DNA of 64,000 bases from an uncultured delta proteobacterium (lineage in GTDB: Bacteria > Myxococcota_A > Polyangia > Palsa-1104), in the NCBI GenBank assembly GCA_963785725.1, contig CAWAWS010000039.1, positions 544,001 through 608,000 of the forward strand. The letters run 5' to 3'. Within the stretch, counting starts at the first letter, position 1, and each line of letters starts with the position of its first letter. Positions 1 through 64,000 of this stretch are shown here, in pieces. Both the position numbers and the translations under genes were made by a program. The notes beneath the pieces were generated by a model that had not been told where the DNA came from, did not search any database, and was given only the letters and a program-made list of their open reading frames with translations.

Positions 1-1278
1 CAGCGTGTCGTTGGCGATGGCAATGGCGTCGTCGAGGTCCTTGAACTTCGTGACCGACACGACCGGTCCGAAGATCTCCTCTTGGAACACGCGCATCTTG
101 TTGTTGCCGGCGAAGACGGTCGGCTTGACGTAATAGCCGTCCTTGAGCTCGCCCTCGTGAATCTGGCGCGCGCCGCCGGTCAGGACTTTGGCGCCCTCTT
201 TCTTGCCGATGTCCAGGTAGCTCAAGATCTTCTCGAGCTGATCGTTCGACGCCTGCGCGCCGATCATCGTCGACGCGTCGAGCGGATGGCCCATCTTGAT
301 CGCCTCGACGCGCTTCAAGGCCCGCTCCATGAACTTGTCGTAGATCGACTCGTGCACGAGCGCGCGCGACGGGCAGGTGCAGACTTCGCCCGAGTTGAGC
401 GCGAACATCGTGAAGCCTTCGAGCGCTTTGTCGAAGAAGGCGTCGTCTTCGCGCATGACGTCGGGGAAGAAGATGTTGGGCGATTTGCCGCCCAATTCGA
501 GGCTCACCGGGATCAAATTCTCCGACGCGTACTGCAGAATCAGGCGGCCCGTCGTGGTCTCGCCGGTGAAGGCGACCTTGGCCACGCGCGGGCTCGACGC
601 CAGCGGCTTGCCGGCTTCGGCGCCGAAGCCGTTGACGATGTTGAGCACGCCCGGCGGCAGCAAATCCGCGACCAGCTCGGCGAACACCAGCGCCGAGACC
701 GGCGTCTGCTCGGCCGGCTTCAAGACGACCGCGTTGCCGCCCGCCAGCGCCGGCGCCAGCTTCCACACCGCCATGAGCAGCGGGAAATTCCACGGAATGA
801 TCTGCCCGACGACGCCCAGCGGCTCCTTGAAGTGATACGCGACCGTGTCGTCATCGAGCTCCGACAGATGGCCCTCTTCGGCGCGCAGACAGCCGGCGAA
901 ATAGCGGAAGTGATCGACCGCCAGCGGCAGATCGGCGGCGCGGCTCTCGCGGATCGGCTTGCCGTTGTCGAGCGTCTCGATGGTCGCCATCCGCTCCAAG
1001 TTCGCCTCCAAGCGATCGGCGATCTTGTTGAGGATGTTGGCGCGCTCCGTCGGCGACGTGCGACCCCAAGCCGGCGCGGCCGCGTGCGCGGCGTCGAGCG
1101 CCTTGTCGACGTCGGCGGCGTTGGAGCGCTGCACTTCGCACAGCGTCTTGCCCGTCACCGGCGACGGATTCGTGAACGTCTGGCCCGTCTGCGACGGCAC
1201 GAACTTGCCGTTGATGAAGTTGCCGTAGCTCTTCTTGATCTCGGTGGTCTTCTGCGCCTGCTCGGTCGTGGTCGCCAT
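1..1278 (-). CDS. aldB: NAD-dependent aldehyde dehydrogenase (AldB/AcoD type), runs off window start
   Basis: Missing from the ORF track. Manual translation gives [26 protein letters not shown]...[29 protein letters not shown], with later [20 protein letters not shown] and EEIFGPV motifs. GGAGG RBS. Confidence 0.92.
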
Positions 1279-1310
1279 GTTGAGCCTCCGTAGTCGGACA
1301 CCCGGCCATC

Positions 1311-1326
1311 GCAACGGGCGCGCCAG
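1311..1326 (-). promoter_or_regulatory. sigma-54 (-24/-12) promoter of aldB
   Basis: Minus strand CTGGCGCGCCCGTTGC: GG-N10-GC with TGGC and TTGC. Divergent from a GAFTGA activator. Confidence 0.8.
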
Positions 1327-1378
1327 ACGAAGCGGCCGCGCAACCCGCCGAAAATGCGGTGACGCGGCGGGTCGAACT

Positions 1379-1427
1379 CGTCCCGCGCGAGACAGCTGTG
1401 CGGGACAAATGTCCCGCGCGAAACAGC
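1379..1427. promoter_or_regulatory. tandem enhancer-binding-protein sites (UAS)
   Basis: GTCCCGCGCGARACAGC at 1380-1396 and 1411-1427, 31 bp apart. The second copy is TGT-N10-ACA. Confidence 0.65.
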
Positions 1428-1481
1428 GGCGACATCTTCTCGCTGGCGCATCGGCCGCGCGCGGGCTCTATACTTGGCGTC

Positions 1482-3506
1482 GTGAGCGTGATGCCGCCCA
1501 GCCGTCGCTCGACTCGCCCGATCGCGAGGCCGCCGGCCGAAACCGCCGAGCCGGCGCTGCGGGCCGCGAGCGGCGAGCCGGCGGTGCAGCTGGAGATCGA
1601 GCGCGAACGCGAGCGCTTGTGGTCGTCGCCGGCGGGGTCGTCGTCGGCGACGCCGTCGAAGATCGTGCGTGACGACGTGCGCGGCTCGTGGCTGCGCTCG
1701 CTCGCCGCCGGCGTCGACCCGACGTTGGCGCAAGCGCCGCGCGTCGCCGGCCGCGACGAATTGGAGGCGCTGCTGCGCCGGCGCGCCTGGTTCAGCGTCG
1801 TCGACGAGCTGTCGCATCGTTCGCCGCTGTCGCCGAGCGGTCGCGATCACGTGCTCACCATCTTCGACGTCGACGGCACGATGCTCGCCTGTCACGGCGA
1901 CCCGTGGGTGCAGGCGCAGCTGGGCGAGATCAACTTCACGCCCGGCGCCTCGTGGGCGGAACATGCCGTCGGCACGAACGGCCCGGGCACGGCGTTGGCG
2001 ATCGGCCGGCCCATCGAAGTCGTCGGCGCCGAGCATTTCTGTCGCGCTTGGCAGCCGTGGCACTGCGCGGCCGTGCCGCTGCGCGATCCGTCGTCGGGCC
2101 GCCTGCTCGGCGCCATCGACGTCTCCGGCGCTTGCGCCAACAGCCATCCGCACACGCTCGAGCTGGTGCGCGCGCTCGGCATCGCCATCGAGCGCACGTG
2201 GTGGGCCGAGAGCCTCGAGCGGCGCGGCGAGCTCATGCGCGCGTTCGTGGCCGAGCAGGGTCGGCGGCCGGGCGAGCGCCTCGCCGTCGTCGATGGCAAC
2301 GGCCTCGTCGTCGCCAGCTCGGCGGCCGCGGAGGACGGCGAATGGCGCGAAGGCGCCGTCGTCGCGGGCCTCGTCGACTACGGCGTGCTCGACGAAGCCG
2401 TGTTGGCGCGCATCGGCGCGTGCGGCGCCGAGCCCGTCGGCCATCGCGCGCTCACGATCGGCTGGATCATTCGGCTGCGCCCGGCGCCGCGCCCCGGTTC
2501 GGCGCACCCCGCGCAGCCGCCGCGACCGGCGCGTGCGGGCGCGACGCGCTACGCGTTCGCCGATCTCATCGGTCACAGCGCGCCTTTGCAAGCGGTGCGG
2601 CGGCTGGCCGAGACGGCGGCGAGCAACGATCTGCCGGTCCTCATCATCGGCGAATCGGGCGTCGGCAAGGAGGTCGTCGCGCAGGCGATTCACGCCGGCG
2701 GTGCGCGCGCGACGCGTCCGTTCGTGGCCGTCAATTGTGCGGCGCTGCCGCCCGAGCTGCTCGAGTCGGAGCTGTTCGGCTACGTCGCCGGCGCGTTCAC
2801 GGGCGCGCGTCGCGACGGCGCCGCCGGCCGCTTCGAGGCCGCGCACGGCGGCACCGTCTTCCTCGACGAGATTGGCGAGCTCTCGCACGGCGCGCAGGCC
2901 GCGCTGTTGCGCGTGTTGCAAGAGGGCGAGGTCACGCGCGTCGGCGCGACGACGCCGCGGCGCATCGACGTGCGCGTCATCGCGGCGACGCAGCGCAGCC
3001 CCGGCGAAGCGCTGGCCGAGGGTCGGCTGCGCAAAGACTTGTACTACCGCCTGGCTGTCTTGCCCTGCGAGCTGCCGCCGCTGCGCGCGCGTCACGAAGA
3101 TCTGCCGCTGCTCGTGCAACGCTTTCTGACCGACGCCGCGACGGAGCTGAGCCTGCCGTTGCCGCGCCTCGACGACGAGGTGCTGGCGATCTTCGCGCGC
3201 TACGATTGGCCCGGCAATGTCCGCGAGCTGAAGAACCTGATGCGCCGCTTGGTGGCCACGACGCCGGGGACCATCGGCCGCGCCGCGCTGCCCGCCGAGC
3301 TCGTCGCCGCCGCGCGCGCTCATGACGCGGACGACGACGGCAGCGGCGACGGCGGCCGCGATCGCCTCTTGGCCGCGCTGGCCTCGGCGCGCACGATCAG
3401 CGACGCCGCCCGCGCGCTCGGCATCGGCCGCAGCACGCTCTATCGCCAAATGACCCGCTACGGCCTCAAGTTGGGCCGCATGTTCGGCCCGCGCGACCGC
3501 CATTAG
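1482..3506 (+). CDS. sigma-54-dependent activator, GAF-AAA+-Fis HTH (AcoR-like)
   Basis: [15 protein letters not shown] motif, GESGVGKE Walker [22 protein letters not shown]-terminal [17 protein letters not shown]. Start chosen from TATACT 7 nt upstream. Confidence 0.9.
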
Positions 3507-3562
3507 CAGCGCCGGTGCGCACGATCACCTCACGTCCGCTCGCGCCGGGCTATCGTGCGCGC

Positions 3563-4060
3563 ATGCTGCAGCGCCGGCTCGCGTCCTTGGCCCTCCTGTT
3601 GGTCGCCGCTTGCGGTGGCACCCATCGCACGCTGCCGACGACGACGTCGACGGACATGACCGTGTACGGCGTCAAGCCCGGCACGCCGCCGGCCAACCAT
3701 CGGCCCGTCGCCGCAGCCTGTCCGACGATGCCGACCGGCTCCGACTGTCGCATCGACAGTGACTGCAGCTCCACCGAGATCTGCGCCTGCGACGCCGATT
3801 CGCCTTCTGGCGACAACCGGTGCGTTGGCGGTCTTTGCCACCTCGACAGCGACTGCGGCAGCGGCGGCTATTGCTCGCCTTCACCCGACGTCTCCACCTG
3901 CGGGTCGTCGCTGTCCTCTACTGTCACCGGCTATTTCTGCCACACCGCGAACGACGTCTGTAACAACGACGACGACTGCACCACCGGCAGCTTCTGCGTG
4001 TACTCGCCCGAAGGGACGACTGGAGCGTGGTTCTGCGTCAGCCCCTTCTGCGCCGGCTAA
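3563..4060 (+). CDS. small cysteine-rich lipoprotein
   Basis: Lipobox VAAC and three C-x2-D-x-D-C repeats. Confidence 0.75.
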   Translation: MLQRRLASLALLLVAACGGTHRTLPTTTSTDMTVYGVKPGTPPANHRPVAAACPTMPTGSDCRIDSDCSSTEICACDADSPSGDNRCVGGLCHLDSDCGSGGYCSPSPDVSTCGSSLSSTVTGYFCHTANDVCNNDDDCTTGSFCVYSPEGTTGAWFCVSPFCAG

Positions 4061-4212
4061 GGCCCATACGGCGACGTCTGCCGTCGCCGCCGTGGCTCTT
4101 CGCGCCGCTGCTCGTGGCGGCCGGCTGCTCGCGGCGCGACCCGGGCGCGCGCTATCCGGCGCCCGTGCCGCCACGCACAGACACCGTCGCCGCGACGAGC
4201 TAGAGTCGCCGC

Positions 4213-5082
4213 GTGAGCGCGAAAGCCAAGCCGTTGCTGCGATTGACCGAACGCGTGCGGCTCGGCCGCTCCGCCGTCAAGGCGAGCCCGATCTGCCTCG
4301 GCGCCGTGCGCACGCCGGAGACGATTGAGGCCGCATACGACGCCGGCATTCGCTTCTTCTTCGTCACCGCCGACATGCACTGGCCCGTCTACGAACCGGT
4401 GCGCCGCGGTCTGCAAGCGCTCTTGCGCCGCGTGCCGCGCGACCGCGTCGTCGTCGCCGCGGTCACCTACGTCGCGCGCCGCGAGTTCTCCGCCGCGCCG
4501 TTCCTCGAGCTGCTGGAGGCGATCCCCGAGCTCGGCCACATCGACGTCTACGTCGTCGGCGGCGTCGGCATGGCCGATCTGCTGCCCCGGCTCGACATGG
4601 CGCGCACCCTGCAGCGCTCGGGGTTCGCCGGCGTTCGCGCCGTGGCGGCGTCGTTTCACGAGCGCGAGGCGGCCGCGTTCGCCGTCGAGCACCAGCTGGT
4701 CGACCTGGCGCTCGTCCGCTACAACGCCGGCCACGTGGGCGCGCGCCGCGATCTGTTTCCGCGCGTCGTGGCCACCAAATCGCCGCCGCCGCTCTACAAC
4801 TTCAAGAACATTCCGCCCCACATCGTCGACGACGCGAGCTGGAAGCGGCTGGCGCTGCGCGGTTATTGGCGACCGTCGCCGACCGACTTCTATCGCTTCG
4901 CGCTCTCGAGCACGCCGCTGGCCGGGCTCTTGTGCGCGCTCGAGACACCGGCCCACGTCGACGCGCTCACGACGGCGCTGCAGCAAGGTCCGCTCGACGA
5001 CGAAGAGCAGCAATATCTGATCGATCTCTGCCTGCTGGCGACCGGTCGCGCCGGGCTCGCCGGCCGCCGCAAACAGCGCTAA
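4213..5082 (+). CDS. atypical aldo/keto reductase-fold protein
   Basis: LGRSAVKASPICLG and AYDAGIRFF N-terminal motifs, SFH, VRYN, YRFALS. Catalytic positions look altered. Confidence 0.7.
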   Translation: MSAKAKPLLRLTERVRLGRSAVKASPICLGAVRTPETIEAAYDAGIRFFFVTADMHWPVYEPVRRGLQALLRRVPRDRVVVAAVTYVARREFSAAPFLELLEAIPELGHIDVYVVGGVGMADLLPRLDMARTLQRSGFAGVRAVAASFHEREAAAFAVEHQLVDLALVRYNAGHVGARRDLFPRVVATKSPPPLYNFKNIPPHIVDDASWKRLALRGYWRPSPTDFYRFALSSTPLAGLLCALETPAHVDALTTALQQGPLDDEEQQYLIDLCLLATGRAGLAGRRKQR

Positions 5083-6350
5083 CGCGGCGGCAGCGACGTG
5101 GCCAACAAGCGATCCCAGGCCGGCTCGATGCTGCCGGCGCCGGCCAAGAGCGCGAGGCCGACGCCGGTCGCGCCCGACAAGAGCGTGTCGTCGTCGGCGA
5201 AATCGTAGCGCTCGTCGTTGCCCGGCGCGGCCCACATTTGGTAGCCGCCGATGCCGCGGCCCGGTCGATGATCGGCGAGGACGCGGCCGTACCACCAGCG
5301 CGCGGCGTCGGCGAAGACGGGCTCGTTCGCCTGCTGCCACAAGCGGTGAAAGACGAGCGCCAAGCCGGCGCTGCCGTGGCATAGACCGCTGTCGTGCACG
5401 GCCAGCCGGCGAGCGGCGGCTTCGTCGCGACCGAGCGCGGCGGCGCGGCGTCCGAGCGTCAACGCCGCTTCGATCCACGCCGCTTCCTCGACGGCGTTGC
5501 CGGCGGCGAGCAAGGTCGCGGCGATGCCCGCGTCGCCGTAACACCAGCCGAGCCGCGCCGGCATGCGCTTGCCGTCGGCGATCCAGCACGGATAGGCCAA
5601 GACGCCGTCGTCCGCCTGACGCGCGAGCCAGCGCACGGCGCCGTCGAGCAGCGGGCGCGCCTCGGCGACCGCGATCTCGGCCGCGCAGGCGCCGGCGAGC
5701 ACGGCGATGACCGCGGGCACGCCGTGCGCGACGCCGCAGTTGTAGTAGCCGTTCGGATGAGCGGGCCGCGCCCACTCCGCCAGATGCCGCGGCGGCGTGT
5801 GCCAGGTGATGCCGCCGTCCCGCGCTTCGGCGCGCTCGGCCAGCCGCGCCACGACCGCCGCCACCAAGTCGCGACCGACGGCGCGGTTGACGCGCTCCAA
5901 GCCGTAGACGCCGATGCCGCACAAGCCGCTGACGAGGTCGTATTGCCCTTGCCACTCGCCCTGCGCGAGCCGCTCGACCACGCTCCGATCGATCGCCTCG
6001 TGGTCGTCGTCTTCGTCGGCGCCGGCGAAGCGACCGCGCATGTGCTGCGCGACCCAGGCCGTGCCCACGAATCCCGCCCACAACGTCGGATAGCTGTCGG
6101 TGGCGGCGAGCGCTTCGATGGCGCCGTCGAGCTGCGCGTCGGCGACGGCTTGCGCGGCCGCGTCGTCGTCGCGATGGGCGGCCAAATAGGCGAAAAAGAG
6201 CGCCCGTCCGGCGGCGCCGTCGAGCGTGCACGACAGCGCCGCCGGCGGCTCGCGCAGCGCCGCCGCCAGCTCGTCGACGACGCGGCGCGCGTGCGCGGCG
6301 GCGGCACCGACGAGGAGCGGCTGCCACGGTCGATGGGCGGCGGGATCCAT
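5079..6350 (-). CDS. lanC: lanthionine synthetase C-like cyclase (class I LanC)
   Basis: YDLVSGLCG, GVAHG (catalytic His), WCYG and LCHG (Zn ligands), LLSGATGVGLAL, C-terminal WD motif. Confidence 0.9.
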   Translation of the reverse strand: MDPAAHRPWQPLLVGAAAAHARRVVDELAAALREPPAALSCTLDGAAGRALFFAYLAAHRDDDAAAQAVADAQLDGAIEALAATDSYPTLWAGFVGTAWVAQHMRGRFAGADEDDDHEAIDRSVVERLAQGEWQGQYDLVSGLCGIGVYGLERVNRAVGRDLVAAVVARLAERAEARDGGITWHTPPRHLAEWARPAHPNGYYNCGVAHGVPAVIAVLAGACAAEIAVAEARPLLDGAVRWLARQADDGVLAYPCWIADGKRMPARLGWCYGDAGIAATLLAAGNAVEEAAWIEAALTLGRRAAALGRDEAAARRLAVHDSGLCHGSAGLALVFHRLWQQANEPVFADAARWWYGRVLADHRPGRGIGGYQMWAAPGNDERYDFADDDTLLSGATGVGLALLAGAGSIEPAWDRLLATSLPPR

Positions 6351-6578
6351 CGTCCCAGGCTAACGCAAACGACGCCGGCCGAGAGGGCGAATCAAACTAA
6401 AATGGCGACTGAAATCACAGTGTTGATGTCGAGCTGTGACCTGTTCGTCACGCCGTCGATCCATTCGGCTCGGCTTGGTGCTACGGTTGAGCTGGGCCTC
6501 ATGTTCGATGCGTCGCCGAGCTTGTTGCGGCATGACGGTGTGCCGCTGCCGGCCGTTTTTCTGGCAAACGGAGGAATC

Positions 6579-6911
6579 ATGCAGCCGATCCAGGTCAGCT
6601 ATCGTGGTCTCGACCCTTCACCCGCCTTGTCGGAGCTCATCGAAGCGGAAGCAGCACATCTGCGGCGACTGAATCACCGGATTCATTCGCTGCGCGTCGT
6701 CGTGGCCGCACCGCCGCACCATCAGCGTCACGGCAGCCCATTTCTCGTACGCGTCGAGCTGACGCTACCCGGCGCCGAGATCGTCGTCGACGGCGATCAT
6801 GATGTCGACGCCTATCAGGCCACGCGTCACGCCTTCGACACGCTGCGCCGACAGCTGACCACGATCCAAGAGCGACGCCAGGCCAAGCAGCGCGTCCACG
6901 CCGCTCGCTGA
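6579..6911 (+). CDS. HPF/RaiA family ribosome-associated protein
   Basis: MQPIQVSYRGLDPSPAL...RVELTLPG...DAYQATRHAFDTLRRQL. GGAGGA RBS. Confidence 0.85.
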   Translation: MQPIQVSYRGLDPSPALSELIEAEAAHLRRLNHRIHSLRVVVAAPPHHQRHGSPFLVRVELTLPGAEIVVDGDHDVDAYQATRHAFDTLRRQLTTIQERRQAKQRVHAAR

Positions 6912-6976
6912 TTCCTCGCTAACGTCCACCGCATCACCCCTGTTGCTTCCGGCCGCGGTCTTGTAAGACTACCGCG

Positions 6977-7972
6977 ATGCGCGTCCTACCTTTGACCCTG
7001 CTCGTCGCGTTCGTGTCTTGTGCGCACGAGTCCTCGCCTCGTCCCGTCGTCTCCGCGGCCGCGCCGGTTGCCGCGCGCATCGGCGACACCGACATCACGC
7101 TCGCCGAGGTCGACGACGGCGCCAAGAGCGAGATCTACGAAGCGCGCGCGCAGTCGCTGCACACGATCATCGACGAGCGCGTCGTGGCCGCGGCGGCGAA
7201 GGCGGCGGGCAAGCCGGTGCAAGGCTTCGTCGAGGCGATGGCTCAGGCGCGCGTGCCGGAGACGACGCCGGCCGAGGCCAAGCAGTTCTACGACGACAAC
7301 AAGGCGCGGCTGCCGGAGGAGTTGACCGGCAAGCCGTGGAGCGAAGTGGAGCCGGTCGTCATTCAAGGGTTGACCGGGCAAAAGCGGCAAGAGGCGACGC
7401 TGCTCATCATGAGCGAGCTGCGCGAAGCGGCGCACGTCAAGGTGCTGCTCGGCCCGCCGAAGATCGACGTCGCGGCGACGGGGCCGTCGCGCGGCGCGCC
7501 CAACGCCAAGGTGACGATCGTCGAATTCTCGGACTTTCAGTGTCCGTTTTGCGCGCGCACGCAGCCGGTCGTGCAGGAGCTGTTGAAGCGTTACGACGGC
7601 CAGGTTCGCGTCGTGTTCCGCGATTTCCCGCTCTCGTTCCACGGCGACGCGGCGAAGGCGGCCGAAGCCGGTCACTGCGCCGACGAGCTCGGTCGCTTCT
7701 GGCCGCTGCACGATTGGATGTTCGACCATCAGCACAACCTGTCGGTGGCCGAGCTCAAAGGCGCGGCGGCGCAGCTCGGCCTCGACAAGGACAAGTTCGA
7801 CCACTGCCTCGACTCCGGCCGCTACGCGCAGACCGTGTCGGCGAACCAAAAGGACGGCGAGAAAGCGGGCGTCACCGGCACGCCGGCGTTCTTCATCAAC
7901 GGCGCCGTCATCAAGGGCGCGCAGCCGTTCGACGAGTTCAAGACCCTCGTCGATCAGGCGCTGTCCAAATGA
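6977..7972 (+). CDS. DsbA-family thioredoxin-domain lipoprotein
   Basis: IVEFSDFQCPFC and GVTGTPAFFING. Signal peptide with FVSC. Confidence 0.88.
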   Translation: MRVLPLTLLVAFVSCAHESSPRPVVSAAAPVAARIGDTDITLAEVDDGAKSEIYEARAQSLHTIIDERVVAAAAKAAGKPVQGFVEAMAQARVPETTPAEAKQFYDDNKARLPEELTGKPWSEVEPVVIQGLTGQKRQEATLLIMSELREAAHVKVLLGPPKIDVAATGPSRGAPNAKVTIVEFSDFQCPFCARTQPVVQELLKRYDGQVRVVFRDFPLSFHGDAAKAAEAGHCADELGRFWPLHDWMFDHQHNLSVAELKGAAAQLGLDKDKFDHCLDSGRYAQTVSANQKDGEKAGVTGTPAFFINGAVIKGAQPFDEFKTLVDQALSK

Positions 7973-8892
7973 GGCGCGCGCTCGTCGCGGCGGCGCTGCT
8001 GACGGCGGCCGGCGTCGCGCACGCCGACGTCGTCGGCGAGACGCGCGCCGCCCTCGCGGCCGCGCGCTTCGACGACGCGCGCAAGATCGTCAGCGACGAG
8101 CGCGCGCACGGCGACACGCCGGCTGCGTTGGAGGCGCTGTCGTGGCTGGCGCGCGGCGAGCTCTTGGCCAAGCGGTTCGACGAGGCGCTGCGCGACGCCG
8201 AGCAGACGAAAGCGGCGGCGCTGAAGCTCTTGGCGACGCGACCGCTCGACGCCGAGCCGCGGCTGCCGATCGCGCTCGGCGCCGCCATCGAGGTCACGGC
8301 GCAAGCGCGCGCGGCCAAAGGCGAACGCGCGCAAGCCGTCGCGCAGCTGCAAGCCGAGCGCGAGCGTTACGCCAAGACCTCGATCGCGCTGCGCCTGCAG
8401 AAGAATCTCAACTTGTTGACATTGGAGGGCAAGACGGCGCCGCCGCTCGAGCGCGAGCCGCACTTCGGCGCGGTCGTGCCGTCGCTGGCGTCGCTGGCGG
8501 GCAAGCCGGTGCTCTTGTTCTTTTGGGCGCATTGGTGTCCCGACTGCAAGGCGATGGCGCCGGTGATCGCGCGGCTGCAGGCGGAATTCGCGTCGAGCGG
8601 CCTCGTCCTCATCGCGCCGACGCAGCTGTACGGCGCGGCCGGCGGCGGCGAAGAGGCGACGCCCGCCGTCGAAATGCCCTACATCGACGAGGTGCGCCGC
8701 TCGCGTTACGGCGCGCTCGGCGACGCGCCCGTTCCCGTCAGCGCCGCCAACTTCAGCAGCTACGGCGCCTCCAGCGTGCCGACGATCGTCGTCATCGACC
8801 GTGCCGGCAAAGTCGCGCTCTACCACCCGAGCAAAATGTCCTACGCCGAGCTGCGCTCCGCCCTCGTCGCCGCGACCAAGCCCGCGCCCTAA
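7969..8892 (+). CDS. secreted TlpA/ResA-like thiol-disulfide oxidoreductase with helical N-terminal domain
   Basis: ATGA overlap with the upstream gene, signal peptide ending AHA, FWAHWCPDC, VPTIVVIDRAGKV. Confidence 0.85.
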   Translation: MRRALVAAALLTAAGVAHADVVGETRAALAAARFDDARKIVSDERAHGDTPAALEALSWLARGELLAKRFDEALRDAEQTKAAALKLLATRPLDAEPRLPIALGAAIEVTAQARAAKGERAQAVAQLQAERERYAKTSIALRLQKNLNLLTLEGKTAPPLEREPHFGAVVPSLASLAGKPVLLFFWAHWCPDCKAMAPVIARLQAEFASSGLVLIAPTQLYGAAGGGEEATPAVEMPYIDEVRRSRYGALGDAPVPVSAANFSSYGASSVPTIVVIDRAGKVALYHPSKMSYAELRSALVAATKPAP

Positions 8893-8976
8893 ACTACAGC
8901 AGCGTTGCCGTAGTTTAGACGCGCGAATCGATTGACGATTCGGCGACGCATCGTAATGTACGTGCCGGAGGTTCTT

Positions 8977-9895
8977 TTGGTCGATTCGAGCCGGCAGCGT
9001 CTCACCCATCTCAAGCAGCTGGAAGCGGAGAGCATTCACATCATCCGCGAGGTGGCGGCCGAATTCGAGAAGCCGGTGATGCTCTATTCCATCGGCAAGG
9101 ACTCGTCGGTGCTGGTGCATCTCGCGATCAAGGCGTTCGCGCCGGCGCCGCTGCCGTTTCCGCTGATGCACATCGACACGACGTGGAAGTTTCGCGACAT
9201 GATCGCGTTTCGCGACCGCTTCGTGGCCGAGCACAAGCTCGAGCTCATCGTGCACACCAATCAGGACGGGCTGCGCGACAACGTCAATCCGTTCGATCAC
9301 GGCTCCGAGAAGTACACGTCGGTCATGAAGACGCAGGCGCTGGTGCAGGCGCTGACGCTGCACGGCTTCGACGCGGCCTTCGGCGGCGCGCGCCGCGACG
9401 AGGAGAAGTCGCGCGCCAAGGAGCGCATCTTCTCGTTCCGCGATCGTTTTCAGCAGTGGGATCCGAAGAATCAGCGGCCGGAGCTGTGGAACCTCTACAA
9501 CGCCAAGGTGATGAAGGGCGAGAGCATCCGCGCCTTTCCGCTGTCGAACTGGACCGAGCTCGACGTCTGGCAATACCTGTATCAAGAGCAAATTCCGATC
9601 GTGCCGCTCTATTACGCGGCCAAGCGGCGCGTGGTCGAGCGCGACGGCGCGCTCATCATGGTCGACGACGAGCGCATGCGGCTGCGCGCCGGCGAAGTGC
9701 CGACCGAGCGCATGATTCGCTTTCGCACGCTCGGCTGCTATCCGCTTGTCGGGCGCCATCGAGAGCTCGGCGACGACGCTGGCGGAGATCTTGAACGAGA
9801 TGTTGTCGACGCGCGTCTCCGAGCGGCAAGGGCGGCTCATCGACCACGATCAAGACGCCTCGATGGAGCGCAAGAAGCGCGAAGGATATTTCTAG
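8977..9895 (+). CDS. cysD: sulfate adenylyltransferase subunit 2, interrupted by one extra base near 9746
   Basis: [21 protein letters not shown] and RFRTLGCYP, then the +1 frame gives SGAIES...[28 protein letters not shown] start after GGAGG. Confidence 0.9.
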
Positions 9896-9898
9896 ACC

Positions 9899-11659
9899 GT
9901 GCCAGCAACGACGACGACGACGACGATGGATCGCGAACGTATCGAAGCGGAAATTGTCGCGTATTTGCAGCGTCACGAGAAGAAGGAGCTGTTGCGCTTC
10001 GTCATCGTCGGCTCGGTCGACGACGGCAAATCGACGCTCATCGGTCGCCTCTTGCACGACTTGAACGCCGTTTACGACGATCAGCTGGCGGCCGTGCAAA
10101 AGGCGACGACGATGGCGGGCGGCGCCATCGACTTCTCGCTCTTCACCGACGGCTTGGCGGCCGAGCGCGAGCAGGGCATCACCATCGACGTCGCCTATCG
10201 CTATTTCGCGACCGAGCGGCGCAAGTTCATCGTCGCCGACACGCCCGGCCACGTGCAGTACACGCGCAACATGGTCACCGGCGCGTCGACCGCCGACGTG
10301 TGCGTCATCCTCATCGACGCGCGCCTCGGCGTGCTCGAGCAGTCGCGGCGGCACGCGTATTTGGCGTCGCTGCTCGGCATTTCGCACCTGCTCGTCGCCG
10401 TCAACAAGATGGATCTGCGCGGCTACGAGCAAGCGGTCTACGACGATATTTGTCGCGATTTGGGCGCATTCGTCGACGCGCTGGCGTTCGAGTCGGTCAC
10501 GTTCGTCCCCATCTGCGCGACCAAAGGCGAGAACCTGGCGACGCCCGCAGCGACGATGCCGTGGTATCGCGGCCCGACGGTGCTCGGCTTCCTCGACGAG
10601 GTGCCGGTCGGGACCAAGGATGACCGCAGCGTCGGCGACTTCCGTTATCCCGTGCAGTACGTCTTGCGGCCCAACCTCGACTATCGCGGCTTCGCGGGCC
10701 AGATCGCGTCGGGCGTCGTGCGCACCGGCGACGCCGTCATGATCTTGCCGTCCGGCCGCCGCTCGAAGGTCAAGGCCATCGACACGTTCGCGGGCGAGCG
10801 CGCCGAAGCCTTCGCGCCCGAGAGCGTGACCTTGCGGCTCGAGGACGAGGTCGACTGCTCGCGCGGCGACATGATCGTGCACGCCGAGCGCCGCCCGCGC
10901 GTCATGCGCACGTTCGACGCGGACATCGTCTGGCTGCACGAGCGCGCGCTCGATCCGCACAAGACCTACCTCTTGAAGCACACGACGCGTACGGTGCGCA
11001 TGCAGGTGGCGCGCGTGCTGTCGAAGATCGACTTGACGACGCTGGAGCCGGTGCCGGCGGAGACGTTGGCGCTGAACGAGATCGGACAGCTGACGCTGAC
11101 CTGTCATCAGCCGCTCTATTTCGACGCCTACACGAAGAATCGCGCGACCGGCTCGTTCATCGTCGTCGACTCGCTGACCAACAGCACCGTCGGCGCCGGC
11201 ATGATCCGCGACGACGCGGCCGCGCAAGACCTCGACGCTGCCTTGCGCGAAGCGCGCGCCGGCGCCGAGGCGTCATCGCGCACGCAGGTCAGCGCCGGCG
11301 AGCGCGCGCAAAAGCTGGGGCAGAGCGGCTTCGCGCTGCTCTTGCACGGCGAGCCGACGGGCGCGCGGACGATCGCGTTCGCGCTCGAGCGGCGGCTCTA
11401 CGATCTCGGCCACGCCGCGCACGTGCTGACGTTCGACGGCGCGCCGGCGGCGGCCGCGCAAGCGCTGGCCGTGCGCGCCTGCAGCGACGCCGGCCTGGTG
11501 ACGATCTGGACCGGCGCCGCCACGGACGCGGCCGCCATCGGCGCCGCGCTCGCCGGCGAAAAGCGTCACGAATTCGCCGTCGCCGCCGACGAGCCGCCGG
11601 CGGCCGCCGTCGCGCGCTTGATCGCCGTCTTGACCGATCACGGCCAGCTCGATCGCTGA
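9899..11659 (+). CDS. cysN: sulfate adenylyltransferase subunit 1 with degenerate C-terminal CysC-like domain
   Basis: [38 protein letters not shown]. Confidence 0.92.
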
Positions 11660-11752
11660 CGAAGCCGCGCCCGAAAAATAGAGCCGCGATGGTGCGCCGT
11701 CGAGCACACCATCGCGGCTTTGGGGCTACGGATTACCGGCTCCCCGCTCGTG

Positions 11753-11920
11753 TTACATCGGTTTGGCGGGCGGCACGCAGAGCGTGTACGGACGGGTCAC
11801 CGGCGGCGGGTTGGTCGTCGTGTACGTTCCGCCGTCGACCTCACCGAGCTCCTGCGCCGTCAACGTACGAAGCGTCTCGCGGCTGATGCTCAGCTTCTTC
11901 TTGCTCTCGCTCTTTTTCAT
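11753..11920 (-). CDS. 55-aa RiPP precursor with double-glycine leader (class I lanthipeptide-type leader)
   Basis: MKKSESKKKLSISRETLRTLTAQELGEVDGG | TYTTTNPPPVTRPYTLCVPPAKPM. GAGGG RBS. Confidence 0.8.
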   Translation of the reverse strand: MKKSESKKKLSISRETLRTLTAQELGEVDGGTYTTTNPPPVTRPYTLCVPPAKPM

Positions 11921-11972
11921 CGCGTCCCTCCAGAATGCCGTTGCGCCCTTGAACACAGGCGACCGGGCGTTC

Positions 11973-11988
11973 TGCAGAGCGCATGCCT
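11973..11988 (-). promoter_or_regulatory. candidate sigma-54 promoter for the RiPP precursor
   Basis: Minus strand AGGCATGCGCTCTGCA (GG-N10-GC). Imperfect inverted repeat CGTGACG...CGTCACG at 12031-12069. Confidence 0.45.
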
Positions 11989-12175
11989 CCTTTCGCGTGC
12001 GTGCGGTGCGACAAATCGCGCCGCGTCAACCGTGACGCCGCGAACGAACCGCGGCTCGTTCACGTCACGAGGTCACATGTTCCGTCGCGTCGGCGTGGCC
12101 GGCGCGGCAACCAAACGACCCGCGGAGTTGCCGCTGAGGTCGCAGCCTCCTTCGCGCTGCGTCCGGCGCGCCAGC

Positions 12176-12697
12176 TCAATACGGCGCGTCGGCGGCGATC
12201 CACGATTGCCAGAGCTGATACATCGGCGCCGAATCATCCGGGAACGGCTTGCCGCCCGCGTGATCGACGCCGCTCGTCGCGCAGGTCTTGGCCAAGAGCA
12301 GCGACATGGCCGCGTTGTGCGTGTCGACGCAGTCGGCGGGATCGGGCGTGCCCGTCGCGCAGCCGTCGATGAGGTTGAAGTAGTTGGCGCGCAGCACCGT
12401 CTCCGCCGTCGGCGTCGCCGTGAGGACCGGCTGCTGCGTGCCGCCGTGGCACATCGACGTCGTGCAGCCCAGGCTGTCGAACTGCGCCTGAATCTGCGCG
12501 AAGTGCACGGCCACGCCGCCGTCGGTCGTCGGATCCGGCGAGTAGACGAAGGCGAGATCCTGCAGCGGCGTGCCGGCGGCCGTCTTGACCGCCATGTCAC
12601 CGCCATTGCCGTTGTCGATCTGCGGGATGATCTGGTTCAGGCAGCCCGCCGTCAGCATGGCCGTCGCCAACAACACGAAGCTCGGTAACGCGTGCAT
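12176..12697 (-). CDS. lipoprotein with atypical CX4CH heme motif (myxobacterial cytochrome c-like)
   Basis: Lipobox TAGC, CTTSMCH, SLLLAK...HAGG...WIAADAP. Confidence 0.7.
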   Translation of the reverse strand: MHALPSFVLLATAMLTAGCLNQIIPQIDNGNGGDMAVKTAAGTPLQDLAFVYSPDPTTDGGVAVHFAQIQAQFDSLGCTTSMCHGGTQQPVLTATPTAETVLRANYFNLIDGCATGTPDPADCVDTHNAAMSLLLAKTCATSGVDHAGGKPFPDDSAPMYQLWQSWIAADAPY

Positions 12698-12705
12698 GTT
12701 GCGTC

Positions 12706-14199
12706 TCACTTCTGCAGCTCGGTGACCATGAGCTGTTTCTCGGCGTCGGTGACCGTGCGATAGAGCGGCGGCGGCATCACGAGGCGCGTGTCCTGCCCGA
12801 GCTTGATGCGCGCGATGGCCAGGTCCTTCTCCGCCCGCGTCATGCGCGCCAGCTGATCGACGCGGAAGTTGTCGCGCGACACCGCCGGATCCAAGTTCGC
12901 GTTGTGGCACTCCTGGCACACTTGCTGGAGCAGCGTGTTGCCGTCGAGGCCCGCCTTCGGCGCGAAGCCGAGATCGCGCAGGCCGCCGTCGAGGAAGACG
13001 TCGCGGATGTCGGGCAGCGTCGTCTGCGTGCCCGCGAGGTACGACTGATATTGCATCGTCATGAAGGCGAGCTTGTCGGGATCGGTGACCTTGACGTCGT
13101 GATAGGGCGTGGCGATGAACTGCCCAGCGACGGAGTTCATGTAGATGCCTTCCCACACGGCGCTCTTGCCGATGGGCACGTTCACTTCCGGCTGCTGCGG
13201 CGCCGCCGCCTTCAGCTGCGCCTCGATCTCCGCCGACGGGAACGGGTTGGGCTGCGCGCCGAAGCCGTCCTGCACGATCATCTGCGCCATCAAGCCCGGG
13301 TTCGACTTGTCGATCATCGTCGCCGGGATGCCGCCGTAATCCTCGGTGGTGCCGTGCGCGGCGTGGAAGTCTTGGAAGAGCGCCTTGCCGCCTTCGGTCT
13401 GCTGCGACATCCAGTGCGTGAACGGCGCCTCCAGCTCCTGCATGCGCAAGATGGCGTTGCCGGTGTTCTGCGGATCGTGGCAGACGTGGCAGTCGAAGAT
13501 GGTGTTGCCGAGCGACGTCGTCATCTCGTAGACGCGCACGTTGCTCCAGCCGGTCGTGTTCTTCTGCGTCACCAGATCGGTCGTCGTGCAGCCGCCGGGC
13601 AGGAGGTTGCACGCCTGATCGAACAGCACGAGGTAGAAGTTGATGCCGCCCGCCGTCGGATCGTCGACGGCGACCTCGACGAACTGCTCGCCCGGATCGT
13701 ACGCCAGAAACGCGAAGTGGTTGGGCACGCTGCCGTCCGCCGGCGGCGGCGTGAACATGAAAGCCGTGGGCGCGATCGACGACACCTTGCGTGCCGTCAA
13801 CGCCGACGAGTGCGCGAGGATGGCGAAGCCGGGATTGCCGCCGGTGCCGTTCTCGCCCGTCGGATCCTTGAAGTCGAGGTTCAACAGCTTCATCAGATCG
13901 TTCAAGCCGGTCGGCGTCGGCATCACGCCACCGGGCACGAGATCCTGACAAAACACCTTGGTCAACATATCGGCGTCGTCGGGAAAGTTCGGATGCGCGC
14001 CGTCCTGCGCGCACAGCTCGGCGTGCGCGTCGAGCGGGTCCTTGAGCGCCACGAACGAGTCTTCGGGTAAGGTCGGCTGTTGGATCTGCGCGGGCGCGTC
14101 CATCGCCTTGCCGGTGGACATGCACGCCGGCAGTGAGAGCAACAAAAGCGCTCCCGACAAAGAGCGCAAGACCGGATGAAAAGCGTGGCTGGAATTCAT
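12706..14199 (-). CDS. diheme c-type cytochrome lipoprotein of unknown function
   Basis: Lipobox LPAC, CHVCH and CQECH, C-terminal MPP as possible axial ligand. Confidence 0.75.
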   Translation of the reverse strand: MNSSHAFHPVLRSLSGALLLLSLPACMSTGKAMDAPAQIQQPTLPEDSFVALKDPLDAHAELCAQDGAHPNFPDDADMLTKVFCQDLVPGGVMPTPTGLNDLMKLLNLDFKDPTGENGTGGNPGFAILAHSSALTARKVSSIAPTAFMFTPPPADGSVPNHFAFLAYDPGEQFVEVAVDDPTAGGINFYLVLFDQACNLLPGGCTTTDLVTQKNTTGWSNVRVYEMTTSLGNTIFDCHVCHDPQNTGNAILRMQELEAPFTHWMSQQTEGGKALFQDFHAAHGTTEDYGGIPATMIDKSNPGLMAQMIVQDGFGAQPNPFPSAEIEAQLKAAAPQQPEVNVPIGKSAVWEGIYMNSVAGQFIATPYHDVKVTDPDKLAFMTMQYQSYLAGTQTTLPDIRDVFLDGGLRDLGFAPKAGLDGNTLLQQVCQECHNANLDPAVSRDNFRVDQLARMTRAEKDLAIARIKLGQDTRLVMPPPLYRTVTDAEKQLMVTELQK

Positions 14200-14225
14200 G
14201 GGCGTTGACCTCGCCTGCAGCCCAT

Positions 14226-14241
14226 TGCAACCCATATTCCA
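14226..14241 (-). promoter_or_regulatory. sigma-54 promoter of the heme lipoprotein pair
   Basis: Minus strand TGGAATATGGGTTGCA (GG-N10-GC, TTGCA). Confidence 0.6.
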
Positions 14242-14548
14242 CCACCTCGGCTCACGCTAATTCGTTGCGGGACAGGCAGATCGGAAGCGCGGACGATCGC
14301 GCGTAACGCCGAACGGATGAGGGCGCTTTCCCCGTCCTGGTGACCGTCCCACTGAGCAAATCTGTTGGCAGTGACACGTGAGCAACGACCGAAAATAATG
14401 TGAGCAAGCTACAAACTTTCGCGTGTGGGCCGACGCGCTGCGCCGTGTTTCCAATCTGTATCTTTGGACTAGCGTAACCTCGCTTCCATCGAGAAATATT
14501 GGCACTTTTCCGAATAGCAGGGTCACGTACTGCGCACGGAGGCTCCAC

Positions 14549-16786
14549 ATGCGCTGTTGGTTTGCCCTGGCTCTAATCGCGAGCATCGGCTGTTCTTCAT
14601 CACCAAATAAGATGTCGCCCGGCGGCGGCGACATGAGCATGGGCACGGGCGGCAACGGCGACGCCGTCTGCGGCGACGGTAAAGTCGAAGGCACCGAAGA
14701 GTGCGACGACGGCGCCGCCAACGGCGGCAGCGACAAGTGCAACGCGTTCTGCGACTGGAGCTGTAATGCCGACTCGACGTGCGACGACAAGAACGCCTGT
14801 AATGGCGCCGAGACCTGCGTCAACCACGCCTGCGTGCCCGGCACGCCTCCGACGGACGGCACCAGCTGTGGCACTGGCGAGATCTGTGTCGGCGGCACGT
14901 GCAACGCCGCCAAGTGCGGCGACGGCATCGTCACCGCGCCCGAAGAGTGCGACGACGGTAACCTGATCAACGGCGACGGCTGCGATACCGACTGCAAGTT
15001 CAGCTGCGAGTCGACCGACCCGACGCGCGACTGCACGCCCACCGACTCCTGCGCCGGCCAGGGCACCTGCAACGACACGACCCACGTCTGCGCGCCCGGC
15101 ACGCCGCTCGGCGACGGCACCACCTGCCCGACCGGCTTCTGCAAGGGCGGCGCGTGCACGAAGGCCACCTGCGGCAACGGCATCGTCGAGCCGGGCGAGC
15201 AGTGCGACGACGGCGCGCTCAACGGCACCAAGGGCGACGGTTGCACGGCGACGTGCACCTTCGTTTGCCAGAATCCGGCCACCGATTGCGGCGCGGCGCC
15301 CGCGTGCGAGATCTTCGCCTGCGCCGCCAACCACACCTGCTCCGCCGGCCCCGATTCGAGCCAGGACGGCAAGGCCTGCGGCTCCAACTTGGTCTGCAAG
15401 ACGGGCGCGTGCATCGGCGCGGCCGCGGTCTGCGGCAACGGCATCGTCGAGGCCGGTGAGCAGTGCGACTTCGGCGCGGGCAACGGCGCCAACACCGGCT
15501 GCGGCACCAACTGCCAATACTCCTGCCAGACCAGCGCCAACTGCGACGACGGCAACGCCTGCAACGGCGCCGAGACCTGCGGCGCGGTCACCGTGGGCAC
15601 GGGCACCGGCCAGAAGTGCAGCCCGGGCACGGCGCCGCCGAAGGGCACCGCCTGCGGCAGCGGCGGCATCTGCCTCACCACCACCTCGTGCTCGCCGTCG
15701 ACGTGCGGTGACGGCTTCGTCGATCCGAACAAGGGCGAGACCTGCGATCCGCCCGACGGCGTCACCTGCGACACCAGCTGCCACAAGGTCGTCTGCGGCG
15801 ACGGCGTGCGCGCGCCCGGCAGCAAAGAGCAGTGCGATGACGGCAACACGACCAACCTCGACGGCTGCGACAGCAACTGCAAGTTCGAGCAGGTGCAGCG
15901 CGCCAACTCGCTGACGATGTCGTTCAACAAGAGCGTGTGCGCGACGAACCAGCTTGGCGCCGCCATCTCCGACCCGCTCGTGGCCCAGCCCGACCTGCAG
16001 ATGGCGCTCACCAGCGGCATCGCCGACGGCTCGGTCACCATCGAGCTGGCGTTCAACGGCCTCGACGATCTCACCGGCACGTCGTCGACGCTGCCGTTCA
16101 CGCTCGGCGTCCTGCACGCGACGCCGGCGACGGGCACCGGCTACAACGGCGCCAGCGATCTCGACTGGTGGTATCCGACCGACACTGCCTCGATCAACGC
16201 CAATCGCCAGGCCACCAGCGTGCTCATGAACGGCAAGTTCGCGGCCTCGAAGCTGACGACCGATCCGGGCACGGCCATCCTCGGCCTCGTGCTGGCCGGC
16301 TCGCCCGCGTCGCTGACGATGTACAACACCGTCATGACCGCGTCGGTGACCGCGGCGGCGACCGCGCCGACGATCTCGACCGGTGGCAGCACGCCGGGCC
16401 ATCTGACGAGCGAGAACCTCGATCCGACGCTCAAGTCGTTCCCGTCCATGACCGGCGGCAAGCTCTGCGGCGACGTCAGCGCCGGCTCGCTCGCCAACGT
16501 CATCATGCCCGACGCGCTCATCCAGAACTGCAACGAGGGCTATACGACGAGCAACCACCTCATCGACGCCATCGTCAACGGCTGCACCAAGACGATCATC
16601 GGCCCGTACACCGTCATCGCCAAGACGCAGCCGGACGGCTCGACCGACGGCAAGAAGTACACCTTCACCGTCACCGGCAACTCCGTCACCGGCTGCACCG
16701 GCGGCGCCGCGTGGCCGACCTGCCTCACCAACGCCTGGTACTCGGGCGCGTTCCAGTTCACCGCCGATCGCGTCATCGCCAAGTAA
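14549..16786 (+). CDS. cysteine-rich repeat (DUF4215) lipoprotein with unknown C-terminal domain
   Basis: GGAGG RBS, lipobox SIGC, six CG(D/N)G...E.CD repeats. Confidence 0.85.
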   Translation: MRCWFALALIASIGCSSSPNKMSPGGGDMSMGTGGNGDAVCGDGKVEGTEECDDGAANGGSDKCNAFCDWSCNADSTCDDKNACNGAETCVNHACVPGTPPTDGTSCGTGEICVGGTCNAAKCGDGIVTAPEECDDGNLINGDGCDTDCKFSCESTDPTRDCTPTDSCAGQGTCNDTTHVCAPGTPLGDGTTCPTGFCKGGACTKATCGNGIVEPGEQCDDGALNGTKGDGCTATCTFVCQNPATDCGAAPACEIFACAANHTCSAGPDSSQDGKACGSNLVCKTGACIGAAAVCGNGIVEAGEQCDFGAGNGANTGCGTNCQYSCQTSANCDDGNACNGAETCGAVTVGTGTGQKCSPGTAPPKGTACGSGGICLTTTSCSPSTCGDGFVDPNKGETCDPPDGVTCDTSCHKVVCGDGVRAPGSKEQCDDGNTTNLDGCDSNCKFEQVQRANSLTMSFNKSVCATNQLGAAISDPLVAQPDLQMALTSGIADGSVTIELAFNGLDDLTGTSSTLPFTLGVLHATPATGTGYNGASDLDWWYPTDTASINANRQATSVLMNGKFAASKLTTDPGTAILGLVLAGSPASLTMYNTVMTASVTAAATAPTISTGGSTPGHLTSENLDPTLKSFPSMTGGKLCGDVSAGSLANVIMPDALIQNCNEGYTTSNHLIDAIVNGCTKTIIGPYTVIAKTQPDGSTDGKKYTFTVTGNSVTGCTGGAAWPTCLTNAWYSGAFQFTADRVIAK

Positions 16787-16806
16787 TTCGTCACGATTAA
16801 CGCGGG

Positions 16807-16851
16807 CGCGGCTCCGGAGCATTTGACAGCTCCGGAGCCGCGTGCCAGCGT
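16807..16851. promoter_or_regulatory. 14-bp perfect hairpin overlapping a sigma-70 promoter
   Basis: CGCGGCTCCGGAGC-ATTTGACA-GCTCCGGAGCCGCG. TTGACA at 16823-16828, 17-bp spacer, TGc-CAGCGT extended -10. Confidence 0.6.
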
Positions 16852-16857
16852 CCTTGG

Positions 16858-17475
16858 GTGAACCGACACGCGTTCGAACAAGCCGTTTTGCACCTGTGGA
16901 TGACGACGCGGGTGCCGTTCACGCGGGCAAACCTGCAGTTTTACACCGGCATTCAACGAACGAAGCTGGAGTCGTGGCTCGACGAGCTGGTCGGCTCGGG
17001 CGTGCTCGAGGTCGACAGCGACGACGCCGGCGAGCTCGTCTGGAGCGTCATCGGCGCGCAGCGCGCGACCAACGGCACCACCGACGCCGCCGCGGCCAAG
17101 AAGCTGCAGCAGCTCAAAGGCGAGATCAGCCCCAGCCGCGCGCTCGTCAAGCACGCGCCCAGCCTCTTGGCCGCCCTCGGCGGCAGCGGCGCGCACGGCG
17201 GCGAGAAGAAGTCGCTCATCGCGTCGGGCGCGCTGTCGTTCTTCTTGGGCCCGGTCGGCTGGCTCTACGCGGCGCCGCTGAAGGAGACGATCCCGGCCAT
17301 CTTCGTCTTCCTCGTGCTCATGAACGTGCTGCCGCACATCATCTTGTTGCCGCTGCTCAGCCTCATCATGCCGCTGAGCGCGGCGGCCGGCGCAGTCTAC
17401 GCCTGGCGCCACAACCAGCGCGGCGAGCGCACCTCCATGCTCGACCTCGGCCGCACGCTCCCGCCGCGCCGTTAA
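16858..17475 (+). CDS. hypothetical membrane protein (soluble helical N-terminus, C-terminal TM segments)
   Basis: Strong GC3 codon bias and hydrophobic C-terminal helices. Confidence 0.7.
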   Translation: MNRHAFEQAVLHLWMTTRVPFTRANLQFYTGIQRTKLESWLDELVGSGVLEVDSDDAGELVWSVIGAQRATNGTTDAAAAKKLQQLKGEISPSRALVKHAPSLLAALGGSGAHGGEKKSLIASGALSFFLGPVGWLYAAPLKETIPAIFVFLVLMNVLPHIILLPLLSLIMPLSAAAGAVYAWRHNQRGERTSMLDLGRTLPPRR

Positions 17476-17565
17476 TATTCGTCGCCAACCGCGAACTATT
17501 TCGCGGCTGCGGTGCTTCTTGCGAAACCGGCGCGCCTCGGGCGTCATGTCGGACAGGAGGTCTCC

Positions 17566-20292
17566 GTGACCCGAAGCCAGCTGTGTGTCCTCGCGTTGCC
17601 GCTGTTGACGCTGACGGCCTGCAAGTCGGAGTCGATTCCGCAGCCGCCGCCGGCTGCGCCCGCCGAGCCGGCGCCGACGCTGCGACTGCCGAGCGACGTG
17701 CGGCCGACGGGCTATCAGCTGGCGCTCGATCTCGACCCCAAGCAGCCGCGCTTCTCGGGCCATGTGACGATCGCCGTGCAGCTCGACTCGGCGCGGCAGC
17801 AGATCTGGCTGCACGGACGCGGACTGCACGTGACGTCGACGACGGTGCAACCGATCAAAGGCACGCCCATGACGGCGACGTGGGAGGAGCTGCCGACGGA
17901 CGGCTTCGCGCGCATCGGGCTGCCGAAGCCGGTGGGGCCGGGGCCGATCATGATCGACATCGCTTACGACGCGCCCTTCAACGAGCGGCTCGTCGGCATC
18001 TACAAGACGCCGGAAGCGGGGATCGATTACGTCTACTCGCAGTTCGAGGCCATCGACGCGCGCTTCGGCTTTCCCTGCTTCGATGAGCCGCTGTTCAAGA
18101 CGCCGTTCGACGTGACGTTGACGGTGCCGGCGGACGACGTGGCGATCTCCAATACGCAGCAGCTCAGCGAGGAGAAGATCGACGGCGGCAAGAAGCGCGT
18201 GAAGTTCGCGCAGACCAAGCCGCTGCCGACGTATCTGTTGGCGTTCGCCGTCGGGCCGTTCGACGTCGTCGAGCACGCGCCGCTGCCGCCGAACGACGTG
18301 CGCAAGCGGCCGCTGCCGTTCCGCGGCATCACGCCGAAGGGTCGCGGCCCCGAGGTCAAGGTCGCGCTCGACGCGGCCGCCGGTCTGCTCGTCGAAGAAG
18401 AGCGCTATTTCGGCATCGAGTATCCGTACGACAAGCTCGATCACATCGCGGTGCCGGATTTTGCCTACGGCGCGATGGAGAACGCGGGCGCCATCACCTA
18501 TCGCGAAGACGATCTGCTTTATACCGAGGGCAAATCGCCGTTCACGATGCGGCACGAGATCTACAACACGATGGCGCACGAGATGGCGCATCAGTGGTTC
18601 GGCGATCTCGTGACCTTGCGCTGGTGGACCGACGCCTGGCTGAACGAGTCGTTCGCGACCTGGATGGCGGCGCGCACCGTCGACGCCTGGAGCCCCAAAG
18701 AGCGCGAGCGCGTCAACGTTCAGCGCGCGGCCGATTGGGCGATGCACACCGACGCGCTGGCGGCGGCACGCGCGATTCGCCAGCCGGTCAACGCCACGGC
18801 CGACATTTGGAATCAGTTCGACGGCCTGACGTATCAAAAGGGCGCCGCCGTGCTCGGCATGATCGAGAGCTGGATGGGCGAGGACAAGTTCCGCACCGGC
18901 GTCAGCGACTATCTGAAGGCGCACGCGTTCGGCGGCGGCGACACCGACGCGCTCTTGAAGTCGTATTCGACGGCGGCGGGGCGCGACGTGGCGCCGGCGT
19001 TCAAGTCGTTCATCGAGCAGCCGGGCGTGCCGCTCGTGCAGGCGACGTTGACGTGCGACGCCGGCAAGGCGGCGCTGGCGCTGACGCAGTCGCGCTACGT
19101 GCCGCTCGGCTCGACGCTGCCGGCGGACGGGACGAGCCGCTGGCAGATTCCCGTGTGCGCGCACTATCCGACCGCCAAGGGCGTGCAGCAGAGCTGCACG
19201 CTGCTGACCGAGGCCAAAGGGACGCTGCCGCTCGAGTCGCCGTGCGCGCCGGCGTGGGTCATGCCGAACGCCAATGGCGCCGGCTATTATCGTTGGGCGT
19301 TGGGGCCAGCCGAGCTGGCGGCGCTGACGAAGAATTATGCGCAGCTGGCGCCGCGCGAGCGCTTGTCGTTCCTTTACAACGTGCGCGCCGGCATGGCGAG
19401 CGGCGCCATCCAAGCCGCCGACGGCTTGCGCGCGCTGGCGCCGGCGGCGCGTGACAGCGACAGCTTGGCGGCCGGGCAGCCGATCGGCGCGCTCATCAGC
19501 GCTTACGAAGACGTGGTCGATCCGGCGCTGAAGCCGAAAGTCGCGGCCTACTTCGCGGCGCTCTACAAGCCGGTGCAGGCGCGGCTCGGTTGGACGGCCA
19601 AGCGCGACGAAGACACCGAGACGCGCGAGCTGCGCGGCCACGTCAATTGGGCGCTGGCGATTCGGATCGCCGATCCGACCGTGCGCAAGCAGGCGATCGC
19701 CAAAGGCCATGCGCTCTTCGATGTCGCCAAAGGGACGCTGCATCTCGACGCGGTCGACGGCGATCTGCGCGGGCTCGCGCTGTCGGCGCTCTTGGAAGAC
19801 GGCGGCGCGCCGGTGTTCGACGGCCTCGTGGCGCAGCTCGACAAGACCAACGACACGATGCTGCAGCAACAGATCGTGGGTGCGCTCTTTTCCACGGCGG
19901 ATCCGGCGCTGTTCGAACGCGCGCTGGCGCTGTTGCCGACCGATCACATCCGGCGCGGCTCCAAGATCAACGCCTTCTTCGACAGCATGGGCCGCGCGGA
20001 GAATCGCGCGCACGCGCTGACGTGGCTGCCGGCGCACCTCGACGCCGTCATCGCCGGCATGCCGGAGTCGCAGGCCTCCGAGCTGCCGCACGCGATGTCC
20101 ATGCTCGTCGACCCGGCGCAGGCGACGGCGGTCAAGGCGCTGTTCGAGCCGCGCGAAAAGAAAGTGGCCGGCTTGACGCGCAATCTCGATCAGACGCTGG
20201 AGTCGATCGCGCTCAACGCCGCGTATGTCGCCAAGCAGCGCGCCAGCACGAACGCGTTCTTCAGCGCGCCGCCGAGCGAGCGCGCGCCGTAA
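17566..20292 (+). CDS. pepN: M1 family aminopeptidase, lipoprotein
   Basis: ARFGFPCFDEP, GAMEN, HEMAH-x18-E (WLNES), YQKG. Lipobox LTAC, AGGAGG RBS. Confidence 0.92.
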   Translation: MTRSQLCVLALPLLTLTACKSESIPQPPPAAPAEPAPTLRLPSDVRPTGYQLALDLDPKQPRFSGHVTIAVQLDSARQQIWLHGRGLHVTSTTVQPIKGTPMTATWEELPTDGFARIGLPKPVGPGPIMIDIAYDAPFNERLVGIYKTPEAGIDYVYSQFEAIDARFGFPCFDEPLFKTPFDVTLTVPADDVAISNTQQLSEEKIDGGKKRVKFAQTKPLPTYLLAFAVGPFDVVEHAPLPPNDVRKRPLPFRGITPKGRGPEVKVALDAAAGLLVEEERYFGIEYPYDKLDHIAVPDFAYGAMENAGAITYREDDLLYTEGKSPFTMRHEIYNTMAHEMAHQWFGDLVTLRWWTDAWLNESFATWMAARTVDAWSPKERERVNVQRAADWAMHTDALAAARAIRQPVNATADIWNQFDGLTYQKGAAVLGMIESWMGEDKFRTGVSDYLKAHAFGGGDTDALLKSYSTAAGRDVAPAFKSFIEQPGVPLVQATLTCDAGKAALALTQSRYVPLGSTLPADGTSRWQIPVCAHYPTAKGVQQSCTLLTEAKGTLPLESPCAPAWVMPNANGAGYYRWALGPAELAALTKNYAQLAPRERLSFLYNVRAGMASGAIQAADGLRALAPAARDSDSLAAGQPIGALISAYEDVVDPALKPKVAAYFAALYKPVQARLGWTAKRDEDTETRELRGHVNWALAIRIADPTVRKQAIAKGHALFDVAKGTLHLDAVDGDLRGLALSALLEDGGAPVFDGLVAQLDKTNDTMLQQQIVGALFSTADPALFERALALLPTDHIRRGSKINAFFDSMGRAENRAHALTWLPAHLDAVIAGMPESQASELPHAMSMLVDPAQATAVKALFEPREKKVAGLTRNLDQTLESIALNAAYVAKQRASTNAFFSAPPSERAP

Positions 20293-20295
20293 TCG

Positions 20296-21577
20296 CTACT
20301 GTCCGTAGGCGATGACCTGCAGCGAATTGGCGACGACGAGGATCGACTCGGCGGCGGCCATGCCCGGCAGCGGCTGCACCTCGGCGAGCTGATCGGGATC
20401 GGCGAACGGTGCGCCCGTGTTCGTGCTCCACTGCTGCGCGCCGTTCGAGTCGACGGCGAAGAGCATGCCGCTCGTCGAGCCCACGTAGATGTAGCCGTTG
20501 ACGACGAGCGGCGCGGTGATGAGGTTGCCGTCGCCGTTGAAGCTCCAGACCGGCGTGACGCCTTGCGCCTCGGCGAGCAAGCGGCCGTTGCCGGACACCG
20601 GCCGGCTGACGAAATAGGCGACGCCGGCGTCGTCGAAAGCGGGGATGCGATCGCTCGTGAAGCTGCCCGTGGTGCTGCCGTTGGTGGCGTCGAGGACGAG
20701 GTTCTTCGTGCCCGGGCTGCGCAAGTAGACGTGGCCGTCGTTGTCGAAGGCGCCGGTGAGACTGCCCGAGCCGTCGCAGTTGGGGTTGGCGTGCCACAAG
20801 ACGCTGCCGTCGAACGGCTGCAACGCCCACGCCTGCCCGCACGAGAGCGGCAGGAACACCGCGGCGGCGGTGACGATGGGCGAGCTGCCGCCGCCGGCGA
20901 GCAGCGACTGCGTCCAGCGCACGCTGCCGGTAGCGCCGTCGAAGGCGACCATCTGGTTGCCGGCGGTGACGTAGACGATGCCGTTGACCGCGGTCGGCGG
21001 CGAAGGATCGGCGCCCACGCTCGTGCTCCACAGATTCTCGCCGTTGTTCTCGTCGAAGGCGGCGATGTTGCCGGCGGAGTTGGTGATGAAGACGCGGCCG
21101 CCGTCGTAGGCGAGGGCGGCGGCGCCGCTCGGGCCGACCGCGTGCATGGCCCACTCGGCGGCGCCGCTGAGCTTCTCGAGCGCCATCAAGTAGTCGGTGC
21201 CGCCGCTGGAGACGATGTAGAAGACGCGGCCGTTGGCGATGAGCGGATAGGAGACGGGGCCGGACGGCTGCGTCATCCACAAGAGGCGGAGCGGCGGCAC
21301 CAGCGTTCCCGCCTGCGCGCCGCGATGCATGGGGTCGACTTGGTAAGCGACGGCGTCGCCCGACCACGGCGGCGCCGGCGCGCCGATGGGGCCGAGATCG
21401 GCGGGCGCCGCCAGAATCGGTCGCGCCGTCGCCTACGCCTTCATCGACGGCCGGGCGCGCGAGATCGGCGGGCGCGCCCGCGTCCGGTCGCGGCGCGCCG
21501 GGGACGATGGACAGCGGCCGATCGGTGCAACCGCTGGCCAGCCCGCAGACGATGAAAGCCAAGCCGAGTGACTTCAT
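20296..21577 (-). CDS. PQQ-like beta-propeller lipoprotein, interrupted by one extra base near 21415
   Basis: Lipoprotein N-terminus MKSLGLAFIVCGLASGC in one frame and propeller repeats (AFDENNGENLWS, AFDGATGSVRWT) in another. Span is 3n+1. Confidence 0.8.
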
Positions 21578-21777
21578 GGCGCCATCGTGTCCGAGGCGAC
21601 GGCAAGTGCAACAAAGAGCGGGCTCGCGTCGATCCACTACGGGGTTCGATCGTCTCCAAATGGGGACGTAAACCCTCAGTTTCCAACGTCAACCGCCAGG
21701 TTCCGATCGGTGCGCGCGGCCCCGATCGACGGCGTGCGAACGGGTCGATTTCACAGGGTAAGCGGGTGTGCGCTGGT

Positions 21778-21793
21778 TGGCGCCGGAATTGCG
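21778..21793 (+). promoter_or_regulatory. sigma-54 promoter
   Basis: TGGCGCCGGAATTGCG, GG-N10-GC. Confidence 0.7.
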
Positions 21794-21806
21794 ATGAGTT
21801 GTGGGC

Positions 21807-22058
21807 ATGTCGATGCGTACGATCCTGCAGATCCTCCTGACCGCGAGCGTGATCGTTCACTTCAGCGGCGTCATCGCCTTCGGTTTCGTCGAGCTCAAGC
21901 AGCGTTGGCGCCGGCTCACCAGCGCCGACGTCGACGGCTCGAGCGACGACGATCTGGTCATCGAGCCCGAGGATGAGCTGGCGGTCGCGCGCCGCCGCCG
22001 CACGCCGACGCCGAGCGGCGTCGGGCTTCTGACCGCGCGCGCCGACTCGCGCCGCTAG
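21807..22058 (+). CDS. small single-TM hypothetical protein
   Basis: N-terminal hydrophobic helix and acidic tail, directly downstream of a sigma-54 promoter. Confidence 0.6.
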   Translation: MSMRTILQILLTASVIVHFSGVIAFGFVELKQRWRRLTSADVDGSSDDDLVIEPEDELAVARRRRTPTPSGVGLLTARADSRR

Positions 22059-22193
22059 TACCGTTCCCGCGCACGCGACGCCTCACCCCGTGCCGTCGCC
22101 AGAAGCGCGACCGCCGTGGAGTCTCGGTCAGCGCATCGCGTTCCGCTTCACGTTCGTTTACTTCGCGCTCTACAGCTTTCCTTATCCAGCCCT

Positions 22194-26243
<4,050 letters not shown>

Positions 26244-26394
26244 GGCGTGCCCTTTCCTGTGTCGCCAGTGCCGGTTCTGGTGACGACCGTTTCCGGTTTC
26301 CACTGGTGGTGCGGTTGCTGGTCGATTTAGCAGCGGTCGTGCCACGCGTCGCCCGAAGGGCGGCCGCTCGATCTCCCGCCGATCGCGCGGCGGT

Positions 26395-26431
26395 TGGGAA
26401 AGCCGATTCCAAAAGTGGGAAGGCCGATTCC
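26395..26431. promoter_or_regulatory. tandem 16-bp direct repeat, probable regulator binding site
   Basis: TGGGAAAGCCGATTCC and TGGGAAGGCCGATTCC, 21 bp apart. Confidence 0.55.
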
Positions 26432-26555
26432 TCACGGCAGAACTTGCACAGCCTTCGCACGCCGTCGCCGGCGCGATGCCGCGCTGCGGCAGTGCCGGCG
26501 GCTTGACGGACGCGCCGGCGCCGGCAACGATGTTCGTCCGAAAGGAGCGTGTCCC

Positions 26556-29255
26556 GTGCACCTCCGCAAGCCGCGCTTTTCCCCGCCGCCGGGCCGCGCC
26601 GGGCAGGTCCGTCGCGAGGCGATCTTGGAGCGGCTGTGCGCGCGCGAGGCGCCGCGGATCGTGCTCTTGCAAGGGCCGGCCGGGCACGGCAAGTCGACGA
26701 CGCTGCAGCAGCTGGCGCGCGCGTCGAGCGACGGCGGCGCCCGCGTCGGCTGGCTGACGCTGAGCGACTCCGACAACGACGCGCGCCGCTTCTTCGGCCA
26801 TCTGCAGGGTCTGCTGGCCGCGCTCGCCGTCGACGCCACGCGCGCCGCCGACGCGGCGGTCGACGACGCGCCCGGCACGCCCGATTCCGGCGGCTGCGAT
26901 TGGCTCGTCGACGCGCTCGCCGCCGCCGAGTCGCCGCTGGTGCTGGTGTTCGACGACTTTCAGGCGCTCGACAACCCCGGCATCCTCTCGTTCTTTCGCC
27001 ACTTGCTCGCGGAGTTGCCGGGCAACGCGCGCGTGCTCATCGGCTCGCGCAACACGCCCGACGTCGGCTTCTCGCGCCTCGTCGTCAACGGCGCGGCCGC
27101 GCTCATGCACGCCGCCGAGCTACGCTTCTCGCGCGCCGAAGTGGCCTCGTTCTTCGCGTCGGCCGCCGAGGTCGAGGTCAGCGGCGACGAGCTGGAGAAC
27201 ATCTACCGGCGCTCGGAAGGTTGGCCGGCGGCGCTGCAGCTGTTCCGCCTGACGCTGGCCAGCCCGCAGGTGCGCCGCTCGCTCGGCAGCGCCGACAGCT
27301 ACACGCCGCGCGAGCTGTCGGAATATCTCGCCGAGAACGTGCTCGGGCTGCAGCCGCCCGACGTGCAAGACTTCCTCTTGCGCACGTCGGTGCTGACGCG
27401 GCTGTGCGCGCCCTTGTGCGAGAGCGTGACCGGCCGCGCGGACGCGCACGAGCTGCTCTTACAGCTGGAGCGTTCGGGGCTGTTCTTGACGAGCCTCGAG
27501 TCGGAGTCGCACTGGTTTCAGTATCACGCGCTGTTCTCGTCGTTCTTGGTCGAGCAGCTGCGGACGCGCTCGCCCGAGCTGTTCGTCGACGCGCATCGGC
27601 GCGCGGCGCAGTGGCATCGGCAGCAGCCGGAGTCAGGCGAGCCGGAAGAGATCGTGCGCCACGCCATCGCGTCCGGCGACATGACGCTGGCCGCCGACAC
27701 CTTCAACCGCTGGGCCTCGAGCTTGGTGGCGCTCGGGCAGATCGTCACCGTCGAGCGCTGGTACGATCGACTGCCCTTCGACGAGATCGCGCGCCGGCCC
27801 GATCTGGCGATCAAGGCCGGCTACGCGCTGGCCTTCTTGCGGCGACGGGCGAAGCTACCGGCGCTGCTCGATCGCTTGAGCCAGCTGAGCGGCGGCGACG
27901 TGGCCACGACCCGCGATCCCAAAGTGCTGCTGTCGATGGCGGCGATCTGCGCCGATGACGTCGAGCAGGCGTTCGCCGTCGTCGAGCGCGTCGACTTGCA
28001 TGACGACAGCATCGGCGGCTTCGCGGCGTTCGAGCTGGCGGCGGCGTCGAACCTGTTGGGGCTGAAGGCGATCGCGATGGGCGACCTCGAGAAGGCGCGC
28101 GCGCATTTGGCGCGTGCGCGCGCGCACAACGAGCTCGGCGGCGCGACCTGGAGCCGCGGCTGGACCGAAGGCCTGTTCGGCGTGCTGCATCTGTCGGCGG
28201 GCGATCTGCGGCCGGCGTTGAGCCGCTTCGCCGCGGCCTTGGCCGAAGAGCGCATGCACGTCGACGCCTCGTTTGCCGTGGCGGCGCTCGCTTCCTGTTA
28301 CGTCTGGGCGCTCTACGAAGCCGACGAGCTGGACGCGGCCGAGGCCATCTTCACGCGCTATCGTGAGCTCATCGCGCAATCGACGATCGTCGACTTCTTC
28401 GCGGTGGCGCACGTGGCGATGGCGCGCGTGCATCAGGCGCGCGGCCAGACGGCGCGCGCCGTCGAGCTGCTGGAAGCGGCGGAGGCGATCGGCGACGCCA
28501 ACGGCTGGGCGCGCCTTACGCGGCTCGTCGGCTGGGAGCGCGCGCGGCGGGCGTTGGCGGAGGGCGACGTCGCGCGGGCCAAGGCGATCGCGCCGCGGCC
28601 ATCGTCGGCGCCGCTGCCGTCGTGGACGCTGTTCGCCGACGATCTCGAGGGCGAGTCGCTGGGGCGGATTCGGCTGGCGATTCGCGGCGGCGAGCTGCTC
28701 GAGGCCGAGGCGCGGCTCAAGCGCGAGCTCGGGCGGCAGCCGGCGCGCGTCGTGCGGCGCATGAAGCTGCTCTTGTTGTCGGCGCAGCTGCAGCGCGCCA
28801 AAGGCTCACGCACGGGCACGCAGCGCGCGCTCAGGCAGGCGCTGCAGCTGGGCGCGCCCGGCGGCTTCGTGCGCGGCTTTCTCGACGAGGGCGAGTCGCT
28901 GGTCGAGCTGGCCGACGAGCTCGGGCCGGCTGACGGCGGCGGTCACGTCGCCGCGTCGCGGGCGTTCGTGGGGCGCATCGTCGGCGCGGCCGCGGCGGCG
29001 CCAGCCCACGCGAGCAGCGCCAACGCGGCGACCGCGACCGCGGCGACGGCCGCGGCCAACGAGCCGCTGACCGATCGCGAGCGCGAGGTGCTGTCGCTCT
29101 TGGCCGAGGGCGTGTCCAACCGCGACATCGGCGGCGCCATCTTCATCTCGGAAAATACGGTCAAGTATCACTTGAAGAACATCTATTCGAAGCTGGCGGT
29201 GACGGGGCGCGTGCAGGCGATCGAGGCGGCGCGGCGCATGGGCGTCATCGCATGA
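26556..29255 (+). CDS. MalT/AlkS-like large ATP-binding LuxR regulator
   Basis: [29 protein letters not shown]-terminal LTDREREVL...[24 protein letters not shown]. Confidence 0.92.
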
Positions 29256-29325
29256 AGACGCCTCCGTATCGCGCGGCCTCATTCGCCGTCCTTTCGCGCG
29301 CGGCGGCGACGTATATACTGCGCCG

Positions 29326-30000
29326 GTGAAGCTCGCCCTGTCGTGGATGCTGCTGGTCGCTTGCTCGTCGGCAGCACACGCCGATCGCCTGGAGACGCAC
29401 GGCTTCGTCGAGGCGGCCGCGGGCGTCGAGCTGCCGCAGCTGAGCGCGACCTATCGCAGCTTCGCGTCGCCGACGTTCAAGCCGTCGGTGCGCGGCGGCG
29501 TCGAGCTGTGGCTCATTCACGCGGTCGGCTTCGCGCCCGAGGCGCAGCTCGACGTCATCCCCGTCAACGTTCACCAGAACGACCCGATCTTCGTGCGCAA
29601 CGTTCAGACCGGCATGGACACGTACTCGTTGGCGGCGACGTACGGCCGTTATCGCGTGGTCGCCGGCGGCCGCTTCCTCTTCAACCTCGGGCCGGGCGCG
29701 GCGTTCGTGCGCGTCTTGGCCGGCGTCGACGAGCTGAGCGGCAGCGAGAAGCTGACCGCCGTCGGCACGCCCACGCCCGGCGGTCCGCCGACCGGCCAGC
29801 GCTTCAGCTTCGCGTCGACGGCGTTCACCGTGCAAGCCGGCGCCGGCGTCCACTTCGTCTTCGTGCGCCATTTGATGATCGGCATCTCCATCGACGTTCC
29901 CGTCGCCTGGCACAACTTCGGCAAGCCCGATCTCGGCGGCGTACAAAAGTTCACCTCGGTCGACACCGACTTGATGGGCACGCTCGGCTATCGCTTTTAG
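29326..30000 (+). CDS. outer-membrane beta-barrel protein (8-strand type)
   Basis: Signal peptide, alternating beta strands, C-terminal LGYRF. Confidence 0.7.
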   Translation: MKLALSWMLLVACSSAAHADRLETHGFVEAAAGVELPQLSATYRSFASPTFKPSVRGGVELWLIHAVGFAPEAQLDVIPVNVHQNDPIFVRNVQTGMDTYSLAATYGRYRVVAGGRFLFNLGPGAAFVRVLAGVDELSGSEKLTAVGTPTPGGPPTGQRFSFASTAFTVQAGAGVHFVFVRHLMIGISIDVPVAWHNFGKPDLGGVQKFTSVDTDLMGTLGYRF

Positions 30001-30067
30001 CGCGCTCGGCGCTTCGCCGCTGATTTAGCGGCGGCGCCCGAATCATTCGTCGTGTTAACGTAAAGTC

Positions 30068-31105
30068 GTGAACGACCGCGAAGAGCTGCTGGCCGGTAAG
30101 CCTCGGGCGACCGGCAACGAAGCCGAGTCGCCGCAAGGCGTGCCCGAAGTCGATGGCAACAGCGCGGTGGCGCCGCGCGATCGCATGTCGCGCGTGCAGA
30201 ATTCGCGCAATCAGGTCGGCGCCGAGCTGCTGTTTCGCACGTCGGGCGGACGGTTGGGGACGCCGCCGGCCGATCGTCTGGCCGCGCAGCGACAGCAGGC
30301 GACGCAGCACCTGCGCCGTCCGGTGCAGCTGAGCCAGCTGCCGCCCGGCGGCGCCGGCGCCGGCGATGCCAAGCCCGATGACAAGGGCGTGCACGCGGCG
30401 GCGGAAGCGGGCGTCAGCGGTCCGGCGTCGCCGCTGCCGCACGGCGACCGGATCCAACAAGCCTTCGGCAAGCACGACGTCTCGCATATTCAAGCGCACC
30501 TGGGCGGCGAAGCGGACGCGGCCACGCAAGCGATGGGCGCCGAAGCCTACGCGACGGGAAACGAGGTCGCGTTCGGCGGCGGCGAGCCCGGCTTGCATAC
30601 GGCGGCGCACGAAGCCGCGCACGTCGTGCAGCAGCGCGCCGGCGTGCAGATGGCCGGCGGCGTCGGCAAAGAGGGCGACGCGCACGAGAAGCACGCCGAC
30701 GCCGTCGCCGATCGGGTCGTCGCCGGCAAGTCGGCCGAGGATCTGCTCGACGGCGCCGCCAAAGGCGGCACGCCCGGCGCCGCCGTCCAGAAGCAGGCGC
30801 TCGGCGGCCCGGTGCAGATGAAGAACCCGGGCAGCAAAGGCGCCGCGCAAGGGTTGACCAGCGGCGTCGTCAACAAGAAGCCGCCGGCGCTGAAAAAGGG
30901 CGAGCGCGCGGGCGGCTTCCCGTTCGGCAACAAAGAGAAGCGGCTCGACGCGCAAGACAAAGCGGGAAAGCCGATTACGTACACCGAATATGACGTCAAT
31001 GCTTACAACGGCACGAAGCGCGACGCCGAGCGCATCGTCATCGGGTCCGACGGGCGCTGTTGGTATACGGCCGATCATTACGGCAGCTTCACCGAGGTCA
31101 AATGA
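30068..31105 (+). CDS. DUF4157 (eCIS core) domain protein with C-terminal barnase/RNase Sa-like toxin
   Basis: [13 protein letters not shown]...[13 protein letters not shown]...HEKHADAVA, then [12 protein letters not shown]...YTEYDV...RDAERIV...[10 protein letters not shown]. Confidence 0.88.
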
Positions 31106-31557
31106 GCGACGCTCACTCCATTACGAGCTCTCCCGCGCGCGTATGGCAGACGACGCGCGCCGCCAAGCAGGTGCATGACGAGCTGGTCGCGGCCGGCGTC
31201 GCCATCGTCGCGCGGCTCGACGGCGCCGAGGCGCGCGACAAGGCGCACTTCATGACGAGCATCGCCAAGGCGCTCGCCTTTCCCGACTATTTTGGCGCCA
31301 ATTGGGACGCGTTCGACGAGTGTCTCGACGATCTGCATTGGCAAGACAAAGCGATCGTCCTCGTCATCGATCACGCCGACGACTTGTTGGCCGCTGCGAC
31401 AAACGATCGCGCGCTCTTATTCGAGAGCATTGGGCAGTCATTTGCGCCCAATCCCGACTTACCGAATTCGTCATTCAAGGTCGTGCTCGTCGCGCCTAAA
31501 GACGCGCCGATCGTCGCGCTCGCCGCGCAATCCAGCCCCGTCGCCCATCTATCTTAA
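31102..31557 (+). CDS. barstar-family immunity protein
   Basis: [25 protein letters not shown] overlap with the toxin stop. Confidence 0.9.
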
Positions 31558-31670
31558 TAGTCGGCTCGGCAGTCGGCCCACTTAGCCGCGGCTTTACGTG
31601 TGCTTGGACGCGCGCGGACACTTTTTGCGCACATTCTTGACGCGCCGCCCTCGGTAAATCAGCGGCAAAA

Positions 31671-31686
31671 CTACCCACCCGGGTAG
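31671..31686. promoter_or_regulatory. palindromic operator, candidate site for the MalT/AlkS-like regulator
   Basis: CTACCC-ACCC-GGGTAG, 95 nt upstream of the operon start. Confidence 0.6.
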
Positions 31687-31780
31687 GGCCAGGCTTTGCG
31701 GCCACGGCTACATTTCGTCCCGATTTCATTGTTGGGTCACTTCGATTGCGGCGGAACACAGCCAGAGAAGGGGACGAAAC

Positions 31781-32935
31781 ATGGCCAAGAAACCAGTCGT
31801 TCTTTATGGAGCCAGCGGCTACACGGGACGCCTGATCGCGGAGTATCTGCGCGAATTGGGCATTCCATTCATCGCCGCCGGTCGTGACGCCAAGCGCGTC
31901 AAAGAGACCATGGATCGCGTACCCGGGCTCGATCCGGCGACCTTCGACATCATCGAGGTCAAGCACTCGGTCGACGCGCTGACCGAGCTCTTCAAAGGCG
32001 CCAAAGTCGTCTGCAATACCGTCGGTCCCTTCGCCACCTTCGGCAGCGAGGTCGTCGAGGCCTGTTTGAAAGCGGGCGTGCATTATCTCGACACCACCGG
32101 CGAGCAGAACTGGATCAAGGTCTGCGACGAGGAATATGGCCATAAGTTCGCCGATAAGCGGCTCGTGCTCGCGCCCTGCGTGGCGCAGATGTTCACGACG
32201 GGCGAGATCGCGGCGCAGATCTGTCTCGAGACGCCGGGCGTCGACACGCTCGACACGCTGGTCTTGTGGAAAGGGTTTCCCACTTACGCGTCGACGCAAT
32301 CGATCTTTACCATCTTGATGGCGGACCATCTTTATCTCGAGCACAAGCAGTACGTGAAGTGGCCGACGGCGACCGCTTATGAAGTGACGGTGCCGGGACA
32401 ACATCAGACGGCGCTGGCGCTCAGCTGGGGCGGGACGTCGCACCCGATTACGTTCAAGCGCGATCCGCGCGTCGCCACCGTCAAGTCGCTGGGCGGCGTG
32501 TTCGACCGGACGCTGATGACGGGCGTGGTGCAGATCGCGCAGATGGTGGAAGAGAAGATCAAGCCGTTGCCGCCGCAGCAGCAGGTCAAGGCGCTGTCGG
32601 ACGCGGCGGCGAGCGTGCAAGCGGGAATGCCGCCGCGCGAGAGCCACCGCGTCAATACGTCGCTCGATTCGGTGTGGGCGTCGGGGCCGCTCGGCAAAGT
32701 GCACTGCGCGATTTATGGCGCGTGCAACTATAAGCAGACCGGCCTCTTGCAGGCGCACGCCGCCTATCACCTCATTCACGGACAGCCGAAGACGGTTGGG
32801 TTCGCGTCGGGCTGTCAGGCGTTCGGACATCGCGAGCTGCTCGGCGCCTTGCAGAGCTTCGGGCTCGTCGGACAGCCGGTCGTCACCAGCAATTTACCGT
32901 CGGCGCACAATCGGGGGATGAGCCATGGCCGCTGA
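31781..32935 (+). CDS. saccharopine dehydrogenase-like NAD(P)-binding protein
   Basis: YGASGYTG, AGR, NTVGPF, HYLDTTGE. Confidence 0.85.
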   Translation: MAKKPVVLYGASGYTGRLIAEYLRELGIPFIAAGRDAKRVKETMDRVPGLDPATFDIIEVKHSVDALTELFKGAKVVCNTVGPFATFGSEVVEACLKAGVHYLDTTGEQNWIKVCDEEYGHKFADKRLVLAPCVAQMFTTGEIAAQICLETPGVDTLDTLVLWKGFPTYASTQSIFTILMADHLYLEHKQYVKWPTATAYEVTVPGQHQTALALSWGGTSHPITFKRDPRVATVKSLGGVFDRTLMTGVVQIAQMVEEKIKPLPPQQQVKALSDAAASVQAGMPPRESHRVNTSLDSVWASGPLGKVHCAIYGACNYKQTGLLQAHAAYHLIHGQPKTVGFASGCQAFGHRELLGALQSFGLVGQPVVTSNLPSAHNRGMSHGR

Positions 32936-33689
32936 TCTGAAAGGTCGCCGCGCGCTCGTCACCGGCGGCGCGCAAGGGATTGGACGGGCGATCACCAAGC
33001 TGTTCGTCGAGCGCGGCGCGCGCGTCATGATCGCCGACGTCGACGAGCGCGGCGCGATGCGCAGCGCCAACGAGATCGGCGACGCCGTGCGCGCCGTGCG
33101 CTGCGACGTCAGCAGCAGCGACGACTGGAAACGCGCGGTGCAAGCGACGTTGGATGCCTTTGGCGGGCTCGATCTGCTGGTCAATAACGCCGGTGTCGAG
33201 GTCGTCAAGCCGCTCTTCGAGCAGACCGAAGAGGAGTTTACGAGGCTGATGGCGATCAACGTCAATGGCGTGTTTCTCGGTATGAAACATTCATTGGCGC
33301 CTTTGGCGGCGTCGGGAAAAGGCGTCGTCGTCAATATGTCGTCACTGGCCGGAATTGGCGGCGCGCCGCTGTTCGGCTCTTATGCGGCCTCGAAAGCGGC
33401 GGTCATTCAATTGACGCGCGTCGCGGCCGTCGAGCTACGGCAGGCGGGTATTCGCGTCAATGCCGTTTGCCCGGGATTCGTGGGCACGGCGATGGTCGAT
33501 CGGCTGATTCCGGCCGTGGAAGCGGCCGTCGGCGTTCCCTTTAGCGCGCTCGTGGCACTCAAGCAGTCGCGCCTCGGTACGCCGGTAGAGGTCGCCGAAA
33601 TGGTGGCGTTCTTGGCGTCGGACGATGCCTCGTGGACCACCGGCTCTCACTATCTTCTCGACGGCGGTTTGTCAGGAGGCCTTTTATGA
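32925..33689 (+). CDS. short-chain dehydrogenase/reductase
   Basis: TGGAQGIG, NNAG, YAASK. Confidence 0.92.
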   Translation: MAADLKGRRALVTGGAQGIGRAITKLFVERGARVMIADVDERGAMRSANEIGDAVRAVRCDVSSSDDWKRAVQATLDAFGGLDLLVNNAGVEVVKPLFEQTEEEFTRLMAINVNGVFLGMKHSLAPLAASGKGVVVNMSSLAGIGGAPLFGSYAASKAAVIQLTRVAAVELRQAGIRVNAVCPGFVGTAMVDRLIPAVEAAVGVPFSALVALKQSRLGTPVEVAEMVAFLASDDASWTTGSHYLLDGGLSGGLL

Positions 33690-34453
33690 GCTCGCCCTTG
33701 TTGCAGAACAAAGTCGCCATCATCACCGGCGCTGGGCGCGGCTTGGGCGCGGCGGTCGCGGCGGCATATGGCGCGGAAGGCGCGAAGGTCGTCGTCTCCG
33801 ACATCGACGCGGCGGCGGCGACGCGCATCGCCAAGACCATCCCCAACGCCATCGCCAACGCCTGCGACGTGCGCAAGCCGGAAGACGTCGAAGCGCTCGT
33901 CAAGCAGACGATCGACAAGCACGGGCGGCTCGACATCATGGTGCCGAACGCCGGCATCGCCAAGGTCGTCCCGATCGCAGAGATGAGCTACGCCGAGTGG
34001 CGCGAGGTCACGTCGGTCAATCTCGACGGCGTCTTTCTCTGCGTGCGTTACGCGGCGCCGGCGCTCATTGCGGGCGGCGGCGGCGTCATCCTCAACATGT
34101 GCTCGATTACGGCGCAGGCGACGGTGCCGCTCATCGCCAGCTACGCGGCGGCCAAAGCGGGCGTGATGTCACTGACGCAGACCGCGGCCCTCGAATTGCG
34201 CGCGCACAACATTCGCGTCAACGCGATCTTGCCGGGATTCATCGATACGACGCTCGTCAAAGAGCACAAGAAGGCGTTCGAGAAGCTGCTCAATCTGCCC
34301 GACTTCGATGCCGTCATCGCGCAGAAGCAGGGGCGTTACGGCACGGTCGAGGAGGTGGCGAAATTAGCCGTGTTCTTGGCTTCCGATCGCTCGCGCTTCT
34401 CGACCGGCGGCGGCTATGTGCTCGACGGCGGCGCGCGCGCCTCACTGCTGTAG
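33686..34453 (+). CDS. short-chain dehydrogenase/reductase
   Basis: TGAGRGLG, PNAG, YAAAK. ATGA overlap. Confidence 0.92.
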   Translation: MSSPLLQNKVAIITGAGRGLGAAVAAAYGAEGAKVVVSDIDAAAATRIAKTIPNAIANACDVRKPEDVEALVKQTIDKHGRLDIMVPNAGIAKVVPIAEMSYAEWREVTSVNLDGVFLCVRYAAPALIAGGGGVILNMCSITAQATVPLIASYAAAKAGVMSLTQTAALELRAHNIRVNAILPGFIDTTLVKEHKKAFEKLLNLPDFDAVIAQKQGRYGTVEEVAKLAVFLASDRSRFSTGGGYVLDGGARASLL

Positions 34454-34590
34454 TCGCAAATCTCGGAGCGATCGCAATCAGTAGTAGTCGATAACTAAGT
34501 AACCATTAGTAACTAATACGGCCGAGCGCTCAGCGGTCGCTCGGTCAATTTCTGGTCTCGAAAGGTAAACGGGGAGGGCGCGGACCTGTC

Positions 34591-36186
34591 ATGAATCTCA
34601 TCGACTTCTTCGATCGCGGCGCGTTGCACCATCCCGATCGCGACTGTTTCGTGGCGGGCGAGCGGCGCTATCGATATCGGCAGGTCCGCGCGTTGACGCT
34701 GCGACTGGCCAACGGCCTACGTAGTCTCGACTTCGGCGAAGGCAAGAAGGGCGCGGTCCTCAGCTTCAATGATCCGATCGCGTTCTCCTGCGCGCTGGCG
34801 ATCTTGCGCACCGGCGGCGCGTGGGTGCCGCTCAATCCGAAGAGCGGCATTGACGAGCACGCGCATGTACTGACGCAGTTCGACTGCGACCTCGTCTTCT
34901 ATCAGCATCAGCTGGCGCCGGTCGTGGATGCCTTGCGTGCGCGCGTGCCGAACGTGCGCCATTGGCGCTGCATCGACGCGGCCGTCGCCGATGAGCCGGC
35001 GGTCCTCGAATGGGCGGCGCAGCTGAGCGACGACGAGGTGGATCTGCCGCCGAATCCCGAGCGGCTGGCGATGCTCGTCGGCACCGGCGGCACGACCGGG
35101 CGGCCCAAAGGCGTCATGTTGTCCAATCGCAGCGTCGAGACGTTCTGCGCGACGACGCTGGCGGTGATGCCGCACGACGCGCCGCCGGTCTATTTGGCGG
35201 CGGCGCCGCTGACGCACGCGGCGGGGATTCTCTGCTTCCCGTTCTTCGCCGAAGGCGCGACGATCATCGTACACACCAAGGTCGATCCGCAGGCGATCTT
35301 GGCCGCGATCGCGCGCGATCGCGTGACGACATTGTTCCTGCCGCCGACCGCGATCTATATGTTGTTGGCGCAGCCCAATGTGCGCGACTTCGATTATCAG
35401 TCACTGCGCTATTTCATTTATGGCGCCGCGCCGATGTCGACCGACAAGCTCAAAGAGGCGCTGTCCGTGTTCGGGCCGGTGATGGCGCAGCTGTATGGGC
35501 AGAGCGAATCGCCGATGCTGGTGACGTTCTTGACGCCGCGCGAGCACTTCGAGCCTCTGCGGCCTTCGCCCGCGCCTGGCGGCGCGATGAAGGCCGAGCG
35601 CGGCGCCGTGGCCAGCGATGCGCGGCTGCGCAGCTGCGGGCGTGTGACGCCATTTACGCGCGCGTCGATCATGGACGAAGAAGGGCGCCATTTGCCGGTG
35701 GGCGAAGTGGGCGAGATCGTCGTGCGCGGCGACCTGGTCATGAGCGGCTATTATCGCGACGTGGCGGAGACGGTGGCGGCGAGCGAGCACGGCTGGCATC
35801 ACACCGGCGACTTGGGCTATCGCGACGGCGACGGCTATTACACGATCGTCGATCGCAAGAAGGACCTCATCATTTCCGGCGGGTTCAATATTTATCCCGG
35901 CGAAATCGAGCAGGTCTTGTGGTCGCATCCGGCGGTGCAGGACTGCGCGGTCATCGGCGTTCCCGACGATAAATGGGGCGAGGCGGTCAAGGCGTTGGTG
36001 GAGCTGAAGCCGGGACAGACGGCGACGGCGCAGGCGCTCATCGCGTTCTGCAAGATGCGGCTGAGCAGCGTCAAGGCGCCGAAGACGGTGGAGATCCTCG
36101 AGTCACTGCCGCGCAGCACCGTCGGCAAAGTGCTGAAGAAAGAGCTGCGCGCGAAGTATTGGGTCGGTCAGGTGCGTAAGATCTGA
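34591..36186 (+). CDS. acyl-CoA synthetase (AMP-binding)
   Basis: TGGTTGRPKG, YGQSE, HTGDLG, DRKKDLIISGG, GKVLK. Confidence 0.93.
   Translation: MNLIDFFDRGALHHPDRDCFVAGERRYRYRQVRALTLRLANGLRSLDFGEGKKGAVLSFNDPIAFSCALAILRTGGAWVPLNPKSGIDEHAHVLTQFDCDLVFYQHQLAPVVDALRARVPNVRHWRCIDAAVADEPAVLEWAAQLSDDEVDLPPNPERLAMLVGTGGTTGRPKGVMLSNRSVETFCATTLAVMPHDAPPVYLAAAPLTHAAGILCFPFFAEGATIIVHTKVDPQAILAAIARDRVTTLFLPPTAIYMLLAQPNVRDFDYQSLRYFIYGAAPMSTDKLKEALSVFGPVMAQLYGQSESPMLVTFLTPREHFEPLRPSPAPGGAMKAERGAVASDARLRSCGRVTPFTRASIMDEEGRHLPVGEVGEIVVRGDLVMSGYYRDVAETVAASEHGWHHTGDLGYRDGDGYYTIVDRKKDLIISGGFNIYPGEIEQVLWSHPAVQDCAVIGVPDDKWGEAVKALVELKPGQTATAQALIAFCKMRLSSVKAPKTVEILESLPRSTVGKVLKKELRAKYWVGQVRKI
35550..35599. repeat. 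in-frame palindromic insertion inside the acyl-CoA synthetase
   Basis: CGGCCTTC...CGCGCC-TGGC-GGCGCG...GAAGGCCG hairpin bounded by CGAGC direct repeats 45 nt apart. Confidence 0.5.
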
Positions 36187-36207
36187 GCGCGCGCGATCGC
36201 GAGGTTG

Positions 36208-36227
36208 AAGTAAACGATCGTTTACTT
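36208..36227. promoter_or_regulatory. perfect 20-bp palindrome
   Basis: AAGTAAACGATCGTTTACTT equals its own reverse complement. Confidence 0.6.
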
Positions 36228-36393
36228 GCGAGCCTATTGTTCGCCACGCGCGCATCGAATTGCACGCAATCCGCACGCGCTGACGAACGTACCGGCGCCG
36301 ACCAATGCCGCGAGCGGCACCGACGAACGCACGCCGCGCCTGCGCAGATTCTGCGCGGCGCGGCGTCCTATTTAACGATTGTCGCGGACGCGA

Positions 36394-36804
36394 TTAAGCG
36401 GCGGCGTACGTCATGGCGCGCTTCTCGCCAGTCGTCTTGACGCGCTTGGCGGCGCGCAGCTTGGCGAGCGCGGCCTTGACGACCTTCGGCGCCAGCGGCA
36501 GCTGCTTCTGGATCTGCTCGCTGCGCAGCCCCGGCGTGCCTTTGACGATATCGAGCACGCGCGCCAGCATCGGCTCGTTCAGCGCGCCACGACGGCCGCG
36601 CTTGCCGCCCGTCGCCGGAGCGGCGGCGGCGCTGGTCGACGTCGTCGACGCAGCCGCCAGCTGGCGGCCGGCGCCCGAACCCATCACGTGCATGAGCTGG
36701 TTGGCGATGTCGGCGCGCACGGCCTCGGCGATCTGGCGGGCGGCGACAGTAAGGATCGTTCCGATACGCACTTCGAGTGCATTCTGCTTACGGGGACGCG
36801 GCAT
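36394..36804 (-). CDS. small basic DNA-binding protein (helical N-terminus, linker, C-terminal winged-helix-like domain)
   Basis: GKRGRRG...VLDIVKGTPGLRSEQIQKQL...ALAKLRAAKRVKTTGEKRAMTY. Confidence 0.75.
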   Translation of the reverse strand: MPRPRKQNALEVRIGTILTVAARQIAEAVRADIANQLMHVMGSGAGRQLAAASTTSTSAAAAPATGGKRGRRGALNEPMLARVLDIVKGTPGLRSEQIQKQLPLAPKVVKAALAKLRAAKRVKTTGEKRAMTYAAA

Positions 36805-37206
36805 GTCGGGATTGCTATACCATACGCAAATAAAAATCCAGTGAATCGCAACACAGATAAACATGAGCGCACACGAGCCAATCGACTCGGCGGCGGACAA
36901 TAGCTGCAATCGAATGATAAATATCTAAAATTGAAGTGATTTCCTCAATTGTAAAGGAATCGTTAAGAGTCAGTGGATCAATGTCACATTCGGACTGATC
37001 CCTTTGCGAGGCAGTTTCCGGGTATTCCGGGTTTCGGCCCAATGACAGCAATTGGTCGATTGAAGGCCCGGCCGGCCTTGTCTTCAATAGCGCGCCAACA
37101 GCGACGCCCCTTGTTCGCGCTCACGGGCACTGATCGCGATCGAGCGCGGCTTGGCGACGCGCGCGGCGCCGGCGAACTTTTACGGCGCAGGCGGTGTTTC
37201 GACGGT

Positions 37207-38319
37207 ATGGCGCTCGGCCGTCGCTCATTCTTGCAGCTGCTGGCGGCCGGCGCCGCTGGCTGTGCGGCGCGTCCGTCGTCGCCCATCGCGCGGGTCGCCG
37301 GCGCCACGGCTGCGACGGCCACGCCCGCGGCCAAGCCGCTGCGCATTCTGATCCTCGGCGGCACCGGCTTCATCGGCCCGGTGCTGGTGCGGCTGGCCCG
37401 CGCCCGCGGCCACACGATCACGCTCTTCAACCGCGGTAAGACCAATCCGCATCTCTTCCCCGACGTCGAGACGATCCTCGGCGATCGCCGCACCGATATC
37501 GATCGCCTAAAGGGTCGCGACTGGGATGCGGTCATCGACACGTGGGTCATGCTGCCGGCGAGCGTGCGGGCCGCGGCCGAGCGCTTGCGCGATCGCATCG
37601 GCCATTATCTGTTCATTTCGACCATCTCGGTCTATCGCCTGGGCCGCGCGCCGATCGACGAGGATTCGCCGCTGCTCACGGTCGCACCCGAGCGGCTGGC
37701 GAAGCCATCGGCCGACGACTACGGCGGCTTGAAGGCGTTGGCCGAGCGCGCCGCCGAGGAGGCGATGCCGGGCCGCGCGACGTCGCTGCGCGCCGGCGTC
37801 ATCGTCGGCGCCGGCGATCCATCGGGGCGCTTCGTCTATTGGCCGCGCCGGCTCGAGCGCGGCGGCGACGTGCTGGTCCCGACCGGCGCCGACGGGCGCA
37901 TGCAATTCATCGACGTGCGCGACCTGGCGCAGTTTACCGTGCGCGCGCTCGAGGATCGCGCGTTCGGCATCTTCAACGTCGTCGGACCGGCCGATCCGGC
38001 GCTCGGCAGCGTGCTCGGCGCCATCGACGGCGCCGTCGGCCATTCGGCCCACCTCGTCTACGCCGATCGCGCCTGGATGAACGCGCGGGACGCCGGCGGC
38101 TGGGACGACTTCCCGCTCGTGGTCGCCAACGACGACGACCAGGCGGGCTTCGGCCACGTGTCGGCGGCGCGCGCGCTCGCCCGCGGCCTCACGTTTCATC
38201 CCGTCGCCGACACGGCGACGAGCGCGCTCGCGTGGTGGAAAGAGAACGGCCGGCCGCCCGGACCCGGCATCAGCCCCGAGCGCGAAGCCGAATTGCTGTC
38301 GCGCTGGCGCTCGCGATAA
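37207..38319 (+). CDS. Tat-signal NAD-dependent epimerase/dehydratase family protein
   Basis: GRRSFL Tat motif plus AGC, GGTGFIG, YGGLK, FIDVRDLA. Confidence 0.88.
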   Translation: MALGRRSFLQLLAAGAAGCAARPSSPIARVAGATAATATPAAKPLRILILGGTGFIGPVLVRLARARGHTITLFNRGKTNPHLFPDVETILGDRRTDIDRLKGRDWDAVIDTWVMLPASVRAAAERLRDRIGHYLFISTISVYRLGRAPIDEDSPLLTVAPERLAKPSADDYGGLKALAERAAEEAMPGRATSLRAGVIVGAGDPSGRFVYWPRRLERGGDVLVPTGADGRMQFIDVRDLAQFTVRALEDRAFGIFNVVGPADPALGSVLGAIDGAVGHSAHLVYADRAWMNARDAGGWDDFPLVVANDDDQAGFGHVSAARALARGLTFHPVADTATSALAWWKENGRPPGPGISPEREAELLSRWRSR

Positions 38320-38322
38320 ATT

Positions 38323-39012
38323 CTATTTGGCGGACGGGAGAATCTTGAAGTTGCGGAAGGCGGCGTCGTGGCCGTCGATCCACAGCCCGACGCGACCCTT
38401 GCCGTGCGCCAATCGATCGACCACCAGGCTCGGCTGTTTGGCGCCGTCGACGAACACGCGCACCGTCTGCTGGCCGACCTCGACGCGCGCGTGAAACCAG
38501 CCGTGCGCATCGGGGATCGGCGCCACGGTCGCTTCGTACTTCAGCGGCGAGCCGGCGCGCAGCTGCTCCCACGTATGCGCGGGCCAGGCGACGTATTGCA
38601 CGGCGTGGCTGCGGAACGCTTGCCCGTCTTGCGTGCCCGCGCGCGTGAAATTGAACGGCCGAAAATAGACGGCCTCGAAGTGCTGGCCGTCGCGGGCGTT
38701 GAACGCGAGGCCGAGGAAGACGCGCTCGTCGCCTTGGCCTTGCAGGTCGACCTCGAGCGCGCCTTCGCCGAAGTCGACGCCTTCGACCAGCGCCATGCCG
38801 ACGTTGCTGGGCGTGCTCGCGTCCGCCTTCGGCTGCAGGCGCACGACGGTTTGCCCCTTGTCGGTGGCGACGGCGGCGGCGCCGTTGACGAGGCGCCAGC
38901 TCTTGCCGTCGTTGATCGTGGCGAGCTCGGGCTCGGCGGCGAATACGGCTGGGACCGACGAGAAAACGAGCGCGAAGAGGCCCATCGATAGTCCACGCCG
39001 GCCGCTGGTCAT
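38323..39012 (-). CDS. secreted beta-sandwich (DUF1080/LamG-like) protein
   Basis: Signal peptide, FEAVYFRPFN, RVFVDG, GRVGLW. Confidence 0.7.
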   Translation of the reverse strand: MTSGRRGLSMGLFALVFSSVPAVFAAEPELATINDGKSWRLVNGAAAVATDKGQTVVRLQPKADASTPSNVGMALVEGVDFGEGALEVDLQGQGDERVFLGLAFNARDGQHFEAVYFRPFNFTRAGTQDGQAFRSHAVQYVAWPAHTWEQLRAGSPLKYEATVAPIPDAHGWFHARVEVGQQTVRVFVDGAKQPSLVVDRLAHGKGRVGLWIDGHDAAFRNFKILPSAK

Positions 39013-39147
39013 GGCGGTGGAAACCCGCAGCCGCGTGTGGGTTCGCGCGCCCGTCGCGCGTGGCGACGGGCGGCGAATGAGTGGGGGATTACGAGTGCAG
39101 AAGCGGATCGGCCGCGCGCCAGGCGCGCCGAGTGAAGCGGGCGACGA

Positions 39148-42100
39148 TCAGCCGATCGACTTCTGGCACGTCGCGCTGCAGCCGGGCGTGTTCGGCGGCT
39201 CGCACTGCTCGCCGTACGCCGGCTCGACGATGCCGTCGCCGCAATAGGGCGCCGTCATGCACGTCGTCGAGCACAAGCCGGGACCATAAGGCTGCGACTG
39301 GTTGGCGCTGCCGTTGTCGCACTGCTCGTTGCCGTTCTTCATGCCGTCGCCGCAGTAATCGGCGAGCGTGCAGTTGGCGTTGCAGGTGCCGTAGCTGCCG
39401 TCGTTGACGCCGTTGTCGCACTGCTCCGTGCCGTTCTTGATGCCGTCGCCGCAGTAGCCGGCCAGCGTGCAGTTGGGCTGGCACTTGCCGTAACCGCCGG
39501 TGTTGTTGGCGGCGCCGTTGTCGCACTGCTCGCCCGGATCGAGGACGCCGTTGCCGCACAAGAGCGTGCAGGTCGCGGTGCAGGGATCGGCCGAGGCGCC
39601 GTTCGAGACGCCGTCGTCGCACTGCTCGCCGCCGTTGATGATGCCGTCGCCGCAGTGCGGACCGACGGTGCACGACGTCGTGCATTTGCCGTAGCCGTTG
39701 CTGTTGGCGGCGCCGTTGTCGCACGCTTCGCCGTTGGAGACGATGCCGTCGCCGCAATAGGGCGCGTAGACGCAGCCGGGGCCGCACTGCTTCGACGTGC
39801 CGCCGTAGGTGGCGAGGTTGCTGCCGTCGTCGCAGGTTTCGGGCGGGTTGGTGACGATGGCGTCGCCGCAATAGGGCGCGCGGCCCACGCAGCCGGGCAA
39901 GCAGTCGCCGTATTTGCCGTCGTTCTTGCCGTCGTCGCAGACCTCGTTGCCTTCGACCTTGCCGTCGCCGCAGATGGGCGCGCACACCGAGATCGTGTGC
40001 GTGAAGCCGCTCAACGTCAGCGTGTAGTTGGAGCCGCAGGTGTGGCGCTCGGCCTGGAACATGTCGATCGTGTACATGCCCTGGTCGGCGAGGCCATAGG
40101 TGGTGGCGTGGGCGGCGTCGAGCGTGACCGAGCCGCTCGTCGGGCCGTGCACGCCGCCGATGTCGACGGCGAGGTGGCCGTTGATGAACACCCAGACGTC
40201 GTCGTCGCCGGTGAACGAGAAGGTCGGCGACGTGCTGGCCGAATAGGTGAACGGATAGTGCAGCTCGCTCGTGAACGAGAAGTTGGCGTTGGCCAGGCCC
40301 GAGCACGTCGACAGCTGCGGCGTCGAGCTCGCGTTCCAGCCCAAGCCGTCGAGGGGGAAGAAGGCCGACGTCGAGAACTGGTACACGTTCGTCTGACCGC
40401 TGACGGCGGGGAGCGTGAGCGTCGTCGGGTTGCCGCTCGCGTCGGTGTAGACGTCCTTGGCGTACGGGTTGGGCGAGCCGGCGACGCCGTCGCAGCCGGT
40501 GTCGTGGTACCACCAGCAGAAGTTTTCGGCCGTGGTCAGCGACGGCTTGGAGACGTTGCCGACCGACGCGAACACGGGCTGGCTGTCGCGCACGCCGGTC
40601 GTCGGATTGACCGTGCCCAGCGTCGAATTGACGAGGCCAGTCTGCACGCCGTTGTTGTAGTGCTCGAAGTCGGGGTGGCCGTTGATCGTCTTGCCATTGA
40701 CGGTCATCGTCGTGCCGTTCCACAGCATGTCGCGATAGAGGATCGGGATGACGAGCTGCGCCGGCGGCGCCTGATCGGTCGCGGTGCAGGTGAAGCCGGC
40801 CTCCTTGGTGCACGTCGAGGAGCAGCCGTCGCCGTTGATGAGGTTGCCGTCGTCGCACTCTTCGCTCGGGAACTTGAGGCCGTCGCCGCAGACCGCGGTG
40901 CAGGTGCCGCCTGAACAAGTGGGCTCGATGGTGCAAGTCGCCGAGCAGCCGTCATAAGGCTGCGTATTGCCGTCGTCGCACTGCTCGAAGCCTTCGACTT
41001 TGCCGTCGCCGCACTTGGTCGCGTGGCAGACCGACTGCGGCGTCGTCGTCTGTGTCGTGCAAGCGAAGCCGGTCTCCAGCGTGCACGTGGCCGAGCAGCC
41101 GTCGCCGGAGACGGTATTGCCGTCGTCGCACTGCTCGTTGCCGGCGATGATGCCGTCGCCGCAGGTCTTGGCCGTGCAGGCGGCGCCCGGCGTCGTGCAC
41201 TGCCAGCCGCTCTCGACGGTGCAGGTCGACGAGCAGCCGTCGCCCGACTTCGTGTTGCCGTCGTCGCAGGTCTCCGAGCCGGTGACTTTGCCGTCGCCGC
41301 ACTTGACCGTCGAGACGCAGGGCTTGCCGATGTCGGGGCAGGTGAAGTTGGGCTCGACGGTGCAGGTGGCCGAGCAGCCGTCGCCGGAGACTTTATTGCC
41401 GTCGTCGCACTGCTCGCCGAGGTCGAGGTTCAGCTTGCCGTCGCCGCAGTAGGCGATGAGCGTGCAGGCCATGCCGGCCGTCGGGCAGGTGTAGCCGGGC
41501 TCGACCACGCACGTCGACGAGCAGCCGTCGCCGGAGACGGTGTTGCCGTCATCGCACTGCTCGCCCGGATCGCGATGCGCGTCGCCGCACTTGGGGACTG
41601 GAACGGCCGTGCAGGCGCCGCCTTTGGGGCAGGTGAAGCCGGACTCGACCTGCGAGCAGTCGGCCGAGCAGCCGTCGCCGGAGACGGTGTTGCCGTCGTC
41701 GCAGGCTTCGTTGCCCTCGATGATGCCGTCGCCGCAGATGATCGTCGACGTGCACACTTCGTGCGTCGGGCTCGGCGGCGGCGTGGGCGTGGCGCAGACG
41801 TAGTTGGGCTCGATGTGGCACGTGCCCGAGCAGCCGTCGCCGGGCGTGGCGTTGCCGTCGTCGCACTCTTCGGGCGGCTGCACGATGCCGTCGCCGCAGT
41901 AAGGATTTTTGGTGCACGGCATGCCCGGCGTCGCGCAGGTGTAGCCGGGCTCGGGCGTGCACGTCGACGAGCAGCCGTCGCCGGAGACGGTGTTGCCGTC
42001 GTCGCAGCCTTCGTCGAGATCGAGGACGCCGTTGCCGCACGCCGGCGACGCGGCGACGTTGCACGGCTTGCCCGCCGTCGGACAGATGTAGCCGGGCTCG

Positions 42101-42336
42101 ACGCTGCAGGTCGAGGAGCAGCCGTCGCCGGAGACGGTGTTGCCGTCATCGCACGACTCGCCGGCGTTGAGCACGCCGTTGCCGCACACCGCGGTCGTCG
42201 CTTGCGCGAGATCGTCGCCGCCGCCGCCACCGACGGAGCCGTCGCTGCCGTCTTTTCCGCCGCTGCCGGCGCAGCCGGCGAGCCCCAAGAAAACCGTACA
42301 GGCGACAGCCCACACGCCGTTCCGATAGCGATTCAT
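39148..42336 (-). CDS. DUF4215-repeat lipoprotein with central fibro-slime (PA14) domain
   Basis: Lipobox LAGC. 10 Cys repeats before and 8 after a domain containing HPDFE, FFPLD, NFSFTSE, FTGDDDVWVFING, DIGGVH, FQAERH. Confidence 0.9.
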   Translation of the reverse strand: MNRYRNGVWAVACTVFLGLAGCAGSGGKDGSDGSVGGGGGDDLAQATTAVCGNGVLNAGESCDDGNTVSGDGCSSTCSVEPGYICPTAGKPCNVAASPACGNGVLDLDEGCDDGNTVSGDGCSSTCTPEPGYTCATPGMPCTKNPYCGDGIVQPPEECDDGNATPGDGCSGTCHIEPNYVCATPTPPPSPTHEVCTSTIICGDGIIEGNEACDDGNTVSGDGCSADCSQVESGFTCPKGGACTAVPVPKCGDAHRDPGEQCDDGNTVSGDGCSSTCVVEPGYTCPTAGMACTLIAYCGDGKLNLDLGEQCDDGNKVSGDGCSATCTVEPNFTCPDIGKPCVSTVKCGDGKVTGSETCDDGNTKSGDGCSSTCTVESGWQCTTPGAACTAKTCGDGIIAGNEQCDDGNTVSGDGCSATCTLETGFACTTQTTTPQSVCHATKCGDGKVEGFEQCDDGNTQPYDGCSATCTIEPTCSGGTCTAVCGDGLKFPSEECDDGNLINGDGCSSTCTKEAGFTCTATDQAPPAQLVIPILYRDMLWNGTTMTVNGKTINGHPDFEHYNNGVQTGLVNSTLGTVNPTTGVRDSQPVFASVGNVSKPSLTTAENFCWWYHDTGCDGVAGSPNPYAKDVYTDASGNPTTLTLPAVSGQTNVYQFSTSAFFPLDGLGWNASSTPQLSTCSGLANANFSFTSELHYPFTYSASTSPTFSFTGDDDVWVFINGHLAVDIGGVHGPTSGSVTLDAAHATTYGLADQGMYTIDMFQAERHTCGSNYTLTLSGFTHTISVCAPICGDGKVEGNEVCDDGKNDGKYGDCLPGCVGRAPYCGDAIVTNPPETCDDGSNLATYGGTSKQCGPGCVYAPYCGDGIVSNGEACDNGAANSNGYGKCTTSCTVGPHCGDGIINGGEQCDDGVSNGASADPCTATCTLLCGNGVLDPGEQCDNGAANNTGGYGKCQPNCTLAGYCGDGIKNGTEQCDNGVNDGSYGTCNANCTLADYCGDGMKNGNEQCDNGSANQSQPYGPGLCSTTCMTAPYCGDGIVEPAYGEQCEPPNTPGCSATCQKSIG

Positions 42337-42652
42337 GCTTTTCCTTGTTTGAAAATGAAAGGAGAACAACTGTTGGTTTTTTACAGAATTTCCTCTCGGA
42401 GATCGATGGCGTTTTATGCCGTACATCAGCGGCTTTCCCGTCGGTGGCAGCAGCTCATGTGGGTAAGCGGACGATCGTAGGCGGCGAGGTGCGACAACCG
42501 TGTCGATTAGCCTCGCGTTAGATGCGACTGCGCTTTCGATGTAACAAAGTGTCGCGCAATCGACGACTGCGCGCGCAGCGATCGACGACGGCGCCGGCCT
42601 TGGCGCCGCCGTCCGGCGCTTGCCGCTCGCGAGACTCGGTTATAGTCCGGCG

Positions 42653-44542
42653 ATGGAGCCGCTCGCGGTCTGGACGCTCGTCGCGGCGGCGGTCGCGGCG
42701 CTGCTGCGCCGATCGCGCTCGCCGGCCAGCCTGCTCGTCGCCGCCGCCCTCGTCGCCGCGACCGCCGCCGGCCAGGCGCGGGTCGCCGCCCGTCGCGCCG
42801 TCGCCGCCGAGCGCAACGCGCAGCTCACCGCCACGGTCCCGCAAGCGCGCGCCGACGCCGCGCGCGGCTACGTCACGTCCGACGCCTGCGCCGCCTGCCA
42901 CCCGAGCGAATACGCCAGCTGGCACCGCAGCTACCACCGCACGATGACCCAGCCCGCCAGCGCGCACGCGACCTTGGCGCCCTTCGCCGGCGAGACGCTC
43001 ACCGCCGACGACGGCCGCCGTTACCGACTGCAGCGCCGCGGCGACGACTTGTGGGCCGACATCGCGGCCGGCAGCGGCGTCGTCAGTCGCCGGCTCGGCC
43101 TCATGACCGGCTCGCACCACATGCAGGCCTATTGGCTACCCGGCGACGAAGGCAACGAACAGATCGAATTTCCCTTCACCTACCTATTGGACGATCGGCG
43201 TTGGGTCTCGCGCCGCGACGTCTTCTTGGTCGGCCAGGACTATTCGAAGGCGCCCTCGCAGTGGAATCGCATCTGCATCGAATGCCACGTCACCGGCGGT
43301 CAGCCGCGCATCGATCGCGTCAGCGACGTGCCGGCCAGCCGCGCCGTCGAGCTCGGCATCGCCTGCGAAGCCTGCCACGGTCCCGCGTCCGCGCACGTGA
43401 GCGCCAATCGCAATCCCTGGCGCCGCTTGCGCTTGCATACGAGCGGCGCCGCCGACGACACGATCGTCAATCCGGCGCGCCTGCCGCCGGCGCGCCTGTC
43501 GGAAGTGTGCGGTCAATGTCACGGCATCGGCTGCCCGCCGCAAGAATGGACGCAAGACGGGATCGCTTATCGTCCCGGGCAAACGCTGAAGGACACGAAG
43601 CCCATTCTACAGCTGGCGACCCTGGCGCAGAGCAACTGCCGGCGACAAATTGCCGCAGACGCCACGTTCGGCAGCAGTCGCTATTGGAGTGACGGCATGG
43701 TCCGCGTCTCTGGCCGCGAGTACAACGGCTTGATCGGCTCGCCCTGTTATCAGCGCGGCAAGTTGTCCTGCATCTCCTGCCATTCGATGCACGATAGCGA
43801 TCCCGATAAGCAGCTCATTGCCGAGCTCGACGGCAATCTGGCGTGCACGCAATGTCACCGCGATAAGGCGGCCAACGTCTCCGCGCATACGCACCATCGC
43901 GCCGATTCGTCGGGATCGTCGTGTTACAACTGCCATATGCCGCACACGACGTATGGCCTCCTGCGCGCCATGCGGAGCCATCAGATCAGCGTGCCGCGCG
44001 TGCAGGCGACGCTGGCGACGGGACGGCCGAACGCCTGCAACGGCTGCCATCTCGACCGCTCGCTCGGCTGGACCGCCAACGCGCTGCAGCGCTGGTACGG
44101 CGCGCCGTTACCGTCGCTGACGGCCGAGCAGCAGACATTGTCGCAGACGCTGCTCGACGTCGCGCGCGGCGAGCCGGGCGTGCGCGCGCTGGCGGCGTGG
44201 AGCCTCGGCTGGGACGCGGCGCGCGCGGCCTCGCCCGGCGATTGGATGGCGCCGCTGTTGATCGAGCTGCTCGACGACGAGTATTCCGCCGTCCGTTATA
44301 ACGCTTATCGTTCGCTGCGAAAAATAACCGGTTTCGCCGACTTCGAATATGACTACGTCGCGCCCGAGGAGGCGCGTTGGCAGGCGCAAGCGTCGGCGCG
44401 CCAACGCCTGTCGCGCCCGGCGAATCCGCCGGCCAATCGCCCGGAGCTGCTCTTCTCCGTCGACGGCCACTTTCAGCGCGGCGAGCTCGAGCGCCTCATG
44501 TCCGAACGCCCCGAAGACGACGAAATGTTCCTCGCCGAATGA
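42653..44542 (+). CDS. membrane-anchored octaheme c-type cytochrome with C-terminal HEAT-like repeat
   Basis: CAACH, CIECH, CEACH, CGQCH, CISCH, CTQCH, CYNCH, CNGCH. Confidence 0.9.
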   Translation: MEPLAVWTLVAAAVAALLRRSRSPASLLVAAALVAATAAGQARVAARRAVAAERNAQLTATVPQARADAARGYVTSDACAACHPSEYASWHRSYHRTMTQPASAHATLAPFAGETLTADDGRRYRLQRRGDDLWADIAAGSGVVSRRLGLMTGSHHMQAYWLPGDEGNEQIEFPFTYLLDDRRWVSRRDVFLVGQDYSKAPSQWNRICIECHVTGGQPRIDRVSDVPASRAVELGIACEACHGPASAHVSANRNPWRRLRLHTSGAADDTIVNPARLPPARLSEVCGQCHGIGCPPQEWTQDGIAYRPGQTLKDTKPILQLATLAQSNCRRQIAADATFGSSRYWSDGMVRVSGREYNGLIGSPCYQRGKLSCISCHSMHDSDPDKQLIAELDGNLACTQCHRDKAANVSAHTHHRADSSGSSCYNCHMPHTTYGLLRAMRSHQISVPRVQATLATGRPNACNGCHLDRSLGWTANALQRWYGAPLPSLTAEQQTLSQTLLDVARGEPGVRALAAWSLGWDAARAASPGDWMAPLLIELLDDEYSAVRYNAYRSLRKITGFADFEYDYVAPEEARWQAQASARQRLSRPANPPANRPELLFSVDGHFQRGELERLMSERPEDDEMFLAE

Positions 44543-44563
44543 CCCGCGCCCCGAAATACCGCG

Positions 44564-45034
44564 ATGAATAGCGTGCCGGCCGCGAACGATCGGAGCGCGT
44601 CCGATCGGCGTCTGCAGCTGCGTCATCTGCGCGCCGGCTGCTTGACGCTCTTCTTCTTCGCGACCTTGGGCACGCTGCTCGAGCTGCTGCATGCGCTCAA
44701 GCTGCCGTGGTATCTCGGCGTCGCCAGCGAGACCCGCCGCTTCATGTGGACGCTGGCGCACGCGCATGGCGCCGGCCTCGGCCTCTTGAACCTGGCACTG
44801 GCGGCGGTCTGTCCGCTGTTGCCGCGCCCGCTGCCGGCCTCGGCATCGACGGCGCTGGTGGCCGGCACGATCTTGGTGCCGGGCGGCTTTCTCGTCGGCG
44901 GCTGCTTCGTCCACGGCGGCGACCCGGGCTTGGGCGCCAGCTTGATTCCGCCGGGCGCGCTGCTCGTCATTTACGCGCTGGCGCAGGCCACGCGCGCGGC
45001 GCTCGCTCGCCGCCCGCCGGACGCGACGAAGTAA
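44564..45034 (+). CDS. four-TM membrane protein with HxH motif
   Basis: WTLAHAHG and hydrophobic helices. Confidence 0.75.
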   Translation: MNSVPAANDRSASDRRLQLRHLRAGCLTLFFFATLGTLLELLHALKLPWYLGVASETRRFMWTLAHAHGAGLGLLNLALAAVCPLLPRPLPASASTALVAGTILVPGGFLVGGCFVHGGDPGLGASLIPPGALLVIYALAQATRAALARRPPDATK

Positions 45035-45123
45035 ACAGTGTCGTCTAGCTGCAGCCGATAATGATCCGTCGCTGGTGCGATCGGTTACAGGGCGGCGCGC
45101 AGGATCGTGATATCCGTCAGAGA

Positions 45124-47691
45124 ATGCGTCGCGCGTCGGCTCTCGTGTCGTTGGCCGTGATGGCCGCGTGGTCGGCGCCGGCGGTCGCTTCCGATCGGCC
45201 GCGTCCGGGCCAGCCCGGCAGCTACGCGACCTATGCGCAGGTCATCGACGACGCCCGCGACCGCGCGCTAAAACAGGTGCTCGCCGTCTACGACGCGGCC
45301 GTGGCGCGCAATCCCAGCGACGACATCGCCGCCGTCGAGCGCTGCCGCCTGCTCGAGGCCGTGCTCGGCCGCGACGAAGAGGACGCGCCGCCGAACGACC
45401 CGCGGCAGGCTTGCCGCGACGGGCTCATCGCGCGCTATCCGCGTTCGCCGAGCGCGCTCTTTTTTCGGCTGGAGCGCGCCTACGGCAAAGAGAGGGTCGA
45501 CCTCCTGACCGACGCGTTGCAGCGGCGCGACATCGACTGGTCCGACAGCGAGCGCGCCGAGCTGCACCGCGAGCTGGCGGTCGCCTACGAGGCGCAGAAG
45601 AACGCCAAAGGCGCCGTCGCCGAGGCGCACTTGGCGTTGGCGATCGATCCCACGATCGATCTGTCGCTCATCATCGGCCGCGAGCTGCTGGCGCAAGGTC
45701 GCACGACGGAGGCGATCGTGCAGCTGTCGCGGCCCGCGTCGTCGCCGAACGCCGGCCATCTCCGCGGCGAGCGCGCGCGGCTGCTTGGTGAGGCGGGCGC
45801 GCCGCTGCGTGGCCTCGCGCTCCTCGAGCCCAGCCACATCGCGTGGCCGCAGTTGGGCCTGCTCTACGAACAGGCGGGCAAGCTCGACCAAGCCGACGCC
45901 GCCTATGCGCAGCTGCCCGAGTCGCCGCGGCACACGGCGTTGGCGCGCGTCGTCCAAAAGGCGCTCGCCGGCAGCGACCCCGGCGCCGCCGATCGCGCCT
46001 ACCAAACGCTGCGCGACATGGGCTGGCGCGCCGATCCTTACGGCGGCTATCGCTTGGCGCTGGCGCGGCGTTTCCCGTCGCTGCCTTGGCGCCGGCGCGA
46101 CGCCGCCGGAGTCGCCGTCTTCCTGTTGGCGATCGTCGCGTTCTTCCTCGCGCCGGCGCTGTGGGTGGTGCCGCTGCACCATTGGTCGCTGTGGCGGCGC
46201 TTGCGGCACACGATGCGCTTGCCGCCGCCGACGCTGGTCACGCGCTGGCGCCTCACGCAGCTGTGGCTCGGCTGCGCGGCGCTGCTGGTCGCGCAGCTCG
46301 TCAGCTACGTCGTCTTCAACTACGCCGATGCCACCGCGCAATGGTGGCGCAGCGCCAACGAGAAGCTGCCGCACGTCACGCAAGAGGTCGCCCGCCTCGG
46401 CCTCAGCGTCGTCTTGGGCGAGGTGGCGCTGCTCGTCTTGCTCGTCGTGCGCCGTCGCGATCTGCGGCTCTTCGGCCCCGGTCGCTGGACGGTGCGCAAG
46501 AGCGTGTCGCGCGCGGCGCTGACCGTCCTCGCCTTCTTCACGATCGCGCTCTTGTGGCTGCTGCTCGTGCGCTGGCGCGGCGCCGCCAGCCCGGCGACGC
46601 TGACGATCGAAGAGCTGGTGCTGGCCCTACGCCAAACCTACGGCCTCGCAGTCGTCGTCCTCCTCATCGTCGTCTTGGGCCCGATCGCCGAGGAGCTCGT
46701 CTTCCGCTCGCTGCTCCTCGACGTGCTGGCGCGCTCGATGCCGTTTTGGGTGGCCAATGCGCTGCAAGCGCTGGTGTTCGCCGCGGCCCACGGCGAGCCG
46801 AAGAAGATGATCTATCTCTTCGGCGTCGGCCTCTTGTGTGGCCTTCTGCGCGCGCGTTCGGGCGGCCTTTTGGCGAGCATCACGTTCCATATGCTCAACA
46901 ACTTGTTCGCCACGATCGCGGCGCTCAACAGCGTCGCCGCGCCCGCGGTCGCGCCGGTGGCGGCGTCGCCGTCTCCGCTCATGACGATGAGCGCCGAGCT
47001 GCAGGCCTGCGTCGACGGCGCGCCCGAGGTCAAGGACGCCAAGCCGCAGACCGCGTTTCCGCCGCCGGTCGTGCTCAACAACGCCGCCTGGCGCATCGCG
47101 CTCGATCCGCAGGCGTCACCGACCTGCTTGCGCGACGCGCTCGACGCCATCGACCGCGCGCTCACCGAGCTGCCCGAACGCGCCGGGCTGCTCGACACCG
47201 AAGCGACCGTGCTCTATCGCCAAGATCGCCTCGATGAAGCGATCGACTTGGAGCGCCTGACGATCGAGCGTTTCAAGGGCAGCGCCGTCCATTACGCGCA
47301 GCTCGGCCGCTTCTTGAGCGCGCGCCGCGAACGCTCGGGCCCGCTCGCGTTCGGCGCCGGCGCGGCCAAAGACGTGCACATCGGCATCGTCGACGTCAGC
47401 GGCGGCCAAGCCTTGCAAGTCGACCTCGGCGCCGGCTTTCCCGACGGCGTCACGCTCTATTATCGCGTCATCGGCGACCACGACCAGCCGAGCCTCTTGC
47501 GCGTGCAGATCGGCCCGCCCACGCAGCGCTCGTTCCGCCTCGAGCCCGATCACGCCGCGCTGCAGCTCGACGCCAAGAAGGTCCGCTTCGAGCTCTTGCT
47601 CATCGACAGCCGCGGCTGCGAAGGCTGCGGGCCTGGTTATTGGTACTGGACGCTGCAATTCCCCAACAAAACCGTCGCCGGCTATCCGTAA
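45124..47691 (+). CDS. CPBP (Abi/CAAX) intramembrane metalloprotease flanked by TPR-like domains
   Basis: EELVFR, FAAAH, FHMLNN. Confidence 0.85.
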   Translation: MRRASALVSLAVMAAWSAPAVASDRPRPGQPGSYATYAQVIDDARDRALKQVLAVYDAAVARNPSDDIAAVERCRLLEAVLGRDEEDAPPNDPRQACRDGLIARYPRSPSALFFRLERAYGKERVDLLTDALQRRDIDWSDSERAELHRELAVAYEAQKNAKGAVAEAHLALAIDPTIDLSLIIGRELLAQGRTTEAIVQLSRPASSPNAGHLRGERARLLGEAGAPLRGLALLEPSHIAWPQLGLLYEQAGKLDQADAAYAQLPESPRHTALARVVQKALAGSDPGAADRAYQTLRDMGWRADPYGGYRLALARRFPSLPWRRRDAAGVAVFLLAIVAFFLAPALWVVPLHHWSLWRRLRHTMRLPPPTLVTRWRLTQLWLGCAALLVAQLVSYVVFNYADATAQWWRSANEKLPHVTQEVARLGLSVVLGEVALLVLLVVRRRDLRLFGPGRWTVRKSVSRAALTVLAFFTIALLWLLLVRWRGAASPATLTIEELVLALRQTYGLAVVVLLIVVLGPIAEELVFRSLLLDVLARSMPFWVANALQALVFAAAHGEPKKMIYLFGVGLLCGLLRARSGGLLASITFHMLNNLFATIAALNSVAAPAVAPVAASPSPLMTMSAELQACVDGAPEVKDAKPQTAFPPPVVLNNAAWRIALDPQASPTCLRDALDAIDRALTELPERAGLLDTEATVLYRQDRLDEAIDLERLTIERFKGSAVHYAQLGRFLSARRERSGPLAFGAGAAKDVHIGIVDVSGGQALQVDLGAGFPDGVTLYYRVIGDHDQPSLLRVQIGPPTQRSFRLEPDHAALQLDAKKVRFELLLIDSRGCEGCGPGYWYWTLQFPNKTVAGYP

Positions 47692-47800
47692 CAAACTAAT
47701 TTCATACAGACTTCATTCGACAAGCGGAACGGGGATTGGGTATCGTCGGCGAACTTGGCCTTCGATCGTCAACGCTACCCATCCTGAACGGAGCATTTCA

Positions 47801-48859
47801 GTGCGTATCAGCTCCCGCATCTATCCGCTCGTGTTGTCCGCCGTCTTCGCCAGCGCCTGCGCTGACGACGGCAAGAAGACGCCCATCACCGACGCCAACT
47901 ACATCACCTGTCCGGCGCCGGGCGAGCTGCCGTTTCGCATGCAATCGACCGGCTTTCAGGTGCCCGCCAACGCCGTCACCGTGATGCTGAACCCGCGCGA
48001 CAAAGACTCGTCCTCGGACACGCTCGGCAATCCCGGCGGCGGCGCCATCGCCAACGTCTTCATCAACGACAAGACCGCGCCGGCGCCGGGCAACCTCGAG
48101 TTCACCGGCTTCAAGCAGCGCACCTTGCCCAACCAAGGCTTCTTCGACAACGCGCTGCCCAACGAGTGGGTCAGCATGTGGACCTACGACGGCACGGCGT
48201 GGGAGCAGATCGGCCGCGTCCAGACCATCGACACCGGCGCCTTCGACGTCACCACCAACGGCTACGCGGGCAACAACTTCCAGCCCATCTACAACATGCT
48301 CGAGGCCGACGGCAGCTGTACCATCAGCTGGAACTACCTCTACGCCGCCGGCACCCAGTTCGTCGTCTTCGACATCGACGGCACCTTGACCTTGAGCGAC
48401 GAGGAGTTCCTCGATCAGCTCGCCGACGAGACCTACGTTCCGAAGCTGATGGGCGGCGCCGTCCAGCTGGTGCAAGCGTGGGTCAAGAAGGGATACCACC
48501 CGATCTACCTGACCGCGCGCGCGCACGACTTCCGCTTCGACACGCGCGCCTGGCTCGACCTCGAGGGCTTCCCGCGCGGCGCCATCATCACGTCGGTCCC
48601 CGGCGACAGCGCGCAGCCGTTCAAGACGTTGTGGATGAAGCGCATGACCGCCACGTTCGGCTGGGACTTCGTGGCCGCCTACGGCAACATGGACACCGAC
48701 ATCGGCGCCTACCAAGCCGTCAACATCCCGAACTCGGAGTTGTTCATCGTCGGTCCTTACGGCGGCGACTTGGGCAGCACGCCCATCCTCAACATGGATT
48801 ACACCGATCACATCAACACGTACGTCGCCGCGCAGCCCAACGCGCCCGCCAAGAACTAA
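47801..48859 (+). CDS. LNS2/lipin-like HAD phosphatase lipoprotein
   Basis: Lipobox ASAC, FDIDGTLT, YLTAR, FK, AAYGNMDTDIGAY. Confidence 0.8.
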   Translation: MRISSRIYPLVLSAVFASACADDGKKTPITDANYITCPAPGELPFRMQSTGFQVPANAVTVMLNPRDKDSSSDTLGNPGGGAIANVFINDKTAPAPGNLEFTGFKQRTLPNQGFFDNALPNEWVSMWTYDGTAWEQIGRVQTIDTGAFDVTTNGYAGNNFQPIYNMLEADGSCTISWNYLYAAGTQFVVFDIDGTLTLSDEEFLDQLADETYVPKLMGGAVQLVQAWVKKGYHPIYLTARAHDFRFDTRAWLDLEGFPRGAIITSVPGDSAQPFKTLWMKRMTATFGWDFVAAYGNMDTDIGAYQAVNIPNSELFIVGPYGGDLGSTPILNMDYTDHINTYVAAQPNAPAKN

Positions 48860-48888
48860 TCTAAGCATATTTAGATCAACATATTTAA

Positions 48889-50352
48889 TCAGTAGAGCCA
48901 GTCGGTGAGGCGGGCGTCGACCTCGAAGCCGGCCAGGAATCGCGCGCCGGCGCCGTCGCCGGGCAGCCGGCCGACGCCGACGAAGCCGCGCAGCCACGGC
49001 ACGACCGACGCCGTGTAGCCGAGCGCGCCGTAGCCGCCGACGTGGCCGTCGCGCGGATCGACGAGCAGCGTGCCGTCGACGTGGTAGCCGCCGACCCAAC
49101 GCCACACGAGCTCGAGCCGCGCCGTCGCGCGCAAGTAGGCGAAGGACGCGCCGCGCGGGCCGTCGCGCAGCGCGGCGCCGGCGGTCAAGACAACGCGCCC
49201 GGCTTCGACGGGATAGCGCGGGTCGACGCCGCCGCGCGCGATGCCGGCGTTGAGCGAGAGATCGCGGCGGCCGTCGAGCGTAAACAGCGTGTTGAAGCCG
49301 GCGATGGGAAACAGCTCGCGGCTCGGCTGCCACACGCGGTCGCCGGGCTGCCGCGCGGCGCCGGCGGCGACGACGGTGACGGCCTGCGGGCGCGTCGGCT
49401 CGGCGGCGGCGTCGGCGGGCAGCGCGCGCAAGTGGGCGTCGATGGCCGCGGCGACGACGGCGAGCGCGGTCAGCGGCACGAGATGGCCGGTGCCGTGCAC
49501 GACGCGCGTCGTGACGGCGACGACGCGGGCGAGCCGCGCCGCCGCCAGCGCGTCGACGCTGGGTGGCACGATGTCGTCGGCGTCGCCCCACACGAGCAGC
49601 GTCGGCGCGCGCACGTGGTCGAGCGCGGCGCTGTTGACGCGCAGCTGCGCCGGCGCCAGAAATGCGCGGTAGTAGCCGACGATGGCGTCGCGGCGGCGGC
49701 AATCGCTCCAATCGGCGGCGATGAGCGCGAGGTCGAGCGGGTCGATCGCCTGACCGCCGTGGGCGACGCGGCGCAGGCCGAGGCCGATGCCGGAGTAGGG
49801 GCCGGCCAGCAGCAGGAACGGCGGCCACAGCGCGTCGAACAGCAGCAAGCGCTCGCCGCGGTTGAGGTCGAGTTCGGCGAGCGGCGCGGCCACGAGCACG
49901 AGGGCTTCCACGCGCGTCCCCAGCTGCGCCGCGAGCCGCGCGGCCATGGCGCCGCCGAGCGAGTGGCCGGCGAGGACGACGCGACCGCCGGGCGCGACGG
50001 CGTCGATGACGTCGACAATCGCCGCCAGCGCCGCCGCGGCGTCGAAGTCGCCGGCAAACGGCGCCTCGCCCAATCCCGGCGCGTCGACGAGCACGCGCGC
50101 GCGACAGGCGGCGAGCGCCGCGTTCACGCCCGCCCAGCTATGCTGCGTCAGGCCGAGCGCGGGCAGGAAGACGATCGGCGCGCGCGTGCTGCCGCAGCCC
50201 GCCGGCGGCGGCAGCACGCGGAAACGCGCGGCGATCGGCGCGTGGGGCGCGGCGGCGCGCGCGAGCGGCACGGCGTAGTAGTCGCCTGCGCGCACCGTCG
50301 GCGCGCAGCCGGCGAGCGCCAACAGCGCCAGAGCAGAGCAAGAATGCCTCAT
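48889..50352 (-). CDS. alpha/beta hydrolase lipoprotein fused to a C-terminal beta-strand-rich domain
   Basis: Lipobox LAGC, GHSLGG, WGDADDIVP, GH. Amphipathic strands ending DWLY. Confidence 0.78.
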   Translation of the reverse strand: MRHSCSALALLALAGCAPTVRAGDYYAVPLARAAAPHAPIAARFRVLPPPAGCGSTRAPIVFLPALGLTQHSWAGVNAALAACRARVLVDAPGLGEAPFAGDFDAAAALAAIVDVIDAVAPGGRVVLAGHSLGGAMAARLAAQLGTRVEALVLVAAPLAELDLNRGERLLLFDALWPPFLLLAGPYSGIGLGLRRVAHGGQAIDPLDLALIAADWSDCRRRDAIVGYYRAFLAPAQLRVNSAALDHVRAPTLLVWGDADDIVPPSVDALAAARLARVVAVTTRVVHGTGHLVPLTALAVVAAAIDAHLRALPADAAAEPTRPQAVTVVAAGAARQPGDRVWQPSRELFPIAGFNTLFTLDGRRDLSLNAGIARGGVDPRYPVEAGRVVLTAGAALRDGPRGASFAYLRATARLELVWRWVGGYHVDGTLLVDPRDGHVGGYGALGYTASVVPWLRGFVGVGRLPGDGAGARFLAGFEVDARLTDWLY

Positions 50353-50392
50353 GAATTCGCAGACGAGGATATAAGCCGCGGCGGCGCTGGCT

Positions 50393-50555
50393 CTAGGGGC
50401 TGTTCTCAATTGGCGGACCGAGCCAAGCGCCGCGAGGAGCCGCGGCTGCGAGGCGCGAAGAGCGAAGCTACTGGGGGTAACTGAGCGATGAGCAACGAAG
50501 CAGACGCGGCCCGCAGCAAGCTTGGCGACGGGAGCTGATTGAGAACAGCCCCTAG
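50393..50555. mobile_element. MITE (non-autonomous IS-derived element)
   Basis: Perfect 18-bp inverted ends CTAGGGGCTGTTCTCAAT / ATTGAGAACAGCCCCTAG, CTAG at both ends, no transposase. Confidence 0.8.
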
Positions 50556-50629
50556 TCGAGCGGACCTCGAGCGCGCGAAGGAGGACGAGCGCGCGAGCTG
50601 CGATTCAGCGGGAAATGGCGAGCGAACGC

Positions 50630-51451
50630 TCAGCCTTTGATGAAGCCGAACAGATCTTCGTTGACCTGATCTTTGAGCGTCGTACACATGCCGTGCGGCG
50701 CGCCTTTGTAGACCTTGAGCGTCGCGTGCTTCACCAGCTTCGCCGACAACAAGGCCGAGTCGGCGATGGGCACGATCTGGTCGTCGTCGCCGTGCAAGAT
50801 CAGCGTCGGCACGGCGATCTTCTTCAGATCCTCGGTCATGTCGGTCTCCGAGAACGCCTTGATGCAGAAGTACGACGCCGGAAAGCCGGCCATCATGCCC
50901 TGCAGCCAGAACGACTCGCGTACGCCTTCGGAGATCTTGGCGTTCGGCCGGTTGTAGCCGTAGAAGGGCAGCGTCAGCTCTTTGAAGAACTGCGCGCGAT
51001 CGGCCTGCACGCTCTTGCGCAGCCCGTCGAAGACCTCCAGCGGCAGGCCGCCCGGATTGGACGCCGTCTTGAGCATGACCGGCGGCACGGCGCCGATGAG
51101 CACGGCCTTGGCGACGCGCTCGTTGCCGTGGCGACCGATGTAGCGCGCGACCTCGCCGCCGCCCGTCGAGTGGCCGACGTGGACGGCCTTCTCGAGACCG
51201 AGGTGCGCGACCAGCTCGGCCAGATCGTCGGCGTAGGTGTCCATGTCGTTGCCGTGCCACGGCTGCGCCGAGCGGCCGTGGCCGCGCCGATCGTGCGCGA
51301 TGCAGCGGAAGCCGCGCGACGCCAAATAGAACATCTGATCTTCGAAGGCGTCGGCGCTGAGCGGCCAGCCGTGGCTGAAGACGACGGGCTGACCTTTGCC
51401 CCAATCGTTGTAATAGAGCTCGGTTCCATCTTTGGTCTTGAACACGCTCAT
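50630..51451 (-). CDS. cpo: non-heme chloroperoxidase / alpha-beta hydrolase
   Basis: [41 protein letters not shown]. Confidence 0.9.
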
Positions 51452-51614
51452 GTTGTTCTCCTGGTTGGAACACGCGGTGCGGACGCGGTCACTGTGGCCG
51501 ATCGCACGCCTCGGCACCAGCTTGCAGATCTGCGGCAACGGGCGGCCGACTCCGTCGCAAATTGGACGTGCGTGCGGCCATTGCGTAGGGCGACGCTGCG
51601 CCGACATTGAGCGG

Positions 51615-51680
51615 ATGCATGATGTCGTGATCGTCGGCGCCGCCGTGGCCGGGCTGAGCGCGGCGGCGCGCGGGCGATAG
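51615..51680 (+). pseudogene. 5' remnant of an FAD-dependent oxidoreductase
   Basis: [21 protein letters not shown]: a Rossmann beta-alpha start only. Confidence 0.55.
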
Positions 51681-51998
51681 TGGCGTAAAAGCGTCAGGTG
51701 GTGATGTCGGTGCGCCTATGTTCGATCGCGCGCAACCAAGCTCGAATGCTCCCCGATTGTTTCCAATCTCTCGTGAGACCCATTCATGAAATGGCGTTCA
51801 TGCGCTCGCGGCATCGCGCAGTCGAACGACGCCGAATCCACGGGCTTCCGTCGCTGAGCCGCCTTTCGGTTGCAGTGATGCCGATTGTCCGCGCTCCTTT
51901 TGTGCATATCGAAGGTACGTTTACCGTCGAGAAACATGGGCGATTTGCGGTCGATTCTGGTTTACAAGCGATATCGGCTGCGGCTTAAGATTCGCGCC

Positions 51999-52208
51999 AT
52001 GACGCGCCTCATGCTCGTGCTCTGCGTTTCGTCGTTCGGCCTCTCCAGCTTCGCGTACGCGAATGGAAAGCAGCCTTCGAAGTCCTCTCATCGACGTCAT
52101 CGCGACGACACGGCCGACAACGCCAAGGACGAGCCGCCCAAGTCGGAGCAGGCGCAGCTCGCCGACAAGATCGCCAACTGCAAGGACGATCCGATCTGCG
52201 GCATGTGA
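51999..52208 (+). CDS. small secreted protein
   Basis: Signal peptide ending AYA, C-terminal CKDDPICGM. Confidence 0.6.
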   Translation: MTRLMLVLCVSSFGLSSFAYANGKQPSKSSHRRHRDDTADNAKDEPPKSEQAQLADKIANCKDDPICGM

Positions 52209-52332
52209 TCTCGGGCGCGCCGCAAGTGCGCGGCATCACTTTGTAAGTTAGCGAAAGTAGTCGGTAAAATTAAATAATTCGATCAGCTGCGGAAGAATCG
52301 CGCTTGCGGTCGTTACATGGCCAAGGCGCAAA

Positions 52333-52923
52333 ATGTACAAGCTGATCGCGATCACGTTCTTATTGGGCGGCTGTGTTTCGCAGCCGCTGTCCAGCACTGA
52401 CCCCGTCGTCGACTTGGCTCCGCCGCTCGTGCCGCCGCAGCCGGGCGTGTACGACGTCAGCGTCGCCGCGGCGACGGGCGACTGCGAGCCGGCGACGGTG
52501 AGCGGCCCGCTCGCGCCGCTGCAGCAGCTCATCGACGTCGACGCCGATCACGGGCTGCGCGTGCAGATGCCCGACGTCGTCGTCGGCAAAGACGCGCTCT
52601 TCGCGACGCGCGCGCTCGATGGCTATCATTGGCAAGAGGCGACCACGCGCTGCGGCGCGCAGGTCACGTACGACGTCACGGCCATCGCGGTCGCGGCCGA
52701 CGCGCTGACGCTCGTGCGCAGCGAGCTGTGGAGCGACACGGCGGCGGCCAGCGCCGGCGCCGACGGCACGTGCGACTACGTGCCGGCGCACGACTGCGGC
52801 AGCAGCGTCACCATTCGCTACCAGCTCGCCGAGCCGTGCGCGCCGCCGTGCGCGCTCACGGTCGCCGACGCGCCGGGGGCCAACGGCTATCCGGCCGTCA
52901 GCTGCGTCTGCGGCGCGCAGTGA
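52333..52923 (+). CDS. cysteine-containing lipoprotein
   Basis: Lipobox LGGC and GC3 bias. Confidence 0.75.
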   Translation: MYKLIAITFLLGGCVSQPLSSTDPVVDLAPPLVPPQPGVYDVSVAAATGDCEPATVSGPLAPLQQLIDVDADHGLRVQMPDVVVGKDALFATRALDGYHWQEATTRCGAQVTYDVTAIAVAADALTLVRSELWSDTAAASAGADGTCDYVPAHDCGSSVTIRYQLAEPCAPPCALTVADAPGANGYPAVSCVCGAQ

Positions 52924-53180
52924 GCCGCGCCATTTGATCGCGGCGTGCCGGCGATTACAATCGCCGCATATCCAACACTGATAAGCATCACGGCAGCTGT
53001 CATTGCGGCAAAGTCCGCGACGCAGACGCTCGCGGTCCAACAGACGACGCCAAGCTGTAGCCAAGCTCGGCGTTGCCCAGCGCGATTGCGGTCAAGGCTT
53101 TTAGTTTTCGCGCGACATGAATCGATATCGGTAGCGACCGCGGCTCGTCGTCGGCCGGGCATCTGCTACGATGACGGACG

Positions 53181-53867
53181 ATGCGCTCGTCGATTGCGTG
53201 GGTTTTCGTCGTCGCGATGAGCGGCTGCGCGTCGCGTCCGTTGAGCGCTGGCGACGGCGGGAATGTCGCGGTGACCGACTTGGCCGCGAGCTCCGACTTG
53301 CCGCGTCTTCCGTTCGATTCGTCGCCGCTGCCGGGTCCCGCCGATTTCGCGCCGCCCGTGGACACCGGCCTCGCCGTTTGTCCGTGCACGCGGCGGCCGA
53401 GCGGCGTGGCCGAGTCGACCTGCCCGCGCGGCGCCGGCCAGATGACGACGACCGTCATCGGGCTCGCCGGCGGCACCGCGTCGCTCACGGGACAACAAGG
53501 TCAATTCAGCGGCGTCGCCCTCGCGATCGCCATTCCGCCGATGTCGCTGACGGCAAATAGCGCGATCAAATTGACCGAGACGGGAATGGCGCCGCCGGCC
53601 GCTTACATCGATTGGTCGCCGGTCTGGCAGCTGGCGCCGATTGGTGTCAACTTTCATGTTCCCGCGAAAGTGACGGCGCCGTACTCGAACTCGAATGGCA
53701 AGGTCGATCCGGCGCTGGCGATCTACACGTCGATGGATGGAATGACGTGGACGCGCCTCAGCGATAGTCAGATCAACGCTGGTTTTACCACCGGCACCTT
53801 GTCGGAGCTGCCGCAGCTCATGTTCAACGGCGCGCCGCGATCGGCGGCGAACGCGAGCTGCCCCTAA
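53181..53867 (+). CDS. lipoprotein with ZU5-like beta domain
   Basis: Lipobox MSGC, IGLAGG...IPPMSL...SPVWQLAPIGVNF. Confidence 0.7.
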   Translation: MRSSIAWVFVVAMSGCASRPLSAGDGGNVAVTDLAASSDLPRLPFDSSPLPGPADFAPPVDTGLAVCPCTRRPSGVAESTCPRGAGQMTTTVIGLAGGTASLTGQQGQFSGVALAIAIPPMSLTANSAIKLTETGMAPPAAYIDWSPVWQLAPIGVNFHVPAKVTAPYSNSNGKVDPALAIYTSMDGMTWTRLSDSQINAGFTTGTLSELPQLMFNGAPRSAANASCP

Positions 53868-53914
53868 GCGGTCGATATTCGCATTCGGCACAATATGTGA
53901 ATTCATTCTCGGGA

Positions 53915-54328
53915 ATGCTGAAACAAAGCCTGACCGCGTTCGGCCTCGGTTTATTGTTGTGTGCGTCGGCGTTCGCCGATTCGACCGAGCCCGGTCGTAA
54001 ATCCGAAGGCGTAGACGTGGAAAAGGCGGCCGCGACCGATAAGAGCGGCGCCGATCAGCGCTCGGCCAAACAGAAAAAAGAGCAGGGCGAAAAGAAGGGC
54101 GCGCTCAAAGAGCGCGTCGACCCCGCTAAAGACGCCGCGGCGCAGCGTGCGAATATTGCGCAGCTGAGAGAGGACGCCGAAATCGATAAGCGACAGGGCA
54201 ATCGCGTGGGTGCGTGGGCGGCCGAGCGCGACGAGAAGCATGCCCAAAAGCTGCTGCAGAAAGACGAAAAGCTGTTGCAGGAAGGAAAGGCGAAAACGCA
54301 GGTCGATGGGCAGGCCGTGAAGAGGTAG
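53915..54328 (+). CDS. secreted charged coiled-coil protein
   Basis: Signal peptide ending AFA and K/E/D-rich body. Confidence 0.65.
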   Translation: MLKQSLTAFGLGLLLCASAFADSTEPGRKSEGVDVEKAAATDKSGADQRSAKQKKEQGEKKGALKERVDPAKDAAAQRANIAQLREDAEIDKRQGNRVGAWAAERDEKHAQKLLQKDEKLLQEGKAKTQVDGQAVKR

Positions 54329-54356
54329 CGGCCCACTAATTGCTCCTCAAGCGAGC

Positions 54357-55490
54357 ATGGCGACTCATCGCACGCGTTGGTTATGGCTGATTCCCGGGAC
54401 GATCGTCGCCATCATCGTTCTCGTCTTCGTATTCCTCAATCCAATCGTCACGTATGCGACGCAGAAGGGGCTCGACCGCCTCAAAGGCGCGAGCGGCACG
54501 TTCAAGGCATTGAGCGTCACGCTCATTCATCCCGGCTACAACGTCTATGGATTGAAGATCGTCGAGATGCCGGTGACGGCGCACAAAGAGCCGCTCTTTT
54601 ATGCCGACCGCGTCGAGATGCGCTGGTCGTGGCGCGAGATTCTGCACGGTCATTTGGTGCGTCGCGTAAAGATTTGGAAGGCGCGCGTGCAAGTGCCGAT
54701 GCGGCCCGGCGACGAGTCGAAGCCGTCGCAGCCGCCGCTGGAGATCGCCAAGACGCTGGAGTCGGTGCCGTCGGCGGGGGTGGAGCGCTTGGAGCTCGTC
54801 GACAGCCAAGTGATCCTCGTCGATGAAGTGCACGATAATCAGCGCTTATGGGTGCACGATCTGCAATTGACGCTGGAGAATATGGCGTCGCGTAAGAAGC
54901 TGATGAAGGGCTTACCGCTGTTGGTGACGGTGCGAACGAAAGTGCAGAACAGCGGTCAGCTGAGCGCGTTCTTGACGATGGATCCATTCGATGAGGGGCT
55001 GACCTTCGCCGGGTCGGTCGAGCTCCATCATCTGGAGCTGTCCGACCTGCATCAATTCACGAGCATTGGCGGACTGACGCTGCCCAAGGGGACGATTGAC
55101 GTGTTTGCGTCGATCACCTGTAAACGGAACGAGCTGACCGGCGGCATCAAGCCGATCTTGAAGAACGTCAAAGTGCGAGCGGCGGACGACAAGCTCGGCG
55201 ACAAGGTCAAAGCATTGTTGGCCGATGTCGCGGTCAAGATCTTCTCCGATCGCGTGCCGGGGCGAAATGCGGTGAGCACGATCATTCCCATTCACGGCGA
55301 CTTGAAGAAGCCGCAAGTGCAACTGGTGCCGACGGTGTTGGCGGTCATTCGCAACGCGTTCGTCGAGGGCTTGTCGGCGAGCTTGACCAATGTGCCGCCG
55401 CCGCAAGGAACGGGCGGAATTCTGCATCAGGCGCGGCGGGCGCTGAGCAAGAAGTCGAAGCAGCCGGTCGAAGCCAAAGTGAAGAAATGA
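54357..55490 (+). CDS. DUF748/AsmA-like protein
   Basis: N-terminal TM, GTIDVF, GGIKP, IPIHG, RNAFVEGL. Confidence 0.75.
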   Translation: MATHRTRWLWLIPGTIVAIIVLVFVFLNPIVTYATQKGLDRLKGASGTFKALSVTLIHPGYNVYGLKIVEMPVTAHKEPLFYADRVEMRWSWREILHGHLVRRVKIWKARVQVPMRPGDESKPSQPPLEIAKTLESVPSAGVERLELVDSQVILVDEVHDNQRLWVHDLQLTLENMASRKKLMKGLPLLVTVRTKVQNSGQLSAFLTMDPFDEGLTFAGSVELHHLELSDLHQFTSIGGLTLPKGTIDVFASITCKRNELTGGIKPILKNVKVRAADDKLGDKVKALLADVAVKIFSDRVPGRNAVSTIIPIHGDLKKPQVQLVPTVLAVIRNAFVEGLSASLTNVPPPQGTGGILHQARRALSKKSKQPVEAKVKK

Positions 55491-55942
55491 GGGAGCTGCC
55501 AATGAATGGAATGGCGAGACGAATATGGTTATTGCCGTTATTCGTATTGGCGGCGTGTCACGCGCATACGGTGCAAGGCAGGCAGACGACGTTGGAGACG
55601 CCGCCGAAAGAGCCGCAGGTGGCGTCGGAGCGGCCGGTGCGCACGACGCCGGGCGGAATGTTGGATGCGAAGGCGATGCGGCAGCTGCAGTCGGCGCTGA
55701 CTCGTCACGGCGTCGAGACGCCCAATAGCGGGCAGCTCGATGACGAGACGCAAGCGTCGCTGCGTAAGTTTCAAGAGCGCGAGCAAATGGCAGCGACCGG
55801 CATGCCCGACTTCGACACCCTGCGTAAGCTGGGGCTCGACCCGAAGGCGATCTATTTGGGCGGCACGAAGCGCGCCGATTCCAAGGTCGACCGGCAAAGG
55901 AACGCGACCCGCAGCGACGCGAATCAGTCGTCAGCGAAGTAA
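55487..55942 (+). CDS. peptidoglycan-binding domain lipoprotein
   Basis: Lipobox LAAC, LQSAL...SGQLDDETQASLRKFQ...TGMPDFDTLRKLG. Confidence 0.82.
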   Translation: MRELPMNGMARRIWLLPLFVLAACHAHTVQGRQTTLETPPKEPQVASERPVRTTPGGMLDAKAMRQLQSALTRHGVETPNSGQLDDETQASLRKFQEREQMAATGMPDFDTLRKLGLDPKAIYLGGTKRADSKVDRQRNATRSDANQSSAK

Positions 55943-56041
55943 GCCTGGTCGCGGCGGAATCATTGGTGCGCAGGCGCTCGGCGGCGGCGGCGATTGACTG
56001 TCGATGTCGGCTGCCTAGGTTTCGTCATTACGGAGGCGCGG

Positions 56042-57307
56042 GTGTCGGACGATCACGACGACGACCAGACGCAGCGGCCGGCCGATGCGGCGGCGGAATC
56101 GCCGGCGCCGCGCGCGCCCAATCGGCGCATGCTGTTTCGCGCCGCGCTGGGCGCGGTGGGCGCGCTCGCCGGCATTCGCCGCGCGGCCGCGCAATCGAAG
56201 GCGACGCCGCTGCCGCCGCCGGACGTGATTGGCCAACCGCCGGACGCGCCGACGCACAACGCGTCGTCGGCGGCGCCGCAGCCGGGACAAAAGCGGCCGG
56301 CGCCGCCGACTGAAATGCCGTCGGCGGAGGTGCCGCGGCGCGCGCTCGGAAAGACCGGCGCGCTGGTGTCGGCGATCGGCGTCGGTGGCCACCACTTAGG
56401 CGACGCAGCGACGTTGGAAGAGGCGCTCGATATCGTCTCGATGGCGCTCGATTATGGGATCAATTTCTTCGACAACTGCTGGGAATACCATAATGGCAAG
56501 TCGGAGAATTGGCTCGGGCGCGGGCTGAAAGGCAGGCGCGACAAAGCCTTCGTCATGACCAAAGTCTGCACGCACGGCCGCGACGCCAGGCTCGGCCTGC
56601 GCATGCTCGAAGAATCGCTGCGCCGGCTCGATACCGATCACCTCGATCTATGGCAGATCCATGCGGTCAGCTTCGACAACGATCCGGCGCTGGCGTATGC
56701 CAAAGGCGGAATCATCGAGGCGATGGAGCGCGCGAAGAAGCAGGGCAAAGTGCGGTTCACGGGATTTACCGGCCATAAAGATCCGGCGTTTCATTTGGAG
56801 ATGTTGCGCCGTGGATATCCCTTCGACGCCATTCAAATGCCGCTCAATCCGATGGACGCGCAGTTCTTCAGCTTCGAGAAACAGGTCGTTCCGGTGGCGA
56901 ATCAAAAGGGAATCGGCGTCATCGGAATGAAGTCGATGGGCGGGACGGCCGATGTCGTCAAGCAGGGCGTGCTTTCGGCGACCGATTGCCTGCGTTATGC
57001 GATGAGCTTGCCCGTCGCGACGACGGTGACCGGCATCGATTCATTGGCGGTCTTGCAGCAGAACGCGGCGGTGGCGCGCGGATTCAAGCCGCTCTCGCCC
57101 GAGCACATGCAGGCGCTGCGCGACAAATGCGCGCGCTTCGCCGGCGACGGGCGCTTCGAGCTCTATAAGGTTTCGCTCAAATACGACAACCCCGAGACGC
57201 GCACGCCGCACGGCTTTCCCTTCGATCCGAAGCTCAAAGAGACGCAGGAGATCTTGGAAGGCGGCAGCGCTTTGCCGGCGGTCGATACCGCGCGCGCGCC
57301 GTTATAG
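56042..57307 (+). CDS. aldo/keto reductase with Tat-like signal
   Basis: NRRMLF, RALGKTG, FFDNCWEY, MTK, DHLDLWQIH. Confidence 0.88.
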   Translation: MSDDHDDDQTQRPADAAAESPAPRAPNRRMLFRAALGAVGALAGIRRAAAQSKATPLPPPDVIGQPPDAPTHNASSAAPQPGQKRPAPPTEMPSAEVPRRALGKTGALVSAIGVGGHHLGDAATLEEALDIVSMALDYGINFFDNCWEYHNGKSENWLGRGLKGRRDKAFVMTKVCTHGRDARLGLRMLEESLRRLDTDHLDLWQIHAVSFDNDPALAYAKGGIIEAMERAKKQGKVRFTGFTGHKDPAFHLEMLRRGYPFDAIQMPLNPMDAQFFSFEKQVVPVANQKGIGVIGMKSMGGTADVVKQGVLSATDCLRYAMSLPVATTVTGIDSLAVLQQNAAVARGFKPLSPEHMQALRDKCARFAGDGRFELYKVSLKYDNPETRTPHGFPFDPKLKETQEILEGGSALPAVDTARAPL

Positions 57308-57315
57308 GAGAATCG

Positions 57316-58467
57316 ATGAGCGATCAGCCTAACGACCGAGCGCGGGATTCGCAGCGCGAAAGCGAGGATTCACGCGCCGAGATCGCCGGCGAATCGCTTG
57401 GCCATTCGCGACGCGAATTCCTGCAGCAGGCCGCGGTCGCTGCCGGAAGCGTCGCCGTCGCTGGTGCGCTGTGGGAGCGCGTCGCGCGAGCGGAGCTCAC
57501 CGTCGAATCATTGCCGTTGACGAATGTCGGTTCCGACAAGATCCCGCATAAGCCGTTGGGTGCGACCGGTCTGACGGTGTCGATTATTGGTATTGGTGGA
57601 TCGTCGCTGGCCGATGCGCCTTCTTACGATGAAGCCGAGCGCATCGTGCACGAAGCGGTCGAGGCCGGCGTCAATTTCTTCGACAATGCGTGGGAATATC
57701 ACGGCGGGCGCAGCGAAGAGTGGATGGGCAATGCGCTCAAAGGGCGGCGCGACAAAGTCGTGCTCATGACCAAAGTCTGCACGCATGGTCGCAGCGCGAA
57801 GATCGCGATGCAGATGCTCGACGATTCGCTGCGGCGATTGCGGACCGATCATCTCGACGTCTGGCAAGTGCACGAGTGCGTCTATTGGAACGACCCGGAG
57901 CTGCACTTTCGTGAAGGCGGTGTCATCGACGCGCTAAAGCAGGCCAAGCAGCAAGGTAAAGTACGTTTCATAGGATTTACCGGACATAAACATCCCGACA
58001 TTCATTTGGCGATGCTGAAGAAGGCGGACGAGCACGGCTTGCACTTCGATACGGCGCAGATGCCGCTCAATCCGTTCGACGCGACGTTTCGCAGCTTCGA
58101 GCAGCACGTCTTGCCCGAAGTGCGCCGGCGGAAGATGGGCGCGTTCGGGATGAAGTCGCTCGGTGGTGGCGGCGCGCCGATTCAGCAGGGCGCGATTACG
58201 GTACGTGAGGCGCTGCGTTATGCGATGAGCTTGCCGGTGGCGACGACGATCAGTGGCATCGATTCGCTGGCCGTGTTGCATCAGAACTTGGCGATCGCGC
58301 GCGGGTTCGAGCCGATGACGGCGGGCGAGCAGCAGCTGCTGCGCCGGCGCTGCGCCGATTTGGCGTCGGATGGACACCTCGAGCTTTATAAGACGACGAA
58401 GAGGTTCGACGCCGCGGTTGGGCGCGAGCAGCACGGCTTTCCCGATCCGAAAGCGTTACCGATGTAA
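57316..58467 (+). CDS. aldo/keto reductase with Tat signal
   Basis: SRREFL, FFDNAWEY, MTK, DHLDVWQVH. Confidence 0.9.
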   Translation: MSDQPNDRARDSQRESEDSRAEIAGESLGHSRREFLQQAAVAAGSVAVAGALWERVARAELTVESLPLTNVGSDKIPHKPLGATGLTVSIIGIGGSSLADAPSYDEAERIVHEAVEAGVNFFDNAWEYHGGRSEEWMGNALKGRRDKVVLMTKVCTHGRSAKIAMQMLDDSLRRLRTDHLDVWQVHECVYWNDPELHFREGGVIDALKQAKQQGKVRFIGFTGHKHPDIHLAMLKKADEHGLHFDTAQMPLNPFDATFRSFEQHVLPEVRRRKMGAFGMKSLGGGGAPIQQGAITVREALRYAMSLPVATTISGIDSLAVLHQNLAIARGFEPMTAGEQQLLRRRCADLASDGHLELYKTTKRFDAAVGREQHGFPDPKALPM

Positions 58468-58590
58468 GCCTTGGTGGCGCGCTGTCGGCGGTGACATGGG
58501 CCTACATCGCGGCCGCATTCGCGCTCGATTTGACGCCGCTATCGACGCACAATCGAAGCTCCCGCGTTCGCTCGCGATAGGAGGACGACG

Positions 58591-60810
58591 GTGCGCCAGA
58601 GCCCGATTGTGCAGTGTCGAAGCCGCGCGTCTACGGTCACGCTCGTCGTCGCTGCGCTCTTGTGCAACGCGGGCGTCGCGCGGGCGCTGACGGCCACGAT
58701 GGTGGCGTTTTCCGGCGGGGACGGAACATTCAATACGGTCAATGACAACGGCAAGATCCTCTATCAATCGACGAGCAGCGGCAGTGGCACGTATTCGGCA
58801 TTCATGTATTTTCAGCGGCCGGCCGGCGTCACGTTTGCGGTCGGCGCCCCGCTCTATGTCGAGGTCGATTACAAAGACGTCGGCGGGCCGGCGCGCTTCG
58901 GCATTCAATATGACGCCGAAGGGAATGATTACGCGGACGGCGGATTCGGCATCGACGCCGGCGTGCAGAATTCGGGCGCATATCGAACCGCGGTATTCCA
59001 GCTGACCGATAATGCGTTTCATCTGGGCGAGAACGGCGGCAACGATATGCGGCTGACGCAGCCGGGGCCGCTGCAGCTGAATATCGCGGCCGTGCGCGTC
59101 AGCGATCAGCCGACGGCGCTATATACGAGCTTGACGCAGTTCCTCGGGCCTTATACCGGGCCCACTTATACCGGCGGTACGCCGGTCGATGCGTCGACGA
59201 TGGCGGGGAAGCTGCTGTGCGGATATCAGGCTTGGTTTCGCACGCCCGGCGACGAAGACGTGACCGGCTGGGTTCATTACGTGCCCAATGGCGTCATGGC
59301 GCCGGCCAATATCGCGGTCGACTATTGGCCCGAAATGGCCGAGCTCGGACCGGGCGAGCAATATCCGGCCAACGGCTTCACGAACGCCGACGGCACGCCG
59401 GCGACGTTATTCAGCGACGACGATTCGCGCACCGTATTGCGGCATTTTCAATGGATGGAAGCCTATGGAATCGACGGCGTGGCGTTACAGCGCTTCTTTC
59501 CCGGTCCGGGCGTCGATATCCAGGGAATGATCGTCATGAACAAGGTGCGCGCCGCGGCGAATCAGACCGGACGCACGTTCTTCGTCGAATACGATATGAC
59601 CGGCGCCGCCGAGGCCGATTTGGTCCCGACGATTACCCGCGATTGGCATTATCTCGTCGATACGATGAAGATGCAGTCCGATTCGCGTTATCTGCACGAA
59701 GGTGGGCTGCCGGTCATCGGTGTCTACGGCTTCTTCGAAGAGCGTTTCAGCGCGACGACGGCCAATGCCATTCTCGATATCTTCGCGACGCCTGGGCCTT
59801 ATCAAGCGTTCGTGGCCGCTGCCGGCGCTTGGTATTGGAGTCAGCAACCGTATTCGGCGGCGTGGCAAACGATGATGTTTCGCATGGGCTCTTATCAGCC
59901 GTGGAATACCGGAAATAGCGGCGGGGTGGCCGGCGACGTGCCGAGCACGGCCTATTGGGCCGGCGATCAAGCGACGCTGGCGGCGCACGGTGTCAAATAC
60001 GTGCCGCAGATCTATCCCGGCAGCAGCTCCTTCAATCGCGACGGAACGCCGTGGGGACCGACGACGGAAGATCGTTTGCAGGGCGATTTCTTGTGGAGTC
60101 AGGTGACGGCGGCCGTGTCGCTCAAGGCGTATTCGGTGTTCTTGGGCATGTTCGATGAAATGGACGAGGGCACGCAGATCTTCAAGGTCTCGCAGACGCC
60201 GCCGACGCAGGCCAATTTTCGCGACTATCAAGGGCTGCCGTCCGATTACTATTTGTGCTTAGCGGGTAAGGCGACGGAGGCGCTGCGCGCGAACAGTCAG
60301 CAGTCGCCGGCGAAGCCGGATTGCGCGGCATTGACGCAGCCGACGATTCCCGATCCGATCGCGCCGTTGAATGGCGATTCCGTCGGCGTGGGCGCGGTCG
60401 AATACAGTTGGACAGCGGCGTTGGCGCTCGCGCAAGGCGGGACGATTGACCATTATGAAGTATCGGTCGATGGCGCGATGAGCGCGGCGCCCAATGGCAC
60501 GGCCACGATCGCGACCGGTGCTGGGGAGCATGTCTGGCGCGTGCGCGCGGTCAATTCGTTGGGAAATGCCGGCGGCTGGAGCATCGCGCAGACGTTCACG
60601 GTCGGGGATTGCAGCGGCAGCGGCTGCGGCGGCACCGACGGCGGCCGCGGCTCCGACGTCGACGGCGGCACGTCGGGGACCGGCGCCGGCGGCAAGTCGG
60701 CGCGCGGTGGCTGCGAGGTCGGCGGCGCGGCCGGCAGTCCGGCGGCGATCTCCTGCCTATTGGTGTTCGCGCTATTGGCGCTGCGACGCCGCGGCCGCCG
60801 TCATTCTTAG
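58591..60810 (+). CDS. GH71/99-like glycoside hydrolase with FN3-like domain and MYXO-CTERM-like anchor
   Basis: GYQAWF, HFQWMEAYGIDG, MFDEMDEGT, WRVRAVN, GCEVGG-TM-RRRGRR. Confidence 0.82.
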   Translation: MRQSPIVQCRSRASTVTLVVAALLCNAGVARALTATMVAFSGGDGTFNTVNDNGKILYQSTSSGSGTYSAFMYFQRPAGVTFAVGAPLYVEVDYKDVGGPARFGIQYDAEGNDYADGGFGIDAGVQNSGAYRTAVFQLTDNAFHLGENGGNDMRLTQPGPLQLNIAAVRVSDQPTALYTSLTQFLGPYTGPTYTGGTPVDASTMAGKLLCGYQAWFRTPGDEDVTGWVHYVPNGVMAPANIAVDYWPEMAELGPGEQYPANGFTNADGTPATLFSDDDSRTVLRHFQWMEAYGIDGVALQRFFPGPGVDIQGMIVMNKVRAAANQTGRTFFVEYDMTGAAEADLVPTITRDWHYLVDTMKMQSDSRYLHEGGLPVIGVYGFFEERFSATTANAILDIFATPGPYQAFVAAAGAWYWSQQPYSAAWQTMMFRMGSYQPWNTGNSGGVAGDVPSTAYWAGDQATLAAHGVKYVPQIYPGSSSFNRDGTPWGPTTEDRLQGDFLWSQVTAAVSLKAYSVFLGMFDEMDEGTQIFKVSQTPPTQANFRDYQGLPSDYYLCLAGKATEALRANSQQSPAKPDCAALTQPTIPDPIAPLNGDSVGVGAVEYSWTAALALAQGGTIDHYEVSVDGAMSAAPNGTATIATGAGEHVWRVRAVNSLGNAGGWSIAQTFTVGDCSGSGCGGTDGGRGSDVDGGTSGTGAGGKSARGGCEVGGAAGSPAAISCLLVFALLALRRRGRRHS

Positions 60811-60861
60811 CTGCATTCGCAGCGCGAAAACCGCGTATTCCCCGTAAACGCGTTCGCTTGC

Positions 60862-61350
60862 TTAGCGGACTCGCGCCATCAAGATCGCGTCGGCGTAGCG
60901 GCCGGCCGAGAAATACGCCTTCGCCTGTCGTCCTTCGACGACGAATCCCAAAGATTCGTACAGCTTCCGGGCGCGTTCGTTCGTGGCGTCGACGTCGAGC
61001 TCGACGCGCACGAGGTCGAGCCAATCGTCGGCCAAGCTCAGCAGCGACTGCATGAGCGCGCGCCCGACGCCGCGGCCGGCGAACGCGTCGTGCACGGCGA
61101 TGCCGATTCGCGCCAAATGCCGCCGCTTGACCCCGCCGACGTGCAGCCCGGCGAGCCCGACGACGCGCCCATCGAGCTGCGCGACCATGACGTGATCATT
61201 CGGCGTCAGCGCCTCGATGAAGGCGCGCCCCGGTCGCTCCGACGGCATCGCGGTCGTAAATTCCATCACGTGGGGCTGATGCCGAATCTCGCCCACTGCT
61301 TCCCAGTCGTCGACTCGAATGGGTCGAATGACGACGTCTTGATTGGACAT
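60862..61350 (-). CDS. GNAT acetyltransferase (YhhY/AaaT-like)
   Basis: FAGRGVGRAL, ADDWLDLVRVEL, NERARKLYESLGF. Confidence 0.88.
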   Translation of the reverse strand: MSNQDVVIRPIRVDDWEAVGEIRHQPHVMEFTTAMPSERPGRAFIEALTPNDHVMVAQLDGRVVGLAGLHVGGVKRRHLARIGIAVHDAFAGRGVGRALMQSLLSLADDWLDLVRVELDVDATNERARKLYESLGFVVEGRQAKAYFSAGRYADAILMARVR

Positions 61351-61488
61351 TGGCCGATTATACGAGGCGGCGCTACGACCGGGTGTGATCTCGGTCGCCC
61401 CGTCGCTGCTGCCGACGTTCGCGCGCCGCGTGCGCCGCATCTCGGCGGGTGCTGATGGAGCGTGATAGCCTCGTTGCAGGGGACTCAT

Positions 61489-61953
61489 ATGATTATCGCG
61501 GGGCGTTCGAGCGTCTTTGGAATCCTCGTTATCGCGACTTCATTGACGATCGGTTGCTCCTCGCCGCATCAAACGACGATCCTGCCGCTGCCGGACGCGT
61601 CGGCCGCCGCCGATATGTCCAGCAGCGATCCCTGCGCGCCGGGGCAGGTCGTCATGCTGCGCTATTTCGTCGCGTCGCTTGGCGTGTGCAGCAGCACGTA
61701 TCAAGAGGCGCTCGCCAAAGGGCTCGCCTGTCCCGAACAAACGGGCGAATGCACCGGTTATCATGTCGTCGGCGCGCCCGGACCTTTTATCGCTTGGGAT
61801 TGCTTTTACGACGTGAATACCGGTCAATTGGCCGGCGCCGATTACTCCAATGACGAACGGCCGTTCTGTGCGGCGGGCATTCAATCGGCCACGTGCGGAT
61901 TCACCGGCTATACGAGCGGCGATCATTGCGAGGCCGACGGCGGGACTTCGTGA
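61489..61953 (+). CDS. cysteine-rich lipoprotein
   Basis: Lipobox TIGC and multiple Cys. Confidence 0.65.
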   Translation: MIIAGRSSVFGILVIATSLTIGCSSPHQTTILPLPDASAAADMSSSDPCAPGQVVMLRYFVASLGVCSSTYQEALAKGLACPEQTGECTGYHVVGAPGPFIAWDCFYDVNTGQLAGADYSNDERPFCAAGIQSATCGFTGYTSGDHCEADGGTS

Positions 61954-62020
61954 TCCGAGCGGCGAGAGCATCGGGCTAAGGACGATGGGCCCAGCGTTTG
62001 GTACGTTGTATAGTCTGGCC

Positions 62021-62380
62021 ATGCCGACTGTCGAATCGATTGCGCCGCAGTTCTTCGTCAAGGAGCTGGCCCGATCCGTCGACTGGTATGTTCGCGTGCT
62101 CGGTTTCCGGGTGGCTTTTCAAGGCGCCGACTATGCGGGCGTCAGACTCGGGCCGGCGCTGATTGTGCTCATGCAAGTCGGGCCAGCTCCAGTCGGCCTC
62201 AGTTACAAAGGCGCTTGCCATTTGCGTATCGGCGCGGGCGTCGATGACTACGTCGCGCAGATTGAGGCGACGGGTCAGACGCTGACGGCGACGTTGAAGG
62301 ACCATCCCGAATACGGAATGCGAGAAGCGACGGTGCGCGATCCCGATGACAACGATATCTATATTGGGCAGGAGCTGTGA
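62021..62380 (+). CDS. VOC/glyoxalase family protein
   Basis: WYVRVLGF, YGMREATVRDPDDN. Confidence 0.85.
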   Translation: MPTVESIAPQFFVKELARSVDWYVRVLGFRVAFQGADYAGVRLGPALIVLMQVGPAPVGLSYKGACHLRIGAGVDDYVAQIEATGQTLTATLKDHPEYGMREATVRDPDDNDIYIGQEL

Positions 62381-62450
62381 TCGTCTGCGCGGCGCGCTGC
62401 CGTCAGCGCCCGCCGACGGAGAACGTGAGCGCGCTAAGCAGTCGGCGTCG

Positions 62451-63014
62451 TTAAATCATACGGCAAAGCGGGATGACCTTGACGCCGCCGTGCGTCGCCA
62501 ACGGTTGCGGCGCGGTCGTCGGAAAGGTCGGGAATTCGAGCGTGCAGTCGCTGATCTGAAAGAGGTATTGCGCGCAATATTGATCCGAATTGCCGGTGAG
62601 GTTGTCGGTGCAGCCGCCATCGTAAGAGTGCGTGAACGTCGCCGAGCGGTACACGGGGATCGGCGGCGTGGGCGAGGTGTCCAAGAAGAGGTAATAGTTG
62701 CCCTCCGGGATAGCCTGGTGGACGTTCTTCACGCCGGGGAATTGGCTGGAGGTGGCGCCGTCGGGCGCGAGGCTGTCGAACGACACGTACGACTCACCTT
62801 GGAGCCAGTACGTAAAGCTCTGGCCGCTAGGCTGGAGGTCACTGCCGATCCCGATGAACGTCAACGGGACGTCGCGCGTGAGCTCGGGATGCGTATCGGT
62901 GATGAGGTTGAAGTTGCTGTCGACGATGGCTCCGCTGGTGCAGCCGGCGCCGAGCGTGGCGAACCCGATTAGCGCGATGAATGCCGGTCGTTTGGTGAGT
63001 GAGTGAATCGTCAT
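62451..63014 (-). CDS. hypothetical lipoprotein
   Basis: GGGAGA RBS, lipobox GAGC. Confidence 0.65.
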   Translation of the reverse strand: MTIHSLTKRPAFIALIGFATLGAGCTSGAIVDSNFNLITDTHPELTRDVPLTFIGIGSDLQPSGQSFTYWLQGESYVSFDSLAPDGATSSQFPGVKNVHQAIPEGNYYLFLDTSPTPPIPVYRSATFTHSYDGGCTDNLTGNSDQYCAQYLFQISDCTLEFPTFPTTAPQPLATHGGVKVIPLCRMI

Positions 63015-63271
63015 AGTCGAGGTCTCCCTTTAGAAGGCCACGATAGCGAAACGCTCACGAATGGGCGCTGACCTGCATCACGGAGTGCTCGACTTCGAAT
63101 GGCTGCCGCGGCGACGCGCCAAGGACGAGGGCGCGTCGTCGGGCGCGCGAGCCGACAAAAGAGGCCGCCGCGTGACGGCGCGCACGAGGACGCGCATCTT
63201 CGCGCGAGGCCGCGGGGATCGACCGCTGACAGGCGAGCCAGCTGAGTGATCGGTGCGCCACTTAGTCGCCC

Positions 63272-63515
63272 TTAGTCGAGTGTCACCTCCGACCAGAGAT
63301 GGCCATGCTGCTCCTGTCGCAGCTCGGCGTTTGCCCTCAGATCAGCCGCGCGCTGCTTCAGGCGAGCGGCGTTGTAGCCGTCGCCGAGCTGGGCGCGCAC
63401 GTCGGCCTGGGCCTCGGCTCGAATCCGCCGCCCGCGCCATCGCGGTCGAGGTGCAGCCGGCCAGCGCGAGCGCCGCCAGGGCGCCGAGCAAGCACTTTGT
63501 CGTCGTTGGTTTCAT
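63272..63515 (-). CDS. small lipoprotein interrupted by one extra base near 63422
   Basis: MKPTTTKCLLGALAALALAGC, then the +1 frame continues with good GC3 as AEAQADVRAQLGDGYNAARLKQRAADL...VTLD*. Span is 3n+1. Confidence 0.5.
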
Positions 63516-63645
63516 GATCGACCACAGCGTGGAAGATGCGGCGCGCGGCCGGCGATGCAACGTTTGCATAGGACAGGCGGTTCAGCCGACTCGACTGGCC
63601 GGCGGCGAAGTCGTGCGCGTCAGTCACGTCCGCGCGACAGCGGCC

Positions 63646-64000
63646 TCACGGCGTGCCGTATGCAGGCCTGCACAGCGTTCGCGTCTCGCTGCTGTCGAGG
63701 ACGCAGGCCTGGGGCCCGACGAAGACCGTCGGTCCGCCGAGGCACACAGCCTTCTCGCTGCCATCCCCGGTGAGCATGGCCACGAGCTCCTGCGTGGTCG
63801 AGCTGTAGACGGCCGTGATCGGCAGCTTCACGAAGGTCGTGCCGCCGTCGCCGTCGTCGTAGTAGTCGACGAGGATGTACTGCACGCAGAAGTTGATCAC
63901 GCCGGTCTGCTCGATGCAGCCGCCGTCGGACAGGCCCAGCGCCGCGAAGCTGCGAATGCAGAAGCCCGCGTGCTCGGCGCAGTAGTCGTCGAGCGTCGCT
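63646..64000 (-). CDS. cysteine-rich hypothetical protein, 3' part (starts beyond window)
   Basis: Open frame to the window edge: ATLDDYCAEHAGFC...AVYSSTTQELVAM...CLGGP. Confidence 0.6.
   Translation of the reverse strand, partial: ATLDDYCAEHAGFCIRSFAALGLSDGGCIEQTGVINFCVQYILVDYYDDGDGGTTFVKLPITAVYSSTTQELVAMLTGDGSEKAVCLGGPTVFVGPQACVLDSSETRTLCRPAYGTP

What the first reader, a model, noticed from the sequence alone, without database searches (positions are those of the whole stretch)
30068..31557. Orphan eCIS-type cargo toxin: DUF4157-barnase fusion with a coupled barstar immunity gene
Seen: a low-complexity N-terminus, a DUF4157 HExxH domain, repeated VQ motifs (PVQL, GVQM, AVQK, PVQM), then a compact RNase keeping the barnase-family catalytic Glu (YTEYD), Arg pair (RDAER) and His (ADHY). 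A barstar gene overlaps the stop (ATGA). There is no signal peptide and no injection-system structural gene in the window. Known: DUF4157 is a core/cargo domain of extracellular contractile injection systems, and barstar inhibits barnase. Inference: a stand-alone polymorphic effector-immunity cassette loaded in trans onto an injection particle and aimed at bacteria or kin. It sits between a regulator and its likely target operon, which suggests an insertion.
Basis: partly seen in the sequence, partly recalled or inferred. Interest (0 to 1): 0.8.

Follow-up and report, generated by a model that had tools for sequence, protein, structure and literature searches.

The report
Injection-cargo barnase with barstar antidote
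A likely soil myxobacterium carries a gene fusing a known injection-cargo marker domain to a barnase-type RNA-cutting enzyme, followed by a gene for its predicted blocker; the toxin is likely loaded into a phage-tail-like syringe encoded elsewhere in the genome, an arrangement predicted in print but untested.

Summary
Observation confirmed. 30068-31105 encodes eCIS_core (DUF4157) plus a barnase-fold RNase with Glu307, Arg318, Arg322 and His337 invariant in 18 of 18 aligned proteins. Barstar (31102-31557) overlaps its stop, and a predicted complex scores 0.88 against 0.00 for the best control (a textbook pair). The genome holds an eCIS locus on two overlapping contigs, a T6SS, and six more DUF4157 genes with other tips. 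In 151 class genomes, all 43 with three or more DUF4157 genes have eCIS tube genes, but only 21 have a T6SS. A second family has the same DUF4157-barnase-barstar set and no T6SS sheath found. A helical N-terminal segment is shared with other DUF4157 proteins of this family and is a candidate loading signal. Loading in trans is therefore likely but untested, and several eCIS genes read frameshifted in this indel-prone assembly. The insertion claim is not supported: an outer-membrane gene lies between regulator and cassette, and strain contigs bridge every junction. Zhang et al. 2012 already tabulate barnase with PVC-metallopeptidase and barstar, and most DUF4157 genes lie outside eCIS operons. 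New member of a known kind; interest 0.35.

The parts
30068..31105 (+). DUF4157 (eCIS_core)-barnase fusion gene, 345 aa
   Evidence: 18 relatives with both Pfam domains among the best 120 hits
30068..30160 (+). aa 1-31, predicted disordered, charged, no signal peptide
   Evidence: pLDDT below 50; hydropathy
30173..30331 (+). aa 36-88, two predicted helices around [FY]R[ATS][STGN]GG; candidate loading signal shared with other DUF4157 proteins of this family (function inferred)
30380..30760 (+). aa 105-231, DUF4157/PVC-metallopeptidase domain; HEAAH at 30608-30622, Q188-Q189, E207 at 30686-30688
   Evidence: signature HExxHxxQ-E from PMC3482391
30809..30820 (+). PVQM junction motif at the start of the RNase domain; candidate processing or recombination boundary (inferred)
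   Evidence: Q250 nearly invariant; structural match to barnase starts at aa 247-249; motif enrichment
30812..31102 (+). aa 249-345, barnase-fold RNase; E307 (30986-30988), R318 (31019-31021), R322 (31031-31033), H337 (31076-31078), guanine loop FGNKE (30923-30937)
   Evidence: Z 9.9, rmsd 2.8 A, 88 residues
31102..31557 (+). barstar-family immunity gene, 151 aa, start overlaps toxin stop (ATGA), with an N-terminal extension of about 35 aa
31597..31626 (+). terminator-like hairpin with T tail after barstar; weak, since 5 such sites were found against 2.9 +/- 1.8 in shuffles
30013..30036 (.). left arm of a 24-nt inverted repeat flanking the cassette; role unexplained
31646..31669 (.). right arm of the same inverted repeat (20 of 24 complementary)
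29326..30000 (+). context: outer-membrane beta-barrel-like gene between regulator and cassette
   Evidence: (below cut-off)
26394..29255 (+). context: MalT-like LuxR regulator
31781..36186 (+). context: DUF5938, two SDRs and an AMP-binding enzyme (catabolic operon)

Best explanation
This is a DUF4157-barnase fusion gene coupled to a barstar gene, likely a toxin-immunity pair whose toxin is likely loaded into the tube of an extracellular contractile injection system (eCIS) encoded elsewhere in the genome and likely injected into competing bacteria. Steps: (1) Shown in sequence: the two genes overlap by ATGA, so toxin and blocker would be made together. (2) Predicted: barstar covers the RNase active site (His337/Tyr338 and the 286-290 loop) and protects the producer. 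(3) Inferred: the N-terminal region, including the family-specific helical segment aa 36-88, is read by the eCIS AAA ATPase, which would unfold the toxin, strip barstar and thread it into the tube lumen. (4) Inferred: after injection the C-terminal 97 aa refold and cut RNA after guanine, as barnase does, with Glu307 as base and His337 as acid. DUF4157 may release the tip at the VQ junction (proposed for this domain in print, not demonstrated). (5) Inferred: the gene is one of seven DUF4157 cassettes with different tips served by one particle.
For: Catalytic residues map to barnase E73, R83, R87 and H102 and are invariant in 18 of 18 aligned proteins. The model's aa 249-345 superpose on barnase 4-110, Z 9.9, rmsd 2.8 A over 88 residues. 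Complex score 0.88, best of 3 controls 0.00; that mark was reached by 116 of 157 solved complexes and 2 of 215 mismatched pairs; runs agree in 100% of contacts, partner pLDDT at least 93. This is a textbook pair, so the pass may reflect likeness to solved barnase-barstar. The genome has one PF00545 gene and one barstar gene, and they are this pair. 5 of the 10 closest barstar relatives share source and longest-contig length with a toxin relative, indirect evidence of linkage. eCIS locus on C13 and C9, which overlap by 758 bp at 98.5%: Pvc16, two sheaths, two T4-gp19 tubes, DUF6760, CIS_tube, baseplate hub, gp25, baseplate J, Tail_P2_I, AAA ATPases and a DUF4157 gene. Across 151 class genomes, 43 of 43 with three or more DUF4157 matches have the tube and 21 of 43 have a T6SS sheath; 0 of 32 T6SS-only genomes have three or more, against 22 of 35 tube-only genomes (kin are not independent). 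G315, of another family, has DUF4157-linker-barnase plus barstar, eCIS tubes, and no T6SS sheath found (93% complete). A profile of aa 36-88 ranks two other DUF4157 proteins first among 107,847 six-frame ORFs of the genome (E 2.3e-5 and 2.6e-3). DUF4157 proteins Cgo1/Cgo2 fill the AlgoCIS tube (PMC8894135, passages), and their N-terminal domain is required for loading and is system-specific (bioRxiv 10.64898/2026.05.27.728243, passages).
Against: No experiment on this protein or on any eCIS of this lineage. One sheath gene, the CIS_tube gene and both AAA genes read frameshifted. The assembly is indel-prone (its own contig overlap has 9 mismatches and 2 gaps), so the particle may be intact or decayed. 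The gp5-type spike and PAAR genes lie outside the locus, and no tail fibre was identified. The genome also has a T6SS, and DUF4157 occurs in some T6SS effectors (PMC11297309, passages). The N-terminal segment was found in only 3 of the 7 DUF4157 genes, in 0 of 107 other relatives, and is predicted helical whereas characterised loading sequences are disordered. DUF4157 was dispensable for loading in AlgoCIS, and the known DUF4157 cargo genes lie inside their eCIS cluster, so loading from a distant gene is extrapolated. 9 of 60 genomes with any DUF4157 match had no tube match. Purified AlgoCIS killed none of the bacteria tested.
Confidence: 0.62

Rival explanations
1. The RNase-barstar pair is real but no longer injected: the eCIS is decayed or does not read this protein, and the toxin acts after cell lysis or persists as a toxin-antitoxin-like addiction pair.
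For: Frameshifts in several eCIS genes of this assembly. Divergent DUF4157 (54 bits against 66-113 for the best match in each of the other six genes). A barnase-barstar pair is self-maintaining (established knowledge).
Against: HExxH, E207 and the N-terminal segment are kept across relatives at about 58-71% identity, which implies selection on the chassis. 7 of 7 same-family genomes keep tube genes. The frameshifts fit assembly error.
Confidence: 0.15
2. The toxin is delivered by the genome's T6SS, with DUF4157 acting as an adaptor.
For: A T6SS is present on C22. DUF4157 is reported in some T6SS effectors. Lipoprotein-like genes downstream of related cassettes are typical of T6SS immunity (established knowledge).
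Against: Only 1 of 7 same-family genomes has a T6SS sheath while 7 of 7 have DUF4157 and tube genes. 0 of 32 T6SS-only genomes have three or more DUF4157 genes. G315 has the same set with no T6SS sheath found. No DUF4157 gene lies on C22.
Confidence: 0.1
3. The toxin is loaded into a cell-retained contractile system and kills the producer or sibling cells during development, as reported for Streptomyces coelicolor.
For: Streptomyces eCIS drives developmental cell death rather than attack (PMC10020575, abstract). The locus sits among FHA genes and no tail fibre was identified. Myxobacteria undergo developmental lysis (recalled).
Against: A coupled inhibitor would blunt self-killing. Tips vary widely between genomes, as expected for conflict between strains. 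Lipoprotein-like downstream genes (11 of 27) suggest defence against toxin arriving from outside.
Confidence: 0.1

Closest known systems
PVC-metallopeptidase polymorphic toxins with Tox-Barnase and Imm-Barstar (Zhang et al. 2012, PMC3482391; passages)
   Same: The table row for Tox-Barnase lists PVC among trafficking routes, PVC-Metallopeptidase as the protease and Imm-Barstar as immunity. [quoted passage not shown]
   Different: That work is computational, and its architecture file was not held, so I could not see which organisms carry the fusion. It notes that many PVC toxins lack immunity genes; here one is coupled.
AlgoCIS cargo Cgo1/Cgo2 (PMC8894135, passages; bioRxiv 10.64898/2026.05.27.728243, passages)
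   Same: N-terminal domain, then DUF4157, then a variable C-terminal domain; no signal peptide.
   Different: Cgo genes lie inside the eCIS cluster, have other tips and a mostly disordered N-terminal domain. This gene is on another contig, has a barnase tip, a barstar and a partly helical N-terminus.
eCIS-associated toxins (EATs) of Geller et al. 2021 (PMC8213781) and PMC11297309 (passages; supplements)
   Same: DUF4157 N-terminal to a toxin domain; some toxin-immunity pairs; antibacterial activity on expression in E. coli.
   Different: In the 2021 enrichment table PF00545 occurs 0 times and barstar once inside eCIS operons (files 13-15 not searched, file 12 cut). The 2024 supplements name neither. 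Those studies focus on genes in or near operons and report that most EATs lack immunity genes.
Barnase/binase and barstar of Bacillus; RNase Sa of Streptomyces
   Same: Fold (Z 9.9 to barnase, 8.0 to RNase Sa2), catalytic Glu, Arg, Arg, His, guanine loop, and the barstar binding loop.
   Different: Those are stand-alone secreted RNases (established knowledge). This one has no signal peptide, is about 10 aa shorter, and is fused to DUF4157. The residue that plays Lys27's part is unsettled.

Membership tests
Barnase-type microbial RNase (PF00545) | Profile score above cut-off | tested here: met
   50 bits against cut-off 24
Barnase-type microbial RNase (PF00545) | Catalytic Glu73, Arg83, Arg87, His102 equivalents | tested here: met
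   E307, R318, R322, H337
Barnase-type microbial RNase (PF00545) | Helix plus antiparallel sheet fold | tested here: met
   predicted model, pLDDT 82-93 over aa 261-345; Z 9.9, rmsd 2.8 A
Barnase-type microbial RNase (PF00545) | Lys27 equivalent | tested here: inconclusive
   Sequence profile puts K257 on Lys27, but the structural alignment starts aa 249 at barnase residue 4; K270/K271 face barstar in the complex
Barnase-type microbial RNase (PF00545) | RNase activity | not testable with these tools
   needs an assay
Barstar (PF01337) | Profile score and acidic binding loop | tested here: met
   80 bits against 23.4; Y63, G65, N67, D69, A70 invariant in 10 of 10 and E73 nearly so; aligned to barstar
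Barstar (PF01337) | Binds and blocks the neighbouring RNase | tested here: inconclusive
   prediction only, 0.88 against 0.00, textbook pair
DUF4157 / PVC-metallopeptidase toxin | PF13699 with HExxHxxQ-E, N-terminal to a toxin domain | tested here: met
DUF4157 / PVC-metallopeptidase toxin | Same chassis with variable tips | tested here: met
   7 genes in the genome with unrelated C-termini; same N-terminal segment on other tips
eCIS cargo | eCIS structural genes in the genome | tested here: met
eCIS cargo | eCIS locus intact and able to assemble | tested here: inconclusive
   frameshifts in an indel-prone assembly; spike and PAAR genes dispersed
eCIS cargo | Encoded in or near the eCIS operon (88% of the training EATs in PMC11297309) | tested here: not met
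   cassette on C39, locus on C9/C13; not required in principle, but it lowers the membership claim
eCIS cargo | Hydrophilic, disordered N-terminal loading region, no Sec signal | tested here: inconclusive
   aa 1-31 and 81-101 disordered, aa 36-83 helical; no hydrophobic stretch
eCIS cargo | Physically present in the tube lumen | not testable with these tools
   needs particle purification
T6SS effector | Linkage to VgrG, PAAR, Hcp or the T6SS cluster; tracking with T6SS | tested here: not met
   no such gene in the window; class-wide tracking with the eCIS tube instead
Recent insertion / mobile cassette | Empty site in relatives, target-site duplication or recombinase | tested here: inconclusive
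   no empty-site joint and all junctions bridged in strain contigs; flanking inverted repeat but no flanking direct repeat among the 20 largest families; RNase tip not found in 14 same-family genomes

The most novel reading that the evidence does not exclude
Polyangia-type myxobacteria run a genome-wide, strain-specific arsenal through one eCIS. Scattered DUF4157 toxin-immunity cassettes, up to at least 34 per genome, carry a lineage-specific helical N-terminal address, are loaded in trans and decide kin versus non-kin. This cassette, whose payload is the best-understood bacterial RNase-inhibitor pair, would be the simplest handle to prove trans-loading, map the address and test whether DUF4157 cuts at the VQ junction.
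Probability: 0.3. Interest if true: 0.62.

Novelty: new member of a known kind. Interest (0 to 1): 0.35.

Why it matters
What eCIS particles carry, how cargo is chosen and why most antibacterial eCIS toxins lack immunity genes are open questions (PMC8213781 and PMC11297309, passages). Operon-centred surveys miss most DUF4157 genes. This cassette is small, has a payload with a simple assay and a predictable inhibitor, and has a candidate address shared with sister cassettes, so it is a convenient test case for loading from a distant gene and for the role of DUF4157. The architecture itself would not surprise a specialist, and the host is known here only from metagenome-type assemblies.

Tried and rejected
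Insertion between regulator and operon. The DUF5938 gene was found in 1 of 40 relatives (35% identity) and 2 of 300 phylum genomes. A MalT-like gene lay near it in 1 of 7 other loci (L232 only; flanks of 7-9 kb). Contigs from four soil metagenome runs, laid at 85% or more, bridge regulator-OMP, OMP-toxin, toxin-barstar and barstar-operon; one joint skipping 29544-34971 had only 20 letters on its short side and was rejected. A first reading that the tip lacks barnase helix 1 and that K257 equals Lys27 was dropped after the structural alignment. NCBIfam gave no family for the three cassette-region proteins. The genome-contig scan with the tip returned 80 loci at 36-45% identity, mostly Variovorax; none had a DUF4157 match and 17 had a barstar match. 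The metagenome scan keyed on DUF4157 motifs and returned cassettes with other tips, none with this RNase tip, so the gene neighbours of P0002-P0017 were not read directly. The Atlas search of aa 30-100 gave only unnamed short proteins and one sub-threshold DUF4157 cluster (0.85), a lead only. No RNA holder listed. Pfam named no tip and no downstream gene for the four short sister cassettes; the 4,032-aa one ends in a HATPase_c match that may be a frameshift read-through. The wide VIA search never ran, so the fold of aa 36-231 was barely tested against solved structures. Literature: 'DUF4157' with 'barstar' gave 0 papers; five terms with PVC, barnase and barstar gave only Zhang 2012; 'DUF4157' with 'myxo' gave 6 papers, none on this pair by title or abstract start; searches added nothing on it; 10.1101/2021.10.19.465003 has no 'barstar' or 'barnase' in its main text. 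Three look-ups in earlier scan findings returned nothing.

Full report
Observation. The finding is at the stated place. ORF 30068-31105 (345 aa) matches eCIS_core (DUF4157, PF13699) at aa 128-192 and Ribonuclease (PF00545) at aa 285-344. ORF 31102-31557 (151 aa) matches barstar (PF01337). All three scores are well over the curated cut-offs. Near-identical copies from other assemblies (98% and 97%) show that the frames are real. The nearest labelled relatives are 'Polyangia bacterium', Kofleriaceae and Myxococcota, so a myxobacterium is inferred. Related strains occur in four soil metagenome runs.

The toxin tip. Against solved structures the tip matches binase and barnase (E about 1e-7 for the single sequence; 5e-9 as a profile). 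E307, R318, R322 and H337 align with barnase E73, R83, R87 and H102, and FGNKE with the guanine-binding loop (barnase numbering counted from that alignment, residue roles from established knowledge). These four residues are invariant in 18 of 18 aligned proteins. The AlphaFold model has pLDDT 82-93 over aa 261-345, and aa 249-345 superpose on barnase 4-110 (Z 9.9, rmsd 2.8 A, 88 residues). The domain thus begins at the last VQ motif. The Lys27 equivalent is unsettled.

The immunity gene. The barstar binding loop is kept (Y63, G65, N67, D69, A70 invariant in 10 of 10). The predicted complex scores 0.88 against 0.00 for the best of three controls, a mark reached by 116 of 157 solved complexes and 2 of 215 mismatches. 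H337/Y338 and the 286-290 loop contact D69, A70 and E73. Since barnase-barstar is solved, this shows likeness, not binding. The genome has exactly one gene of each family. Five of the ten closest barstar relatives share source and longest-contig length with a toxin relative (3165, 7739, 65902, 19947 and 1084 bases). This suggests, without showing, that the pair travels together.

Delivery. No structural gene lies in the window, but the genome holds an eCIS locus split between the start of C13 and the end of C9, which overlap by 758 bases. Pfam finds Pvc16_N, two sheath genes, two T4-gp19 tubes, DUF6760, CIS_tube, a baseplate hub, gp25, baseplate J, Tail_P2_I, four FHA proteins, two AAA ATPases and a DUF4157 gene. 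A gp5-type gene, two PAAR matches and a third tube lie on other contigs. One sheath gene, CIS_tube and the ATPases read frameshifted. The overlap itself has 9 mismatches and 2 gaps, so assembly error is likely but not shown. A T6SS is on C22. To choose between the two machines I searched the same 151 class genomes for DUF4157, the tube and the T6SS sheath (tallies). All 43 genomes with three or more DUF4157 matches have the tube and 21 have the T6SS sheath. None of 32 T6SS-only genomes has three or more, against 22 of 35 tube-only genomes. Nine of 60 DUF4157-positive genomes lack a tube match; all nine have one or two matches. By family the pattern holds in both directions (DUF4157, tube, T6SS): f1 7, 7, 1 of 7; f17 18, 17, 2 of 20; f12 5, 1, 13 of 22; f9 0, 0, 6 of 10. 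Kin are not independent, so no P value is given. The tip matched 11 other genomes among 400 of the class. In one, G315 of another family, it ends a 1,035-aa DUF4157 protein followed by barstar; that genome has eCIS tubes and no T6SS sheath found. The six RNase frames read among the other ten, or sized, are short stand-alone genes or were not read in full.

The chassis. The genome has seven DUF4157 genes with unrelated C-termini. Six of six caught by my motif rule on five contigs have a closely coupled downstream frame, against 513 of 1,184 other genes. In 79 metagenome loci of this DUF4157 subfamily none had an eCIS structural match, including 0 of 25 loci of 9 kb or more, so standing alone is the rule. 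The published table agrees: 4,492 of 5,482 DUF4157 domains lie outside eCIS operons (PMC8213781 supplement). Of 43 scorable genes in those loci, 27 had a coupled downstream frame, and 11 of these looked like lipoproteins by a crude rule of my own, against 4 of 48 for other genes there and 66 of 513 in this genome. That hints at immunity against toxins arriving from outside, and so at bacterial targets. Residues 36-88 form two predicted helices. A profile of them, built from the first 13 rows of the alignment, ranks two other DUF4157 proteins of this genome first among 107,847 frames. It also finds four DUF4157-type proteins with other tips in three same-family genomes, one of them frameshifted before its HExxH (the other seven non-self loci scored under 12 bits or not at all), but none of 107 more distant relatives and none in 178 other loci. 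A family-restricted N-terminal segment fits the report that loading sequences are N-terminal and system-specific (bioRxiv 10.64898/2026.05.27.728243, passages), but its role here is inference. A [VILA]Q[RKMFL] motif follows the core in 59 of 66 proteins against 22% of shuffles. Zhang et al. proposed that this peptidase releases its tip. Cgo1 toxicity did not need the HExxH motif.

The insertion claim. An outer-membrane beta-barrel-like gene separates the MalT-like regulator from the cassette. A MalT-like gene lay near the DUF5938 operon in 1 of 7 other loci. Strain contigs bridge all four junctions and show no credible empty site. The tip was not found in 14 same-family genomes, and GC3 falls from 0.91 upstream to 0.77-0.85 across tip, barstar and operon. 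An older gain is plausible, but a recent insertion is not shown. A 24-nt inverted repeat flanks the cassette (20 of 24). Its 12-nt core occurs only at these two places in 8.9 Mb. No shuffle or matched genomic piece of 1,000 each reached 20 of 24, while 3 and 11 reached a 12-nt exact match. It was picked after the fact and is unexplained.

Comparison and novelty. Zhang et al. 2012 (PMC3482391, passages) list Tox-Barnase with PVC trafficking, PVC-metallopeptidase and Imm-Barstar, so the combination is predicted in print; their architecture file was not held and may name such a fusion. The eCIS surveys of 2021 and 2024 do not show it in the files searched (three files of the first were not searched, and bioRxiv supplements are closed). 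A search for DUF4157 with barstar found no paper. It works like an AlgoCIS-type cargo with a barnase payload. It meets the tests for barnase, barstar and PVC-metallopeptidase toxin. Membership as eCIS cargo is likely but unproven.

Verdict. Real, well-formed and ordinary in kind: new member of a known kind, interest 0.35. The eCIS-cargo reading is put at 0.62. The larger idea, a dispersed kin-discriminating arsenal with its own loading address, is put at 0.3 and would deserve about 0.62.

Noticed in passing
window 30013-30036 and 31646-31669: 24-nt inverted repeat in the two spacers flanking the cassette; the 12-nt core occurs nowhere else in the genome. No target-site duplication seen; not found upstream of the other DUF4157 genes (best 8-9 of 12).
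   Followed up: partly
window 31674-31694: Short palindrome about 90-105 bases upstream of the DUF5938 operon; could be an operator for the MalT-like regulator (guess).
   Followed up: no
G000 C13:1-11473 and C9:120314-140313 (L015, L043): eCIS locus split over two overlapping contigs, with four FHA proteins, a VWA domain, a PASTA-Tail_P2_I fusion and a 1,160-aa low-complexity frame without Pfam match; several genes read frameshifted.
   Followed up: partly
G000 C7:895606-896421, C30:58909-59247, C7:796550-797485: Stand-alone gp5-type spike gene, PAAR gene and T4-gp19 tube gene away from the main locus, so the machine's own parts are dispersed.
   Followed up: partly
L238-L242 (G000 C3, C39, C7, C33): Five other DUF4157 genes with unannotated C-termini, each with a coupled downstream frame; the one on C7 looks like a lipoprotein. 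Candidate new toxin-immunity pairs.
   Followed up: partly
L229:1232-5824 (G315 C258): 1,035-aa DUF4157-linker-PT-TG-barnase protein, barstar, a 70-aa frame and a CPCC-domain gene in a row; resembles an array of spare immunity genes (that reading of CPCC is recalled).
   Followed up: partly
L045-L123: Lipoprotein-like genes follow 11 of 27 coupled DUF4157 genes, and 8 of 79 loci have a match to the eCIS-locus AAA ATPase without any structural gene.
   Followed up: partly
window 31781-36186: DUF5938-SDR-SDR-AMP-binding operon is rare in kin (1 of 40 relatives, 35% identity) and closer to proteobacterial plasmid copies (60-64%); likely acquired laterally.
   Followed up: partly
window 22194-27110 (-): Large CheB-CheR-PAS-histidine kinase-receiver hybrid, head to head with the MalT-like regulator.
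   Followed up: no
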